Assembly (NCBI GenBank): GCA_005223125.1
Contig: NJBH01000010.1
Location: 1 to 64,000, forward strand
Length of the DNA stretch: 64,000 nt
Direction of reading: 5' to 3'
DNA from: Promethearchaeota archaeon Loki_b32
Lineage (GTDB): Archaea > Asgardarchaeota > Lokiarchaeia > Sigyniarchaeales > SOKP01
This document shows, piece after piece, positions 1-64,000 of this stretch; position 1 is the first letter of the stretch, and each line of letters starts with the position of its first letter. The notes beneath the pieces were generated by a model. It made no database searches, had not been told where the DNA came from, and worked only from the letters and a program-made list of their open reading frames with translations. The translations under genes were made by a program, and so were the position numbers.

Positions 1-1358
1 AAATATGATATAGATTCCTCTAATCTTCCTGAATCTTTAAGAATTTTAAGATTTATAAGTTTGGATTCAAGAGGTATATTTACTACTCGAGATTCTTTTT
101 CTTGTTTTTTATAAAAACGATATCCAAGTACTGCTAAAACTCCTATAATAACAGCTAATATCGGGAAAAATATTAAGGAAAATACCAAAAAAGGTGGCAG
201 TCCACCAGGTCCAGATGGATTATAAGCCGCCCCTGCAGTTATATTAATGTAATTTATGCTTCTTAGTTGTATTCCTGCGGTATTTACCAAATCCACCTGA
301 ATGGATTTATTACCAATCCCAGATGGAATTGTATAGGTATAAGTAAAAACACCATTAGCATCAGTTTCAGTAGTGTCAATCTGAGTTCCATCATAACGGA
401 TTACAAGAGTTCTATTATATATTTTTAGTGTATCATTATTTCTAGAGAAGATTTCTCCCGTAATTATGATATCATCTCCTTCAGATGCTTCAGATTTCAT
501 ATTCCAGACACAAGTTATATCTGAAAATAATATAACATTTGTTATAACAATTCCTGAATTTCCAATTATTCTTTCTAAACCTTGGAATTCCCCCGAATAA
601 CTTAAATTCAAATGAATTTTTGGGAGGTAAGCATCAAAAGGGATTTGTAAATCCATTGAAAAAAAGCCATCAAAAGAGTTCGTAATAAAAGAGCCAGTAA
701 GCCATATATTTGTACTGTTATACCAATTGTAATTTATTTGGGCATCTGGAATGCCATTGCCATTTATATTATCAAATCGCAAAAAACCCTCAATTCTAAA
801 ATCTTCTCCAGGGATTTTAAGGATATTCTCTCTATTTGTGATATCAAAAACTGAAGTAGCATTGGCAAAAATCGTTAAAAAGTTTTCTTTAAAAACATTT
901 CCTCTACTAGCATCTGTAACATTTGCTTGGATTTTATACCCTGAAAGGGAGAATACATCAAAGCTAAAAGGTATCCTAAAATTAATTTGAAAATCTCCAT
1001 TTAAGTTTGTTATGTTATTAAACTGAGGATATAAAACATTATCTACAAAAATTGCTACATCTGTAAAATTAACCCCGGTTCCATTATTATATTTGAGGTT
1101 TCCCTTAATTGTTATCGAATCATTATGTAAATGGCGAGTATTATTTAATTGATAATTTGTTATGTTTATACTAGCCCAAAACGCTGAAATTTTGGGAGTA
1201 TCTCTATTATCTATACTTCTTTGAGTATTATTTAAATCAACAAAATTAACACTTCTATTTATTAAACTAATTGAAACTGTAAAAATAATAGTAATTAAAA
1301 AGATTCCAATTGAGATATTTTTCCTTTTTTCCTTATTTCTCAATTTTATTTTTAACAT
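1..1358 (-). CDS. Membrane-anchored surface protein with Ig-like beta-rich ectodomain (partial, runs off window start)
   Basis: Not in ORF track. ATG at 1358; open frame MLKIKLRNKEKRKNISIGIFLITIIF... with N-terminal hydrophobic anchor, N/T-rich beta repeats (TETDANGVFTYTYTIP), second TM (FLVFSLIFFPILAVIIGVLAVLGY) and a cytoplasmic tail continuing past position 1. Confidence 0.8.
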   Translation of the reverse strand, partial: MLKIKLRNKEKRKNISIGIFLITIIFTVSISLINRSVNFVDLNNTQRSIDNRDTPKISAFWASINITNYQLNNTRHLHNDSITIKGNLKYNNGTGVNFTDVAIFVDNVLYPQFNNITNLNGDFQINFRIPFSFDVFSLSGYKIQANVTDASRGNVFKENFLTIFANATSVFDITNRENILKIPGEDFRIEGFLRFDNINGNGIPDAQINYNWYNSTNIWLTGSFITNSFDGFFSMDLQIPFDAYLPKIHLNLSYSGEFQGLERIIGNSGIVITNVILFSDITCVWNMKSEASEGDDIIITGEIFSRNNDTLKIYNRTLVIRYDGTQIDTTETDANGVFTYTYTIPSGIGNKSIQVDLVNTAGIQLRSINYINITAGAAYNPSGPGGLPPFLVFSLIFFPILAVIIGVLAVLGYRFYKKQEKESRVVNIPLESKLINLKILKDSGRLEESISY

Positions 1359-1396
1359 ATTTTACTAATTTTTTATCATGGAATTTTATTTATCTT

Positions 1397-4300
1397 TTAG
1401 GTGAATTCTAATTCATTTTCTTCTACATATTCAAGATTATTAGCTTCAGGATCGAAATAAACAACTATTTTAGTTTCATCAACATAATTAACCTCTGACC
1501 ATGCTTCGTCAATTAAGAAAGAAGCATTAAAACCTCCCCATTGATCTGTAATTACCTCATTGAATACGATTAATTCACCATTTAGCTTTTGAACAGTTAC
1601 ATTCACTTTCATACCCGCCTCCATTGCTGTTCCATTATCCCAAGTTAAATTCCCATAAACAAAAAGAGTGTCACCCTCCCACCATAAACCATCACTGATA
1701 TCATGAGGAGTAGTATGATAACCATCTTGAATAATTACTGTCCCGGCAGTAATATTTATTGGGATAAGAGAAGTACTTGAACTAACCATATAAGGATTGG
1801 ATAGAGTAATAGAAAGGGGGCCATCTGTATGTTGTATTCTTCCTGTGAAATTAATCAATAAATTATATTCTCCTTGGGAGCAATTTAGGAAAATTCTACT
1901 TGAAAATGAATAATCGCCAGCATCATTGATATATTGGGTTTTGGGACTGAATAAATTGAGATGGAAAGAAACATCACTTAATGAAGCATCAAGAAGTATG
2001 ATTTCTACTTGTAATCCCTTGAGATCTTCTCCACTCTCAGTTAATGTCCCTGAAATAGTAAAAAGATCATTGTCTCTCAATATAATATAATCGTTAAAGA
2101 TATAACCGATGCTAACTGTCTCATTTATAATAATATAAGTTGAATTATAAGGATATATTATAGAATTATATTCATACTCCACTTCAATATAATGCAATCC
2201 TGCATGAAGAGAGCTAGTGTCTATATTAAATTGATAATACCCATTCTCTGTGCCATTAAAAGTATAAGGATTACCTAATATATCATTCGTATATATATCC
2301 CTTAGTCTTACAATTGATTCTGCTGGGGCATAATTATCACTCTGATTTATATAAACTTCAAAATTAGCAATTTGTCCTGGAGTATAAGTTGCAGGAGGAT
2401 TTCCATCAACATAAGATAGAGATCTATGGTTTCCTTCAATTTTAAAAATAATTATAACCTCACCGGGATCATATACTTTTAATTGATAATCAGCATTAGC
2501 GAAACTGGAAAAATTAGTATATGCAAGTAAATTAAAGGTATGAGGTATTGGACTTGGATAGTAAAATGTACCATTGAACCAAACTTCTAGTGTATAGTTT
2601 TTAGTATTAATAAAGCTATCAACACTAAATTCAGTAAAAATCTCTCCATATTCATTAGATTCAAAAGACCCACTTTCCCATATCCAATTATAAATTTCTG
2701 TAGGTCCATCAAACATGTGAAAAGATATTTCACCATATTTAATAGGTTTTGAATTATCTGTATCGTTCAAATATCCTTGAATATAAAAAGTTCTGTTTGT
2801 TGGGCCTTTACTTATTTCACGATTAAGCGGCCATACATTGAGATTGATGCTAATTGACGCATTTAATATAAAATAGGAATAATTTGTTAATTTTCCATAT
2901 TTTACATAGAGTAAATTAGGACCAGCAGCACTACTATTAATATAATAATCTAATCTAGTTTCTCCATTTACGTTTGTTGTATTACTACCAATAAATATAC
3001 TGCTGGAATAGTCATAAAATTCAACAATCTCGCCTTGTACTGGATCTCCTGTTTCATTGGTAAGAATTGCCTTTAATTTAAGAGTTGAATACCTTGTAAC
3101 GCTAGGAGATTCATAATTATAGGCCTCAATGTTATTAATATAAAATAATAAATTGTATGTAGGTTCTTCAGTTATATTAAACTCAATTCTATTACTTGAA
3201 TCATTTATAATATCCCAAACCCAAGGCCATCCACTCCATGAACCATTAAAATCAACTCGGATTTCATATTTTCCTTTTGGAACCCAAGAATTTACATTTA
3301 CAAGTTCATTAAAATCACCATTATTGTCGGTATTAGTATAAATAATATCGAATGGAGATCCTATTTTATTATTTGTACCTTTTTGAAATAATAAAAATTC
3401 AACAGTAGCATCTTTCACACTTTGGTTTGCTATTGGATCGTATACATAGCCCTGGATATTAGTTGTATTGGTAATAGAGCGATTAACTTCTGTAGGACTA
3501 ACACTAACGAGATTTACATCAATATCACCAAATACTGTATAGTATGTAGAATTAACAGCTGAAAGATATGATGCTCCTATTAAATGTGGGCCTACAATTT
3601 GAGAGGTATCTATATCTACTAGTAATGAAGCTGTTCCATTTTGATTAGTAGTAACTTTACCAAGCTCTATTCCATAAGTATAATCTGTAAAAGTAATTTC
3701 TCTATTCTCTACAGAGATATTTGTGGGAGAACTTAAAGTTGCTGTTAAATTAGCAACTTGGTTTCTATAACCTTCGGTAAAGTTTGAATTAACTGTTATA
3801 TCAAAACTAGTTGGAAGGGGGGGCCCACCTCCATCTCCATAAGTATCCAAATTAACGTCCATTTGAACCCACATCCCATTTCCATAGATATCTGTTGGGA
3901 CATAGATTTCAGCCCAATTATAGAGATTTTTTAATTTTATTAAAATAGTATTTTGGCTTTCTTCAGAATCATAGATCTCTTCAACATCAAATGTTTGACT
4001 GATTAAATCAAAGGCTCGAGTTCTATATCCATCAACAAAGCGACTTGCGACACCAAAGGCTCTCGTAAATACACAAAAAGCAGAAGCAAAATCAGACCAA
4101 ATCCCTTTTCCTTGTAGACAGAACCAATCTACACTATCATGTCCTTCTGGAGCAGATTGATAATCATCGGGAGTCAATGGAAAAGAAAACTGGGTTTGAA
4201 GATAATTTCTTATTTTGTTTGCTATAACAAAAGCATTATCATTATCTTCAATAATCTGATCTAATGCGTTATAATGAGTTCTAAAATTTGCCCATGTAGC

Positions 4301-5221
4301 AATATAGGTTTCCACATCAGGGGGCAATTGGGTAAACTGATTTATTAAATCTTCATAATCTAATGTTGTTGAATTTGTTATTACTTTTATTGCACTGTTA
4401 TTAACTTCATCATTAGATGGCAAATTTAATCCAAATAATTCATATGTCATATTAACATCATTATCAGAGAAAAAAGTAAGATCTAAAAAAGAAGAATTAA
4501 AATCGTCTTTTAAAAGAGTTATTTTATCATAATCTAAATCATAAGCATTAATACTTCCTTCCATTATAAAAGGAATTGGGAAAAGTGATGGAATAATCAT
4601 TGAATTTGAGCCGATTTCAGGTGAAATATCCATCTTTACTTTTAAGAGTTCTGGATCAGGAAAATAATAATCATAATAATCTAATTGAGAATATAAAGGA
4701 TAAATAGTCTGAAATGCACTTGAAGTCCACTCGTTACTATCATAATTATCAAAACATTCATATTTCCATAAAACGTCTGACATTTCATTTAGATCTAAAT
4801 AATTGTATATTCTAAATACTTCAATCTCACCTGCGCCGGCAGCTAATAGAGCTAATAGTGCTGTAGGGAAATCCGATAAATCAAAATTCTCAACAACTCC
4901 ATCAGAAATCTGATCTAAAATAGCTGCCAAATCTTCAGGAGATATATTTTCAAGTAATTCTGATAATTGTTCAGGTGATAAAAAATCCATAATATCTTCA
5001 AACCAATTAAAAGGAAAAGGGGGAATTACTAATTCAACGGATTCATAATCGGTATTTGCTTTTTCTTTACTAGGCACTGGTCTTTGACTGCCAAAAAGAA
5101 AGCTGAAGAAAACAACTGAGAATGAAAAGACAGAAATTAATAGGACAGCTACCAAAACAATTCCTATAATTCTTTTCTTATCTATTTTAGTGGCGAGTAA
5201 TTCTTCCCTCAATTCTGACAT
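1397..5221 (-). CDS. Transglutaminase-like domain protein with N-terminal TM and tandem Ig-like repeats (probably catalytically inactive)
   Basis: TGase-core pattern GKGIWSDFASAFCVFTRAFGVASRFVDGY ... YNWAEIY ... WVQMD; repeats such as GKVTTNQNGTA / GSNTTNVNGET. Confidence 0.8.
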   Translation of the reverse strand: MSELREELLATKIDKKRIIGIVLVAVLLISVFSFSVVFFSFLFGSQRPVPSKEKANTDYESVELVIPPFPFNWFEDIMDFLSPEQLSELLENISPEDLAAILDQISDGVVENFDLSDFPTALLALLAAGAGEIEVFRIYNYLDLNEMSDVLWKYECFDNYDSNEWTSSAFQTIYPLYSQLDYYDYYFPDPELLKVKMDISPEIGSNSMIIPSLFPIPFIMEGSINAYDLDYDKITLLKDDFNSSFLDLTFFSDNDVNMTYELFGLNLPSNDEVNNSAIKVITNSTTLDYEDLINQFTQLPPDVETYIATWANFRTHYNALDQIIEDNDNAFVIANKIRNYLQTQFSFPLTPDDYQSAPEGHDSVDWFCLQGKGIWSDFASAFCVFTRAFGVASRFVDGYRTRAFDLISQTFDVEEIYDSEESQNTILIKLKNLYNWAEIYVPTDIYGNGMWVQMDVNLDTYGDGGGPPLPTSFDITVNSNFTEGYRNQVANLTATLSSPTNISVENREITFTDYTYGIELGKVTTNQNGTASLLVDIDTSQIVGPHLIGASYLSAVNSTYYTVFGDIDVNLVSVSPTEVNRSITNTTNIQGYVYDPIANQSVKDATVEFLLFQKGTNNKIGSPFDIIYTNTDNNGDFNELVNVNSWVPKGKYEIRVDFNGSWSGWPWVWDIINDSSNRIEFNITEEPTYNLLFYINNIEAYNYESPSVTRYSTLKLKAILTNETGDPVQGEIVEFYDYSSSIFIGSNTTNVNGETRLDYYINSSAAGPNLLYVKYGKLTNYSYFILNASISINLNVWPLNREISKGPTNRTFYIQGYLNDTDNSKPIKYGEISFHMFDGPTEIYNWIWESGSFESNEYGEIFTEFSVDSFINTKNYTLEVWFNGTFYYPSPIPHTFNLLAYTNFSSFANADYQLKVYDPGEVIIIFKIEGNHRSLSYVDGNPPATYTPGQIANFEVYINQSDNYAPAESIVRLRDIYTNDILGNPYTFNGTENGYYQFNIDTSSLHAGLHYIEVEYEYNSIIYPYNSTYIIINETVSIGYIFNDYIILRDNDLFTISGTLTESGEDLKGLQVEIILLDASLSDVSFHLNLFSPKTQYINDAGDYSFSSRIFLNCSQGEYNLLINFTGRIQHTDGPLSITLSNPYMVSSSTSLIPINITAGTVIIQDGYHTTPHDISDGLWWEGDTLFVYGNLTWDNGTAMEAGMKVNVTVQKLNGELIVFNEVITDQWGGFNASFLIDEAWSEVNYVDETKIVVYFDPEANNLEYVEENELEFT

Positions 5222-5471
5222 ATTATACCAAAATAAACCTTTTTATTTACCAAAAAGATTTTAGAATAGTAATCAAAATTATTATATATATAATTTACCA
5301 CATCTTTTTTTAATTTTATAGGTTCTTTAAAAATAAATAATTGTGAAATATTTTATTGAATTTCATAGTTGAAGATGTAAATAAGAAAACTTATTGAATT
5401 AAATATAAACCAAATACGTCGAATAAATAGCTAAAAAATTATAAGAAGATTATAAGAATGTTAGAATTGAG

Positions 5472-6365
5472 TTAAAATTCAAATCCACATTTTGTGCATA
5501 CTAATTTTTTCGCATAAATAGGTTTTGGAATGTAACTAATAATTCGTGTTCTGTCTTCAACTTCTTTTACAGCAAATCCTGATGCTCCGCAATTAGGGCA
5601 CATTCTTCTTCCAGTCCCCATCTGAGCTGATGGAGCAGGAGTTGTTGATGTGGTAGGAGTCAGAGTTGGGCTTGTACTATAATTTGTCGTTTGATTTGTA
5701 ATACCTTGCGCTAAGCTAGAAGGCATTACTGCTTTAGGTTCTTTTAATTCTTCAATACGCCGTTCTTTATAAACAATTTCTTCCTGTAATTTTGTAATTT
5801 GAGCCTGTAATGGACCAATTTGTTGCTGTAATACGGAATTATGTTGCTGTAATTCTTGAACTTGTTGTTGTAACCCTGGTATATGGGCTTGTAGTTGTGC
5901 GTTTTCATCAGTTAATTGTTTTACTTGCTGTTGATAAGCCTCTGTTGTACTTTGAAGAGATTGGAATTGATTTGTTAATCGATTTACTTGACTTTCTTTT
6001 TCTCGAAGTTGAGCACTTATTAATGAACTTTGAGAACTTAAATCATTAATTTGAGATTGTAATTGATTCAAATTTGAATCTTTTTCTTGGAGTTGCATTA
6101 CAACTGAATTATATTCTTCTTCTGAAGGTCCTATTGAGATTGAAGGAGGTATTGGTTCAAATGTAGGTGGAGGTGTTGGTTCAAATACAGGTGAGGGGGG
6201 TGGGGTTGTCATTGGAGGTGGCGTTAAAGGTGGTGGAGTTGAAGGTGGTGGCATTGAAGGCGGAGGTGTAAGGGGAGTTACAGAAGGAGGTGGCATCGAT
6301 GGTATTGAGAATGGTTTTTTTTCCTTTTCTTTTTCGTCATTATTTCTCTCATATTCGTCTGACAT
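5472..6365 (-). CDS. Proline-rich / coiled-coil / C-terminal zinc-ribbon protein
   Basis: Repeated PPP motifs at N-terminus, Gln-rich heptad coiled coil, CPNC...CTKC at C-terminus. Confidence 0.75.
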   Translation of the reverse strand: MSDEYERNNDEKEKEKKPFSIPSMPPPSVTPLTPPPSMPPPSTPPPLTPPPMTTPPPSPVFEPTPPPTFEPIPPSISIGPSEEEYNSVVMQLQEKDSNLNQLQSQINDLSSQSSLISAQLREKESQVNRLTNQFQSLQSTTEAYQQQVKQLTDENAQLQAHIPGLQQQVQELQQHNSVLQQQIGPLQAQITKLQEEIVYKERRIEELKEPKAVMPSSLAQGITNQTTNYSTSPTLTPTTSTTPAPSAQMGTGRRMCPNCGASGFAVKEVEDRTRIISYIPKPIYAKKLVCTKCGFEF

Positions 6366-6473
6366 AATAATTCAACTTTTTTATTGTTAAATTAAAAATA
6401 ATTTCTATAACATTATAGGAGTAATTATGATTATAGCATAAACGTAAATATAAAAGTGTTTGTATGTTATTTC

Positions 6474-7565
6474 TTAAAAACAATTCCAATGTGGACTTAA
6501 TTTCTCCTTTAAGGCGGGAATTAATCTTCTATTAAAATAATCAAGCAATTTAGGGTCTGAAGTTCTTGATTCTTCTTGTATTATGTCATTATCCTCATCG
6601 TTAAGCACTTTTAAGCAATTATATACAGCTCGAGCTTGTTTATCTAATTCATACCCCCCTTCTAATGTAATTAAAATTCTATCATTAGCGTATTTTTGTG
6701 CTATTATTTTTAATTTTTTTAGATATTCTGCTGGTGCTTGATATGTCCAATTCATATTTGTTAATTGATCAGTCCAATGGGTATCAAATCCAGCAGAAAT
6801 TAGAATAAAATCTGGTTTGAATTCATTACAAATAGGAATAATTATTTCATCAAAATATAAAGGAATAACATCATCAGCAGAACCTGCGGGCATTGCATAA
6901 TTAATGATTTTACCAGCGCCTTTACCTGTGCCAATTTCATCGTAATTTCCCGTTCCAGGGTAAAAATATCCATATTGATGAGAATTAAACATTACTAATT
7001 CACCAGAATCTGATTTAGAACCTTGATAAAATATATCTTGAGTACCATTTCCATGATGACAATCCCAATCAAATATTGCAACTTTATTGATACCTTTTTC
7101 CCTGAAAAGATATTCTGCCGTAATAGCAACATTATTAAATATACAAAATCCTGCAAATCGATGAGAATTAGAGTGGTGTCCAGGAGGTCTTACTAAAGCA
7201 AATGCATTCTTTATATTTCCATTCAAAATTTCATCTGCTGCATGTAAATTTCCTCCAACCGAATACAACGAAGCTTCATAAGTTTTTGGTGATGCTGCAG
7301 TATCCATATCAATATATTGAATACGCTGTGTTTTAGCACTTAATTCACATATTTCTTGTATCTCTTTTATTAATCTTTCTCGATGGACATATCTTATCTG
7401 GTCTATAGTTGCCTTCCTTGGTTTAATGATTTTGAAACTTGGGTCTTCAAGTAACTTCTTTGTTTTTAAGAAATCCATAATAGCTATTAGTCTTTCATGG
7501 CTCTCTACATGAGTTCCAATGTTATGTTCTAGATATATATCATCATATACTATTCCCGTTGTCAT
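6474..7565 (-). CDS. Zn-dependent histone deacetylase family protein
   Basis: RPPGHH, GFCIFNN, DWDCHHGNGTQ, SAGFD, LEGGY motifs all intact. Confidence 0.95.
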   Translation of the reverse strand: MTTGIVYDDIYLEHNIGTHVESHERLIAIMDFLKTKKLLEDPSFKIIKPRKATIDQIRYVHRERLIKEIQEICELSAKTQRIQYIDMDTAASPKTYEASLYSVGGNLHAADEILNGNIKNAFALVRPPGHHSNSHRFAGFCIFNNVAITAEYLFREKGINKVAIFDWDCHHGNGTQDIFYQGSKSDSGELVMFNSHQYGYFYPGTGNYDEIGTGKGAGKIINYAMPAGSADDVIPLYFDEIIIPICNEFKPDFILISAGFDTHWTDQLTNMNWTYQAPAEYLKKLKIIAQKYANDRILITLEGGYELDKQARAVYNCLKVLNDEDNDIIQEESRTSDPKLLDYFNRRLIPALKEKLSPHWNCF

Positions 7566-7677
7566 AAGATTTCATCTATATCCTGTTTTTAAAATTCTAA
7601 TTTCTTTTTTATAATATTAAACTATTTTAATATTTATATATAGACTTAAAAAATTTTCTTCATAAATTTAGTTATAT

Positions 7678-8199
7678 ATGAAAAAAATCAAATTTACATT
7701 AAAAATCATTATAGTGGGAGAGCCAGCTGTTGGTAAAACTAGTTTGGTTAAAAAGTTTGTATCAGGACAATTCACTAAAGATTATCGTTCAAGTATCGGA
7801 ACTAATATTTTTATTAAAAAAATTAATTTAGAGAACATCGGGGAAACGACTATTCAATTATGGGACATAGCTGGACAAGAACGCTGGATAAATATGAGAC
7901 GCTCTTATTATTCAGGAGCTAAAGGAGTGCTTATTGTAGGGGACTTGACGAGGAAAAATACATTTGATCAAATCGTCAAATTCTGGGTTCCAGATGTGAA
8001 ACAATACTGTGAACTTACCCCTATTGTTTTAATTGCTAATAAGAATGATTTAAAAGAGGAAATTAATGAAATTGAAATTAATACTTTAGGACAACAAATT
8101 AATGCCATTGGTATTTTTACTACATCAGCAAAAACTGGTGAAAACGTTGAAATGGCATTTAAAATAATATCTGAGTATGCCATAAAAGAATGCTATTAA
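7678..8199 (+). CDS. Rab-like small GTPase
   Basis: G1 GEPAVGKTS, G3 WDIAGQE, G4 NKND, G5 SAK. Confidence 0.93.
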   Translation: MKKIKFTLKIIIVGEPAVGKTSLVKKFVSGQFTKDYRSSIGTNIFIKKINLENIGETTIQLWDIAGQERWINMRRSYYSGAKGVLIVGDLTRKNTFDQIVKFWVPDVKQYCELTPIVLIANKNDLKEEINEIEINTLGQQINAIGIFTTSAKTGENVEMAFKIISEYAIKECY

Positions 8200-8285
8200 A
8201 AATATCTTCAGATTTGTGAAATCAAATTAAAAAAATCAAAGAGATTTTAATACCAAGTTATATTATAAAAGAAAATAAAAATTAA

Positions 8286-11200
8286 TTATACTTCTTTATT
8301 AGTGAATTTAATTTGATTACTTTTTGGTTCATAAATTGTTCCTTCTTTTAGTAATTCTTCTAGCGCACTTTCTATAAATTTTTTATCTAAACTTTCTTCT
8401 AATTCTAAAATTTGAATAACGTTGGATTTTTCTAATGCTTTCCAGTTATTTTCTTCAAATATCTCTTTCAATCTATTCATTAGACTTTCTAATTTATTTA
8501 GATTACTTCTAGATTGACCAACAAAAATTCTATCCATATCTATTTTTCCTGTTGTTTCATCATATCCTGTATCCTTGAGATATCTTTTGAAGATTTTAAT
8601 GATTGCTTCGACATCCTCTTTTAAGACTTTATCTCTTAACGCCATTTTAGCATAAGCTTCACTGAGCCTAACTAAAGCATCCAGATTTCTTGCTAATATT
8701 GAAATTATGGCATCTTCACTATCATATTGACCTCTTAATTCTAGATAAAATTCTTTAATTCTTTCTTTAGCTTCATCAGTTAATATAGGATTGCATGTCC
8801 TTCTTGCATGTTTGATATATTTTTTTAAAAGATCTCTTGAGATTGGTGCTATTGAAGTACTATTATCTTCAAGGGTTTCTTCTGGTTTCATCATTGAATT
8901 TTTTAAAATAAATTCAGCCATTTGAGCATCATCTGCGGGGTTAGGTTTGTCGACCACTATGAAAATTAAATCAAAACGGGATAAAAGAGACGGGGGTAGC
9001 CTAATATTTTGAGTAGGAGTTTTATATCTATCATATCTTCCAGAATAGGGATTAGCTGCTGCTATAATTGCAGTTTGGGCTTTTAAAGTAGCAACAATAC
9101 CGGCTTTGGCTATACTTACAGTATTATGTAAGATTACACCTTGGCTTATGAATGTATGATTTGGCTCGACTGTAATATCATAGACCCATGGTGTAAAATT
9201 CTTTCCTTTGTTTTGGATACACTCAATTGATTTAATTCTATCCCAATTAATCTCTGAATTTAATAATGAATTTAAATAACTAATTTTCTTTTCAACTATT
9301 TTGATTTTAGAGCTAAGAGCAGAATTGATCTTTAATTTCAATTTTTCTCTTTGTTTTTGACCATAGCCTCCTCTTTCATAATAATCAATATTACTTCTAT
9401 TAAATCCTGAAATATGACCTAAGATTTCTTGAGAATACCCAGATTCAATTCTAATTTCTTTAATATCGATCTTCTTATTGATAATGCTTTTAATTTTTAT
9501 ATATTTGTCTTTAATCATTGCTAACTCTTTTTGAAAGACATTCCGAGTAATCCCATGACGTTTTTTTAAATGACGGTAGAAATATCCATCATAAGCAATT
9601 GCTAAATCCTTTTTAAGACCAACAATCATTTCTATTATCGAAGTTGGAAATATTTCATGATGGTGTGTTTTGGGTATTTCAGGTTTAATAAGATTTCTTA
9701 TCTTCTTAATCCGATAATCATCATCTTCAACAATCTCCTTATAGAATTGAATTAATGACTGCGCACGAATGTAAACCTTATAGGAATCATTATATTTATC
9801 ATACGTTATTCTAGAATGAATGCCTAATTTCAATAGTAAATCTTGATAATCAACACTTAACCCTTTAGAAGCAGTACGATAACAGATTGCTGTAGATTCA
9901 ACACTCCCATCACCCTTGAAAGCACTAATCAATAATTCCTTAGCTATCCTACGACTACTTGATAAGACTTTATTAGGGATTCTTTTGTATTTTGAGATTG
10001 TCATAACTTCTGGAAAATTCTCCATCATCCAACCATATAAGTTAATTGATATATACCTAAGTGTTTTTAATCCATCGTCCCTTTGATTTATACAAGGCTT
10101 AATTTTGAATACATCTTTCATCAAATTATAAAAATCATCAAGTAAAGTGTCATTCATATTAGAAAATCCAATTTCTGCTCCAGATCCTTTATAACTATGT
10201 CCTTCACTGACTAGATATCCTAGTATTCTACCCACTTCAGGATTTAAATGTCTTGGTATAATTATATCTTTAGCTAAAGGATGATTTGAAGTTATTTTTC
10301 CATATAATTCAACAGCATCACTTGAATTTGGTAAGTATTTTGGTACAGGGATAAAATCACCTGGAATACAATTTTCGGCTTTGGTACAATTTAGAATTCC
10401 ATTTCGATATGTAAATAATGGGTGTTCAGGTGTAACTACTATTGATCTTCCATTAGTAAACATAATCTTATAATAATTTTCTGGAGATTTATGGCGACTT
10501 ACTCGATTAACATTAGTTTTGAATATTTTTTTAAAGTCTGTTGTAAAAAGTCTTAAATTATTATATTTTAAAATTTCACAATCTTTACCATATTTTATTT
10601 TTTCATTATTTTTTTCTATTAGATTATCAATAAATTCTCCGATAACAATTCTTTTACCATCTATACTTAATATTTCAGTATCATAATGATAAGATTGTTG
10701 CTCCATTGCCTCATGGAGTGCAGATCTATCAGCCGTATCCATTTTATCAAATTCATCTATTGCTGCTACCCCTCCATTGGCTAACACAACTACTCCTGCT
10801 TCAAGGTTCATTTGTCCCGTGTCAGGTTCTTTTATTACAGCAGCAGTTAGACCAACTGCTGTAGATCCTTTCCCAGATGTGTATAAACCCCGTGGAGATA
10901 CTTCTATTGCGGATTTCAGGATCTCAGACTTTCCAGTTCCTGGATCACCAACAAATAACACATGAATATCACCTCTTTTATAACTTCCTCCCGGTTTTTT
11001 TTTCCTTGTACCAGCAAACAGACTCAAAGCCGATGCCATTTTTAGATCTTCTCTCCCATATATGTCAGGAGCAATTGAACGTGCTATTTTTCTTTGAATT
11101 AATGGTTCTTTAGATAGATCTTCAATTTTTTTCCTATCTTCTTTGGTGAGATCAATCATATCTTCTGTTTTATCCTCAGGATCTATAAAATTGATATCAA

Positions 11201-11984
11201 AATATGTCTTAAATAATGTTGAATTATTACTTTTTGTTGATTGAGCTATTACTGATTTAAATATTCCCATTAATTTTAATCTATCTCCGGGTTTTACAGT
11301 ATCTACTAAATCATGTGTTAAAATTGCTTGAACAGATCTAGGAATTCTTCCAGGAGGTAAATCTTCAGGTATCTCTTGTATCATAATACTTTGCCAATCA
11401 ATAAATTCTGAATTTTTAGATATTAATCTAAAATCTGTTTGTGCTCTAGCTTTACACCGTTTATTTGTACAAAATTTTGGCCACCTTATTCTTGAAGTCA
11501 ACTGTAATACCTCAAATTGAGCCCCACATAAACTACATTCAAATAATGCTTTTATTATCTTTGGTCTGATAGTAGAACATCTGACCAAAATACCTTTTGA
11601 CCAAACAAGTGTACCAATATGCTTTGCTCTTAATCCTCTTAAGTGTATAAATAATGAACTATTTTTATCTTTAGTTGTTATTCTTACGAAATATTCTTGA
11701 TTACTCAATGTTGCACCTTGAAACTTTAATAAGTTCTTGAATGCATCGACAGCATCTTCAAGTAGAGCTTCAGGATCTTTAACAAACATCTCAGCAATAT
11801 CAGGATCGCTGGACAATAAATCCTCATAAAAAATAATTAGGGTATTTCCCCCTTTTGCATAAATATCATTGATTTGATCTTGGTATTTGTACACGCCGGG
11901 GTTCTCTTGAAACAACCGATAAAAATCCTCAAAACGCTGAGTCTTATTAATCGGTTGACTAGGGCTTGGTAATGGAGTTGTCAT
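8286..11984 (-). CDS. mcm: MCM replicative helicase containing one intein (708 aa after splicing)
   Basis: Zn finger CSLC...CTNKRC, Walker A GDPGTGKS, IDEFDKM, arginine finger SRFD, C-terminal winged helix. Confidence 0.97.
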   Translation of the reverse strand: MTTPLPSPSQPINKTQRFEDFYRLFQENPGVYKYQDQINDIYAKGGNTLIIFYEDLLSSDPDIAEMFVKDPEALLEDAVDAFKNLLKFQGATLSNQEYFVRITTKDKNSSLFIHLRGLRAKHIGTLVWSKGILVRCSTIRPKIIKALFECSLCGAQFEVLQLTSRIRWPKFCTNKRCKARAQTDFRLISKNSEFIDWQSIMIQEIPEDLPPGRIPRSVQAILTHDLVDTVKPGDRLKLMGIFKSVIAQSTKSNNSTLFKTYFDINFIDPEDKTEDMIDLTKEDRKKIEDLSKEPLIQRKIARSIAPDIYGREDLKMASALSLFAGTRKKKPGGSYKRGDIHVLFVGDPGTGKSEILKSAIEVSPRGLYTSGKGSTAVGLTAAVIKEPDTGQMNLEAGVVVLANGGVAAIDEFDKMDTADRSALHEAMEQQSYHYDTEILSIDGKRIVIGEFIDNLIEKNNEKIKYGKDCEILKYNNLRLFTTDFKKIFKTNVNRVSRHKSPENYYKIMFTNGRSIVVTPEHPLFTYRNGILNCTKAENCIPGDFIPVPKYLPNSSDAVELYGKITSNHPLAKDIIIPRHLNPEVGRILGYLVSEGHSYKGSGAEIGFSNMNDTLLDDFYNLMKDVFKIKPCINQRDDGLKTLRYISINLYGWMMENFPEVMTISKYKRIPNKVLSSSRRIAKELLISAFKGDGSVESTAICYRTASKGLSVDYQDLLLKLGIHSRITYDKYNDSYKVYIRAQSLIQFYKEIVEDDDYRIKKIRNLIKPEIPKTHHHEIFPTSIIEMIVGLKKDLAIAYDGYFYRHLKKRHGITRNVFQKELAMIKDKYIKIKSIINKKIDIKEIRIESGYSQEILGHISGFNRSNIDYYERGGYGQKQREKLKLKINSALSSKIKIVEKKISYLNSLLNSEINWDRIKSIECIQNKGKNFTPWVYDITVEPNHTFISQGVILHNTVSIAKAGIVATLKAQTAIIAAANPYSGRYDRYKTPTQNIRLPPSLLSRFDLIFIVVDKPNPADDAQMAEFILKNSMMKPEETLEDNSTSIAPISRDLLKKYIKHARRTCNPILTDEAKERIKEFYLELRGQYDSEDAIISILARNLDALVRLSEAYAKMALRDKVLKEDVEAIIKIFKRYLKDTGYDETTGKIDMDRIFVGQSRSNLNKLESLMNRLKEIFEENNWKALEKSNVIQILELEESLDKKFIESALEELLKEGTIYEPKSNQIKFTNKEV
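9123..10694 (-). mobile_element. Intein (524 aa) with LAGLIDADG homing endonuclease in MCM
   Basis: Interrupts conserved EAMEQQ|TVSIAKAG; begins SYHYDT, block B TPEHP, LAGLIDADG-like LGYLVSEG and ISAFKGDG, block F VYDITV, ends ILHN; +1 residue Thr. Confidence 0.95.
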
Positions 11985-12155
11985 AATAAATCACATATAA
12001 TTCTTTTAATATACCTAAATGTTATTGTAGATTTTTAATCTATCTTATTAAACGAACTGACTTTTATTATAGGGTAAATAATAAATTGTAAAAAGAGCAA
12101 TGTGTCGCTCGATTTACTGAATTGTTATTACTATTATATTAAAAACAGTAATATT

Positions 12156-15100
12156 CTAATTTTCTTTTAATTCTTGAAGGATTCCACATATAATAGGGTC
12201 TTGACTCATCTCACATCTTATTTTCAAAAGAGAAATCACCCGTTTTTTAATTTTTTCATTCTCATACTTTACTGTCCGTCCTAAAATTAATGCAATTGAA
12301 CGTTGCGTCTCTAAAGACCCTTGATCACTAAGATTCTGCAATAACCTTGTTAAGATACGATTAAGCCCAATTTCCTGAATTAAGTCAATAAAACTGTTTA
12401 TAGCACTAGTTCGTACTTCCTTTGACTCATCTTCTAATAAAATAATAAATTTTTCAAATAAATCTTCAATCTGATTGCTGTAAAGCCTTATTAATCTAGT
12501 TGAAGCTTCTCTAACTTTAGGATCAGAACTTTTTAGATTATCTTGTAAGTGTTCAAATGGAAGATCAGAATTATTTACTTCTTTTATATTTGAAAGGATA
12601 TTCATAGCAGACCTGCGAACCCAATTTTGAGCATCATTAAGGAGGGAAACAAGTCTCTCAATAATTTTTCCCTTATCATCAATATGATTAACAATTTTTC
12701 CTAAGCTTGTAACTGCGGCTTCTCTGACAATCCATTCATCATCGATCAACGATTTATTTATTAAAACATCAACAACAGAAAAGGGAAGCTTATATCCAAT
12801 AAATCCTAGAATATTAACACTTATTTCACGGATAAATGAGTCTTGGTCATCGAGAAAATTTAGAATTTCTTGGACGGGAATAATATCTGGGGATTCTTTA
12901 GCAATTTCTAATAGGGATTTAGAAAGTACAATTCTCACAGATAATTCTTGGTTAACTAGAATCTCTAAGAATTCAGACATATGTGGTTTTATCAAAGAAG
13001 AATCTTTTTGAGCTATTCTTGAAATTATACTTGATAATATCTTCTTAACTTGTTTGTTCTTATCTTTTTGCAATAGTAAAAGAACTGGTTTAATATCAAT
13101 ATATTCAATAAATTCTTCAATCAAGCCATCTATTGAGTTAACAGCATTTAGCCTAATATCATTGTTTTCATCAGAGAAGTATCTTATTAGAGTTTGAATT
13201 ACATTTTTTGGATTAGTTTTACCGATATTGATTAAAGTTTTTGATATTATTCCTTTTGTTAGAAATTTCGAAACGTCTGGTATTTTGATTAGATTCTGGA
13301 ATATTAAATCAGGATTATTTTTATAATTTTGTACTAAAATATCTGAAATATTCTCTCTTAATTGTTCATTTTCGAATTTTATAAATACTAAGAGAATAGT
13401 AAGTATTTTATCAGGATCATATAGCCATAATTTTCCAAGAAGAGATACAAAACTGTTTAATATGTTAAAATTAGATGGATCGATTTTACTAATGATATTA
13501 TCAATCTCTAATAAATTTGGTTGTTCCTTAAAATATTTCTCTAAGACTTTGATTGCTGCAAGTCTGGTTTCTTCATTTGAATCAGTTAAACCTTCTAAAA
13601 ATGGTAAAATTGGAATATTAAATTTTTTAAAATTACCAATTCTCGCAAAAACATCGAAAATTGATGCCCTCACTGAAGTAGATGGATCTTTGGTTAAAGG
13701 AATTATTTTAGAAATCATCTTCTTGTTGATTTGTTTAACAGCAAGTTTTTTTATATTTTTAATCGCTGCAGCACTGATATTAGTATTATAGTGAAAAATT
13801 TTATCAAGCATAATATCAACAGGTAAGATAAAAGAAGAATCTGCTAAAAGATTAAGAATTTCAACTTGAATAGTGCTATCTGGGTCATTTATTAATTTTT
13901 CAATATTTAAGTTAAGAATTAAGTCTTGATTTTTATCTACCAATCTATTTAAAATTTTAAGTCCTAATTTTCTTAATCTCCATTCTGAATCTTCAATAAA
14001 ATTAAGGATTAAATCTTCAGGTAATTTTTCTATAAATTCTATATCTGCTTTTATAAGTGATTTCGTTATAGGGATACATTTATCATAATTCGGAGATCTA
14101 ACTGCTTCCAATATCCATGGTAATATTATTTCTGGAGCATCTTTTTCCAATTGAATCAAAATCTTATTACAAATTTTCCTAGAATTTGGATTATAATCAG
14201 ATAAACCATCAAGTAATGAATTTTTAAATTTCCATTCATTAAGATTTATCTCATTTTTTAGAGGAATTCTTTCAAACATCAAAAATAGAGTTTCTTCGGC
14301 ATGTTTTCTTATCTTAGGATCATTATTCTTGATAAAATTAAATAAAGGAATTGGATCAAATGTTTGTCCGCATTCTGTAATTTTAGAATACCTAATATTT
14401 GTGATGAATTCATTATTTCTTGATAATATGAAATACGAAGTAAAAATTACTAATACAATTTCTTCAATCACAGCTGCCCAAGCAAACATATAAAAATTGG
14501 GATAAATTTGAGTAGTAAAAGTCCATAAATTAAAAGTATATTGCAATTTGTCTGGATTAACAATCAAAAAATTGACTAAAACATTTACTCCAATTGAAGC
14601 CATTAAATATGCTGCGAAATAAATATCTATTCCTCTATATTTAATTTTTCTCCCCCAAAAGCGCGTAAAATATCCTAAAATTCCAAATAAAAGGGTCACA
14701 AATACGAAAACAGAAGTCATTGTCGAAATTGCCAGTCTTTGAGTAAAAAAGAACATTACAGTTTGGAATAATGAAATCCATGCCCAAACAAATACAAATA
14801 ACATTAAACCCAATAAAATATAGGGGCCTGGATCAGACAAAAATTGTTTCATTCCCCTTTTACTGTCCTCAAAATTAATGAAAATAGATCGTCTTATATC
14901 CGGAATATGGTAATAAACATTTGAAATTCCAGCTATATATCCCTTAGATCCATAAAAAGTCAAAATCATTAAAGGGTATACAAGCATCCATGTTATCCAA
15001 ATCATTATAAAGGGTAAACCAAGTAAAGACAGTAATATAGGCGGGAAAATGAATACTAATAAATAAAAAACTAAAGCACATAAAATCTTTACAAGCTTAT

Positions 15101-15509
15101 TACTTGAAATATTTATAATTTTATTGCTAATAAATTTATGAAAAGGCGTTAATCCTTCATCTGATTCTTTACTTAAAGCTATAAAAAGGAAATCTATCAT
15201 CGGATAAAATGTAATATAACTTAAGCAACAAATAAAAGGTATTAGTAATGCTAGAGGATGAACTTCAGGTGGAGTAGTCTGTGGGTCCCAGAATTCGTCT
15301 GTTCTTACAGCATAGATAACAGCAACAGTGAAAACAACCAAGATGGATAAACTAAAAATAATTCCATAAAATATACATTGGATTCTATCTTTATTTCTAA
15401 ATTCCCCCTTTTTAACCAATGCAACTTGTTTATAAATGATGTAGAACCCTATTATAAAGAAAATTAAAAAGACTAAAAGAAGGATTATTTCTATTACCAA
15501 GATTTTCAC
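12156..15509 (-). CDS. Multi-pass membrane protein fused to long HEAT-repeat solenoid
   Basis: About 360 aa with many hydrophobic helices, then repeats like DEWIVREAAVTSLG, DAQNWVRRSAMNIL, DESKEVRTSAINS. Confidence 0.85.
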   Translation of the reverse strand: MKILVIEIILLLVFLIFFIIGFYIIYKQVALVKKGEFRNKDRIQCIFYGIIFSLSILVVFTVAVIYAVRTDEFWDPQTTPPEVHPLALLIPFICCLSYITFYPMIDFLFIALSKESDEGLTPFHKFISNKIINISSNKLVKILCALVFYLLVFIFPPILLSLLGLPFIMIWITWMLVYPLMILTFYGSKGYIAGISNVYYHIPDIRRSIFINFEDSKRGMKQFLSDPGPYILLGLMLFVFVWAWISLFQTVMFFFTQRLAISTMTSVFVFVTLLFGILGYFTRFWGRKIKYRGIDIYFAAYLMASIGVNVLVNFLIVNPDKLQYTFNLWTFTTQIYPNFYMFAWAAVIEEIVLVIFTSYFILSRNNEFITNIRYSKITECGQTFDPIPLFNFIKNNDPKIRKHAEETLFLMFERIPLKNEINLNEWKFKNSLLDGLSDYNPNSRKICNKILIQLEKDAPEIILPWILEAVRSPNYDKCIPITKSLIKADIEFIEKLPEDLILNFIEDSEWRLRKLGLKILNRLVDKNQDLILNLNIEKLINDPDSTIQVEILNLLADSSFILPVDIMLDKIFHYNTNISAAAIKNIKKLAVKQINKKMISKIIPLTKDPSTSVRASIFDVFARIGNFKKFNIPILPFLEGLTDSNEETRLAAIKVLEKYFKEQPNLLEIDNIISKIDPSNFNILNSFVSLLGKLWLYDPDKILTILLVFIKFENEQLRENISDILVQNYKNNPDLIFQNLIKIPDVSKFLTKGIISKTLINIGKTNPKNVIQTLIRYFSDENNDIRLNAVNSIDGLIEEFIEYIDIKPVLLLLQKDKNKQVKKILSSIISRIAQKDSSLIKPHMSEFLEILVNQELSVRIVLSKSLLEIAKESPDIIPVQEILNFLDDQDSFIREISVNILGFIGYKLPFSVVDVLINKSLIDDEWIVREAAVTSLGKIVNHIDDKGKIIERLVSLLNDAQNWVRRSAMNILSNIKEVNNSDLPFEHLQDNLKSSDPKVREASTRLIRLYSNQIEDLFEKFIILLEDESKEVRTSAINSFIDLIQEIGLNRILTRLLQNLSDQGSLETQRSIALILGRTVKYENEKIKKRVISLLKIRCEMSQDPIICGILQELKEN

Positions 15510-15624
15510 GAGATTTTTAAATTATTAATAAAATTATAGTATGTTTATTTCTCTTGTATCACTTTTGTATAGTATATAAAGATTTATTAATGTATTAAAT
15601 CTGGTGTATTTATTATTGGAAATA

Positions 15625-16164
15625 ATGGAAGAACGCTTAGCTAATTCCTTGAATAGGATAAATTTTATTTTTCGAAATGAAAAAATTATTGCTGAGTGCA
15701 TAAAGAATTCTGAGGGTTTTTCTCTTTTAGGAGAATCTTTTGGTCCTTTCGAGAAAGGAAAAAAATATAAATTAAAGCTATTTTCTGCCATTCAATTTAT
15801 TGAAAAAGACATTTTAAAAGTAGCACCTACAGAAAAATGTGATAATATTGATGTTCAGCGTTATGCCATAAGCGAGAGAGATGATCCAAAACTAATTAAA
15901 AGATCGAATAGCTATTTTTTAAATAAAATAAGGGAATTCAAAACATTCATGGAAAACGAAATAAATAAAAAAAATAAACCAGTAATAGATTTGGATAGAT
16001 ACAATTCATATACTTCAAATATTATTGACAGTCGGTTATTAAAACTATTAAAATTATCACGGGCAGAATTATCTTTAGAGGATGAGAGAATATTAACAAA
16101 TTCTGAGAAACTACTCTACGATTATTTATATCATCTCATTAAAATATGGAGAGATTTCTTTTAA
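15625..16164 (+). CDS. GINS23-type (B-A domain order) replication factor
   Basis: N-terminal B-domain pattern (FGPFEKGKKYKLKLFSAIQF) followed by helical A domain (RLLKLLKLS...LTNSEKLLY); near mcm. ATG at 15625 preferred over GTG 15604. Confidence 0.7.
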   Translation: MEERLANSLNRINFIFRNEKIIAECIKNSEGFSLLGESFGPFEKGKKYKLKLFSAIQFIEKDILKVAPTEKCDNIDVQRYAISERDDPKLIKRSNSYFLNKIREFKTFMENEINKKNKPVIDLDRYNSYTSNIIDSRLLKLLKLSRAELSLEDERILTNSEKLLYDYLYHLIKIWRDFF

Positions 16165-16208
16165 ATTCACTAGAGTTAAAACTATTTTTATATTTGATTG
16201 AAGATATA

Positions 16209-16883
16209 TTAGAATTTTATCCGGTTTGTCCCATATTTCTTGAAATATGCTTCAATATGATCTGCAATTTCTTTAGTAATTTCTAATTTAGGTAATAAAT
16301 CGAATGCATTGCTCATTGCATAATACTGAACATTATTTTCTAAGATTATCTCTTTTACACTTTTTCTATCATCTCTTAGTTCGTTTCTATTTGTTAAACC
16401 TATAGCTGCAATGATTTTCACGTTTAATTCCCTCAATTTTTTAATTGTATTGACTAGAGAATCCCCAGTAGTTGTAACATCCTCAATAATAACTGTTTCT
16501 CCATTAGGAACTCCTAGAAAGAATCTGTCTTTAGGATCTCCATGTTCTTTTTGTTTACCTCTCCCCATTGAGAGAATATAAACTCCAGATTTATAATTTT
16601 CCTGATTTTTTGCCCATTTATATTGTGTGATAATACCTATTTTTGTGGCGCCCTCTGGAACACCATAAAAACACTTTGGATTTAAACCTAAATAATTAAT
16701 ATATAAAAAAATATAATCAGTTAACTGATCAAGTAAGAAAACATCGGATGAAATATTCCTCCAATTTATATACCAAAAAGATAATCTGCCAGACTTCAGT
16801 TTTATAGGTTCTCTAAATAATCCGATGATATTATTATTAACTATGAAATTATAAAAATTTTCTTTTTCATTTTCCCAACTCAT
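16209..16883 (-). CDS. pyrE: Orotate phosphoribosyltransferase
   Basis: LKSGRLS, KEHG loop, PRPP-binding VIIEDVTTTGDS. Confidence 0.85.
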   Translation of the reverse strand: MSWENEKENFYNFIVNNNIIGLFREPIKLKSGRLSFWYINWRNISSDVFLLDQLTDYIFLYINYLGLNPKCFYGVPEGATKIGIITQYKWAKNQENYKSGVYILSMGRGKQKEHGDPKDRFFLGVPNGETVIIEDVTTTGDSLVNTIKKLRELNVKIIAAIGLTNRNELRDDRKSVKEIILENNVQYYAMSNAFDLLPKLEITKEIADHIEAYFKKYGTNRIKF

Positions 16884-16894
16884 AAGAAAGATCC

Positions 16895-17413
16895 TTACTC
16901 TTTTAATGTTAAATATTCTTTTCTCGCTTTAGCATATTCTTCTCCGCTAATTTTACCTTCTAGGAACAACTTTTCTTTTTCCCGCATGGATTTCCTTTTT
17001 TGAGCTAATTCTTTCTTTCTTTCAGCATTAGTAAAATTTTTTGAAATAGCCTGAGCTAATTTTACAATTTGTTTATTATTTTTCTTCAAAAGATTATTTA
17101 GATATTTTCTTATTGGTTTAGCCATTTCAATATCTTTTCTTGAAATTTCTTCAATGCGAGTCAGAGCCATTATTATTGTTTCGTTATCATCACCTTCCAA
17201 AACACTCACTAATCTTGGGATTGCCACATCAGTCATAATTTCATCGAGATATTTCTCAACTTCCTTTTTTGCATTTCCGTAGCTACCTAATTGCTTGGTT
17301 CTTATATATTCGATGAAAAGTAACGGTAATTCAATCGGCCACTCTGCCATATCTTCTTTGTCGATTAATTGTACAAATCCGCCATCTTTCTTTTTAAAGA
17401 TTCTTATATCCAA
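16895..17413 (-). CDS. Hypothetical protein with short HEAT-like segment and C-terminal SHOCT-like motif
   Basis: AIPRLVSVLEGDD HEAT-like; FLEGKISGEEYAKARKEYL resembles SHOCT; overlaps top6A stop. Confidence 0.6.
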   Translation of the reverse strand: MDIRIFKKKDGGFVQLIDKEDMAEWPIELPLLFIEYIRTKQLGSYGNAKKEVEKYLDEIMTDVAIPRLVSVLEGDDNETIIMALTRIEEISRKDIEMAKPIRKYLNNLLKKNNKQIVKLAQAISKNFTNAERKKELAQKRKSMREKEKLFLEGKISGEEYAKARKEYLTLKE

Positions 17414-18600
17414 TCACCTGTAGTTAGTTTTTCTGGCAAGTATTTATCTGTTAAAAATTTAAACCCGTGAGAAGCAAATGCTTGTATTTCAGCTTTTATT
17501 TTCATTTTAAGAGCTAACTTAAGATCAGCTTCCCATGCTTTATTTTTTTTAACGAAATCTTCGTTTAATAGATCCTTCGTGCGTTTTTCGTCTTGCTTAT
17601 TCATCTTTATCCGGACTTCTTGAGGGATATTATATTTGTCTAAATCTCTGGTCAAAACACCTAGGAGTTTTATATTCGGTGTTGCAAGAAAAGGTGATTC
17701 ATAACTTAACCTTTTAGAACCTCTCAAATATACTGAGTGAATGTAATGACCATAAGGATCACTATCAACTAAGCTAAAGATTGGAAGATTTAATTCTTTA
17801 CTTAATCTCTTTAAAAACATTCTTACTGCAACATTCCCAACACCCTGAGCGGTTAAAAGGATGCAAGGATACTTTCTCCAAAATCTAGCTTCAGCCAAGC
17901 GCATCATAGCAGCATCTTTTTCTATTACTAAGATAAATTCAGCATCAGATTCAATTATTTCAATATTATCGAGCATCGGCGAAATTGTCCATCCTCCACT
18001 ACCTAATCCTTCTAAATCAATAATATCACTTCGATCACGAATCCTTAGTCTTCCTACACATGTACCTTTGGGGGCCGCTACAATATGAGTTGAATTTCTG
18101 GTTGTATATAACATAGTAGCAACATCCTCAATGCTTTTATCACTATTTTTTTGTTCTTGAAACAAATTAACATCAGTATAGAAGATTTCCCTTTTTGTAG
18201 CATGAATATCTTCATTAAGAAGTTCATTTACAACCTCCAAAACTCTCATTAGTCTAGTAATATCTGCAACACTAGTAAGCGTATGAAATTGTTTTTCCAT
18301 AATTTGTTTACCAAGTAATAATAAATCATTCTCTTCGTCCCAAATGATATTTGAGCTTGATCTAGATGGTAACTCAATTGATGGTCGTCCAGTGCTGTAA
18401 ATCTTTTCAAGAACTTTATCAATTAATTTATATAATCGATCATGCATTTCTTTTCTATTAAGATCATCAATTTTTACTGTATCTGGTGGAAAATCAATAT
18501 TTCTTATTTCTTTTCCTTTTTCTAAATATTCTAGGTACAAATTTTTTGCTGCTCGTAAATCATAAACATTATTATTTTGCTTTTTAGCCATTTTTTTCAC
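17404..18600 (-). CDS. top6A: DNA topoisomerase VI subunit A (Spo11 family)
   Basis: TKREIFY catalytic Tyr, IEKDA and DSDPYG TOPRIM motifs, KAEIQA. Confidence 0.96.
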   Translation of the reverse strand: MKKMAKKQNNNVYDLRAAKNLYLEYLEKGKEIRNIDFPPDTVKIDDLNRKEMHDRLYKLIDKVLEKIYSTGRPSIELPSRSSSNIIWDEENDLLLLGKQIMEKQFHTLTSVADITRLMRVLEVVNELLNEDIHATKREIFYTDVNLFQEQKNSDKSIEDVATMLYTTRNSTHIVAAPKGTCVGRLRIRDRSDIIDLEGLGSGGWTISPMLDNIEIIESDAEFILVIEKDAAMMRLAEARFWRKYPCILLTAQGVGNVAVRMFLKRLSKELNLPIFSLVDSDPYGHYIHSVYLRGSKRLSYESPFLATPNIKLLGVLTRDLDKYNIPQEVRIKMNKQDEKRTKDLLNEDFVKKNKAWEADLKLALKMKIKAEIQAFASHGFKFLTDKYLPEKLTTGDWI

Positions 18601-18601
18601 C

Positions 18602-21600
18602 TCAATTCAATTTCCAATGTTTTCTACCCATCTTAACTTCAACTTGCACTTGTCCTTTACGCTCTAATTCTTTTAATTTCAATTGAAGGTATCGAGCATC
18701 CATCATATCTTTAATTCTTAATTTAAAAATAAGGTGTTTTATGGTTTGCCATTCATTTGATAATACTGAAATTATTCTATCAGTGGTAATGAGAGGTAGT
18801 TTTGTTTGAGTTGATTTTCGTATTGAAGGTGCTTTTTGAGGTGCAGTTAGGATGGGTGCTTTCTTCACAGAAGTTATTAAAGGTTTAGGTGTTTCTGTAA
18901 TAGTTTCTAACACCTTGGGTTTAGGCTTCTCTGGCTTTTTTATAACTTTCTCCGTAGTAAATGAGTCTAGAATCTTTTCAATAATCTCATTTTTTCTTGC
19001 TTTTGAGAGTGTTTCAATATCTTGCTCCTTACAATAATCTTTGAGTTCTTTGATTGTCCAGTTAAGTAAAGTTTTTTTAGAAATCATTGCTTTTTTTAGT
19101 TTCGGTTTTTGCATGGTTATTACTTTTTCAGGAGGGATCGTTTCTTTAAGAGTCTCTACTTCCTTTTCATCTTCTTTTACGATTTCTGGTTTTTTTACCT
19201 CAGGTATTTCGGGTTTCAAATCCATTGCAATAACAGGAACTGGTTTTTTCCCAATTGCTCCCTTCATTAAATCTTCAATTTCTTTAATGTCTACTCTTGC
19301 TTTGTATTTACTCTCCCCTCGAGATGCTATATTATATACACTTTTAGCAAATAAAGGGATATATTTCTCTATTAAACTAGCTCTTTTTTCACTTTTATAT
19401 ATGCTAGCTCTTCTATTAATATATATTCGTAATCTTCTTCCTATTGCCTCAAGACAAACTTTAATTTCTTTAATTAATTCTTCATCATCAGCTAAAGCAT
19501 TTTTTGATTGTGATTTAAACATTAAATGCACAAAAGGACCCGAAACATTAACTAACAGCTTTATAGGTCCTCGTGGTAAGCCATTATCATAAGTTTCAAG
19601 ATTATAATTCTTCCAATTTACAGATTGAACTGCTTTTGTTATAGCACAATCAGCATTATCTCTTAATTTCGGAGTTCTATTTACAAATCGAGATAAAACA
19701 TCCCTTGATCGTTTTGGAACTTCAATATTTCTGGAATAAGCCAATACAGCCTCAACTACGTATGCTAATCCTTTTCCGCTAGTAGGCGTTCTTGTTTCTG
19801 CTGCTACAAAATCATCATCTTTAGTATATGTTTCAAGGAAATAGTCAAAAACATCGTGGTAGCTATCTATAGAATCAATATCTGAAAAGGTAAGAACATC
19901 ATCAATCGTTTGTTTTATTTGTCGGAATTCCAAAGTTTCATCGATGATATCAATAGTTCCCAATATTTCTGAATTTAAATCAATAATCTCTCCTGTATCT
20001 ATCTTAATATTAGCGATTGCATCCTTTAGATTCTCAGTTTCTTCCTCCAACAATGCGTTCTTTTTTTCATCGAATAATAATTCCGTTGTTTTACGAATAG
20101 TATCGATTGGTGCATCAAAATCATCATTATTATCTGAAATTCGTAATCCAATTTCTTTAATTAAAGTATTCTCCAAAATTGATTCTCCTACGGGAATTGC
20201 CGTGTCTGTTGGAGGGGCCATATATTTCATTGATTTGAAAGCAAGGAATAGAGAATTGAATTGCTCTTTTGTTAAGTCAATAGGTTTTACTTTAGATATT
20301 TGAACTTTTGTAACTAAATCTTCAAAATCTGTTCGTTTCTTAAATTTTTTTAATTCAATTAATCCATCTTTAGCATTTCGAAATAAATCATTTAAATTTC
20401 CCTTAGTTTTGTCTTTTTCTTTTCTAATACTCTCAATATTTTTCAAATATTTCCTGATTTCTCTTTCTAAAGCTTTAATTTCTTTTTGAGTTACAGTTTT
20501 TTCAATTTGATTATTTAATTTCTTAATCTCTTTATTTGAGTTTTCAATATCCTTTATGAATTTGCTATAGTCTGATATTAAATCCCCATATTTTTCCTTA
20601 AGTTCTTCTGATTCAACTTGATATATTATTAATTTATCTCGTGGTTTAGTTGAGCGCCCATATATCCTTTTTTCATGTCTAATGAAATAAATTTGATCTT
20701 CTTTTTTCTTTATTGAATTTACAAAACCATCTTTTAGAATTAGGAAATTATAGTTATCTTGTAAGTCTCTTTCGGCAATATCAACAATTTCTTTAGCTAT
20801 TTTTGAACTCATTCTGACAAAATTTTCTTGTAAAAACGCGGATATAGATTTATTTTCTGATTTTGTAATCAAATCTTGTAAATCTCCTATATTAACCGAA
20901 GAAGGATGAGGTTTGGCATATTTAGGTTCGGATGGAAAAGAAGTAGCCAATCTACGGTAAATTTTTTCCTTACCATATGGATCAATATATATAATTGTAA
21001 AATGAGGATTCATAAATGCAGTTTCTTCAATATATTTCTCAGTATATCCTCTAATATATCGTACATTTAAATAATTCAACTTGATATAGGTCCCATGTAA
21101 AAAGGGGCTATCAATTTTAGTCGGATGGATTAAATACTTTTTTTCATTTTTTGAAGTAGTGAAAAATTCAGAACAAGTGGCATAAACATTATCAATCGTT
21201 TTTGAAACCGTAATAATCGGTTTGCCTGTGGTATTTTGAGCGTCGCTAAAAGCACTTGGGGCTCCAAAGCCTTGACTACCTCTTGTTTGTTTTAGTTCCA
21301 TAGATTTTGATGACGCCAGATATTTTCCAAATTTTCTTAAATCAATTTTTGACATTCCGGTACCATTATCAAATATTTCAAAAGTGTAACTCATAATATT
21401 TTTCTGACTAATTTCAGAAGTTAAAAATGAAGGGGCTTCAAATTCTCTAATACGAACAATCACTATTGGTTCTACATCAATTATAAATTCTACAGGTTTA
21501 ATTATCTCATTCATGTCATCAATTATTCTTCTCACTTCTTCCTCAACTTCTAGTTCTTCCTTATCGGTTATTTCCCCAGACTCTTCTTCTTTTACTTCTA

Positions 21601-21955
21601 CCTCTTTTATAATAGAATTATCGGGTTCAGTAGATTCAATTCCTAATTCATGCATCAATGTTCGTTTTGCTTCATTATTTAAGTGTTGAGTTTTTTTTTC
21701 CTCCTTCGCAGCTTCAACTATAGAAAATTTCTCTAAGAATAATTCTTGATCTAACGAAAACATGAATTTTGAGTCTGGCTCCTTAAGTTCCTTCCATTGA
21801 AAACTTTCAATAGCGTCTAATGCATTATCGCTAAATTCAGCGCAATACTGAACATGTTTCCAATAGCCAAACTCAAATCCAACAAGTTGAGTTCTCTTTC
21901 GCATAAATTCTGCGATTGTACCTTGCTTTATCTTTCCTTCCTCTTTAGATGAAAT
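18602..21955 (-). CDS. top6B: DNA topoisomerase VI subunit B, greatly extended; probable ATT start at 21955
   Basis: GHKL motifs EFSDNALDA, DNGTG, TRGSQGFG; KPHP; RFVNRTP; FKSQSK. Frame extends 17 codons upstream of the track ATG (21904) and completes the conserved TIAEFMRKR..LVGF motif. Confidence 0.92.
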   Translation of the reverse strand: MSSKEEGKIKQGTIAEFMRKRTQLVGFEFGYWKHVQYCAEFSDNALDAIESFQWKELKEPDSKFMFSLDQELFLEKFSIVEAAKEEKKTQHLNNEAKRTLMHELGIESTEPDNSIIKEVEVKEEESGEITDKEELEVEEEVRRIIDDMNEIIKPVEFIIDVEPIVIVRIREFEAPSFLTSEISQKNIMSYTFEIFDNGTGMSKIDLRKFGKYLASSKSMELKQTRGSQGFGAPSAFSDAQNTTGKPIITVSKTIDNVYATCSEFFTTSKNEKKYLIHPTKIDSPFLHGTYIKLNYLNVRYIRGYTEKYIEETAFMNPHFTIIYIDPYGKEKIYRRLATSFPSEPKYAKPHPSSVNIGDLQDLITKSENKSISAFLQENFVRMSSKIAKEIVDIAERDLQDNYNFLILKDGFVNSIKKKEDQIYFIRHEKRIYGRSTKPRDKLIIYQVESEELKEKYGDLISDYSKFIKDIENSNKEIKKLNNQIEKTVTQKEIKALEREIRKYLKNIESIRKEKDKTKGNLNDLFRNAKDGLIELKKFKKRTDFEDLVTKVQISKVKPIDLTKEQFNSLFLAFKSMKYMAPPTDTAIPVGESILENTLIKEIGLRISDNNDDFDAPIDTIRKTTELLFDEKKNALLEEETENLKDAIANIKIDTGEIIDLNSEILGTIDIIDETLEFRQIKQTIDDVLTFSDIDSIDSYHDVFDYFLETYTKDDDFVAAETRTPTSGKGLAYVVEAVLAYSRNIEVPKRSRDVLSRFVNRTPKLRDNADCAITKAVQSVNWKNYNLETYDNGLPRGPIKLLVNVSGPFVHLMFKSQSKNALADDEELIKEIKVCLEAIGRRLRIYINRRASIYKSEKRASLIEKYIPLFAKSVYNIASRGESKYKARVDIKEIEDLMKGAIGKKPVPVIAMDLKPEIPEVKKPEIVKEDEKEVETLKETIPPEKVITMQKPKLKKAMISKKTLLNWTIKELKDYCKEQDIETLSKARKNEIIEKILDSFTTEKVIKKPEKPKPKVLETITETPKPLITSVKKAPILTAPQKAPSIRKSTQTKLPLITTDRIISVLSNEWQTIKHLIFKLRIKDMMDARYLQLKLKELERKGQVQVEVKMGRKHWKLN

Positions 21956-22227
21956 TTATGATACACCTTTTTGTTATTTTATTTTATTAAATTTTTTAAT
22001 TAAATTATAAACTTATACGTAAATATTCTTAAATCTTTTTATAGTGTAATAATATATAGGATCAATACTCTATTGTTTTAACCTTTCAATCTAATTAGCA
22101 AAACTTTTACTAATTCCTTCATTTTTTACAGTAATTAAATTACTATTTAAATATTTTGATTAGGTTCTTAATTTTATAAATTTTAGGAGAACAAAGAAAA
22201 GGAAATTTAGTATTCCATTTAATATAA

Positions 22228-23514
22228 TTAAGCTAAAGATTCCCTTTTTTTAAAAGTCTCTAAAGCGACGTCAAGTATTTTAGAAGCAATAAATCGTTTA
22301 GTATTTCTCTCAACGTGTTGTATATATTTTTTCTTATCTATAATATATACTTCATTGTATTTACTACTGAAACCAATATCATCCCTTCCTATATCATTGG
22401 CTACAATTAAATCTGCCTCAGATTTAACAAGTCGATTGTATGCACGGTCTATTAATTCACTTTTAGAAACATTTATTTCTGCTTTAAACGCAACAATAAA
22501 TAAATTATAATCTTTTTTTCTTGCGATATCTATTATTTTTGGTGTCAACTTCATATTAACTTGTAATTCTTCTACATTATCAGATGATATTTTTCCCTCA
22601 ATATATTCAGTGGGTTTATAATCACTTACCGCTGCTGCTGAAATGAAAAAATCATAATTGTTATATGAAACTTCCTCTTTAACAGTTTTTATAAAATCAG
22701 CAATAGAAACAACATGTTTTGTGGTTATGTAATCAGGAAGTTTTGTTGTGCATTCTCCGGCAATTAGTAATACATCAGCACCTCTAGCAGAAGCTTCTTT
22801 AGCTAATTCAATACCCATTTTTCCCGATGATTTATTTGAGACAAATCGAACAGAATCTATAGCTTCTCTTGTAGGACCCGCTGTAATGAGTATTTTTTTC
22901 CCCTCTAAATCTTTCTCAGAAATTAATAAATCAATAACTCTATCAATTATATCATCAATTCTAGCAATTTTAGCCTTTCCTTCAGAAATTCTTGGACCTA
23001 GGATTTCAACACCATACTCACGTAATTTTCGCTCATTCTGTTTTAAAATAGGATGTCTATACATACTTTCATGCATTGCTGGTACAATTACAATAGGTAT
23101 GGAAGATCCAAATGCTGTTGATGCTACTGTTGTAACGGGTGTATCATCAATTCCATATGCAATTTTTGAAATTGTGTTTGCAGTAGCAGGACATATTAGA
23201 ATTAAATCAGCTTTTCCAACACTTCTAGGTCTATCCCCTGCTAGATAAACATGTTCGACAGCACCAGTTAAATTAGTGATAACCTTATTTCCTGTTGCCC
23301 ATTCCATTAAAGCAGGGGTAATTAATTCTGTGGCTGCTTTAGACATAATACAGATTACTTCAGCACCTAATCTCATTAGTTCCCTAGCTACAATAGGAGA
23401 GGAAACTACAGCTACTGATCCCGTTAAACACATACATATTGTTTTCCCCCTAAGAATTGTTCCCTTACTTTCAACAATATCCTTTGAGGGGTGTTGAAAA
23501 TTATTTTTTTTCAT
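22228..23514 (-). CDS. coaBC: Bifunctional phosphopantothenoylcysteine decarboxylase / phosphopantothenate-cysteine ligase
   Basis: TGSVA, PATANTISK, PAMHESM, TAGPTREAIDSVRFVSNKSSGKMG, AAVSDY. Confidence 0.96.
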   Translation of the reverse strand: MKKNNFQHPSKDIVESKGTILRGKTICMCLTGSVAVVSSPIVARELMRLGAEVICIMSKAATELITPALMEWATGNKVITNLTGAVEHVYLAGDRPRSVGKADLILICPATANTISKIAYGIDDTPVTTVASTAFGSSIPIVIVPAMHESMYRHPILKQNERKLREYGVEILGPRISEGKAKIARIDDIIDRVIDLLISEKDLEGKKILITAGPTREAIDSVRFVSNKSSGKMGIELAKEASARGADVLLIAGECTTKLPDYITTKHVVSIADFIKTVKEEVSYNNYDFFISAAAVSDYKPTEYIEGKISSDNVEELQVNMKLTPKIIDIARKKDYNLFIVAFKAEINVSKSELIDRAYNRLVKSEADLIVANDIGRDDIGFSSKYNEVYIIDKKKYIQHVERNTKRFIASKILDVALETFKKRESLA

Positions 23515-23648
23515 AATCTACAATTTTCGTTTACTAATTATCAATTAAACTTATAGCATTATTATTTTTTTATTTATGCAAAAATTTTATAAAATAAGTA
23601 TTTTTTCTCTCTGCATAAATTTTAATTGTATAAACTTTCAGATTCTAT

Positions 23649-24920
23649 TTGAACCACTAATGTCTAAAGACAAGTAGCTTCTTTTTTCCTCAAGAATTGC
23701 TGAGTAATCAGTCTTAAATTCTCTCTAAAAGCGACCCCCGTAGGCCCTACGGTTGTATCATTATTCTTAATGATCTTGATCTGATTTTCTTTTAAAATTT
23801 CTAGACCTTTATTTCTAATATTAATGGAAGCATTAATATCTCGATCAAGCTCAGTGCTACAATCTGGGCAAACCCACTTCCGCTCATTTAACAATAATTG
23901 ACTATTTATATGCCCACAATTTGAACATGTTTTGCTTGATGGGAAAAATCTATCTATAAAGATTAAATGCTTACCTTTTTGCTCCAATTTATATCTTAGA
24001 ATGGCAGTAAATTGATGCCATGAAAAATCTAAAGTGACTGATTTAGATATCCCTGAATTAAATTGTTGCATTCCTTTAATGTTTAAATCTTCTAAAATTA
24101 TACAATCAAAATGTTCGGATAATAAATGGGTTATCTTATGTATCCAATCTTTTTTTCTATTATTAATTTTACTATAGAATCTGGCTAATTTATATTGACC
24201 CTTAAGTTTATTATTAGATCCTTTTTGCTTTCTACTTAACTTTCTATGCTTTCTTTTCAATCTCTCTTCTTCCATCCTATAAAATCTAGGATTCATAAAC
24301 TCAATTTCTTTGGTTATCAGAAATTTAGAAGCGCTCATATCAAATCCAATTATTTTATTATCTTCTATCTCTTGTCTAGGTCTAATATTATTTTTTCTCT
24401 CGATCAAAATGGAGACATAATACTTTTCAGATCTATCTTTAGAAACAGTTAGATGTTTTATTTCTTCTGTAAATCTTCTATTATCTCTGTATTTTATCCA
24501 AGATTTAATATTTGGTAGTTTGATTTTTCTATTTTCAAAATCTACTTTACAATTATTATTTATGTTAAAAGTAGTATAAGATTGTCTCGCTCTCTTTGAT
24601 TTAAATTTAGGAAATCCAATCTATCTCTTTTTTTTTAAACCTTTAAAAAAATTTTGATATGCTGATTGTAAATTCCTCCATTCCGATTGTATAGCTTTAG
24701 AATCCACTTCTTTTAGAAAATCAAATTCTTCTTTATAATCCTTTTCTGTTTTATATTTATAATTATAGAGAGCTTTTTTATCATGTTTAAGTAATTTATA
24801 AACAATTTTTCGCTCTTCCAACATTTTATTATAAATAAATCTGTAACACCCAAATGACTTATCTAACAGTTCTTTTTGCCTTTGATTAGGATAAATCCGG
24901 AATTTATATGCTCTATTCAT
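23649..24920 (-). mobile_element. IS200/IS605-family element, tnpB-only (IS1341-like); left end not defined
   Basis: tnpB frame plus right-end hairpin AGCTACTTGTC-TTTA-GACATTAGTGGT-TCAA on minus strand at about 23649-23679; no tnpA nearby. Confidence 0.8.
23664..24920 (-). pseudogene. tnpB: TnpB RNA-guided endonuclease with a single in-frame TAG (24621-24623)
   Basis: The two track ORFs share one frame: ...GLKKKR*IGFPKFKSKR...YYVSILIERK...; HTH RAYKFRIYPN, RuvC GFD / EDL / DRDINA, Zn finger CSNC..CPDC. Confidence 0.9.
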
Positions 24921-25039
24921 CTAACACTCTTAAGAATATGTATAGATTTAAATTCAGAGATACTCAATAATTAATAATTTATTTTCATGTTTAAAAACAC
25001 AGATATTTTTAAAAAAGCCCTTAAATGTAATATGAGAGG

Positions 25040-25273
25040 ATCCATAGTAAATTTTCAGGAGGCGCAAGCAAAAACATAGACATTTTTAAAATAGCTTATA
25101 ATTGCAATATAAAAGGTGTTAATACAGTAGGAACAGGTGATTGTCTTCATCCAATGTGGTTAAGCGAATTATTTGATAATTTAATTGAAGCAATTCAAAA
25201 AGTAAGGAAAGGTAAATTCTGGTTTATTCCGGGTCATGACACGGTTTATGGGAAATTACAATTTGAAAATTAG
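25040..25273 (+). pseudogene. Internally deleted endonuclease Q (PHP-family) relic
   Basis: Translates IHSKFSGGASKNIDIFKIAYNCNIKGVNTVGTGDCLHPMWLSEL-FDNLIE-AIQKVRKGKFWFIPGHDTVYGKLQFEN*; matches EndoQ N-terminal HS...KG...GTGD..HP.W and C-terminal PG.D..YG motifs; no in-frame start. Confidence 0.75.
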
Positions 25274-25282
25274 ATTAAACCA

Positions 25283-27637
25283 TTAATTATTGCTATTTAC
25301 AATTTTAATTTTTAAATTTAATTTTGAACTATAGGTTTGAAATTTCTTAAAATCTTTTGATTTTATTGTTAAATTCCCCTCTAATTTGAGAATCTCTAAG
25401 AATTTTTTTCCATAATATGTCTTATTAATTCTAGGCATATCATATAAGACTTCATCTTTATCATAAACTTTATAGATTTCGGATGATTCAAATTCTTCTT
25501 TTCTAATCTCGAGGATTTCATTAGAATATTTAAAAAATGGAGTATGCTGTAATTTTTTCAAATCAAACATAATTGTACTTCCGAAATCACGTTGATTTAG
25601 TATATTTCTTACAATAGAATGAACTTCATTTAAAAAACTGGATTTAAATTCTTTTAAATCTATATTTGGATATAAAATTCTCTTTAATATCTCAGAATAG
25701 GGTAGATCTAATCCAGCTAATTCGTTATTTAAATTTAATAAAGTTAAAATTTGATTTGTATTAGGAGTTATATCATTCTTTAACTCTTCAAATATATAAT
25801 TTCTTTCTTTAAAAATATAATTCAACAGAAATTCATTAAATGCTTTGATAAGGGAATTATATTTTGGAACAAACAAACTATTTGGGTTATTTACTATTAT
25901 TTCATTTGCGTGAAAGGGATTAATTTCTCTATTTAATACTGCTTTTACAAGAGATAATGGATAATAACCTTCTATAAATTCCATACCTTTAGAAATACTT
26001 TTTATAGCATCTTTAAATGAACATTTCTTAGTTACATTAATTGTTTTAATAATATTACTCTCAATTTTTACAGGAGTTTTTTTACAATAACACAGATCAA
26101 ATGGTTTTAAATCATGAAATAATGGGTTATTGTAATCCGGAATTAAAATTTGAGAGCCGTAGGCATTAACTAGACTTCCTTGAAATGGATTATGAGCTAA
26201 ATCCCACTCAATAACCATTAAATCTTCTGTATTTTTGTGATCAATATCATAATTATATTCAATATTCTCACTAATTAAAGACAATCCATCAATTGATTTT
26301 ATTTCATAATGTTCCATTTCTCCCCAGAACTGTTGTCTATAGTAAAATACATCTTGAAAACTACTTATATCGTCCAAAAATAACTCTCTCATTATGAAAT
26401 AATTAATCCCAATTTCAGAGGATTTAATTGTTTGTTCATTTACTCCAAAAAATCCAATACGAGATATAATATAATTATAAACTGGATTTTCTAAATTATC
26501 TTCATCATGTTTTACAATATATGTATTTCTTTTTTTTCTGAATTCACCTTTAGTTCTTTTTATATTGTATTTCTCCATCAATAATTTTAGAAATGCAAAT
26601 TTCTTGAGATGTACTTTTTTCTCTAATTCTTGTATTTCTCTTTTATATCTCTTATATTCATCATGAAAGGCTTCATTAGGAATATTAATAACTTGAAATT
26701 GTTTTTTCAACAATTTTAATTTCTCTATCACACAGAAATTATCAATTTCAGAGTAGAAGTAATCTATAAGTTTACTTTTTAAAGATTCTAGTTGAAATTG
26801 AGAAAATATTTCTTTAAAACCTGAATGTAAATTGACAAACTCATCGAAATTACGTTTTACTATATAAATAGAAAAGTAATTTTCATTAAAGTTTGAGGAA
26901 TTTACCAATTCCTTTAATTTATCAAACTGTGACACTAGAAATGAATTATCTTTAAATTCAAATATTTTATCTATAGATTCAATGATTTTAAGAAGATCAA
27001 AAAAAGGATATTCAGATATAATATTTAAAAATTTTATAAAACCATTTTCGATATAACTATTAAATTTTGAGAAATAAATCTCTAATTCATTCTCATACCC
27101 AATTTTTAAAAATTCAAAAAATTCAATAAATAAATTATTGGCAATCGCAGTGTCCAAATAGGTCTTAATTATTTCTTCACTCTCGAACTGATTGATAATT
27201 GCCTTATTTAAGTAACTTAAAGCCTCAACACAATTATTATTATCAAAACAACTATTAGCTAATATTAGAAAATTTTCACTTTTCTTATGTGAACCAATAT
27301 CTTCAGATGTCAAGCTATAAGAGTTTAAATTTTCTAAAATATTCTGAGCAATATTATTTTTAACAATTAATAATAATTTAATTAAATGAACACAAACTTT
27401 TTTTTCTCTTTCAGAATGAATCAGAAATGATGGACAATCATGAAAGATTTCATTATTCTTTTCATCTATAATAAGATGAAATTCACGCTCATTATCTAGA
27501 ATAATACTTCTTATTTTTATTGGATCTTCTCCAATATCAATGATATTAATTTTATTTGTTAGAAATTTAAGTGATTTTTGATATAAATTTAAACCAAATT
27601 TATCAATTATAAGACTTGATATCGATTTTTTTACCAT
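25283..27637 (-). CDS. Large hypothetical protein with N-terminal SWIM-like zinc finger
   Basis: HDCPSF...VCVHL resembles SWIM CxC..CxH with first Cys as His; operonic with vWA and AAA genes. Confidence 0.65.
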   Translation of the reverse strand: MVKKSISSLIIDKFGLNLYQKSLKFLTNKINIIDIGEDPIKIRSIILDNEREFHLIIDEKNNEIFHDCPSFLIHSEREKKVCVHLIKLLLIVKNNIAQNILENLNSYSLTSEDIGSHKKSENFLILANSCFDNNNCVEALSYLNKAIINQFESEEIIKTYLDTAIANNLFIEFFEFLKIGYENELEIYFSKFNSYIENGFIKFLNIISEYPFFDLLKIIESIDKIFEFKDNSFLVSQFDKLKELVNSSNFNENYFSIYIVKRNFDEFVNLHSGFKEIFSQFQLESLKSKLIDYFYSEIDNFCVIEKLKLLKKQFQVINIPNEAFHDEYKRYKREIQELEKKVHLKKFAFLKLLMEKYNIKRTKGEFRKKRNTYIVKHDEDNLENPVYNYIISRIGFFGVNEQTIKSSEIGINYFIMRELFLDDISSFQDVFYYRQQFWGEMEHYEIKSIDGLSLISENIEYNYDIDHKNTEDLMVIEWDLAHNPFQGSLVNAYGSQILIPDYNNPLFHDLKPFDLCYCKKTPVKIESNIIKTINVTKKCSFKDAIKSISKGMEFIEGYYPLSLVKAVLNREINPFHANEIIVNNPNSLFVPKYNSLIKAFNEFLLNYIFKERNYIFEELKNDITPNTNQILTLLNLNNELAGLDLPYSEILKRILYPNIDLKEFKSSFLNEVHSIVRNILNQRDFGSTIMFDLKKLQHTPFFKYSNEILEIRKEEFESSEIYKVYDKDEVLYDMPRINKTYYGKKFLEILKLEGNLTIKSKDFKKFQTYSSKLNLKIKIVNSNN

Positions 27638-27640
27638 TTT

Positions 27641-30127
27641 TTAAAATCTTGATTTAATTATTTCAGAAATTAATTTGGGAAATTCATTCCAATCCTTTAT
27701 TGTAAGCAATTGTCCTCCTGCTACTTTTACCATTTTTTTTGCCTCATTTAAATTGTAGGAAGCTTCAGGACAAATTAAAATAAAATCAACCCCGAGAGAT
27801 CGCATTTTTCTAAATTCTTGCAGTACTTCCTTGAGATCAAAAATTTCTGCATCAGTAAACAACACATTTAATTTTTCACGTGAATTTGAGTGTTCTTTAA
27901 ATTGTTTATTTGCCCATTCAATAGCACTTTGAAGTCGTGTCCCTCCTCGAGCAGTAACTGAAAGTAAATCATCAGCCAGCTTTTCTAAATCGATTTTTTG
28001 ATTAAGTTCTTTTAAAACATGTGTATTAGACTCAAAAAAGGTAATGCCAATTTCGTCCTTACGCATTCCATAACACAACATGGTTACACAAATGCTCATA
28101 TAAGCAAGTTTATCGCCAGTCATACTACCTGAAATATCTAATTCGAAGCAAGCAGTTCTAAGACCTTTGGCAGTTTCAAAGACAAAGAAATCATCATATT
28201 TTATGTGATCTAATTTTTTACCTTTTTCTAATATATTATTAATAGTTTCCTCAAGATCTATATTTTCAAAATCATCACCGATTGAATATGGTCTTACTAT
28301 ATTAATTGGAATTGGCCCTGTTGTAGAGCTGCCTAAACGTGCTCGTGAATAATAAATACCTAGTTCAATTAACATCTTTTTTGCTAATTCTTTTACTTTT
28401 TGTTTAGTTGTTTCTGTTAAATTTTTACGATGAATAAACCACTGTTTTAATAGATTTTCTCCACTACCCGCAGATAAACAAGAAATCATCTTATTTTCAC
28501 CTTCTTGACCTCCTATTTGTTGAGCACTTTTTACGGCATCACTTAAATTAAAATTTCCAAGAGCACCTAATGCATCTCTATTATCAGAAGCTAAAGCACT
28601 AGCAGTTAATTCTTTTATTCTCTCATAATTTAATTGATCTTGAATTTGGTTCATTAAATTACTCAATCTTTGAAAATCTGCGTTTTTATTCTCAACTAAC
28701 TTTTTTAACAACTGATAAGTTGGTTCAATTAATTCAAAAATTTGATCTTCAGGCATATCAAGCTTCTTTCCAAATTTTTTTATATCATCCGACTCGGGGT
28801 TTAATCCTATCTTTCTTAAAAATTCAGTAGCATTTCTAAGTTGGTAAGGGGTTTCACACGATTCTAAAGTTAAGGATGTAAGATTTGGAATGTTTTGAGC
28901 CATTTTTTGGCTACAATGTATATTTTGACAACTATTCATAAGTTGCTGCAAATTATGAGTTAGTGATTTGAAAGCCTCAAATTTCTTGTTCTGAGACATT
29001 GCATCATCTATAGCATTTTTCAGTACCTGTTTAAATAAGGAATTCCAAGATTTGTTTGCAAATGCTGTTTTAGTTAGATTCTCTAGTGAAAGAAACATTT
29101 GGGAGTTTTCACTCTGTTGATCAAATTTATCTAATAACGATGATCTAAGATTAGTACCATAAAATTGGTCAAGCGAATTTGCTAAATTAAAGTTATGTTC
29201 AAATGAAGCCCTTTTTATACTATTATTTAAAATTTCATCTTGATTAAATTTAGGAGTTTCACCTAATTGTTTTGATGCTTGAAATAATTGATCTAGATTA
29301 TTAATCTTATTATAAAGTTCATTTTTTAGATTCTCGAATTTTTCTTTAGAAATGGCATTAGTATCTTTTAAAAATTTCATAGATTGAAGCAAATCTTCTA
29401 AACTCCCTGAGCTTAATAATTTATTTAAATCTTCCTCAATATTTTGATTATTTAGAGCTTTACTTGTGATTCTTTCCCATTCTCTCAAAGTTCGTTCTTG
29501 TATTAAATCATTTAATCCTAAGTTAGTTCCATCTTTGAGATCTTTTGGATCTAAAGAATTAATCTTTTGAAGCATTCTGTTTTTAGCTTCTTCAAGTAAT
29601 TTCTCAAATGAAGTTATTTCCTCTTTATATAACTCAGAATTATCATTAAATAAATTAAGTGCTGATTTATAGGGTTCCTTATTTCTCTTTTGATTCAATT
29701 CTTCCATGAATTCTTCCAATTGTTGAATCATGTCTGTATCAAATGATTTTGAAAGTTCAATCTCATCTATTAGATCTTGTAATTGGTCGAATTCTGATTT
29801 AATTCCCGAATTTGCTAATTCATCTTCAAATCCATCATCTTTCTCAATAAAAAATGATTTTATTAGATCTTTTTTATAATTCGGAAAGAGTATCTCAAAT
29901 GCCATATCTTTAGCTAATGTTTGGTTATCTGGAAAGGACGTAACAGTACTAATTTCTATAAAATCATTCGGAGTAATTGATCCTTTACGGTAATATCTAG
30001 ATAAGATTAATTTTGGTATTGACAACACTTGCCGTGGGGAGGGTATTTGAATTATATCTGGATGATTCCTCATCCGTCTTATAAACTCTACAGCAAATTC
30101 GCATGGGTTTTCTGGAAAAACACCCAA
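27641..30127 (-). CDS. von Willebrand factor A domain protein (CoxE-like)
   Basis: MIDAS DISGSM, GGT, FTD; preceded by IDLEETI motif. Confidence 0.9.
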   Translation of the reverse strand: MGVFPENPCEFAVEFIRRMRNHPDIIQIPSPRQVLSIPKLILSRYYRKGSITPNDFIEISTVTSFPDNQTLAKDMAFEILFPNYKKDLIKSFFIEKDDGFEDELANSGIKSEFDQLQDLIDEIELSKSFDTDMIQQLEEFMEELNQKRNKEPYKSALNLFNDNSELYKEEITSFEKLLEEAKNRMLQKINSLDPKDLKDGTNLGLNDLIQERTLREWERITSKALNNQNIEEDLNKLLSSGSLEDLLQSMKFLKDTNAISKEKFENLKNELYNKINNLDQLFQASKQLGETPKFNQDEILNNSIKRASFEHNFNLANSLDQFYGTNLRSSLLDKFDQQSENSQMFLSLENLTKTAFANKSWNSLFKQVLKNAIDDAMSQNKKFEAFKSLTHNLQQLMNSCQNIHCSQKMAQNIPNLTSLTLESCETPYQLRNATEFLRKIGLNPESDDIKKFGKKLDMPEDQIFELIEPTYQLLKKLVENKNADFQRLSNLMNQIQDQLNYERIKELTASALASDNRDALGALGNFNLSDAVKSAQQIGGQEGENKMISCLSAGSGENLLKQWFIHRKNLTETTKQKVKELAKKMLIELGIYYSRARLGSSTTGPIPINIVRPYSIGDDFENIDLEETINNILEKGKKLDHIKYDDFFVFETAKGLRTACFELDISGSMTGDKLAYMSICVTMLCYGMRKDEIGITFFESNTHVLKELNQKIDLEKLADDLLSVTARGGTRLQSAIEWANKQFKEHSNSREKLNVLFTDAEIFDLKEVLQEFRKMRSLGVDFILICPEASYNLNEAKKMVKVAGGQLLTIKDWNEFPKLISEIIKSRF

Positions 30128-30131
30128 AAAA

Positions 30132-31073
30132 TTAACCTCCTAAAGTTTTATGAATAATATTTTCAATAATATTTTCAACTTTTATTCCAGGCTTAGGTTT
30201 TAAACTTCCTAAGAGAACATGACGGGCGATGTCAGAGAGATAAACATATACAGATTCTTTTTCTTTCAGTTTTTTTTCTTTTTCTTGGATTCTTTTTCTT
30301 GCTAATAATTTAGCAATAGCAATTCCTGCTCTTATAGATGCGGGAATTTCGATATCAATTTTATTTTGTCTTGTCTCTTTAATAATTGAATATATTAATT
30401 CTAATTCAGATTCCTCTATAATAAAATGTTCAGGTAAATTAATTCTTATAATATCTAGTTCGGTAGATTTATCTGGGTAAGTTAATTTGATCCAAACTTT
30501 TATTCTATCCTTTAAAGCTTCAGATAAACGATGGGTTCCTGATAATTCTTCAGGATTCATTGCACATATAAAGAAAAAATCTTTGTTAGCTTTAATTCGC
30601 CCTAGATGAGGAATCCCGATAGAAGTTTCTTCTAATGGCTCTAATAAAGTATTTTGAGAGTATTCTGTAGCTCGATTAATTTCATTAGCTAGAAATGTAC
30701 CTCCCTCTAGCATTGCGTTTAATAAAGGTCCTGGATTAAAGGCTTCCAATACAAAACCTTTTTTTAAAGTAATTGCTGGATCAAAAGAACCAACAAAATG
30801 AGACGGTTTGATACTTTCATCCATAGTAAGCCATTGAAAACTCTTATTTTTCTTTTCTTTTGCTCTTAAACTGGCAAAATATCGACATAAAATTGTTTTT
30901 CCAACACCGGGTGGACCCACAAGAGCCGGAAACAACCCAGTCGATTCTGCATCTCTTAATAATTCTAATGCTTTACCATATTGACCTGAAAGAACTATAT
31001 CAATTTGTTCTTCAGTAATATCTTTAATAACATGTTGGTTAAATAGCTCTTCAAACCTTTGTTTATTTATCAT
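30132..31073 (-). CDS. MoxR-family AAA+ ATPase
   Basis: GPPGVGKT, LANEINRA (Walker B Asp as Asn), AMNP, LSEALKDR, ASIRA lid. Confidence 0.92.
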   Translation of the reverse strand: MINKQRFEELFNQHVIKDITEEQIDIVLSGQYGKALELLRDAESTGLFPALVGPPGVGKTILCRYFASLRAKEKKNKSFQWLTMDESIKPSHFVGSFDPAITLKKGFVLEAFNPGPLLNAMLEGGTFLANEINRATEYSQNTLLEPLEETSIGIPHLGRIKANKDFFFICAMNPEELSGTHRLSEALKDRIKVWIKLTYPDKSTELDIIRINLPEHFIIEESELELIYSIIKETRQNKIDIEIPASIRAGIAIAKLLARKRIQEKEKKLKEKESVYVYLSDIARHVLLGSLKPKPGIKVENIIENIIHKTLGG

Positions 31074-31233
31074 GTTTATATCTCTAAAGCATTTTTAATA
31101 AGGTTACGATTTTCTTACATGAATATTAAGTGTTTGTTAATATTAAACTTTAAAGTTAATAATTAAAAGATATTATATTTTCTTAACCAGTTTGATTGAA
31201 TTTTTATAGTTCCTAAGAGATATTTATCTAGAT

Positions 31234-32070
31234 ATGATAAAGCCTTATTTTGACGAGAAAGATTTTACTTTGTATCATGGAGACATTTTAGAGGTACTTA
31301 ATCAATTTGAAGATAGAAAATTTGATTTAATTTTTGCTGATCCACCTTATTTCTTATCAAATGATGGAATTACGTGTAAATCAGGAAAGATGGTTTCGGT
31401 TAATAAAGGGAAATGGGATAAATCAAAAGGTTTCGATGAAGATATTAATTTTATTGATTCTTGGTTAAAAGCGTGTAAAAGAGTTTTAAATAAAAATGGT
31501 AGTATATGGGTTTCTGGAACTTTGCATATTATCTACAAAGTGGGTTATCTATTAGAGAAAAATGGTTATGATATAATTAATGATATCGTGATGTATAAAC
31601 CGAATGCTCCACCTAATTTATCATGTAAATACTTTACCCATAGCCATGAAATAATATTATGGGCTCGTAAATCTAAAAAATCACACCATACATTTAACTA
31701 TGAGAAAATGAAGTCTTGGAATAACCCTAAAGATAAATTGAAGAATAAAGATAAGCAAATGAGAAGTGTCTGGTCAATCCCTTTAATGCCTAAGGATGAG
31801 AAAGAATTTGGCAAACATCCAACACAAAAACCAATGGAATTATTAAATAGAATAATATCATCTTCTTCGAATAAGGATGATTGGGTATTAGATCCTTTTG
31901 TTGGTTCTGGTACAACCGGAATTGTATGCAGTATTTTAAATCGAAAATTTATTGGAATTGACTCGAATAAAGAATATTTAGACGTAGCTATTAAAAGATT
32001 TCAAGATAAAAAAAAAAGTGAGCTTCTATTTTCTTCTAAATCTAAGAATCATTTAATGAAATTTATTTAA
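31234..32070 (+). CDS. Beta-class amino (m6A/m4C) DNA methyltransferase, DpnA-like, no adjacent endonuclease
   Basis: DPPY before HPTQKP and DPFVGSGTT; DPPYFLSNDGITCKSGKMVSVNKGKWD resembles GATC-specific DpnA/M2.MboI enzymes. Confidence 0.9.
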   Translation: MIKPYFDEKDFTLYHGDILEVLNQFEDRKFDLIFADPPYFLSNDGITCKSGKMVSVNKGKWDKSKGFDEDINFIDSWLKACKRVLNKNGSIWVSGTLHIIYKVGYLLEKNGYDIINDIVMYKPNAPPNLSCKYFTHSHEIILWARKSKKSHHTFNYEKMKSWNNPKDKLKNKDKQMRSVWSIPLMPKDEKEFGKHPTQKPMELLNRIISSSSNKDDWVLDPFVGSGTTGIVCSILNRKFIGIDSNKEYLDVAIKRFQDKKKSELLFSSKSKNHLMKFI

Positions 32071-32171
32071 ATCTTTGAAATTCTTTTAAAAAAATATAGT
32101 AAAAACGTTTATTAGATAAGGCAATTATAATTTTAATTAAAATGAATGATTGATAAGATTTAGGGATATAA

Positions 32172-34550
32172 ATGCAATTAGAACAAAAAACCATCTCAAA
32201 CTATAAAGAACGCACGTTAAGAATGAAAGATAAGCTTATAAAGGCACCACATGAAATATGTGTGGAAAGAGCTAAATTATTTACAGATTTCTACAAAAAA
32301 TCTAAAGGGGAAAACCCAATTATTAGATTCGCAAAAGCTATGGATTATTATTTAACAAATATGGCAATTAAAATTTGGGATGATGAATTTATTGTCGGTA
32401 ATAGATGTACAAAATACGTGGGTACACCAATGTATCCTGAAGCCCGGATAGATACAATAGAGCAAGATATTGACAATTATGACTCTCGTCCTGTGCAAAA
32501 GCTTTTCCTAACAAATGAAGAAAAACAGTTTATAAAAGAAAAAATAATTCCTTATTGGAAAGACGAAGAAATTACTGTAGAAGAGCGCTTTCAATCGTAT
32601 TTAGATTCAGATTTAAGAGATATGAGGGAAAAAATAGTTTATACTGTAGATGTAGAAATATCTAGTGGAATTGGTCATTTTTTTCCTGGTCATGAAAATA
32701 TATTAAAAACCGGAATTGATGGCTTAATTCAAAAAGCAAGTGAGAATTTAGAAAAATTTTCCAATGACATTAATAAAAAGATATTTTTAGAATCTGTAAT
32801 CATTTTATTGAATGCAGGTAAGAAATTTATACAAAGGTTTTCACTTTTAGCGAAAGATATGGCTCAAGGTGAAATAAATCTTGAACGTCAAAAAGAACTT
32901 TATGAAATCTCTGAGATTTGTCACAATATCTCTGGAAATCCACCAAATAATTTTAAAGAAGCCTTACAATTAATTTATTTTACACATCTAATTTGTGGAT
33001 TAGAGGATGGTGGTTTTGCTATTTCTGTGGGTCGGTTGGATCAGTATTTATATCCATACTATTTAAAAGAAACAAATGAACTGACTATTACTAACAAGGA
33101 AATTCAGTTTCTTATTGAATGCTTTTTCATCAAACTTTCTACTTTATGGAACTATGTTATTTCAAAAGGAGTAATTACTTCCGAAGGACCTCCTATTGCT
33201 GAAAATGTGGTAATTGGGGGATTAGATCGGGAAGGAAAAGACGCAACAAATGAATTATCATCGATAATTTTAGATGCTTATACTCATATAAAAACTGTGC
33301 AACCCACTTTTTGTGTTAGGATTCATAAAGATACTACAGAAGAATTTCTTATAAAAGTTGGAGAATCTATAAAAAGTGGTTGTAGTATTGCCTTACTTAA
33401 TGATCATGTAATGATCCCCGGCCTTATTAATCTAGGATTTACTCTTGAAGATGCTCGAGAATATGCACCAATTGGATGTGTTGAACCTCAACATCCATGT
33501 AAATCATTTGGATCTACAAATTCAAATCAATTAAATGTAGTGAAATGTTTAGAATTAGCATTGAATAATGGAGTAGATATGTTAACTAGGAAAGAATATG
33601 GACTTAAGCCTGCTAAAGAGATTACTTCTTATGAAGATCTTTGGGATCAATTTAAGAATCACGTGAAATATTTCATTAAATACATGGTAAAGTCAATGTT
33701 TTTTCTTGATAAAGCAATTGCTGAACTTGCACCCCAACCATTTTTATCTGCAACTATAGATGATTGTATAGAGCGTGGACTAGATATAACTAAAGGTGGA
33801 GCAATCTACAATTTTACAGGACCTCAACTAATTGGTCTAGCTACAGTTGCAGACAGTCTTGCTGTAATTAAAAAAGTTGTTTTTGAAGATAAACTTCTTA
33901 GATTTGAAGAAATAGTTCAAATGCTTGCTAAAAATTTCAGAGGTACATATCAAGGAAAAAAAGGGACGGAATGGCAAGAAATTTTTATTAATAAAGTACC
34001 AAAATTCGGAAATGATGATGATTATGTTGATCAGATTGCTACTGATGTAGCAAGATTTTATTGTGAAGAAATTTCAAAGCATTCAAATTATCGAGGAGGG
34101 AAATTTAATCCTGGAATTTATTCCACAACTTTTCATTTAGCATTTGGTATTTTCACAGGGGCTTCGGCTGATGGTAGAAGAAAAACAGAACCTCTTTCAA
34201 ATGGTCTTGGTCCAACGAGTGGCATGGATAAAAATGGCCCCACAGCTATTCTTAATTCTATTAAAAAGCTTAAAAACGAATTGATGACTAACGGTAATTC
34301 ATTAATTTTAGCTTTTCATCCAAATACATTAAAATTAGAGGTTTTAATTCCACTAATTCGAACCTTTTTTGAACCTGAAGGCGGTTATCAAGTTCAATTT
34401 AATATCGCGGGAAAAGAAACACTGTGTAATGCTCAAGTTAATCCTGATGATTATAAAGGGTTAGTTGTTAGAGTTGCTGGTTATTCTGTATATTTTACAG
34501 AATTATCGAAAATTGCTCAAGATGAAATCATTGCTCGAACAGAATATTAA
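32172..34550 (+). CDS. Glycyl radical enzyme (PFL2 / eliminase-like family)
   Basis: Single-Cys loop IGCVEP, Gly loop RVAGYS, SVGRLDQYLYPYY, ASADGR. Confidence 0.93.
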   Translation: MQLEQKTISNYKERTLRMKDKLIKAPHEICVERAKLFTDFYKKSKGENPIIRFAKAMDYYLTNMAIKIWDDEFIVGNRCTKYVGTPMYPEARIDTIEQDIDNYDSRPVQKLFLTNEEKQFIKEKIIPYWKDEEITVEERFQSYLDSDLRDMREKIVYTVDVEISSGIGHFFPGHENILKTGIDGLIQKASENLEKFSNDINKKIFLESVIILLNAGKKFIQRFSLLAKDMAQGEINLERQKELYEISEICHNISGNPPNNFKEALQLIYFTHLICGLEDGGFAISVGRLDQYLYPYYLKETNELTITNKEIQFLIECFFIKLSTLWNYVISKGVITSEGPPIAENVVIGGLDREGKDATNELSSIILDAYTHIKTVQPTFCVRIHKDTTEEFLIKVGESIKSGCSIALLNDHVMIPGLINLGFTLEDAREYAPIGCVEPQHPCKSFGSTNSNQLNVVKCLELALNNGVDMLTRKEYGLKPAKEITSYEDLWDQFKNHVKYFIKYMVKSMFFLDKAIAELAPQPFLSATIDDCIERGLDITKGGAIYNFTGPQLIGLATVADSLAVIKKVVFEDKLLRFEEIVQMLAKNFRGTYQGKKGTEWQEIFINKVPKFGNDDDYVDQIATDVARFYCEEISKHSNYRGGKFNPGIYSTTFHLAFGIFTGASADGRRKTEPLSNGLGPTSGMDKNGPTAILNSIKKLKNELMTNGNSLILAFHPNTLKLEVLIPLIRTFFEPEGGYQVQFNIAGKETLCNAQVNPDDYKGLVVRVAGYSVYFTELSKIAQDEIIARTEY

Positions 34551-34636
34551 TCTTTTTTTTTTAAATATCGTTGAAAAACAATAAAAAATTTTAGTTATTC
34601 TGATTTTAAAAATATAAATATAAAATAAATATAGTT

Positions 34637-34738
34637 GGGCCTGTAGATCAGTGGAAGATCGCTTGATTTTATTAAGCAGGACGCTTAATTCCAAGATTCG
34701 CATTCAAGAGGTCACGGGTTCAATTCCCGTCAGGTCCA
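34637..34738 (+). tRNA. tRNA-Ala(CGC) with 30-nt intron (34668-34697) at position 32/33
   Basis: Acceptor GGGCCTG/CAGGTCC with G3:U70, discriminator A, D stem GATC/GATC, T arm ACGGG-TTCAATT-CCCGT; intron removal gives CTTGA-TTCGCAT-TCAAG; no encoded CCA. Confidence 0.93.
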
Positions 34739-34770
34739 TTCTACTAATACACATCTGAAGAGGATTTTAA

Positions 34771-37371
34771 ATGGCACAAGAAACAACTTATCCAAAACGG
34801 TTTAATTTTAAAGTAGTTCAAGAGAAGTGGATGAAATATTGGGATAAACATAAAATATATGCATTTGATATAAGCAGAAAAGATGAAATTTTCACAATTG
34901 ATACACCACCTCCATTTGTTAGTGGAGTATTGCATATTGGACAGTATTTAAATTATGCTTGGATAGATTTTGTAGCAAGATATCGGCGATTGAGAGGAGA
35001 AAATGTATATTTTCCTCAAGGATGGGATTGTCATGGACTACCTGTTGAGTTGGCAGTAACAAAAAACTATGGTATATCTAAAGATGATCGAAAAATTTTC
35101 TTAGAAAAATGTAGAGAATGGGTAGAAAACAATATTAAAAATATGACAAGACAATTAGACGAGTTAGGATATTCTACAGATTGGGATTATACATATCGGA
35201 CAATGAATGATGATTATAAACGAAAAGTTCAACTATCACTTTTAGATTTTTATGAAAAAGGTATGCTTTATAGAGATAAATTCCCTACTCATTTCTGTGT
35301 TAATTGTGAAACTTCAGTAGCAAAAGCAGAAGTAGGATATCATGAAGAACAGGGAAAATTATGGTACTTAAAATTACCAATTGTAGGTAGAAAGGATGAA
35401 TTTGTTACTATAGCTACCACACGACCTGAATATATGGAAGCCTGTGTTGCTGTAATAGTTCATCCAAATGATGAACGTTATTATGATATTTCTGCTGCTG
35501 AAATAGAAATTCCTCTAACAAACCGTACTGTAAGAGTTTATATGGATAATACAATTGATATGAATTTTGGTACCGGTGTTGTTTATGTTTGTACTTATGG
35601 AGATGAAATGGATATTAAGTGGAAACTTGAATATGATCTAGATGAGATTCAAATTTTTACTGAAGATGGTCATATGAATGAAAATTCCAAATATCAAGGT
35701 TTAACTATTATGGAAGCACGAGAACAAATAGTTAAAGATCTTGATGATTTAGGTTTAATAGCAAAAATTGAAGATTATGAACATAATTTGATAATACACT
35801 CAGAACGTTCATCTTGTAGAAAGCCAATAGAGTATTTACCAGTTTATCAGTGGTTTATTAATGTTAAAGATTTCACAGAAGATATTATAGAATCTGGAGA
35901 ATCAATGAAATGGTATCCTGAAAAACAAAAACAAAGATTAATAGATTGGGCAAAAGGTTTAGATTGGAATTGGGTGATTTCACGTCAGCGTTTTTTTGGT
36001 ACTCCCATCCCATTTTGGTATTGTAAAGATTGTAGCGAAATAATCCCACCAAATAGGGAAGATTTACCATTAGATCCCACGAAGTTTTCATCTCCATTAA
36101 AAGAATGTCCAAAATGTAAAAGTAAAAATATTATTGGTGAAAAAGATGTATGTGATTGTTGGATTGACTCTAGTATAACTCCTTTAGAAATATCAAGATG
36201 GACAGAGGATGACGAATTTTTTAAAAGGACATATTTGAACGCTAAAGTACATCGCCCACAAGGTTATGAAATTATTCGTACATGGTTGTTTTATACCTTA
36301 TTTCGATGTAAAATTTTAACTGGAAAACCTCCTTTTTACGAAGCAATGATTAATGGAATGGTGGCGGGTCCAGATGGAAGGCATATGTCAAAAAGTCTTG
36401 GTAACTATATTGCACCAGAGGAGGTAATGCCTGAATTTGGTACAGATGCAATAAGATATTGGACAGCAATGGGTTCTTTAGGAGATGATTATCCATTTGA
36501 TTTTACTTGGATAAATTTACAAACCAAACAACCGTTGTCAAACGAATTTATTTTAAAAGAAAGAGAAGAACTTCCAGAAAATAAATTTAACAAAAAATAT
36601 CGTAGGAGGTTCGAACAATTAATTGGTGCATCGAGATTTTTAACTAAGATTTGGAATGCGTATAGATTTTTATATTTAAATCTAAATAGAATAAAATTAG
36701 ATAATATTGATATTAATTCAAAGGAATTATCTGCAATTGATAGTTATTTCTTTTCAGAATTTAATAAAAATCTAAAGTTAATTTCTAATTACTTTGATGG
36801 ATATAATTGGCATGGATCAACAATGAATTTACGTACTTTCTTTTGGAGTGAAATCTGCGATAATTATGTAGAAGCAATAAAACACAAATTCTATGCTGAG
36901 GACCAAAAATTAAGAGAAAGTTCCTTAAGAAATGCTTTAAACCTTTTTTACAAATTATTAACCATATTATCTGTCATAATGCCTTATATTTCAGAAGAAA
37001 TATATTCTATTCTATTTAGGCAATTCAAAGATTTAGAGTCTATACATTTAGAAAATTGGCCAATACCTTACGAGACTATATCAGAAGAATTAACCGAGCA
37101 GGGTAAATTATGTATTGAAATCATTAAAGGTCTAAGGATGTTAAAATCAAAACTTCAAATACCTTTGAATCAAGCTGTTGAGAAAGTTATTTTAGTATCA
37201 GAATCAAAGCAACTAAAAAATATTGAGATTATAAAAGAGGATATACAAAAAACTATTAGATTAGATAATCTTGAGATAATTGAGAAATCCCTCGAGAAAT
37301 CTATTAAAGAAAAACCCGATTCAAAGGAAAATTTTGAAGATTTGAATATTGTTGCTTATTTTTTTAAATAA
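34771..37371 (+). CDS. valS: Valine--tRNA ligase
   Basis: IDTPPP, HIGQ (HIGH variant), GWDCHGLP, ATTRPE editing domain, WVISRQR, HMSKS. Confidence 0.95.
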   Translation: MAQETTYPKRFNFKVVQEKWMKYWDKHKIYAFDISRKDEIFTIDTPPPFVSGVLHIGQYLNYAWIDFVARYRRLRGENVYFPQGWDCHGLPVELAVTKNYGISKDDRKIFLEKCREWVENNIKNMTRQLDELGYSTDWDYTYRTMNDDYKRKVQLSLLDFYEKGMLYRDKFPTHFCVNCETSVAKAEVGYHEEQGKLWYLKLPIVGRKDEFVTIATTRPEYMEACVAVIVHPNDERYYDISAAEIEIPLTNRTVRVYMDNTIDMNFGTGVVYVCTYGDEMDIKWKLEYDLDEIQIFTEDGHMNENSKYQGLTIMEAREQIVKDLDDLGLIAKIEDYEHNLIIHSERSSCRKPIEYLPVYQWFINVKDFTEDIIESGESMKWYPEKQKQRLIDWAKGLDWNWVISRQRFFGTPIPFWYCKDCSEIIPPNREDLPLDPTKFSSPLKECPKCKSKNIIGEKDVCDCWIDSSITPLEISRWTEDDEFFKRTYLNAKVHRPQGYEIIRTWLFYTLFRCKILTGKPPFYEAMINGMVAGPDGRHMSKSLGNYIAPEEVMPEFGTDAIRYWTAMGSLGDDYPFDFTWINLQTKQPLSNEFILKEREELPENKFNKKYRRRFEQLIGASRFLTKIWNAYRFLYLNLNRIKLDNIDINSKELSAIDSYFFSEFNKNLKLISNYFDGYNWHGSTMNLRTFFWSEICDNYVEAIKHKFYAEDQKLRESSLRNALNLFYKLLTILSVIMPYISEEIYSILFRQFKDLESIHLENWPIPYETISEELTEQGKLCIEIIKGLRMLKSKLQIPLNQAVEKVILVSESKQLKNIEIIKEDIQKTIRLDNLEIIEKSLEKSIKEKPDSKENFEDLNIVAYFFK

Positions 37372-37392
37372 TAAAGGATTTTATAATTATAA

Positions 37393-38415
37393 TTATTCTT
37401 CTACTTCTTTATTTTCGTCCATGTGTTCACTAAGATCCTCTTCTTCAATTTCACTTATTGGTACGCTATGACTATCCTCTTCAATTTCAACAGGAGGCTC
37501 ACCTTGTCCTTCTTCTTCTAAACCTAATTGAGTAATCATAACACTTTTCAATTGTCTTATGTCTTTGGGCAACCCAAACATATCTGCATACTTATCTGTG
37601 GTAGTTAATTCGTGAGACCTTCCCTTTTTTAAGGCATTTATAAATCCGTAATCTATTAGATATTTCACATGTTCATAAGCTCCACTACCTCTTAATTTAA
37701 TAACCATAGATTTTAAGATCGGTTGTTTTAAAGCAATTATGGTTAAAGTTCTTAGGTATCTTTCAGCAATTGCACCTCCTTTTGCAAATTTTGAAACTTT
37801 TTCTGTGTATTCTGGTCTAATCTGCATTTGATATCGATCTCCAATTTGGGCGATGATTAGAGCTGTAGTGCGCTCTAAATAATCGAAAGCTAATTCATTT
37901 ACTAAATTTTCTACTTCTTTTTTAGGAAATTCTAATCTAGTTGACAATTCTTCTATTGTTAAAGGTCCTCCCGCAGCATAGAGAGCCGCTTCAATTAAAT
38001 TTCGATGAAATGCCCTAACTTCAAGTTTTAATGATTTTTCGTCAATATCTATACTTTCTGATGTGGTTTCAACCATATTTGGTCTGTCTTCGACATTTTG
38101 CTCTTCCAACAATTCTTCGATTAATAGACTTTCAGGTTCTTGACCTAATTCTTCAAGAATTTCAAGACTTTCTTTTTCTTCGGAATCTTCTTCTTGTTCT
38201 CCTATGATTTCACCTTTGTCTTTCTTTGTTAAATCATTTGAATCTATTTTTTCAACTTCTTTAATAGGTTCTTCTTCAGTAAAATGTTCTACCTCTTCTT
38301 CATCAATTCTTTCTATCTCTTCTTCCTCAGGGAGATCTTCAGAGATATCTTCAATTTCCTCTTCAATTTCTTCATCCGTATTTTCTTCCATATTTTCACC
38401 AAAAACGTTAAACAT
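37393..38415 (-). CDS. scpB: ScpB (KITE) subunit with long acidic extensions
   Basis: LIEAALYAAGGPL, TLTIIALKQPI, LRG, TTDKYADMFGL; start may be ATG at about 38391. Confidence 0.92.
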   Translation of the reverse strand: MFNVFGENMEENTDEEIEEEIEDISEDLPEEEEIERIDEEEVEHFTEEEPIKEVEKIDSNDLTKKDKGEIIGEQEEDSEEKESLEILEELGQEPESLLIEELLEEQNVEDRPNMVETTSESIDIDEKSLKLEVRAFHRNLIEAALYAAGGPLTIEELSTRLEFPKKEVENLVNELAFDYLERTTALIIAQIGDRYQMQIRPEYTEKVSKFAKGGAIAERYLRTLTIIALKQPILKSMVIKLRGSGAYEHVKYLIDYGFINALKKGRSHELTTTDKYADMFGLPKDIRQLKSVMITQLGLEEEGQGEPPVEIEEDSHSVPISEIEEEDLSEHMDENKEVEE

Positions 38416-38432
38416 TCTTTAAGATTTGATTT

Positions 38433-39440
38433 TTATTTAATATCAATTGAAATATTTTGAAAATCTTCATCTTGACTTAAAATCAATTTATTTCCTGTAG
38501 AAAGGAACATCAGCGCTAAAAACATCCTTACTAAAGAAAATTTCCGCCCTAACCTGCTTTTTTCTTCATCTTTAATAATATTTGCTAAATCAAAAAAATT
38601 AGATTCATTATTGTTTAACTTAATTGTAGCTTTTATTCGATTATACCAAGATTCATGCAATTCTTCAACTGTTTGTTCCCTTCCACTAATATGTTTCAAA
38701 AGTTCTTTAGGCAATTGAGCTTTAGACTTCATTTGGATCTTTTGTTGTTTTAGATCATCTCTTCTTATCTTCCTTCTTCTTAACTTTTCTTTATTCTGCA
38801 TAACTTCTATAATAGCGGATCTCATTGCATCAAATAGTTCTTCTTTTGTGGCAATTTGCATTTTAGGTGAGATTGGCTGAGGTAATGCCTTTGGAATTGT
38901 TCTAGAATGTTTTCGTCTGAACCTTTCTAATTCCTCTCTTTTCTGAATTTGTTCTTCTTCTTTTATAATACTAGAGATTTTATAATGATGCAAAGTTGCG
39001 GAAGTTTTAAGCGCAATTCCAGATATTTTATAATTAATCAAGTCTTCGTGAAGCATATTATCAAAAAAAGTATCAACTAATTTTGCTAAATCATAAAAAG
39101 CAATTTCTGATTCTTTAGCTAATTCAGAATCTAGTAGACTTGAAAATGGGGGTTTCTGCCAAAATTTTAAAGCAACTTTTTCTTTTCTTAATAAAGCAAG
39201 ATCTTCCTCATCATCAAAACCAGCAACAAGTTCTTCTTCTAATTTCTCTGGTTCCTGAGATCGATCGATAAAGTCAGGATGAGATACTACATTTTGAAGT
39301 AACTCCACAATATCTTTTTTCTTAGCCTTTGAAGGAATTTTTATATTATTGTTCGAAGCAAATTCCCTTAAATCTTTAACAGTCCATTCATTAAATTTAT
39401 ATTCTTTGTTAGAATTTTGTTCATTATTCGAAATTCTCAC
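38433..39440 (-). CDS. scpA: ScpA kleisin with N-terminal Rho-N/SAP-like helical module
   Basis: Lies between smc and scpB; kleisin N-domain (YDLAKLVD...KISGIALKTSATL) and C-terminal winged helix (MFLALMFL...LSQDEDFQNISI). Confidence 0.82.
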   Translation of the reverse strand: MRISNNEQNSNKEYKFNEWTVKDLREFASNNNIKIPSKAKKKDIVELLQNVVSHPDFIDRSQEPEKLEEELVAGFDDEEDLALLRKEKVALKFWQKPPFSSLLDSELAKESEIAFYDLAKLVDTFFDNMLHEDLINYKISGIALKTSATLHHYKISSIIKEEEQIQKREELERFRRKHSRTIPKALPQPISPKMQIATKEELFDAMRSAIIEVMQNKEKLRRRKIRRDDLKQQKIQMKSKAQLPKELLKHISGREQTVEELHESWYNRIKATIKLNNNESNFFDLANIIKDEEKSRLGRKFSLVRMFLALMFLSTGNKLILSQDEDFQNISIDIK

Positions 39441-39462
39441 TCACCTTTTAGTATTATAATTA

Positions 39463-42400
39463 CTACTCTGTAATAATTGGCTCGATATCTTCAAGTTCAA
39501 GAAGTCTTTTAGCTTCTTCTTCCAAGTCAACACTAAATATATCAGTTATTCCACTTTGTTGCATTGACACACCGTATATCCTATCCGAATTTACAATATT
39601 CTCCTCTCGATGACTTATAACTAAGAATTGTGCTTGCGTGGCAAATTCTTTCAGGAGCATGGAGACTCTGTGTACATTAGGACCATCGAGGGCCGCATCA
39701 ATCTCATCTAAAACGTAAAAGGGTGCTGGGTAAAATTCCTGAACGGCAAAAATAAACGAGAGCGCTACGAGTGTTTTTTCTCCTCCGCTTAGAATCTCTA
39801 AACTCGAGATTTTTTTCCCACGAGGTCTAGCTTCAATACTAATTCCCCCCTCGAAAGGCTTATCAGGACGATCTAAGATCATTTTTGCTGAACCCCCAGG
39901 ACTAAGCTTTTGAAAAATTCTACTAAATTCTCTGTTAATTTCATGATAAGCTTTCATGAAAGTTCGTGTTTTTTCAAGTTCAATTTTATCGATTGCATCA
40001 AGAATTGATTTTCTCTCTCGCTGAATGGTTTGTCGTCTCATATCAATCTCATCAAATCTTTCTTTTACTGCATCATACTGTTCAATTGCTTTTAGATTCA
40101 CTGGTTCAAGAGCTTTTTTCTTCTTTTTGGATTCCATGATATCGGATTGTAATTCTGCTTCTGAAAGATCATCTGTTACAGGAGGCAATGAACCAAATTC
40201 TTTGGAACGTTGAAACAGAGTTTCAATTTGGTCAGTACACATTATTTTTTTTGATTCAAAGTTGTTTACTTTGGAGTTTTCCATAGATAGATCTGATTTT
40301 AGATCTGTTATGGTTTTTTGATATTGTTTTTGTTTTTTCCATGATTCATCCTTTTCTTGGCTAAATTTATCAATTTCTTTTTGTTTTTCGTTTTTCTTCA
40401 TATCCTCGTTATTTAAATCTTCTTTGAAAACTTCTAACTCTTTTGTGATTGATTCTACTTGTTCTTCTGTATCTCTAATATCTTGTCCTAACTCAATTAT
40501 CTTTTGTTCTCTTTCTTTATTTTTATTCAGCTCATTTAGTTTTCCTTGAGATTTTTGCAAATCTTTATTCAATTTATTTAATTTTTTTTGTGCTGCTTTT
40601 TGTGATTCTAATTCTTCACTTTTTTCATTTCTTAGAGAATCTATTACCTGTTGCTTTTGATCCACATTCTTTTGAATTTCATCAACTTGAGAATTTAATC
40701 CTTCAATATCTTTTTGACAGTTTTCAATTTTATTATTTGCCTCAATGTTTTCTTTTTTTATATCTTCGATAGAGGTGATTATCCTCATTACATTTTCAAG
40801 TGCTCTTAAACGATCCATAGTATCTTCAAGCGTTTTATTTTCATCATCAATTTGTTTTCGTATGTTTTCCGTTTTATCCCAAAAATTCTCTTTTTGCAAA
40901 ATAAGCTCATCAATGTTTTTCTGTAATGAATCTTGTTCCGATCGAATAGTTTTAATGTGTTCCTCTGTGTTTATGATTAAATCTTTCTTTTCTCTGATAA
41001 GATTGTTTAACTTTTCTATATTATCGTCAATTTCAATAATATTATCAAATAAATTTTGAATTCCATGTAATTCTTGCAATTTCTCTCTCAGATTTTCTAA
41101 TTCTTTTTGCTTGATATCAATATCGTCTTGGATCTTAGATATTTTATCCCAATATGTATCCTTAACCTCTTTGAGTTTAATAATTTCATTATCCAAATTG
41201 TCAACTTCCAATTGTCTATTACTTATAGTTTTGTCTCTTTCAGCAATTTCTTCCTCTGCTTTTTTAATTCTTTCATTTAACTCGGTAGTTCTTTTATTAA
41301 TTTCCTCGAGTCTCTTATTATAAGCTGAAAGATTCTCAGAAAAATGCTTTTCTTGAATATTACTTTCAGATAGCTGTTTCTCAATTTTGTTATAATCCTC
41401 ACTTTGAGAATTAATATTTTCTGAGATTTCTTCCAATTGCTTATATAATTCTTGACTTTTAGACATTGTTAATTTTCTTAAAGAGAGATAGACGTTTTCA
41501 AGAATTTCCATTAGATCTTGAACAAAACTATCGAATGTAGAGGTTGAACTTTGTACTTCCACATCAGCTGATTCTTTTACTTTATCAATTAATTGAATAA
41601 TTGTGTCATCAGCATTATCTGTAAACAATCTTAAAGTTTGCATGATAGAACTGAGCATTTCTGTCATTTCAGTAGGTTTTTCTTCATCACCACCAATGGC
41701 CTCAACTGATTTCATAATATCAATTATATCGAGAATAAATTTTTTAAAATCTTCAGCTGACGACTCAATTGCTTCTGCATTTGATTGTTGTATATTACTT
41801 TTAATAGATTCAACTGAGATGTTAATATTTTGAGTAAGCATGTTCAAAATCTGTAGAATTCCTGTAATATCTTTTGTATTTTTCTCATATTCTTCTTCAG
41901 ATGATTCAATTTTTTTAGAAAGATTTTCTCTTTCTTGAGAAAGCTCTTCTAAACGTCTTTGAACATTCTCTTTTTTGTATTCAGATTTTTCTGCTTCACT
42001 CTTAATATTAGTAATGTTTTTATTTAAGGAATCAACTTGTAGTTCTAAATTGTTCTTCTCTCGATCTAATTTTGTTAATTCTTTTGATAGAATTCTTAAT
42101 TCTGTATTAATATTATCAGTTTTTGCCCTGTTATCGTTGATTTCAGATTCATAAGAATACCTCTTCATTTTTATCAATTCTAGGTCTTGCTCGTTTTTCC
42201 GATAAACTGAATTTTCTTGCTTAAATTTTGTCCTTAATTCGTTTAAATCTTTGTTATAATCCTCATTTTCCTTCAGTAATTCTTTTACCGCTTTCTCAGC
42301 ATCTTTACCTTTACTTAAATCCGCGATTTTATTCTCAATAGAAATTTTCTTTTGATTTAATTCCTGTATATTATCTTGATTCATTTTAATTTCTGTGTTT

Positions 42401-43917
42401 AATGATGATAAAGAAGCTTGAAAATTGGTCATTTTAGAGTTCAATTGATTTTTCTCAAGTTGAATAGCATTTATATTATTTTCTAAATCTTTTTGGTTCT
42501 GATTTTCTTTAGAAATTTTAGTGTTTAACTCGTTTATTCGTTTTCTTATTTCCGATTCTGCTTTTTTAGTGGCTTCAATGGCTTCGTCAATACTTTCTGC
42601 ATCTCTTTTTAATTTTTGAAGCTCATTTTCTAATTTATCCTTCTTTTCTTCATTCTTTTTAATAGTGCCTCTGAGCATCTTAATTTGGGCGTTATTAGAT
42701 GAAATGCTTTGTTGGATCTTAGAAATATCTGCTTTAAAAAGAGATTTTTCATCTTCAGTATTTTTTATTTTAACATCCAATTCAGCTTGATTTTGATGCT
42801 TTTTTTCAATTTCAATTTTAGTTTCTTCAATAAGATTCTCGAATTCCGAAATTTCATTTGTTACATTTTCTATTAGTGAATCAAATGATTGTCCTTCCTC
42901 AAGTTCCATTTGCTGACTTTCTAAAGTTTCAATTTCTTTAGTTAATTTATCAATTGACTTTTTAGCTAAATTTAATGTTGTCTGACTTGAAGAAATTTGT
43001 GTTTTTACTTGAGTTATTTTTTCCGTGATCTGCTCTCTTTCCTTTTCTTTATCTGTAATGGTTTTTTGAATATTATCCATAACAAGAGATTCTTGTTTTA
43101 ATATGTCTTCTTGTCGGTTTATTTTTTCTTGCAATTCTTCAGTAATTTTTAATGAATTTTCGATCTTCTTTTCCAATTCATCTTCTTCTTCTCTCAATTT
43201 TGATATATTTAATGCAATCAGCTGTGAATTTAAAAAATTTATTTGTTCATCTAATTCTTTCCAAGCTAATGCATCATTTTTCTCTTTTTCAACCTTTTTC
43301 AATTGTGCTGACACTTCTTTGAAGATAGCCTCAAATTGTCCTAAATCTCTTTCTGCTTTTTCTAGCTCCTTTAATGTCGCATCTTTCATTTCGTCATATT
43401 TTTGAAGACCTATTAATTCCTCGATAAATCTCCTACGATTTTCTGTATTCATATGAGTTAACTCTACTATTTTTCCCTGAAGAACAAATTGATTACTTCC
43501 ATCAGGATCAATATTTGCTGCTGCTAATGCATTAAGAATTTGTTGTCGGGTTGATTTTTTTCCATTCATTTTATACCCCCCCCCGCCACCTCTCTTAACT
43601 ACACGTGTAATTTCAAAATCATTGGTGGAACCTCCCGGGAAAAGATTCTCAGAATTATCGAAATATAATGTAACAGACGCTCTTTGAGAGGGATTTTTTC
43701 CTCGTGAACCAGCAAAGATCAAATCTTCTAAACTCTTAGCCCTCATCGTTTTTTTACTTAGTCTTCCTAAAGCAAAACAAAGTGCATCAATAATATTTGA
43801 TTTTCCCGCACCATTAGGTCCTACAATGCATGTAAATCCACTAGAAAGCCGAATGGTTACCGTTCTATCTCCAAAGCTTTTAAAACCACTCATAGAAATT
43901 TTCTTAATGTAAGTCAA
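39463..43917 (-). CDS. smc: Smc ATPase, unusually long, no canonical hinge recognisable
   Basis: GFKSF, GPNGAGKSN, Q-loop VLQG, PVNLKAIEQY, LSGGEK, LDEIDAALD, ISH. Confidence 0.95.
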   Translation of the reverse strand: MTYIKKISMSGFKSFGDRTVTIRLSSGFTCIVGPNGAGKSNIIDALCFALGRLSKKTMRAKSLEDLIFAGSRGKNPSQRASVTLYFDNSENLFPGGSTNDFEITRVVKRGGGGGYKMNGKKSTRQQILNALAAANIDPDGSNQFVLQGKIVELTHMNTENRRRFIEELIGLQKYDEMKDATLKELEKAERDLGQFEAIFKEVSAQLKKVEKEKNDALAWKELDEQINFLNSQLIALNISKLREEEDELEKKIENSLKITEELQEKINRQEDILKQESLVMDNIQKTITDKEKEREQITEKITQVKTQISSSQTTLNLAKKSIDKLTKEIETLESQQMELEEGQSFDSLIENVTNEISEFENLIEETKIEIEKKHQNQAELDVKIKNTEDEKSLFKADISKIQQSISSNNAQIKMLRGTIKKNEEKKDKLENELQKLKRDAESIDEAIEATKKAESEIRKRINELNTKISKENQNQKDLENNINAIQLEKNQLNSKMTNFQASLSSLNTEIKMNQDNIQELNQKKISIENKIADLSKGKDAEKAVKELLKENEDYNKDLNELRTKFKQENSVYRKNEQDLELIKMKRYSYESEINDNRAKTDNINTELRILSKELTKLDREKNNLELQVDSLNKNITNIKSEAEKSEYKKENVQRRLEELSQERENLSKKIESSEEEYEKNTKDITGILQILNMLTQNINISVESIKSNIQQSNAEAIESSAEDFKKFILDIIDIMKSVEAIGGDEEKPTEMTEMLSSIMQTLRLFTDNADDTIIQLIDKVKESADVEVQSSTSTFDSFVQDLMEILENVYLSLRKLTMSKSQELYKQLEEISENINSQSEDYNKIEKQLSESNIQEKHFSENLSAYNKRLEEINKRTTELNERIKKAEEEIAERDKTISNRQLEVDNLDNEIIKLKEVKDTYWDKISKIQDDIDIKQKELENLREKLQELHGIQNLFDNIIEIDDNIEKLNNLIREKKDLIINTEEHIKTIRSEQDSLQKNIDELILQKENFWDKTENIRKQIDDENKTLEDTMDRLRALENVMRIITSIEDIKKENIEANNKIENCQKDIEGLNSQVDEIQKNVDQKQQVIDSLRNEKSEELESQKAAQKKLNKLNKDLQKSQGKLNELNKNKEREQKIIELGQDIRDTEEQVESITKELEVFKEDLNNEDMKKNEKQKEIDKFSQEKDESWKKQKQYQKTITDLKSDLSMENSKVNNFESKKIMCTDQIETLFQRSKEFGSLPPVTDDLSEAELQSDIMESKKKKKALEPVNLKAIEQYDAVKERFDEIDMRRQTIQRERKSILDAIDKIELEKTRTFMKAYHEINREFSRIFQKLSPGGSAKMILDRPDKPFEGGISIEARPRGKKISSLEILSGGEKTLVALSFIFAVQEFYPAPFYVLDEIDAALDGPNVHRVSMLLKEFATQAQFLVISHREENIVNSDRIYGVSMQQSGITDIFSVDLEEEAKRLLELEDIEPIITE

Positions 43918-44093
43918 AATTTATCTCCCTTTCTACTCTTTATTATTAAAAAAATAGTGTGATTACACCTATAAATATATAATATTCCCTATTAAAAAAA
44001 TCTGTTTTACATTTTCTGATTTTCGAAATCGTCCATAATTGGTTTTTTCTATTGAAACTAGCAATCAATCAGATTAAGGCTTAAAAAAGATAA

Positions 44094-45284
44094 TTATTGA
44101 TTAAATATTGTGTCAATTATAACCTTGATTTGTTTAGGATTTATCAATATAAAAAATAAATTATTATTTACATTGGTAAGACTGTTATGAGTATTTAATT
44201 TGCTTAATATTTGTTTTGAGGTTTTTATAATTCCAATATTTAATAATTCTTCAGTTAATTTACGAAATTCATTAAAATTTTTATTATATTCTAATATCTC
44301 ACAGGAAATTTCATATAACTCTTGTAGTTCTTCTAAAGAAATATAATAATTCATTTTACGCATAAAATAATTTGAGAGGTTGTCTAAGAATATAACAGTT
44401 AAGATATCTTCTTCTGAAAGATAATAAAACATGCTAAACTCATCAGAAATTTGAAAATTATCAAACTCATTCTGACAAATTTCTAAAAGTTCAAAATTAC
44501 TAATATTATTTTTGTTTTTTAATATTGGATATATATCTCGAAGAATGTCAATCCCTTTGCCAGGAACAGGCACATATTGTTCACAAATTAAATCTGTTAT
44601 ATATTGAATTAATTGATTATCAATTTCATGTGAAAAACTTAATAGGACTCTTTGTTTAAGAATAGCATAAAGCTCATGATAAGTGAAAAAATTTAATCTA
44701 TTTTTAAAATCAAATTCAGAAAGCAAATCTATTGTTCCTGGGCGAATAATTTTATTTGCAGTAGAGATTAAAGTTATATTCGCCTCTCTACTGAATTGTA
44801 GGAATTTATTAAAAATTTCGGGTTCTAAATATTCGATGTTATTAAATATAAAAAACAAATGAGAATCGACCTTATTGCTAATAAATTTAAAAGTGTTCCA
44901 TAAGTTGGAGATATCTGAATTTAAAATCGATCGTAAATCGATATTGATATTAGAAAAGGTAATTATTTCACTTAACAATGAAAATATTACTTCTTCAATG
45001 TTTTTTTCCTTACAATCCACAAAAACGTTATTAATTTGAATGAAATCTTTATTTTGATTTAAAAGATCATTTAATACTTTATTTATTACTGCTTTCTTTC
45101 CGATTCCATTAATCCCTTGATATAATATATTAAGGCAAAACTCATCAGAAATTGAATCATTTAAAATCGAAAATAAAGAATCTTCTTCTTTTTTTCTGTA
45201 TAATAGACGTGGTGGGATAAAATTTGGATCAAACAAAGCTTTAGTTCCTATATAGTTATTATTTAGATTGGATTTTGCTATCAT
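44094..45284 (-). CDS. Cdc6/Orc1-like protein with degenerate ATPase motifs
   Basis: FDPNFIPPRLLYRKKE N-terminal motif, GINGIGKK, FIFNNIE, YHELYAILKQR, C-terminal winged helix; ATG 45284 preferred over GTG 45350. Confidence 0.8.
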   Translation of the reverse strand: MIAKSNLNNNYIGTKALFDPNFIPPRLLYRKKEEDSLFSILNDSISDEFCLNILYQGINGIGKKAVINKVLNDLLNQNKDFIQINNVFVDCKEKNIEEVIFSLLSEIITFSNINIDLRSILNSDISNLWNTFKFISNKVDSHLFFIFNNIEYLEPEIFNKFLQFSREANITLISTANKIIRPGTIDLLSEFDFKNRLNFFTYHELYAILKQRVLLSFSHEIDNQLIQYITDLICEQYVPVPGKGIDILRDIYPILKNKNNISNFELLEICQNEFDNFQISDEFSMFYYLSEEDILTVIFLDNLSNYFMRKMNYYISLEELQELYEISCEILEYNKNFNEFRKLTEELLNIGIIKTSKQILSKLNTHNSLTNVNNNLFFILINPKQIKVIIDTIFNQ

Positions 45285-45500
45285 ATTTTTAACCTTAGTT
45301 TTAATTGATTTTAGACATATATATTTAAACCCCACCCACAGAGAGGTCACTAAAAGTAAAACTAAATTTAATATTAGAGGAAAATTATAGTAGAAATATA
45401 ATCTTTTAAAAATGTGAGGATTTAAATATAGCTTGGGTTAAAAATTCCTTTAAAACAAGATTGGAAGATCCAGAAGAGAATTTCAATTTATAAATGAGAT

Positions 45501-46457
45501 CTATTCAAAACTTTCTAGTAAATTTTTTAAATTGGTAGCTAATAATGGCAAATATTCATAGGATTTAATTTTCACTTTCTTATTTAAACAGAGTGCCACC
45601 AAATAAAGTCTGGTATCACCAATATCCAATTTCCTAAGAAAAATTATTCCTTCCTTTTGAAATTTTGATTGTTTCTCTGGAAATTCTACATTTGTTACTA
45701 TATCGATTGTATTTATATCCCATTCTTCTAATTTTTCTAATGCTTGAGTCAATCTGGGTGCTATGGCTTCACAAATTTTCTGATAATTCTCATTTGTAGT
45801 TCTACTAGCAATTATAAAACAATTCTGATCTAATAGAAGCATCGAACTATTGTAAGTTTTACCCATATACTCTTTCAATAAAGATTCAAACATTTTGGAT
45901 TTGTGTGTTGCATAAAAAACACCATCAGAAAAAGCCTTTAATAAGCTTGGTTCATCATAAATAGACGTCCTAAAAATAGAAAACTTGACATCCTCTATTA
46001 CAGAGGAAATTTCATTTTCTAAATAATTAATGTGAGTTAAAACATCTTTATTATTTTTAATATCAGGATCATATTTGTGGAGTAATATTAAGAATTGGAA
46101 ATTATCAAGATGTGAATCTGAGGTGATATTTATAATATCTTTAAGAAAAGTTAAAGACTCTTCAAATTTCTCAGGTGCTTGAATGTCAATTACATAAAAT
46201 ATCGATTGCATTTCAGTAAAATATTTGCTTTTATCACCTAAATATATTTTTCTGTAATTCTTTTGACCACCTAAGTCCCAACGGACAATTGAAGTTCCCA
46301 ATAATGAGTTTGTATGAAAAGTTCTTTTTGCTTTGATTGTCGGTTTGACTGTAGGTAATAGGCTAAATTTTTTATCTAGTAAAAGTAAAATTGATGTCTT
46401 TCCACCACTTTCTAAACCACAGAAAAGTATTTTTTTAAGCTCTCTTGATCCTTTCAT
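45501..46457 (-). CDS. Rag/Gtr-like (Arf-related) GTPase with C-terminal roadblock-like domain
   Basis: GLESGGKTS, WDLGGQ, G4 HKYD (His-type as in Rag/Gtr), TSIYD; C-terminal SSMLLLDQNCFIIAS. Confidence 0.85.
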   Translation of the reverse strand: MKGSRELKKILFCGLESGGKTSILLLLDKKFSLLPTVKPTIKAKRTFHTNSLLGTSIVRWDLGGQKNYRKIYLGDKSKYFTEMQSIFYVIDIQAPEKFEESLTFLKDIINITSDSHLDNFQFLILLHKYDPDIKNNKDVLTHINYLENEISSVIEDVKFSIFRTSIYDEPSLLKAFSDGVFYATHKSKMFESLLKEYMGKTYNSSMLLLDQNCFIIASRTTNENYQKICEAIAPRLTQALEKLEEWDINTIDIVTNVEFPEKQSKFQKEGIIFLRKLDIGDTRLYLVALCLNKKVKIKSYEYLPLLATNLKNLLESFE

Positions 46458-46482
46458 ATCAATTTACAGTATCACATTTAAT

Positions 46483-47301
46483 TTATTTATTAATGATTTT
46501 GACTTTGATATTATTTTTTTCAATTTTTTCATTAAAACGAATTTCTCTTAATTTTCTCGGAAATTGTAAATCTATCTTATCAAAAATAAATCCACTTGAG
46601 TTTATTGGCCCTTCTACAATTTTTAATTTTGATGGAGATATATGTCCTTCATAAAAAGATATTATCTTGCTGTTTCCAAGAAAATTCCTTTTAAGATACT
46701 TACCTAACGTATTACATGCTACAATAGGTACTCTATTTTCAAGAGCTCGTGCTTTTAGATATATATACCAATTTTTCATTCCATCATCTCTTATTTGAGT
46801 TGGTGAAAACAAGATATCTGCTCCATTTTCAACAGACAGTCTAGGAGTTTCAAAAAAAGCCATATCAAAACATATAAGAATTGTAAAATTATAAGAGTTA
46901 TTTAGTTTAAATAACTTTAATTCTTTACCGGGCTCAAATAATTCACGTTCATAAGCGTACAGATGTATTTTATCTTGTCTACCAATTTCTTCACCATTTT
47001 CATTAATAAAATAACATGTTATAGCAGGTTTTTTTGAATTAGTTCTTTTTTCCCAGATTGCGCCAGAAATGAATTTTATATTATATTTTTTCGCTAAATT
47101 CTTAATAAAAAAGTAATCATTACCCCTTTGATCTTGAAAATTTTGAGCTGAATCTCTAAAAAAAGGAACCCATCTTTCTGGTAAGCATATAATATCACAT
47201 TTATTATGTTCCTTCAACAATTCTTTTAAAATCCGTTCAATTTCGTTGTAACATTTTGTTCTATTTTCAAAAATTTGAGGTTGAATACAAGCTATATTCA
47301 T
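46483..47301 (-). CDS. Carbon-nitrogen hydrolase (nitrilase superfamily)
   Basis: LPE, KIHL, ICFD catalytic triad; ARALEN. Confidence 0.92.
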   Translation of the reverse strand: MNIACIQPQIFENRTKCYNEIERILKELLKEHNKCDIICLPERWVPFFRDSAQNFQDQRGNDYFFIKNLAKKYNIKFISGAIWEKRTNSKKPAITCYFINENGEEIGRQDKIHLYAYERELFEPGKELKLFKLNNSYNFTILICFDMAFFETPRLSVENGADILFSPTQIRDDGMKNWYIYLKARALENRVPIVACNTLGKYLKRNFLGNSKIISFYEGHISPSKLKIVEGPINSSGFIFDKIDLQFPRKLREIRFNEKIEKNNIKVKIINK

Positions 47302-47309
47302 TTTATGCT

Positions 47310-48065
47310 TTACTCCAAAATTTCTTTATTGTTAATTTGATCAATTACATCAAATAATTCATCCAAACTAGAGATTTCATAATTTGGCTTGAAATCTTTT
47401 TGAAAATTGAAATTGGTTTTATAATTATCATATTTTCCTCCTCTATGAAGATATACACTATGAATTTTATTTGCATTAGCTGGAATCATATCTTTTTCAA
47501 TTCTATCTCCAACATATATAGTCTCCTGACCTTTAACCCCAAATTTTTTCAAACAGTAATTAAATAGTTCTGGATTGGGTTTTTTAATTCCTATTTCATC
47601 TGAAATAACAACTAAATCAATTGAACTCTCAATTTTAAGTCTTAAAATCTTTTCATACTGTTTTATTGGTATTCCATCTGTAATAATTGCCGTTTTTATT
47701 GATAATTCCTTTATTCTCCTTAAATTATTTTTAACATCATCATATAATTTTATTGAATTAACTTTTTCTTCGTGGTATGCCATAACAGCTGCAGCTATAT
47801 ATTTATATCGATTATTATATGAGACATATTCTATATTTTCATCCACCTGATTCAATCTTCTAATAAAGATATTATAATGTTTTGAAAAATTTGAACCGTA
47901 TTCTTTTACAATTTCTCTTAATATCTGTTTTGCTTTCTCCTTATCTATTTTCAAGCCTAAATTAATCATTGCGTTAAGTCCATTAATTCTGGCTCTTTCA
48001 GATAAGCCCGTCGAGTCAAAGAGACAATCATCTAAATCAAATCCAATCAATTTTATGGGACTCAT
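47310..48065 (-). CDS. HAD-superfamily hydrolase
   Basis: FDLDDCL, ITDG, KP, VGDRIEKD. Confidence 0.92.
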   Translation of the reverse strand: MSPIKLIGFDLDDCLFDSTGLSERARINGLNAMINLGLKIDKEKAKQILREIVKEYGSNFSKHYNIFIRRLNQVDENIEYVSYNNRYKYIAAAVMAYHEEKVNSIKLYDDVKNNLRRIKELSIKTAIITDGIPIKQYEKILRLKIESSIDLVVISDEIGIKKPNPELFNYCLKKFGVKGQETIYVGDRIEKDMIPANANKIHSVYLHRGGKYDNYKTNFNFQKDFKPNYEISSLDELFDVIDQINNKEILE

Positions 48066-48257
48066 TATCAGATTCCTTTTTTATCTTTAACTCATTAAAA
48101 TAATTTAAGTTGATTGCTTATATTAATTATCCTAAGATATTAGAGGTTAAGTTAAGATAAATTTATTTATCTTTAATAATATATAATCTTCAATATTAAT
48201 TTATTTTAGGTTAAACAGAAAAAAAAGCTGTTCTTGTTATTTAACAAATAAACCGTA

Positions 48258-49484
48258 ATGGAGATTCATTATTTGAAAACAATCGTCGCCTTATCATATT
48301 TTCATCGCAAAATTGGTCCTTTAGTATTTTATTCTTATCCAAAAAATATTTTAGATAAGGAATTATCATTAAAAATTGCTAACATCATGGATCAGCAATT
48401 TAGTGAAGGTTTTTTTACACATTCGTTTGAAAATCTAAAATCAATGAATTATTACTTTGAAATTCATTCAGATTGGGCTCGAGGAAATAAGGAAATGCTC
48501 ATGATTTCAATAATTTTAGATCAGCAAATTTCGCTCGAAATCGAAGAAAAAATCTCAATTTTATGTAATGAATTTTCAGAACAGTTACAATCAAATGAAG
48601 AGATTTATACAGCATTTTATATTAATGATATGAATAATTTTGAAGAAGATGATCAGGAAAACATAGTTAAAAACGAATCTTTAATCAATTTATGGGTAAC
48701 TAATTTATACTGGAATGTCATAGAATATACAAGAGAGAAAACGGAAGAAGAAAAAATCGGTTTTTTATTAAAGGATAAACAAATATTTAAAACCTTAGAA
48801 AAGTTATCAAAAGGCCCAATCCCTTTAGAATGGTTAAGAGAATGGTTTATCGAAAAATTCCCTGAAAAAGATTTTAATGAGATTATTGAAACTTTAGATG
48901 ATCGACAATTTATTTTTATTAATCAAATAGGTTTAGTAGAAAAATATGTACTTTTAGTTAAAGAAGTTAATGCTGAAAGAATCCCACCAGACAGTGTCAT
49001 TGAATATATTGATGATAAACCAGAATTAATTGAATTACTTCTCCCAAAAGTTCAAGAATACTTCAGTGAATACGAAAGGAAAACTAAGGAAGATATAAAG
49101 GATGATGCCTTTACATTATATCAAATTATGGCAGACCCCAAAAAATATAATGTTCTTTCCGAATTAAGAAATGGACTAATTTCAAAGGATAAATTACCAA
49201 AATTAGTATCAAAAAAATCTCTGGATTCATTAATGGAAAACATTGAATTCTTAAAGAATTTTGATGTAATTGAAGAATTAAATTACAACGGGGAAACTTA
49301 TATAGTTTTAAAGACAAATTTACAAATTACTACAGCTTTTCCAGAATGGATGAGAAAATTGTTACCCAAAGAATCAGAACCCGTAGTAGCAAATAAATAT
49401 CTCACTAAGGTTAAAGAAGGTAAAGAGACGTCAAAAAGTAGGAGAAGTAAAAATTCAAAAAAAAGAGCAACACCTAAAAAATAA
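48258..49484 (+). CDS. Longin/uDENN-like protein with C-terminal winged-helix-like regions
   Basis: ALSYFHRKIGPLVFYSYP matches the F(H/C)...GP longin start of NPRL2/FLCN; FEIHSDWARGNKEMLMISII. Confidence 0.7.
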   Translation: MEIHYLKTIVALSYFHRKIGPLVFYSYPKNILDKELSLKIANIMDQQFSEGFFTHSFENLKSMNYYFEIHSDWARGNKEMLMISIILDQQISLEIEEKISILCNEFSEQLQSNEEIYTAFYINDMNNFEEDDQENIVKNESLINLWVTNLYWNVIEYTREKTEEEKIGFLLKDKQIFKTLEKLSKGPIPLEWLREWFIEKFPEKDFNEIIETLDDRQFIFINQIGLVEKYVLLVKEVNAERIPPDSVIEYIDDKPELIELLLPKVQEYFSEYERKTKEDIKDDAFTLYQIMADPKKYNVLSELRNGLISKDKLPKLVSKKSLDSLMENIEFLKNFDVIEELNYNGETYIVLKTNLQITTAFPEWMRKLLPKESEPVVANKYLTKVKEGKETSKSRRSKNSKKRATPKK

Positions 49485-49507
49485 TTTTAATACAAACGAT
49501 TTGGGCT

Positions 49508-49753
49508 ATGTCTAAAGAAGAAACTCAAGAGGATTTAAAAAATCTTTTAGGTTATATGGGAATCGAAATACTAGTAGCAATCGATAATGGAGCAAAAACT
49601 TATGAAACAATTAAATTATTCTCTGGATTACCAATTTCATGTATAAACGGGAGAGTACCCGTCTTACTTGATTTAGGCCTTATTAAAAAGAATAATAATG
49701 AATATTTTTTAACAGATAAAGGAATTCTTTTTAGAAAAAGATTAGACGAATAG
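49508..49753 (+). CDS. Small winged-helix protein
   Basis: 81 aa; LLDLGLIKK...YFLTDKG wing motif. Confidence 0.75.
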   Translation: MSKEETQEDLKNLLGYMGIEILVAIDNGAKTYETIKLFSGLPISCINGRVPVLLDLGLIKKNNNEYFLTDKGILFRKRLDE

Positions 49754-49767
49754 CTTTTAAAAAGGGA

Positions 49768-49842
49768 TGACATCAGTTTGGGGCGACAGTGTCATTGCTA
49801 CCGAGCAAGTAGCTAACTTTGTCATAAGTTCATCATTTGTCA
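49768..49842 (-). ncRNA. Box C/D sRNA (predicted 23S G2251-equivalent guide)
   Basis: Minus strand TGACA-A-ATGATGA (C box, 49830-49836) ... ATGACA (C'-like) CTGTCGCCCCAAA-CTGA (D box, 49773-49776)-TGTCA; terminal stem TGACA/TGTCA; GC-enriched island followed by a T-tract. Confidence 0.8.
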
Positions 49843-49849
49843 AATGATG

Positions 49850-50365
49850 CTAATTATCATTACTATTTAATTTTTGATTTTTAGTGGCTTTTTTATAATA
49901 TTTTCTCATATAATATCCTGGTCGTTTTAATCCGCCGCTCTCAGCAATGAGTCTCTCTAACCCACCTTCTTTTAATATAATATTTCTGTAAGTGTTATAA
50001 TCATTATTACTAATTTCATTCCTTCTTAATAGATAGTTTAAAAGATTTATTGCATCCTCCTTTTTTGTGCATCTCCTTATAAAATCAATCACATCTGGAT
50101 TATATAATTCATTCGGATATAATTTATTGGATTTCTGAGATTTTTCTTTATAATTCTTCTCAATTTCATAATCAACGGAATCAATTTTTATTGATTTCTT
50201 CTTTTCAAACATTTCTTTTGTCAAATGTGGGAAACGCTCATCTAATTCTTCCCTATTATACGATAACGTTAGTCCTTCATTGTCCTCAACTTTAATTTTA
50301 TTTTTAGGTTTTCTTTTTTTTTCTTCATCTCCCATGGATTTAATAACTCCTATAAGATGATTCAT
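49850..50365 (-). CDS. DUF2095-like archaeal protein
   Basis: PDVIDFIRRC...YLLRRNEIS...KRPGYY pattern; real start may be the downstream ATG (MGDEE). Confidence 0.75.
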   Translation of the reverse strand: MNHLIGVIKSMGDEEKKRKPKNKIKVEDNEGLTLSYNREELDERFPHLTKEMFEKKKSIKIDSVDYEIEKNYKEKSQKSNKLYPNELYNPDVIDFIRRCTKKEDAINLLNYLLRRNEISNNDYNTYRNIILKEGGLERLIAESGGLKRPGYYMRKYYKKATKNQKLNSNDN

Positions 50366-50631
50366 ACAATCTATTTAATTAACGTTTATATATTCTAAGT
50401 CCGTTTTAGCCATATTATATATAATATATAAGTTAAATAATTATTTAATTTTTAAAAATTTAAAAGATTTTTATGAAGGGTTTTGCTTTAAATTAACATA
50501 GGGTAAGTTGAGTAAAGCTTTTTTAAAAAATTAATAATTTGTTAACATATTCTTTTTAATAAATGATATTCTTTAAGTAAATTTAGGACTTATATTTATT
50601 ATAATATCTAGATTTGATAAATTAAAGGAGA

Positions 50632-51363
50632 GTGTTAATCTTGCTTAAGAAAAAGACATTCATACATCGAAATATTCCCTATTCTTTTAACTGGAATAAG
50701 ATGCACCATAAAGAAAAATACTCTCAATTAACTGTTAATAGAGAAGAATTAAATAGTCTTAAAGAACATTTTAAAAAAGTTTACGAAGGATTAATCCCTA
50801 ATAATCTATTTAATTCAAGAGATTTTCCTAGGGTATCTCAATTTAAAATCAAGGGTATTAAATCTGCTTTTATTAGAAGTTTTAGCAAAAATTTACTCAG
50901 ATCTGGTAAAGTTCAATATCACAATTCTAATTCAAAACTACCTAAGTATGCTCAAAAAGTATTTGATATTTATCGAAAAAATAATTTTATGGGTATCCCT
51001 GGACATGATCCGATTTTAAAAAATATTTTAATTAAAGATAAAGATGCTATTGCGATAGAAGTACCGATTTGGAGTGAAAAAGAGAATAAAGAAATTACAG
51101 GTCATATTGATTTGATTCAAATTGAGAATGATTCTGTTAAAGTGATTGATTATAAACCTGAAGGTAATTTTTTGCTTTCTCTCCCTCAAGTTGCCATGTA
51201 TGGGGTTTTAGTTAAATCTAAATTGAATTTAAATAAAGTTAAATGTATTTCATTTAACAAACAGGGTGCTTGGGAATATGATCCAACAATATTAAAAATG
51301 GATATAAAAGATTATTTGATCTCCCATCAAATTGATGAACGTCCATGGGAATTATTTATTTAA
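50632..51363 (+). CDS. PD-(D/E)XK nuclease (RecB-like)
   Basis: EVPI...GHIDL...IDYK...QVAMY; no Cas4 Fe-S cysteines. Confidence 0.85.
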   Translation: MLILLKKKTFIHRNIPYSFNWNKMHHKEKYSQLTVNREELNSLKEHFKKVYEGLIPNNLFNSRDFPRVSQFKIKGIKSAFIRSFSKNLLRSGKVQYHNSNSKLPKYAQKVFDIYRKNNFMGIPGHDPILKNILIKDKDAIAIEVPIWSEKENKEITGHIDLIQIENDSVKVIDYKPEGNFLLSLPQVAMYGVLVKSKLNLNKVKCISFNKQGAWEYDPTILKMDIKDYLISHQIDERPWELFI

Positions 51364-51375
51364 ATTTATCAATAT

Positions 51376-51651
51376 TTAGAATTTTTTACCTTTAGGCTTA
51401 GATATTTCGGTTTTCTCCTCTGTTTTTAAATATCCCCTCAATAGGAAATAAACTAAAAGTAAAGAGATAATTTCAGTAATAACACCAAAAAAAGTAATTG
51501 TTGTTCCATTAAATCCTAAATATCTTAACAATAAAGCACACCCCAAACCGGCAGATGCTAAAAATACAATAATAATTCCCTTAATAATTTCAAAAAAAGA
51601 GTCTTTTAAATACGCAAGTTCATTTTTAATCCATGAAAATATTACGACCAT
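51376..51651 (-). CDS. Small two-TM membrane protein
   Basis: Two hydrophobic helices and basic tail. Confidence 0.7.
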   Translation of the reverse strand: MVVIFSWIKNELAYLKDSFFEIIKGIIIVFLASAGLGCALLLRYLGFNGTTITFFGVITEIISLLLVYFLLRGYLKTEEKTEISKPKGKKF

Positions 51652-51807
51652 GAGAATCTACTTGTTCTATCTATTCTATGAATAAATTAAAGAAAGAATA
51701 TTTTAATATCTTTCTGATTTCTAAAAGAAAAGTTAAAAATAATGAGTTCAAAACAATGACTACAGATTTTATCTGGAAACAAATACTTTAAAAAAAAGAA
51801 TTTACTA

Positions 51808-54207
51808 CTAAATGGATTTCTGTTTACTTTTGAATTTTGTATATAATGCTTTATCTAATAAACGACCAATTTTAATAGCAATTTGATTTCCAATTTCATA
51901 CCTTTCTCCATCGATTAAATTTCTTTTTTGTTCAGCAGTGGGAATTTTTCCCAGTCTCTTCATCAAAGTTTTTTCAATAATATTATTTACAATCTCCATA
52001 ATTTTCTCGTTATCTGGTAATTTAATCTCTGAAGTGAAATTCCTAATTTTTTCCATAGCAAAATTAAAAAATTGGCTGATCAATTCAACTGGATCTCCTC
52101 TTAATTCACTATGAAGTTTTATATTATCAGTAGCTATTTTTGTATCTTTTTCTTGCCAATACAACTGATTTGGATTAATCCCTGGACTATTTATTCTCAT
52201 TAGGGAACTTGTGATTCTGCGTTCAATCCAATTTAAAGTACTTAATTCTTGTTCCTCACGGAGTTTTTTAGCTTTTTCTTCTTTTTCTTTCTCTTTAGAC
52301 TCAATGATGCGTTCTACTTCTGATTTCCGGATTTCTTCAAACTTTTCAAATCGTTTAATTATATCATATCCTATACAATATGAAATTGGAGATATTAAAT
52401 CAGATTTCAACTTTAATTGAGCAATATCTTCATATATTGGACTAGGTTTGTTTTTTAATTCAGAACTTGCTTCTTTTAAAGATATTTCCATGAGTCGTGC
52501 TAAAATGAATCCATTAACTAAAAAGGGTTGGTTATTTGCGTTAAATACAGTAACTAATTCTTCTTGTCTTCTAATTAAACGTTTTATAATCAATTCTTCG
52601 AGTTTAATTTTAATCCAATCTTCTGAATCAGTAGTTCCATCTATTTTCTTTAATGCTAATAAATATAAAGATCTATCATTAGAAACCTTAAGATATAATT
52701 CTATTATCCTACTTAGTTGTCTCAATATCTTTGATAAAATATAAAAGAAAATATCTTTTGCTAATTCATTTATAATCTCGTCAAACTCTAAAATAAATAA
52801 TAATTGAGAATAATTTTTTAATTTTAATTCATCTAAAAAGACTTTATCAATGGCTTGTTTTTTTCTAATGTATTGCCTTAGATTATTTATAGTTATTCCT
52901 GTTTTCTCTTCCAAAATTCTTGGTAAATTCGGATATTTATCAATGTCTTGATTTATAAGGTTTAATAGGCCAAATTCAGAGGTTGCGTTTGATTCATCAA
53001 CAATATCTCTAAGATCTTGAAAATTTAACTGAGATAATGCTTTTTTTGCTACAAATATTAAATTCTTTTTATTGTCATTTAAAGATACAATATCGAGTTT
53101 CTTAATATTATATCTTACCATATTTCTTTTCACTTTTTCTGCAAGATCTTCATCCACATTAAAGAAATGTAAAATATTATACACTCCATATTTTTGTAAT
53201 GTGTAGATTATATCATCAAAACCACATTCATTTATACATTGTAAAAAATAGATGAAATCATTTGGATTTTTTTTTAATTTTTTAATTAATACGAATTTTA
53301 AAAAGTTTAAAATTTTTAATTCGAATTGATCATAATCTATTTTTTCTTTTAGACCATCTTCAATTTTTTTTATTAAGTCTTTTTTTAGGTTATTCGCCTC
53401 TATAAATGTATTCAAACCGGGGATAGATATCGGAAATCGGTCTAAATTGAAATCTAGTACCTTTCTTTTTATCATTCTTACTGGCATTGCTTCAATTTGT
53501 AATTCTTTATATGATTTAAATTCAAAATCAGTTTGTGTTTTATTGATTAATCGATCTAAAGTTGCTAATTCGATGAATTTATCTTCTTTTTCCTCTAATT
53601 CTAATTTCTTCTCTAATTCAACAGAGATGTCCTTAAAAGCAGCAGTTTCTTCTAATATTTCCTTTTTTATTTTATTACTTAGACCTATCAAATCACCTAT
53701 TAAATCATAAAAGTAGAATGGGGGATAATTCCTTATGATTTCTTGTAACTCTTGTTCAATTTGAACCTCAATGTCTTTAATCATTTGTTCTTTTTGAATC
53801 TCTTGGGTTTTTTCATTTCTTACTTCAATTAAAAAAGATATAAATTTATTCTCTAAATCAATTATCTTATTGAGAAGATTAACTTCTAAATTTAAAGAGT
53901 TTTTTAATATTGAGTTAACCTCCTCAATTAGGATCTTTTTTTCTGCAATCTCTAAATTTTTAGTGGAATCGAAAGTAAATTTATCCATATCTAAGAGTTT
54001 CTGAACTCGAATTCCTAAACTGTGATAGATATGAATAGTAGCGGTAGCTATTAACAAATCATTAAAGTTAGTTTTCTGACTAATAAGTTCAAAGATTTTA
54101 TTTTTATCAGCTTCCCTTTTAAAATGAGAAATTATTAAATCAACAGTCTGAAAAAATCTAAACGTACTTTCAACTGCTGTTGTTTTTCTTTTTACTCCAC
54201 TAATCAT
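51808..54207 (-). CDS. Large helical hypothetical protein
   Basis: 799-aa ORF; ATG overlaps upstream TGA (ATGA at 54204-54207); no motif recognised. Confidence 0.75.
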   Translation of the reverse strand: MISGVKRKTTAVESTFRFFQTVDLIISHFKREADKNKIFELISQKTNFNDLLIATATIHIYHSLGIRVQKLLDMDKFTFDSTKNLEIAEKKILIEEVNSILKNSLNLEVNLLNKIIDLENKFISFLIEVRNEKTQEIQKEQMIKDIEVQIEQELQEIIRNYPPFYFYDLIGDLIGLSNKIKKEILEETAAFKDISVELEKKLELEEKEDKFIELATLDRLINKTQTDFEFKSYKELQIEAMPVRMIKRKVLDFNLDRFPISIPGLNTFIEANNLKKDLIKKIEDGLKEKIDYDQFELKILNFLKFVLIKKLKKNPNDFIYFLQCINECGFDDIIYTLQKYGVYNILHFFNVDEDLAEKVKRNMVRYNIKKLDIVSLNDNKKNLIFVAKKALSQLNFQDLRDIVDESNATSEFGLLNLINQDIDKYPNLPRILEEKTGITINNLRQYIRKKQAIDKVFLDELKLKNYSQLLFILEFDEIINELAKDIFFYILSKILRQLSRIIELYLKVSNDRSLYLLALKKIDGTTDSEDWIKIKLEELIIKRLIRRQEELVTVFNANNQPFLVNGFILARLMEISLKEASSELKNKPSPIYEDIAQLKLKSDLISPISYCIGYDIIKRFEKFEEIRKSEVERIIESKEKEKEEKAKKLREEQELSTLNWIERRITSSLMRINSPGINPNQLYWQEKDTKIATDNIKLHSELRGDPVELISQFFNFAMEKIRNFTSEIKLPDNEKIMEIVNNIIEKTLMKRLGKIPTAEQKRNLIDGERYEIGNQIAIKIGRLLDKALYTKFKSKQKSI

Positions 54208-56510
54208 AAATCACTCACCCATTCTCTATATACTTCTTTAAAATTATTTGATATTTCGAATCTAGCATTATTATGCCAAAATTTAAAATCTATTATGTGA
54301 AATAAATCACCCTTAAACTGTTCTTTTTCTTCATTTGTTAAAATATGCTTTAGTGTTACTGTTAAAGGTCTTGGAATTAATTTTGAAAAATATTTTTGTT
54401 CAGTATTTTTAACATAATCATAAAATGTCTCAGCCCCATCTAGATTAAAATAATTGAAAGGAAGAGTATTCTCTAATTGTGGATTTAAATTATCTAATTC
54501 ACTTTTAACATTTATTTTAACGTACTTCGGAAATTCGGTATTGATATCAATACTTAGTTCAAATTTTTTATAGAATTCAAATAACAAGTTTTTTTCTTCA
54601 GAATCAGTTATTTTTGCTATATATACATTCAAAAATTTTAGGAAATTTTCAATTTTTTGTTCATTTAATTCTCTCTCTTCAAAATATCCAATAAAATCAT
54701 TGTAGACTTCTGTCAATGTCCATTTTCTTTGTTCTTCCGGTTTTAGATATTTCTTAGAATAATCTTTAATCCAATCAAGAATATAAAATTTCCATTCAAG
54801 ATTTATACCTCCAATTCTCTTTTCTAAAAATCTATGAAATCTATTTGAAAAAGTCACAGGATCACTGATTTCTTTATCAGGTTCCTCCTTAATATAGCGA
54901 TTTATTGTAGAGTGCCTTAAAACATAGCTTATTAAATAATTTAATTCTCTTGAAAATTTCTTAAATTTATCTATATGAATATTTATTTTATTTATGCTTG
55001 TTTCCATCTGGATCTCGGTAAAAGATACTAAATCATCTATCTTTAATTCAATATCATCAAAGAAAGTATCAATATTTTCATTAATTAAGAAATAAAATTC
55101 TTTAATTATCTCTTTTTCATTAAATATAAGATTTTTTTCAAGAAGAATTGAATGTGTTTCAATTTGGTTGAAAAGAGATTCTTTAAATTCACTTATTAAT
55201 TTCTGTCCTAATATTTTTGCTGGTTTTTGTTCTAAGTTAAATTTTGCATATAAATTATTCATTAATTTTATAGTTAGAGATTTCAATCGACGATAAGAAA
55301 GATATTTTGGCAGTGATATTTTAACTAAATTAAGACTTTTAGTGATAATTTCTGAAAAATAACTAAAAATAGAACTCAATTCTATAATTCGTAAACTTTC
55401 TTTTTGAGTTATTGTTTGTTCGATAAATCTTTTTGCTATATTACATATATTTTCGAAATCTTCGTTTTCTAATTTTCCTTTACTCAAAATAAAATGAATG
55501 TATTTAGTTAGTAATTCGTTTAAATCCCCCATTTCTCCTGTACTCAGAAAAGCTCTAGAATATTCCAAAAATTTATTTAAATATCCTTGTAAATTAATTA
55601 TCAATTTATTTACATTAGAAATTAGCCATTCTGCTGTATGAGCATCACTATATTCATTTATTTTATTGTTAATATTATTAATAATAAAAATTATTATTTC
55701 ATCTTGGGATTCATCTAAAGTACCTGTGTTTGCTAAATTGATGAGATTAGTTCCTAAATTTAAAGTTTTATCTACGATAAAATTCGCACTTGGTTCTGAT
55801 ATTGAATACTTAAGATGTTCAATAGCTTGTTGCCCGCTAAATGGTGTTTTAATCTTTTGAAACTTAGGTTTTGAAAAAATAATCTCCATAGGTTTTTTAT
55901 ACCATAAAATCTCAACATTAGAGATGACTTTTGCATATGTATTCAACATATCCTTTTCTGTAGGGAGAGTTCTGCTTAAACCAATCAACTTTTTATTCCA
56001 TTTGTCTTCAATTAGTTCTCCATAGAGTTTTTTACTAAATCTAGAAGCATATTTGTTATATACTAATTGCTTTTCCTCATTTTTTAATTCTGGTCGATCA
56101 GAAAATTCTTCTACCTCAAAAAATAATTTACTTATGTTATTAAGTGATTCTCTAGATTTATGAATGTCTAATACTCCTGTTTCTGGTTTTAAAGCAAGTA
56201 ATAAACTTTCACAATCTTTAAATTTGCCTGGAATAAAAATCATTGATTGAGGGTATATGTTAATTCGAGCACTTTTTTCATCTATATTATATAGTTCAAA
56301 CTCAATACTAAACAACTCTGCTCCCGTGTAATCCCGTAATATTGCATTATACATGGTCAAGAATTTAATCACTTCTTGGGCAAGTTCATTTACTCTTTTT
56401 CTTGTTAACCTTCCTGGACCAATTACATCTCCAGCAATAACATCATTAGGAGACGAATATCCGAATATTATTGAAAATTGGTAACTTATTGATTCGCGTG
56501 TTGTTATCAT
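54204..56510 (-). CDS. Large hypothetical protein
   Basis: 768-aa ORF translationally coupled to next gene; no motif recognised. Confidence 0.75.
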   Translation of the reverse strand: MITTRESISYQFSIIFGYSSPNDVIAGDVIGPGRLTRKRVNELAQEVIKFLTMYNAILRDYTGAELFSIEFELYNIDEKSARINIYPQSMIFIPGKFKDCESLLLALKPETGVLDIHKSRESLNNISKLFFEVEEFSDRPELKNEEKQLVYNKYASRFSKKLYGELIEDKWNKKLIGLSRTLPTEKDMLNTYAKVISNVEILWYKKPMEIIFSKPKFQKIKTPFSGQQAIEHLKYSISEPSANFIVDKTLNLGTNLINLANTGTLDESQDEIIIFIINNINNKINEYSDAHTAEWLISNVNKLIINLQGYLNKFLEYSRAFLSTGEMGDLNELLTKYIHFILSKGKLENEDFENICNIAKRFIEQTITQKESLRIIELSSIFSYFSEIITKSLNLVKISLPKYLSYRRLKSLTIKLMNNLYAKFNLEQKPAKILGQKLISEFKESLFNQIETHSILLEKNLIFNEKEIIKEFYFLINENIDTFFDDIELKIDDLVSFTEIQMETSINKINIHIDKFKKFSRELNYLISYVLRHSTINRYIKEEPDKEISDPVTFSNRFHRFLEKRIGGINLEWKFYILDWIKDYSKKYLKPEEQRKWTLTEVYNDFIGYFEERELNEQKIENFLKFLNVYIAKITDSEEKNLLFEFYKKFELSIDINTEFPKYVKINVKSELDNLNPQLENTLPFNYFNLDGAETFYDYVKNTEQKYFSKLIPRPLTVTLKHILTNEEKEQFKGDLFHIIDFKFWHNNARFEISNNFKEVYREWVSDL

Positions 56511-56932
56511 ATTCTAGTTTCATTAACCATATGTAATTCCTAAATTAATAAATAATTGGTTTTAAATATTTAACCCAACTTTAAAAAAATTAAATGGTTG
56601 ATTTAAATATTTTTAAGTTTATAAAGTATTAAAATTTACTTTTGAATTGTATATAAAGTCCTCGTATAAAAATATTATAGTAGGAATGAGATAATTGAAA
56701 AAAAAGCTATTTAACAACATAATTTTTTTAGATTATGCAAAACTTGAAGTCTGAGAGATATTAAGAATAGAATTTACCGCAAATTTCAAATTTAAGTGAA
56801 TTTATAAACCTTGATTATTAATTTCATATTATCAAGAAAGTTCATGTTTTAAAAATAAAAATATAATAAGAAAAAAATTATTATATTTATAATAATAAAT
56901 ATAAAAGCTAAAAGCACTTAAGGTGTAAGCTT

Positions 56933-57337
56933 ATTCAATTCGGGTCTGATTTAGGAATCAATCAAGAGGATATCGAGAAGATAAGTCCTCAAATTACATT
57001 TATTACCTCTAACGCAGATATTGAAGCGATTGCGCTTGTAAGTTTTGAAGGATATCAAATTGCTTTCTCTGCTTTACCACAATATCATGTTGATGGGGAC
57101 CAATTTTGCGGGCTTGCTAGCGCATTATTAATGACAGGTAGATCTACAATTCAAACTGTATTTCAAGAAGATCTAAGTGAAATAATAGTAAGAGCTGAAA
57201 ATGGATATATTATTATTACAAATGCGGGAAGGTTAGTAATTGTTTGTGCTGGGACTATAATTGATACCCTAATGAAGACTGTAAAAGTTATGAGAATAGC
57301 GGCGAAAAACCTCTATAAAATTTTTGAAAGCCGTTAA
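56933..57337 (+). CDS. Roadblock/LC7 domain protein; probable ATT start at 56933
   Basis: Frame upstream of track ATG (57131) encodes IEAIALVSFEGYQIAFSAL...FCGLASALL, the first half of a roadblock fold; the second half has EIIVRAENGYIIITNAG. Confidence 0.85.
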   Translation: MQFGSDLGINQEDIEKISPQITFITSNADIEAIALVSFEGYQIAFSALPQYHVDGDQFCGLASALLMTGRSTIQTVFQEDLSEIIVRAENGYIIITNAGRLVIVCAGTIIDTLMKTVKVMRIAAKNLYKIFESR

Positions 57338-57500
57338 ATTTAATTATTCATTTTAGTTCCTTTAAAATTCTTGTCTAAGTTTAATTCTAAAGAAAAAATT
57401 TTGAATATTCAAACTATTTTTACCAAATAACAATAGATTTTTATTTATTAATGTATGTATAATTGAAATAAAATAAAGAATTAGTTATTTTTTTGTTATA

Positions 57501-57551
57501 ATGGCAACTGTAAAAAATATCACTTGGCAGTGGCCTTGGCGTTGGCAATAG
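57501..57551 (+). promoter_or_regulatory. Trp-rich leader peptide uORF (MATVKNITWQWPWRWQ*) upstream of trpB2
   Basis: ATG GCA ACT GTA AAA AAT ATC ACT TGG CAG TGG CCT TGG CGT TGG CAA TAG; four TGG in seven codons, 150 nt before tryptophan synthase. Confidence 0.88.
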
Positions 57552-57578
57552 AGCCAATTGCAATGGAGTTTACTTAAA

Positions 57579-57608
57579 TTTATTTTTTCATTTTAATATT
57601 TTTTCTTT
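57579..57608 (+). terminator. Candidate oligo-T terminator within trpB2 leader
   Basis: T6 tracts at 57583-57588 and 57599-57604 between leader stop and trpB2; weak alone because the DNA is AT-rich. Confidence 0.45.
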
Positions 57609-57701
57609 AAATATTAAAACCTCTTTCTAAATGAGCATTAATCATATTGGTCTCCAATATTTTAATGATACACATCTTAAGATGTGAAAAAATGATTAAA
57701 A

Positions 57702-59117
57702 ATGGGAACCAAAATGATGGATTATTATAACGGTAGAATTTTATTACAACCAAATGAAATTCCAAAAGAGTGGGTGAATATTTTACCAGATTTACCCTCA
57801 TCTATGACGCCCTTGATAAACCCAATGGATGGGAAGCCAGTTCCACCAGAAATGGCATTCGCTATATTTCCTAAAGAATGTGTTTTACAGGAAGTTTCGC
57901 AAGAACCTACTATTCCTATTCCTAATGAATTAAGGGAATTTTTTGCTAAAACTTATCGACCAAGTCCACTCCACCGTGCTTTGGGATTAGAAAAAGACTT
58001 AGGATTAGAAGGAGATAAAATAAAGATTTTTTATAAAAATGAATCTGTATCTCCAACTGGATCACACAAACCAAATACGGCAATAACCCAAGCATTTTAT
58101 GCGAAAAAGGAAGGAACGGAAGAATTAGTCACCGAGACGGGAGCAGGGCAATGGGGTTCCGGATTGGCATATGGATGCAATTTATACGAACTTAAATGCA
58201 CTGTATATATGGTAAGAGCGAGTTTTATCCAAAAACCAGGAAGAAAAATTCTTATGAGAATTTATAATGCTGAAGTACATGCAAGTCCTTCTAAATTTAC
58301 TGAATCTGGAAGAAAATTTTTAGAAGAGGATCCAGAGCATGATGGAAGTTTAGGTATTGCTATATCTGAAGCATTAGAACATAGTATGCGAAGTGATAAA
58401 ATTAAATACTCTCTTGGAAGTGTAGTCAATTTTGTTCTTCTACATCAAACTATTATAGGACAAGAAGCAAAAATGCAACTAGCGAAAATAGGTATTGAAA
58501 AGCCCGATATTGTAATTGGATGCATGGGAGGAGGATCTAATTTTTCAGGTTTAATGATTCCATTTGTAAAAGATAAAATCAATGGCGTTCATCCAGATAT
58601 AGAAATAATCGGTGCAGAACCCCGTGCTTGTCCAAGTATTTGTAAGGGAGAATATAGATGGGATTATGGAGATACAGCTATGAAAGGCCCTATTGTAAAG
58701 ATGCATACATTAGGACATACCTTTATACCAACTCCAATCCATGCAGGAGGATTAAGATATCACGGAATGGCACCAATAGTCTCAATATTATACAACAATA
58801 AATTAATTAAAGCAACAATGCATCATCAAACAGAAGTTATAAGAGCGGGAATTAAATTTACTCATACTGAAGGAATAATTCCCGCCCCAGAATCTGCTCA
58901 TGCTATAAAAGAAGCAATTGATCAAGCTTTAAAAGCTAAAGAAAATAATGAAAAGAAAGTCATTCTATTCAATCTCAGTGGTCATGGCTTTTTTGATTTA
59001 TTAGCTTATAAAGAATATATGACTGGAAATCTTGTGGATTATGAATTGCCTACTGAAGAAATTCAGAAAGCCTTAGCTTCTATTGAGATGCCAAAAATCG
59101 ACGATACTCAATTTTAA
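57702..59117 (+). CDS. trpB2: Tryptophan synthase beta chain, TrpB2 type
   Basis: PTGSHKPN PLP lysine, TETGAGQWG, GGGSN, HAGGLRYHG, PAPESAHA, NLSGHG; stand-alone with no trpA adjacent. Confidence 0.96.
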   Translation: MGTKMMDYYNGRILLQPNEIPKEWVNILPDLPSSMTPLINPMDGKPVPPEMAFAIFPKECVLQEVSQEPTIPIPNELREFFAKTYRPSPLHRALGLEKDLGLEGDKIKIFYKNESVSPTGSHKPNTAITQAFYAKKEGTEELVTETGAGQWGSGLAYGCNLYELKCTVYMVRASFIQKPGRKILMRIYNAEVHASPSKFTESGRKFLEEDPEHDGSLGIAISEALEHSMRSDKIKYSLGSVVNFVLLHQTIIGQEAKMQLAKIGIEKPDIVIGCMGGGSNFSGLMIPFVKDKINGVHPDIEIIGAEPRACPSICKGEYRWDYGDTAMKGPIVKMHTLGHTFIPTPIHAGGLRYHGMAPIVSILYNNKLIKATMHHQTEVIRAGIKFTHTEGIIPAPESAHAIKEAIDQALKAKENNEKKVILFNLSGHGFFDLLAYKEYMTGNLVDYELPTEEIQKALASIEMPKIDDTQF

Positions 59118-59224
59118 ATTAAATTTTACTTCGCTTTTTTTTTTAATAAACATTACCAATCAACGAGAAAATCTTAAAATCAAAGAATCTTTTAAATAGT
59201 AAAACCTCTTGAGATTGGCTGTTA

Positions 59225-60295
59225 TTGAACGTTCTTTCAATACTAATTTTGAGTATTTTATATTCTTATGGAATTATACTTCTTTATATAACCTATTTGG
59301 CGAGAAAGAAACGAGAAATGGGTGCATTTACCAATAATTTAGCTAATGCTATAATTCTAATAATTTCAATTACAATTAATGTTATTTTGATTACAGTTTT
59401 TAATCTTTCAGACGAAGAGTTCATAATTTTTCCTTTCAATGCTTTAATGATTGGATTTGTTATAGTTTTTTTTCCTTTGTTTTTTCTTTTTGTTAGACGT
59501 GAGAATATAAAAATAAAAAAACACATAGAGAACTCAAATAAGACTGAAATTCAATCGTTAAAAGAATTACCTCTTAAATATGATATTTATAGAAAATTAA
59601 CTCATTTAGTGGCGCTAGGAGTAATTTTCTTCTATTTTACTCTTGGATTTTTAATCCAAAATGTATTTGTGGATCTACTAGAATTTATTCCAGGATTCAT
59701 TTCCAGAATATTTCAAATTGGAGGTGATATTATGATCTTTACTCAAAATTTAGTTGTATTTTTAGTTGGAATTTCATTAATTGGATTATTAACAGCGGAT
59801 ATTGTAAGAATATTAGCACCAAAGATATATCCTTTGAAGCAAGTCAATCAAATACTACGAGAAAAAGAATTACATTTAAGGTTAGGACCTCATATTTCTA
59901 TGGGGATTGGATGTTTTTCAATCATTTTGCTATATGGTTTAATTCAACCGATAGGGCCTGTATTAATTTGTACTTCGATGGCAATGTCTATTTTTGGAGA
60001 TACATCGTCTAATTTAGTCGGTAGGATGATAGGGCGTAGAAAAATTAGGAAAATAAACAAAACTTATGAGGGATTAGTTGCTGGCATTATTGTCTCCTTT
60101 TTCTCTGGAATCTCAGTATTATATCTACTAAGAAATTTTTATAGTTTCAATATTTTAGGATTGTTATTAATTCCTTTTATAGGAGCAATGATTATTGGTT
60201 TATTGGATTATATAGACTTAGAGATTGATGACAATCTATCTTTTAACTTCTGTTTGTCAACAATATTCTTTACTATTTCGGTTTCATTTTTTTGA
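59225..60295 (+). CDS. CTP-dependent polyprenol/diacylglycerol kinase family (Sec59/Dgk1-like) membrane protein
   Basis: RKLTH, GDTSSNLVG, KTYEG, DDN motifs in a polytopic protein. Confidence 0.8.
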   Translation: MNVLSILILSILYSYGIILLYITYLARKKREMGAFTNNLANAIILIISITINVILITVFNLSDEEFIIFPFNALMIGFVIVFFPLFFLFVRRENIKIKKHIENSNKTEIQSLKELPLKYDIYRKLTHLVALGVIFFYFTLGFLIQNVFVDLLEFIPGFISRIFQIGGDIMIFTQNLVVFLVGISLIGLLTADIVRILAPKIYPLKQVNQILREKELHLRLGPHISMGIGCFSIILLYGLIQPIGPVLICTSMAMSIFGDTSSNLVGRMIGRRKIRKINKTYEGLVAGIIVSFFSGISVLYLLRNFYSFNILGLLLIPFIGAMIIGLLDYIDLEIDDNLSFNFCLSTIFFTISVSFF

Positions 60296-60350
60296 ATAAG
60301 TTGTATTTATATGACTATCATAACTTTTTTCAATCAAGATAATTTCTTTA

Positions 60351-60860
60351 ATGAAGATGTTAGAAGAAAAATTAAAAATTGATAAAATATCCAAAGGATC
60401 CGTTATTGACCATATAGATGCGGGATATGCTTTAACTATTCTAAATCTTACAGGGATAGATGAATCTAAAAATTTAATGACAATTGGAGTTAACGTTTCG
60501 TCAAAAAAATATACAACAAAAGATATAATAAAAATTGAAAATGTTTTTCTAAACGAAACTCAAATGCAGCAAATATCTATACTTTCTCCTAATGCTACTA
60601 TTTCTTTAATTGAAAATTATAAAGTTATTGAAAAGAAAAAAGTGAAACTTCCACAGATAATTAAAAAATTAATTTTATGCATTAATCAGACATGCATTTC
60701 AAATTCGGATGAACCAATTGATACTGAATTTTTAGTATTAGAAGAAAAACCCTTGAAAATACAGTGTGTTTATTGTGAACGTATATATAAGTTAGAAGAA
60801 ATAGTTTTTACCTCAAAAGAAAAGAAAGAGAAAAAAGTAATACAAAGAATTAATCTATAA
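60351..60860 (+). CDS. pyrI: Aspartate carbamoyltransferase regulatory chain
   Basis: GSVIDHIDAG, KDIIKIE, CINQTCIS, CVYCE. Confidence 0.95.
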   Translation: MKMLEEKLKIDKISKGSVIDHIDAGYALTILNLTGIDESKNLMTIGVNVSSKKYTTKDIIKIENVFLNETQMQQISILSPNATISLIENYKVIEKKKVKLPQIIKKLILCINQTCISNSDEPIDTEFLVLEEKPLKIQCVYCERIYKLEEIVFTSKEKKEKKVIQRINL

Positions 60861-60875
60861 AAAAAATTCTTATTT

Positions 60876-61316
60876 TTATGTAAAGAGCTCAAGAACGGAT
60901 GAAAAACCGGGAATAAAATATAGAGTTGTGTGAATAAAAACCCCAACAATCATAAATAAAAAGAAATAAATTCCAATCCCGGGTAAGATTATATTTTTCC
61001 AATACCATTCTTCTTTATCATATTCATATCTAAAAATTATAAAACTAACAACAAAAGGAAATAGAAACCACCACGCTAGCATCCATAAGAATAAAAACCA
61101 GCCGATAAATCCAAAGATAAGTCTTCCTAGCAAAGCACTAAGTGCTCCAGTCAGTGCGCGAATCCAATATAATTTTGTTTCCTTTTCTAAACGAATATCT
61201 AATGCTTTTGTTGGTTTTTTTTCAGTTTTAATTGATTTTTGTTGTAGTTCTTTCCTCTTCTCTTTTAATAGTCGTTGTCTCCTTTTTCTAATATCTACCT
61301 TCTTATGCTTTCCCAT
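60876..61316 (-). CDS. Three-TM membrane protein, EMC6-like
   Basis: Basic N-tail, LYWIRALTGALSALLG...GW, three TM helices. Confidence 0.55.
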   Translation of the reverse strand: MGKHKKVDIRKRRQRLLKEKRKELQQKSIKTEKKPTKALDIRLEKETKLYWIRALTGALSALLGRLIFGFIGWFLFLWMLAWWFLFPFVVSFIIFRYEYDKEEWYWKNIILPGIGIYFFLFMIVGVFIHTTLYFIPGFSSVLELFT

Positions 61317-61387
61317 AATTATTATTATAAATATTATTTATTATAAAAATCATTATATATCTTGACAAACTAAAAATTAAACGTAAA

Positions 61388-63439
61388 ATGATAAAAGCTG
61401 CGAGAGAATTTTCGAATTTTGATGTATTCGTAATTGTTAAAGAATTAGATTTGATCTTGAGTAATGGTACAATTTTAAACATATATGAGATAGAGGATTT
61501 ATTGATTGTTAAAATCAACACCACTTCTGGAAAGAAAAATTTAATTGTTAAAAAAGATGCTCGAGTTAATTTAACTGAATATGATTATCCTATTCCTAAT
61601 TATCCCAGTCAATATATTAGTTCTTTAAGGAAATTTTTAAAAAATCGACGGATTTTAAAAATTTTCCAACACCAATTTGATAGAATTATCATATTTGAAT
61701 TAAGTAATAAGGATGGCCAACCTTGGAAATTCGTCATAGAATTATTTAATAAAGGGAACTTCTTGTTGTTAGATGAAGAAAATATCATTAAAATAGCCAA
61801 AAAGTATAGGAAATTTAGAGATAGAGAAATTTTGGCTAAAAAAAAGTACTCCTTTCCCAAATCTCAAGGTCAGAATTTTTTAACGATGAATAAAGATGAA
61901 TTTAAAGATTTATTTAAAAACTCTGATGTAGAGATTGTTAGAGATCTTTCTAGAAAAATTCACATTTCTGGTCTTTATAGTGAGGAAATATGTCATAGAG
62001 GAAAAATTGATAAAAGTGAGATTGGGAAAAACCTTACTGATGAGGACTATGAAATTTTATATGATTCTTTCAAACATTTAAGAAATCAATTATTATTTGG
62101 CCAAATAAATGCCCAGATTATCTTTGATCAACACGGGAAACAAATTTCAGTACTTCCATTTGAAATTGAAATTCTAAAAGAAAATGATAAAAAGCAGTTT
62201 ACTTCGTTTAATGAAGCTGTTGATGAATTTTTTTCAAAGATTGATTCTGAGATTTTAAAAAGTCCAGAAGATCAAAAAATTGATGAGAAAATTAAAACTC
62301 ATGAAAAAATATTAAAAAATCAAAATGAATATCTTATAGAGCTTAAGAGTAAAAAGGAAAAATATTATAGAATTGGAGAATTAATTTTTGCGAATTTAGA
62401 TTCATTAGAAAAATTGAAATCTGTAATTCTAGAGGCAAAATCAAAAGGTTATACTTGGGAGGAAATTAACAATAAACTAAAAATAGCAAAACTGGAAAAT
62501 TTAAATGGAACGGAATTCTTCGAAAAAGCTATTCCGTCTACTAATCAAATGTTAATCAGGATTAACAATGGTGATGTTTATATTGATTTAAGGAAAAGCA
62601 TAGGGGAAAATGCAAATATTATTTATTCTAAGGGGAAAAAAGCGGAAAAAAAAATTACTGGAACAATTGATGCTATTGCTAAAATCCAAAAAAAACTTAA
62701 TAAACTAAAACTTGAGAAAGAATCAAAAGAAAATGAAGTCGACTTTCTCATAAAAAAGCCAAAGAAAAAATGGTATGAGAAATTCAGATGGTTTATTTCT
62801 TCCGATCATTATCTGATTATCGGAGGAAGAGATGCTACATCTAACGAAATCATTTTTAAAAAATATATTGATCCCCACGATTTAGTTTTTCATACAAATA
62901 TCCCGGGTTCTCCATTAGCGGTAATCAAAAATCTTGAAAATAAGAAAATCCCTTTAAGTACTATCCAAGAGACCGCTGATTTTGTCGCAAGTTATTCACG
63001 TGCATGGAAAGAGACCTGGGGGATTGTAGATATCTTTTATATCCTCCCAGATCAAATTTCCAGAAGTCCTCCATCAGGTGAGTTTTTACCAAAGGGATCC
63101 TTTATAATTTCTGGTAAAAAAAATTTTATCAAGAATGCAAAAACAAAGTTAACAATTGGATTAAAAATCATTGAATTAGAAACAGACTCCAATAATAATC
63201 GTAGAATTTTTTACCCTAAAATTATTTCTGGTCCAGAGTTTGCAATAAAAAAGCAAACGGAAAATTTTATTACTATTATTCCATCAAAATCTGGTGGTTT
63301 AACAAAAGGAAAATTAGCTAAAGAGATTAAATCAATATTTATTAGAAATAGTGTTAAAGATTTAAGAATGTGGGTAAAATTGTTATCCATAGATGAAATA
63401 ATCCTCTATTTACCAAGTGGAATTTCAAAGATTGAGTGA
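61388..63439 (+). CDS. rqcH: Ribosome quality-control factor Rqc2/NEMF (NFACT family)
   Basis: FDRII, ELFNKGN, WYEKFRWF, GGRDATSNE, SGEFLPKGSFIISG. Confidence 0.93.
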   Translation: MIKAAREFSNFDVFVIVKELDLILSNGTILNIYEIEDLLIVKINTTSGKKNLIVKKDARVNLTEYDYPIPNYPSQYISSLRKFLKNRRILKIFQHQFDRIIIFELSNKDGQPWKFVIELFNKGNFLLLDEENIIKIAKKYRKFRDREILAKKKYSFPKSQGQNFLTMNKDEFKDLFKNSDVEIVRDLSRKIHISGLYSEEICHRGKIDKSEIGKNLTDEDYEILYDSFKHLRNQLLFGQINAQIIFDQHGKQISVLPFEIEILKENDKKQFTSFNEAVDEFFSKIDSEILKSPEDQKIDEKIKTHEKILKNQNEYLIELKSKKEKYYRIGELIFANLDSLEKLKSVILEAKSKGYTWEEINNKLKIAKLENLNGTEFFEKAIPSTNQMLIRINNGDVYIDLRKSIGENANIIYSKGKKAEKKITGTIDAIAKIQKKLNKLKLEKESKENEVDFLIKKPKKKWYEKFRWFISSDHYLIIGGRDATSNEIIFKKYIDPHDLVFHTNIPGSPLAVIKNLENKKIPLSTIQETADFVASYSRAWKETWGIVDIFYILPDQISRSPPSGEFLPKGSFIISGKKNFIKNAKTKLTIGLKIIELETDSNNNRRIFYPKIISGPEFAIKKQTENFITIIPSKSGGLTKGKLAKEIKSIFIRNSVKDLRMWVKLLSIDEIILYLPSGISKIE

Positions 63440-63444
63440 AAAAA

Positions 63445-64000
63445 TTAAGCTTTATTTAACCAACGTCTAATTTTAACTATATTTCTATAGTCATCAAATA
63501 ATATACCATCAATTTTCATATTAATCAGAGATTTAATATTAAAAATTGGATTTTTATATGAAATGAAGTCCCAGACTAAACATTTTACATTATTTATATG
63601 ACATGTTTCGATGAATTCAACATTTACTAAATTGGATCTTAAACTTATCATATCTGGTTTGAACTTTAACTTTTTAAGTTTCCCTAATTTCAAAAATTCA
63701 TTAAATCTAAGTTCTATTCCTTTTGTAATATTATAACAAATTCTACTGTTAGAGTAAACAGATTTTATATATTCCAAATCTGTTAAGTTCCTCCCACTAA
63801 AAATGCAATCTTCTAATAAATCATACTTTTTAACCAAATTTGGTACTATATTTCTCAAATTATACTCTTTTAATTCTATCATGAATTTGATTTTACCCTT
63901 AAAATCTTTTAAAACTTGGGACAAAAGAGGGACTTTAAAATTATATTTTATGGTTCCATATTTCATTATTTCATTGTAATTATAATTCTTTATTAATCCA
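63445..64000 (-). CDS. Glycerophosphodiester phosphodiesterase family (partial, 5' end outside window)
   Basis: Frame open to window edge (GLIKNYNYNEIMKY...); VPLLSQVL, MIELK, IDGILFDD. Confidence 0.8.
   Translation of the reverse strand, partial: GLIKNYNYNEIMKYGTIKYNFKVPLLSQVLKDFKGKIKFMIELKEYNLRNIVPNLVKKYDLLEDCIFSGRNLTDLEYIKSVYSNSRICYNITKGIELRFNEFLKLGKLKKLKFKPDMISLRSNLVNVEFIETCHINNVKCLVWDFISYKNPIFNIKSLINMKIDGILFDDYRNIVKIRRWLNKA

Follow-up and report, generated by a model that had tools for sequence, protein, structure and literature searches.

A conserved box C/D sRNA predicted to guide methylation of the 23S rRNA P-loop in an order of Asgard archaea

Here, we provide evidence suggesting that Promethearchaeota archaeon Loki_b32 carries a small RNA gene of the box C/D class whose 3′ guide is directed at the P-loop of its own 23S rRNA. 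The candidate, recognised by reading the sequence, is 75 nt long and lies on the minus strand of contig NJBH01000010.1 (49842..49768; coordinates given without a contig name are those of the window, i.e. the whole stretch of 64,000 nucleotides that was analysed). Comparison of related genomes confirms it as a real conserved feature, and this judgement is based on conservation together with covariation, not on the motif or the guide match alone. Its sequence makes it almost certainly a box C/D sRNA. The whole explanation, in which such an RNA guides methylation at the P-loop and carries in addition a guide for helix 89, we regard as probable. An earlier note on this DNA had predicted a box C/D sRNA targeting the P-loop equivalent of G2251, and conservation, covariation and pairing with the native 23S rRNA support that prediction.

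Read 5′ to 3′, the RNA is UGACA-A-AUGAUGA-ACUUAUGACAAA-GUUA-GCUAC-UUGCUCG-GUAGC-A-AUGACAC-UGUCGCCCCAAA-CUGA-UGUCA, and its parts and neighbours are the following.

49768..49842, minus strand: whole candidate box C/D sRNA, 75 nt (covariance model R1 match, E 1e-18)
49838..49842, minus strand: 5′ arm of the terminal stem, UGACA, pairing with 49768-49772
49837, minus strand: K-turn bulge base L1, preceding the C box
49830..49836, minus strand: C box AUGAUGA, matching RUGAUGA
49818..49829, minus strand: D′ guide ACUUAUGACAAA, 12 nt, candidate target U2460 of helix 89
49814..49817, minus strand: degenerate D′ box GUUA, NNGA in most other lineages
49797..49813, minus strand: internal hairpin GCUAC-UUGCUCG-GUAGC between D′ and C′, with a covarying stem
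49789..49795, minus strand: C′ box AUGACAC, AUGAUGU or AUGAUUC in relatives
49777..49788, minus strand: D guide UGUCGCCCCAAA, 12 nt, predicted to target the 23S P-loop and to set its position 5 against the G2251 equivalent
49773..49776, minus strand: D box CUGA, invariant in all copies read
49768..49772, minus strand: 3′ arm of the terminal stem, UGUCA, pairing with 49838-49842
49831..49849, minus strand: palindrome CAUCAUUU-GAC-AAAUGAUG, which overlaps both the terminal stem and the C box
49850..50365, minus strand: DUF2095 gene (Pfam PF09868, E 2e-13), upstream of the sRNA and its likely co-transcription partner
49508..49753, plus strand: convergent winged-helix gene (Pfam PF14947), downstream of the sRNA

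The C and D boxes are perfect, as is the 5-bp terminal stem, and all of them lie where the earlier note had placed them. The terminal K-turn reads in register as UGACA stem / 3-nt bulge AAU / GA ... CUGA / UGUCA, and both guide spacers, from C to D′ and from C′ to D, measure 12 nt, the norm for box C/D sRNAs being about 10-12 nt. With AUGACAC as C′ and GUUA as D′, this copy can form just one of the two internal G.A pairs.

These motifs are short, and their chance frequency was assessed over the 4.13-Mb genome (29.9% G+C; assembly 95.5% complete). When the whole genome was scanned for C and D boxes in register with a stem of 5 bp or more, 3 matches were returned, as many as from the non-complementary control (3). 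Likewise, about one third of shuffled D guides reach an equally good rRNA or tRNA site; because shuffled guides match as well, complementarity alone is not used as evidence here. At gathering thresholds, the sole Rfam match across the window was a tRNA gene of 102 nt (34637-34738, plus strand, 60 bits), a length which implies an intron. We found no tRNA target for the guides, a weak check given that only 21 tRNAs were detected in this intron-rich genome.

The element stands out by its conservation. Across 23 other species of the genus, identity over the 101 bases around it is 90-96%, whereas the flanking sequence diverges, and ten further species carry a version 75-80% identical whose terminal stem is wholly different yet paired (GAGAAGAAA/UUUUUUCUC). 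A covariance model (R1) built from the genus-level copies detected the sRNA in 118 of the 151 genomes of the order, exactly one copy in each, with 112/131 genomes positive in its own family and 5/14 in the sister family. In 41 representatives of the order, the paired fraction of stem cells was 85%, compared with 55% in shuffles, and every one of the 14 stem pairs showed changes on both sides. The alignment behind these values was fitted to the model, a procedure favourable to the structure, and the counts are drawn from related genomes. Sliding the structure by 1-3 columns gave scores far below that of the true register. Double compensatory changes were found at all 9 modelled pairs of the terminal stem, which is replaced wholesale among relatives with its pairing kept (GAGAAGAAA/UUUUUUCUC, UGCAU/AUGCA, GGGC/GCCC).

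The boxes are equally constrained, and their conservation across the order answers a point that the earlier note had raised as a check. The C and D boxes are invariant in 33 of 33 copies of the genus, and across the 41 representatives the sole variation of the C box is a changed final base in a single genus, g19 (AUGAUGU). In other lineages the D′ box is mostly NNGA (AAGA, UAGA, CUGA, CAGA or CGGA) and in most relatives the C′ box is AUGAUNN, with its UGA kept in all lineages read but one (GAGGAAC, two g22 genomes) and a 3-nt bulge between the hairpin and C′. The stem of the internal hairpin covaries (ACUAU/AUAGU, GCUGC/GCAGC, GUUAU/AUAAC, GUUAA/UUAAC). In the sister family only 2-3 bp separate D′ from C′, which corresponds to the compact K-loop form. 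The internal half had been described as degenerate; this holds for the GUUA of the present copy, but most relatives have a D′ box of the form NNGA. Similarly, the comparison with hairpin-bearing eukaryotic snoRNAs, rather than archaeal double guides, is correct only in part: the RNA is a double guide throughout the family, and its second guide tracks helix 89.

Two further observations are worth recording. The hairpin loop keeps a GCUC core family-wide (49802-49808, minus strand; loci L004-L113), as UGCUC in most genera and CGCUC, AGCUC or UACUC in a few. The guide model does not explain this core, which might serve for contact with a protein or for additional pairing; a search for its pairing partners in 23S rRNA returned only chance-level 6-mers. 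The other concerns one genome of the same genus (G022, locus L107), in which the boxes, the stems and the first guide are kept and the second guide reads UGUCACUAUAAU, not UGUCGCCCCAAU; it is either decayed or retargeted, and part of this sequence reads N.

How does the D guide relate to the rRNA of its own cell? The genome has one native 23S gene (contig C48, 3464 nt), in which the P-loop reads GCUGGGGCGGCU, or GGCUGGGGCGGCUC in a wider reading. Guide positions 3-11 pair with its UGGGGCGGC through 9 bp, 8 Watson-Crick and one G:U, and this duplex is the best D-guide site in the available rRNA of the organism. A pairing of about 9-10 bp had been expected: the nine pairs are present in the native 23S, and the tenth (U with A) is unavailable because the rRNA has U at that place. 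By alignment to E. coli K-12 rrlH, whose positions U2249-G2250-G2251-G2252-G2253-C2254 were read directly for the numbering, the D+5 rule falls on G2251, nucleotide 2495 of the native 23S, exactly as proposed earlier.

A comparison across genomes leads to the same column. When six genomes from two families were compared over their aligned 23S and 16S genes, each genome being scored with its own guide, the P-loop column was the top shared target with a summed score of 101, the next 23S column reaching 74 and the best 16S column 78. Furthermore, the guide core GUCGCCCCA is invariant across five Asgard families and corresponds to positions 3-11, i.e. exactly the paired stretch, with position 12 varying (U, C or A) among these families. 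Of 400 Asgard genomes, 125 contain the sequence GTCGCCCCANNCTGA; the count for the reversed control is about 5. Outside the core, guide and target change together: the 23S of the sister family reads GGUGGGGCGCCAG, with G instead of C on the 5′ side of the loop, and the guides of that family carry C at position 2. In some other lineages with the GCU flank of the present genome, the guide has either G at position 2, opposite C, or AGC in its 5′ part, matching the GCU after the loop; the AGC, found in three genomes, extends the pairing into the 3′ flank of the P-loop. Positions 10-12 (UGU) are conserved in the own family, though they add little to the P-loop duplex, and in one genus the sequence CCCCAAAA would shift the register of the guide by one. 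Altogether, the pairing and its conservation make it likely that the sRNA guides Gm formation at the G2251 equivalent of its own 23S rRNA.

Other sequences met in this part of the study were set aside. A second 23S site near the 3′ end (UUUCGGGCGACC) has a mismatch beside position 5, is variable or missing in relatives, and was rejected. In one genus of another Asgard family (loci L183, L184, L187 and L188), UGUCGCCCCAGCCUGA is conserved in 12 of 17 genomes, with no recognisable C or C′ box upstream of it. The assembly also holds a second 23S-like gene of 4029 nt (C68:17319-21347, locus L002) on a contig of 33.5% G+C; it shares almost no sequence with the native 23S, the only blastn match being 112 nt long at 73%, and its P-loop region is of the bacterial type (AGUGGGGCACU ... 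CCUCCUAAAAAGUAGCGGAGG). This contig is probably a contaminant, possibly with rRNA insertions in the gene, and the locus was left out as foreign.

Could the 3′ guide of a genuine C/D sRNA act mainly on 16S rRNA? The site would be ACC(A/G)GGGG(A/C)GACAG in h33/h34, with its second G at about E. coli G988, and the P-loop match would then be a by-product of GGGGCG. In the sister family the site (GGGGCGACA) is fully complementary to the guide and, in one genome of that family (G044), the 16S duplex has 9 Watson-Crick pairs plus a G:U, which is better than its P-loop duplex. Pairing with the final ...GACA of the site would also explain the UGU conserved at guide positions 10-12, and an Ignicoccus sRNA (PMC4644070 supplement) contains UGUCGCCCCC, complementary to GGGGGCGACA. 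However, in the own family all of the 16 16S genes that cover the site read GGGGAGACA, which brings a G/A mismatch into the middle of the duplex, and the guide still keeps its G. Moreover, position 12 of the guide is C or A in other Asgard families, and the 3′-flank variants (AG, AGU, AC+N) suit the flank of the P-loop and not the ACC flank. For the sister family, the 16S site may represent an additional target; as the main target in the own family it is unlikely, and we regard this reading of the sRNA as improbable. The 16S comparison uses other members of the family, the gene being mostly unassembled in the present genome and ten chosen relatives, as in most genomes of the genus. Here the 16S gene is split between contig C61 (113655-114219) and contig C48 (148700-149096) with its middle (about positions 570-1100) missing, which is why the Rfam search gives no 16S for this organism.

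The P-loop thus remaining our preferred target of the 3′ guide, the second issue is the 5′ guide. Its core, UGACAA, is conserved throughout the own and sister families. Against the 5′ strand of helix 89 in the native 23S (GUUGUCACGAGU), the D′ guide forms 6 bp, an A.C mismatch and 4 bp, which places its position 5 against nucleotide 2706, the U2460 equivalent. Again, guide and target co-change, across five Asgard families: UUGUCA occurs with UGACAA and UCGUCG with CGACGA, and the target triplets GAG, AGG and GGG (2464-2466) face CUU, CCU and CUC in the guide. Position 5 is opposite U2460 in 10 of 11 genomes. In several genera of the own family, guide position 8 is G and not A; provided that helix 89 in these genera has the sequence read for the family, as many as 11 pairs could form without interruption. 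Several genera have 3-4 extra bases between the D′ guide and the GA adjoining the hairpin. The guide may be weak or inactive in the present genome; its activity is uncertain because of the GUUA D′ box, the central A.C mismatch and, in several genera, the extra spacing, and we put the chances of its acting here on U2460 at about even. Two candidate pairings of this region were rejected. A site on contig C24 complementary to the D′ guide core lies inside an apparent protein-coding frame and was taken as a chance match, and a helix in which GACA of one guide would join UGUC of the other, predicted in the naked fold, was dropped as lineages changing one side of it left the other unchanged.

The proteins needed for such a particle are encoded in the genome, where the fibrillarin (272 bits) and Nop5 (218 bits) genes are adjacent on contig C46. 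We found no RlmB in the assembly, which is 95.5% complete: the only SpoU methylase is of the TrmJ type and scores 48 bits against an RlmB cut-off of 160. As this sole SpoU protein falls so far below the cut-off, no protein route to Gm2251 was found. In the mechanism that we propose, the sRNA is probably transcribed with the DUF2095 gene or just behind it, and the transcript would be trimmed to about 75 nt. L7Ae would bind the terminal K-turn and an internal K-turn made of C′, D′ and the hairpin, after which Nop5 and fibrillarin would join. The 3′ guide UGUCGCCCCAAA is predicted to pair with the P-loop of the nascent 23S rRNA, so that the second G of UGGGGCG (G2251; nt 2495) comes to lie at D+5 and would be methylated by fibrillarin at its 2′-OH. 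The 5′ guide ACUUAUGACAAA could in the same way pair with the 5′ strand of helix 89 and bring the U2460 equivalent (nt 2706) to D′+5. Transcription, assembly of the particle and both methyl groups are inferred.

The genomic neighbourhood is itself conserved. The sRNA begins 8 nt past the stop codon of the DUF2095 ORF, as expected from the claim that it lies immediately downstream of this gene. The order DUF2095 / sRNA / convergent winged-helix gene is retained in nearly all genera of the own family, so that the DUF2095 orthologues, in the comparison that had been suggested, have the sRNA behind them on the same strand. The winged-helix neighbour is found in both families of the order. Of the sister-family copies, five were read for their neighbours, and none of them has a DUF2095 gene at a distance of 1.2 kb or less.

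The palindrome had been thought capable of masking the C box in the precursor. It is present (49849..49831), and it forms in the minimum-free-energy fold of the naked precursor and dominates this fold; its conservation does not extend beyond the closest relatives, and it is retained only in the closest clade of the genus. Because it is confined to that clade, a general role of the palindrome in C-box masking is unsupported by the sequences compared.

These features of the locus bear on a second alternative, namely a conserved K-turn RNA without guide function, either a chaperone of rRNA folding or an L7Ae-binding 3′ element controlling the DUF2095 or winged-helix mRNAs. Such an RNA would fit the abutment on the DUF2095 stop codon within a conserved neighbourhood, the degenerate D′ box of this clade, the GCUC core that the guide model leaves unexplained and the ability of the palindrome to sequester the C box in the naked fold. 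However, both spacers are conserved in sequence and in their canonical length of 12 nt, each holding its position 5 at a constant rRNA nucleotide through the joint changes of guide and target, the DUF2095 gene is absent from the vicinity of the five sister-family copies, and the guide equals validated eukaryotic methylation guides. We therefore consider a non-guide function a poor candidate. As for chance, with short A/U-rich motifs that merely happen to lie together in a spacer of 30% G+C, such as a terminator region between convergent genes, the strict motif scan in which the genome equals the control and a guide match not significant alone would be compatible with it, but it is refuted by the 90-96% identity across the genus between diverging flanks, by detection across the order and beyond and by compensatory changes at every stem pair, leaving it virtually no probability.

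A box C/D sRNA directed at the P-loop, as favoured here, is a known kind of RNA in a new lineage, and its finding reveals no new mechanism. What it adds is an entire Asgard order carrying a dedicated and very stable predicted guide for G2251, in a setting where RlmB was not found in the genome studied; this fills the archaeal side of the Gm2251 story in the lineage closest to eukaryotes. It leads to a prediction for cultured Lokiarchaeia, a Gm at the P-loop and a Um in helix 89, and the compact K-loop, hairpin K-turn and swapped-guide forms offer a natural series for the study of guide RNA evolution. Our literature search, which was incomplete and is no proof of absence, found no description of Asgard C/D sRNAs. 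In the present genome, the only other match of the strict scan is a second canonical compact candidate of 65 nt (contig C64, minus strand, about 18946-19010 in plus-strand coordinates), with the layout UAGCC-U-AUGAUGA-12 nt-AUGA-loop-AUGAUUA-12 nt-CUGA-GGCUA; neither of its guides has a convincing rRNA target.

Protein-only SpoU enzymes, RlmB in bacteria and Mrm1/Pet56 in mitochondria, act as stand-alone Gm2251 methyltransferases, with the same nucleotide and chemistry as proposed here. In E. coli, Gm2251 is made by RlmB (PMC11121408, PMC11542601), and in yeast the equivalent Gm2619 is guided by snR67 (PMC11121408), so that the background given in the earlier note was correct. A review table equates Gm2251 with Gm1950 of Haloarcula (fibrillarin and an sRNA), Gm2619 of yeast and Gm4196 of human (PMC11542601), and RNA-guided methylation at the G2251 equivalent had already been predicted in three thermophilic archaea (PMC4644070). 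RNA-guided Gm2251 is thus known in eukaryotes and predicted in archaea.

Among archaeal RNAs, the closest in architecture are the double guides of thermophiles (Pyrococcus, Sulfolobus, Methanopyrus, Pyrobaculum; PMC4644070, PMC6009581, PMC7994747), which share with the present sRNA the C/D′/C′/D order (the internal pair being degenerate in this copy), the 12-nt spacers, the N+5 rule, the predicted L7Ae/Nop5/fibrillarin machinery and the placement at the 3′ end of a protein gene. The differences lie in the host, here a mesophile-like Asgard genome of 30% G+C with very few canonical C/D sRNAs (2 by strict scan), and in the internal motif: where the thermophile sRNAs usually have a K-loop of a few nt, the RNA described here has a 17-nt hairpin with the GCUC loop core, which would make a true internal K-turn. 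The Methanopyrus guide, which contains GCAGCCCCAGC (PMC4644070), differs from ours in its 5′ part.

The eukaryotic P-loop snoRNAs snR67 of yeast, U31b of plants and TBR7 of trypanosomes (Rfam RF01177, RF01285 and RF00295), together with human SNORD31, resemble the present RNA in their guide. Their target nucleotide is the same (PMC11121408, PMC11542601), and their consensus guide, (U)UGUCGCCCCA(A/G), is that found here, including the G:U at position 10. In a permissive Rfam scan, the consensus guides read UUGUCGCCCCAAg then CGGA for snR67, UUGUCGCCCCAGU for U31b and UGUcGCCCCAGU then CUGA for TBR7, so that UGUCGCCCCAA of our D guide is identical to them at equal box spacing; 3 nt separate CCCC from the D or D′ box in all of them, as here, which selects the second G. 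A D′-C′ stem is likewise found in many snoRNAs. By the models themselves there is no family membership, the scores falling far below the gathering thresholds (snR67 12.9 vs 55, U31b 13.4 vs 37, TBR7 21.4 vs 45). In addition, snR67 and U31b carry the P-loop guide in the 5′ half, before D′, whereas ours is in the 3′ half, before D, and the second target of snR67 is Um2724 whereas that of the present RNA is U2460 of helix 89. The eukaryotic arrangement also exists within the Asgard archaea, where two more distant families (f7 and f20) have the P-loop guide in the 5′ half and the helix 89 guide after it. The permuted order, C box, P-loop guide, CUGA ... C′, helix 89 guide and D, is read in loci L154 (G273), L155 (G060) and L156 (G059).

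Does this similarity reflect common descent? The identity of the guide with those of eukaryotic snoRNAs is largely forced by the invariant target. The features that are shared without being forced, i.e. the wobble at position 10, the A/G at unpaired position 2, the distance to the box, the D′-C′ stem and the permuted order in two families, give a hint that our sRNA and the eukaryotic P-loop guides (snR67, SNORD31/U31, TBR7) descend from one guide gene of the Asgard ancestor of eukaryotes, a tentative idea that we consider less likely than not. If it is true, this RNA would be among the few individual snoRNA lineages traceable across the boundary between archaea and eukaryotes, and two nucleotides of the peptidyl-transferase centre would be served by a fixed guide pair whose order was permuted during Asgard evolution.

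Follow-up and report, generated by a model that had tools for sequence, protein, structure and literature searches.

A short open reading frame carrying four Trp codons lies upstream of trpB2 in the window (the whole 64,000-nucleotide stretch of DNA that was analyzed), and its conservation in front of trpB2 in related Asgard archaea indicates that it very probably serves as a tryptophan gauge read by the ribosome. We consider positions 57501–57713 to be a cis-acting regulatory leader of trpB2, with the translated upstream open reading frame (uORF) as its sensor and ribosome stalling leading to read-through of termination at U-tracts; we judge this reading to have a somewhat better than even chance of being correct. 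The features of the region are as follows.

57438–57445, + strand: TATA-box-like motif TTTTTATT, candidate promoter of the leader transcript, noted for its conservation in the genus.
57501–57551, + strand: uORF (leader peptide) MATVKNITWQWPWRWQ, 16 codons plus TAG.
57503–57535, + strand: hairpin P1, GGC.ACUG (57503–57510) with CAGU.GCC (57528–57535), pairing codons 2–4 with the first two Trp codons.
57525–57545, + strand: four UGG Trp codons in W-Q-W-P-W-R-W spacing, candidate ribosome stall sites.
57534–57566, + strand: hairpin P2, core GUUGGC (57541–57546) with GCCAAU (57553–57558), flanked by UUG/CAA and CC/GG.
57578–57628, + strand: U-tract cluster, comprising T6 at 57583–57588, T4 at 57591–57594, T6 at 57599–57604 and CTCTTTCT at 57621–57628, candidate aCPSF1/FttA termination zone.
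57591–57619, + strand: hairpin P3, all A-U, UUUUAAUAUUU with AAAUAUUAAAA, z = -6.4.
57636–57667, + strand: hairpin P4, outer helix CAUUAA/UUAAUG and apical helix AUAUUGG/CCAAUAU, the most conserved part of the leader.
57671–57686, + strand: hairpin P5 (helix 6), CACAUC-UUAA-GAUGUG.
57702–59117, + strand: trpB2, the downstream gene, matching NF009057 at 642 bits and TIGR01415 at 588 bits.

In the window sequence, the MATVKNITWQWPWRWQ frame runs from an ATG at 57501 to a TAG at 57549–57551, with its TGG codons at 57525, 57531, 57537, and 57543. The initial annotation had described a 16-residue uORF with four alternating Trp codons ending 150 nt before trpB2, and all of its coordinates were verified. 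The trpB2 frame opens with an ATG at 57702, 150 nt past the uORF stop, whereas the start conserved in relatives is the ATG at 57714, at a distance of 162 nt; the latter is preceded by a Shine-Dalgarno (SD)-like GGGAA at 57704–57708, and the relatives possess GGKAA 7–10 nt upstream. A co-oriented Trp-rich short frame (4 Trp in 16 codons) thus precedes a biosynthetic gene by 150–162 nt. The absence of an SD before the uORF is ordinary here because an SD-like 4-mer is present at only about 23% of the long ORFs of this genome. The GC fraction was 0.43 at 57500–57559 versus 0.10–0.17 in the flanks, in agreement with the earlier description of a GC-enriched island. Three copies of TTGGC (57524, 57536, and 57542), a single GCCAA (57553–57557), the ATATTGG-TCT-CCAATAT element (57644–57660), and the T6 tracts also were found where they had been placed. 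When all 44,770 ATG-initiated ORFs of 8–40 residues in the genome were surveyed, 15 contained at least four Trp residues and the MATVKNITWQWPWRWQ uORF was the densest of them; among 2,985 short intergenic ORFs located at most 400 nt upstream of a long ORF, no other packs 4 Trp into 8 residues. So large a scan would by itself yield chance cases, and it is the conservation in relatives that excludes a chance ORF.

A Trp-rich uORF with the motif W-x-W-P-W-x-W, ending about 150 nt before trpB2, was present in all 17 same-genus trpB2 leaders. Among 54 distinct leaders of related Promethearchaeota (Asgard) genomes, chosen through TrpB2 orthologues with at least 70% identity, 48 contained such a uORF; these leaders come from metagenome-assembled genomes that are kin to one another, and the counts overstate their independence. 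Genomes with 80–90% identical TrpB2 are labeled Promethearchaeota or Promethearchaeia (Asgard archaea), which agrees with the proposed Asgard origin of the DNA. Of the six leaders without a typical uORF, three have lost it and keep the downstream hairpins, two combine a short leader with a different upstream gene, and one is degenerate. The 48 leaders encode 44 distinct peptides with 3–6 Trp each, the first Trp being codon 9 in 39 of the 44, and in 33 of the 48 leaders the last Trp is the penultimate sense codon. Aligned uORFs differ in length by multiples of 3 nt and vary in their N-terminal residues, and the residues between the Trp are mostly Q, P, and R/C (Q occurs 43 times and P 38 times). 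Of the 49 leaders in which the TGG repeat is retained, 48 have a frame from ATG to stop that spans all of the TGG codons; over the same span, the other two frames contain 36 and 29 stops in 725 codons each.

The uORF module extends beyond these close relatives and beyond trpB2. A sequence model of the module matched 16 of 25 further genomes of the family, across 5 genera, and the 15 new matches that were inspected comprised 13 before trpB2, one before trpD (genome G069), and one for which no uORF was found. The same model gave no match in 126 genomes of other families, a count that does not show absence there since the model is sequence-specific and divergent W-x-W uORFs exist in those families. 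Other families of the order have longer or shorter uORFs that end in WAW, WPW, or WSW before trpB2 or trpD. In a genome of the same genus (G018), the trpD-C-F-B-A-E-G operon is preceded by a paralogous leader that has a uORF of its own, contains parts resembling P2, P4, and P5, and retains a remnant of the trpB2 start. The regulatory codons are therefore conserved and tied to one pathway, being found in 48 of 54 leaders, before trpDCFBAEG, and before trpD in G069. The earlier proposal of a TrpL-like leader had named the lack of a Trp-rich uORF upstream of orthologous genes as evidence against it; the uORF proved to be present in 17 of 17 same-genus leaders, in 48 of 54 leaders overall, and before a trp operon as well. 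Among the distant TrpB2 loci L079–L102, most of them labeled bacterial or non-Asgard archaeal, a similar uORF was seen only in two Chloroflexi and one archaeon.

Several of these loci merit separate mention. Two Chloroflexi metagenomic loci, L086 (1385–1435) and L088, carry the 16-codon uORF MSTMSWAWPREGHAQP before a trpB2 with a product of about 55% identity. This uORF is equipped with a Shine-Dalgarno sequence (GAGGAGG) and stops 66 nt short of trpB2; directly after its Trp codons comes the hairpin GCCCC-GCGA-GGGGC. Its W-A-W-P segment resembles Asgard leaders from outside the genus (e.g., NWAWPRRE in L018), a likeness that could have arisen by convergence or through shared ancestry combined with gene transfer. 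Within the family, one genome (G158, contig C50) has trpB2 in two copies that lie about 14 kb from each other and share 77% and 81% identity with the query; both are preceded by a Trp uORF leader of their own (68859–68949 and 83325–83412; L127 and L137).

Comparison across the 48 leaders also supports a conserved RNA fold. Paired cells amounted to 76.8% of the alignment versus 36–51% with the partners slid, the fold having been derived from the window's own sequence, which favors this score somewhat. The covariation score was 0.166 versus 0.04–0.08 for the slid partners and was reached by none of 500 shuffles; the whole leader gave z = -3.3. The initial annotation had called for a search for covarying stems, and compensatory or both-side changes were found in P2, P3, and P5. 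P1 (helix 1) was paired in 85.8% of cells over the 48 leaders, with a register that differs by lineage (CACU/AGUG in group 2, GCCAA/UUGGC in L003). P2 (helix 2) has Trp codons 13 and 15 in its 5′ strand and the UAG stop in its loop, and folds at -12.6 kcal/mol with z = -1.9. Its variants include a compensatory GUGGC/GCCAC in L007 and G.U pairs in L004 and L005; in group 2, the helix takes a shifted form of 7 bp. For P1 and P2 alone, z was -1.1 and many shuffles fold as well. The 63 nt around the uORF stop averaged -14.0 kcal/mol versus -5.8 kcal/mol for control intergenic short ORFs. The overlap of the regulatory and stop codons with a conserved helix, seen here in P1 and P2, recurs as a layout in distant leaders whose sequences are unrelated: there, too, a stable hairpin starts at either the final Trp codons or the stop codon. 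The suggestion that three TTGGC copies compete for the one GCCAA was partly right, in that the last copy forms the conserved P2 with GCCAA.

None of 200 shuffles folded as well as P3 (helix 3), for which both-side changes were seen at 10 of 11 pairs (e.g., UUCUAAU/AUUAGAA in L007 and AACAUU/AAUGUU in L015). P4 is marked by the conserved nucleotides GCATTAA, ATTG, and TCCAAT; its helices 4 and 5 were paired in 88% and 77% of cells, with G.U variants as read on the + strand, and its core occurs once in the genome. P5 showed both-side changes at 5 of 6 pairs, such as CACAUU/AAUGUG, and distant lineages keep a hairpin of different sequence at this site. Together, P4 and P5 gave z = -4.1. Three loci that lack the Trp uORF (L038, L042, and L071) keep P4, P5, the U-rich stretch, and a similar leader length, and L071 still has the P2 3′ strand and CATTGGA. 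Because P4 and P5 are kept in three lineages that lost the uORF, they probably have a function of their own. That they form a second promoter with operators appears less likely, the + strand G.U variants and the sequence-divergent hairpins favoring RNA.

The same observations bear on whether the TGG repeat is read as codons at all. It could instead be an RNA site for a TRAP-like protein or a DNA operator for a TrpY-type repressor, with the ORF being incidental. Such a site would fit the near-invariance of TGGCAGTGGCCTTGG in the leader alignment, which extends to third codon positions, the palindromic nature of TTGGC-N6-GCCAA, and the survival of the likewise palindromic P4 and P5 in lineages without the uORF. 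Pairing in P1 and P2, however, accounts for the nucleotide-level constraint on the repeat, and a non-coding site would leave unexplained why an ATG at fixed distance, the open frame, in-frame length differences, and a stop after the last Trp are all retained while the N-terminal sequence varies. Non-Watson-Crick variants in the leader helices are largely G.U on the + strand, which favors RNA over DNA palindromes. TRAP (MtrB) leaders have 9–11 (G/U)AG triplets separated by 2–3-nt spacers, as opposed to 3–6 repeats in the leaders compared and only four UGG triplets in this one, and no match to the TRAP family PF02081 was found in the genome by a search that recovered the B. subtilis control. We therefore regard a non-codon role of the repeat as highly improbable.

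Still less credible, in our assessment, is a TnaC-like arrest in which the nascent W-Q-W-P-W segment would act together with free tryptophan to halt the ribosome close to the stop codon, making high tryptophan the condition that changes expression. The strong conservation of the Q and P spacers and a stop one codon past the last Trp are in keeping with this idea, as is the slowness of proline as a substrate for peptide-bond formation, but P1/P2 pairing explains why the CAG and CCU codons are conserved, and W-x-W is all that other families retain. The uORF shows no evident similarity to TnaC. Arrest of the TnaC type is associated with a catabolic or inducible downstream gene and a conserved Trp/Asp/Pro arrangement of the peptide; here, the downstream genes are anabolic, for which induction by high tryptophan would be senseless in the case of either trpB2 or a trp biosynthesis operon, and the 16-codon uORF contains no Asp.

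Reading of the UGG codons by the ribosome agrees with the genomic setting of trpB2. In this 4.13-Mb genome (29.9% GC, 95.5% complete), no match was found to trpA, trpC, trpD, or trpE by searches that were each positive in all 14 control genomes, and TrpB1 was not found either. TrpB2 therefore stands alone and most likely serves indole salvage, and the earlier suggestion that it is biosynthetic or indole-salvaging fits these absences. With no other trp gene found, TrpB2 would be the tryptophan-supplying step worth regulating, and its predicted role in indole salvage fits a gene gated by Trp codons.

The genes around the leader and trpB2 provided additional observations. Upstream, a gene on the + strand at 56905–57337 shows conserved synteny with the leader; its frame is open from about 56905 with the first ATG/GTG/TTG at 57131, the GTG start of the closest relative lies about 30 codons earlier, and no Pfam family was found for the 68-residue ORF. 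Farther upstream, on the - strand at 51808–56510, two adjacent ORFs of 799 and 768 residues overlap by 4 nt; neither has a Pfam family, and the 768-residue ORF has no NCBIfam family. Downstream of trpB2, a membrane protein gene at 59225–60295 (+ strand) without a Pfam or NCBIfam family occupies the same position in at least 40 relatives (57–79% identity), and its product weakly resembles the CTP-transferase 1 and dolichol kinase families by a feature-based match (score 0.91). A T10 directly after the trpB2 stop (about 59135–59144) suggests that this gene is on a separate transcript.

We infer that the leader is made as one transcript, that the uORF is translated, and that termination is the regulated step, with tryptophan scarcity as the inducing state. 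Transcription is predicted to start near 57466 on the basis of the TATA-like motif, at which TTTTTA is invariant in 17 same-genus leaders with variable flanks, and the leaderless trpB2 loci L052 and L060 have a similar TTTTTAT about 70 nt before the ATG. A genome-wide search of TATA positions for placing the transcription start gave no positional peak. If charged tRNA-Trp were scarce, the ribosome would stall on one of the four UGG codons, where it would cover the P1 3′ strand and the P2 5′ strand so that P2 could not form; RNA polymerase would then pass the U-tracts (57583–57604 and 57621–57628) and yield full-length trpB2 mRNA. With plentiful tryptophan, the ribosome would reach the UAG in the P2 loop and depart, P1 and P2 would fold, and transcription would end in the U-tracts, probably with the involvement of aCPSF1/FttA. 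Translation-coupled tryptophan sensing, as had been proposed for this site, is well supported by comparative evidence, namely the conservation of the uORF, its occurrence at two kinds of trp loci, and the hairpins over the Trp and stop codons.

Termination as the regulated output is favored by the hairpin at the last Trp and stop codons, by the density of U-tracts, and by the presence of aCPSF1 (FttA) in the genome (876 bits). Runs of T4 or longer number 2.85 per 80 nt after the uORF stop in the 48 leaders versus 1.32 upstream of genes genome-wide, and at least three such runs occur in 67% versus 15%, respectively. In archaea, the efficacy of termination is reported to be determined jointly by aCPSF1 and U-tracts, with the same behavior seen for a Lokiarchaeota orthologue (PMC8716108). 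There is no classic GC hairpin with a U terminator, as the initial annotation had recognized, and a cluster of U-tracts is found instead. Other observations count against termination: no U run directly follows P2, the first T6 lying 20 nt after its base, and U-tracts are common in DNA of 30% GC and persist in lineages without the uORF. To our knowledge, hairpin-dependent termination or pausing has not been established for archaeal RNA polymerase. Neither a column-pair scan nor manual inspection revealed a conserved alternative helix that would provide a mutually exclusive antiterminator and intrinsic terminator; lacking both this pairing and a U run adjoining P2, the leader departs from bacterial four-segment logic. 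A simple uncoupling (polarity) model involving FttA has the wrong sign, since starvation would then lower trpB2 expression. On balance, we put the specific proposal of an Asgard ribosome-mediated transcription attenuation, in which the Trp-stalled ribosome decides aCPSF1/FttA termination at the leader U-tract cluster, at slightly below an even chance.

Candidate alternative helices were rejected individually. For a bacterial 2:3 antiterminator, the column-pair scan returned only trivial UUGG/CCAA helices. Pairing of the conserved CAUUGGA (57561–57567) with UCCAAU of the P4 3′ arm was unsupported, with one compensatory change (L002) and disruptions in L055, L053, L017, and L044, and a GCCAAU/AUUGG hairpin is impossible in group-2 leaders.

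The same sensor, stalling on the UGG codons of the uORF, might instead act post-transcriptionally. A stalled ribosome near the 5′ end possibly shields the mRNA from 5′-to-3′ decay, as in induced stability of the ermC type, or it might remodel the leader and alter initiation at trpB2. The comparative evidence for the uORF applies equally to such an output, and no canonical terminator is present; conservation is strongest in P4 and P5, which immediately precede the SD, and the minimum-energy fold of the window's own leader pairs the P4 5′ side with the SD/AUG region. Across the 48 leaders, however, the predicted accessibility of the SD/AUG was 0.43 in the free state, 0.44 with the ribosome stalled, and 0.44 with it at the stop, and a duplex of the P4 5′ arm with the SD gave -2.1 kcal/mol versus -2.2 kcal/mol for shuffled sequences. 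The mRNA-stability version leaves no sequence signature. We consider a post-transcriptional output to be rather unlikely. Masking of the SD by long-range refolding was rejected, as accessibility is constant across states, the duplex equals the shuffled value, and the pairing holds for the window's own sequence only. In this genome only, AUCAUAUUGGUCUCC on the P4 5′ side is complementary to GGGAACCAAAAUGAU of the SD/start region (57641–57655 with 57704–57722), and this pairing takes the place of P4 in the minimum-energy fold of the full leader. The TTGG/CCAA at this site replaces TTGA/TTAA of relatives, and the pairing is not general.

Leaders for other amino acids also were sought in this genome. 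No convincing candidate was obtained for His, Cys, Met, Tyr, or Gln, the top-ranking short ORFs preceding genes without evident tie to the enriched amino acid (those for HAD hydrolase, HD-domain, PPC-domain, and IF-2B family proteins, a 3-hydroxyacyl-CoA dehydrogenase, a ferredoxin-domain protein, and a chaperonin). Phe-rich short ORFs were dismissed as simply T runs. One 10-codon uORF, MHSHSHHKKT (L105; G000:C49:125398–125430), has 4 His in 6 residues and lies 91 nt before a gene for a 376-residue HAD-family hydrolase; some histidinol and phosphoserine phosphatases are HAD enzymes.

Leader-peptide attenuation is the textbook case of a regulatory mechanism relying on the coupling of transcription with translation. 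A full-text literature search, whose coverage excluded most subscription journals, found the class described for bacteria only and returned no archaeal leader-peptide attenuator. If the proposed reading is correct, the trpB2 leader would be the first attenuator of the ribosome-mediated class outside Bacteria, and it would provide direct evidence that transcription-translation coupling serves to regulate genes in the prokaryotes most closely related to eukaryotes, through a termination apparatus akin to that of RNA polymerase II. The conserved leader offers a concrete, mutable test object for asking whether and how the ribosome communicates with the eukaryote-like archaeal RNA polymerase and its aCPSF1/FttA terminator. 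Control by Trp codons and the lack of any other trp gene found imply that trpB2 should supply tryptophan, most simply from scavenged indole, which would be a functional pointer for the long-debated TrpB2 enzymes. The arrangement also gives a simple sequence signature by which leaders that sense amino acids can be sought in other archaea.

Among known systems, tryptophan control in archaea is represented by TrpY of Methanothermobacter, a DNA-binding protein repressor that acts at the promoter. The pathway is the same, whereas the present element is a conserved ORF embedded in a folded RNA, and the likely promoter lies upstream of it. The bacterial trpL-type attenuators (trpL of the enterobacterial trp operon and the leaders of his, leu, thr, and pheA) share with the trpB2 leader a co-oriented short ORF rich in codons for the end-product amino acid upstream of pathway genes, as well as the location of regulatory and stop codons in a strand or loop of a conserved hairpin followed by a U-rich region. 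They differ in that trpL has tandem Trp codons rather than the alternating W-x-W-x-W-x-W, and a terminator/antiterminator pair, for which no conserved counterpart and no GC hairpin abutting a U run were found here; moreover, they operate in bacteria, whereas the polymerase in this case is archaeal and terminates at U-tracts with aCPSF1/FttA, and the regulated gene is a stand-alone trpB2. The Rfam Trp_leader family (RF00513) had no match at E ≤ 10 in 56400–57800 and none genome-wide, while the E. coli control was found; the Rfam search of 56400–57800 gave sub-threshold chance matches only. In attenuation of the E. coli pyrBI type, a ribosome that follows closely keeps a terminator hairpin from forming; the favored model is similar in that ribosome blockage of a single hairpin, P2, would suffice and no antiterminator helix is needed. 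The pyrBI signal is pausing of RNA polymerase at low UTP, whereas the candidate signal in the trpB2 leader is stalling at Trp codons in the 5′ strand of the hairpin, and the leader U run is not adjacent to P2. A preprint describes leaderless polycysteine uORF attenuators of mycobacteria, in which short unannotated ORFs act as sensors for operon expression (bioRxiv 10.1101/834739). These elements are bacterial, sense cysteine, and have another RNA architecture, yet they resemble the uORF of the trpB2 leader in their richness in a single amino acid and in having no Shine-Dalgarno sequence (bioRxiv 10.1101/834739).
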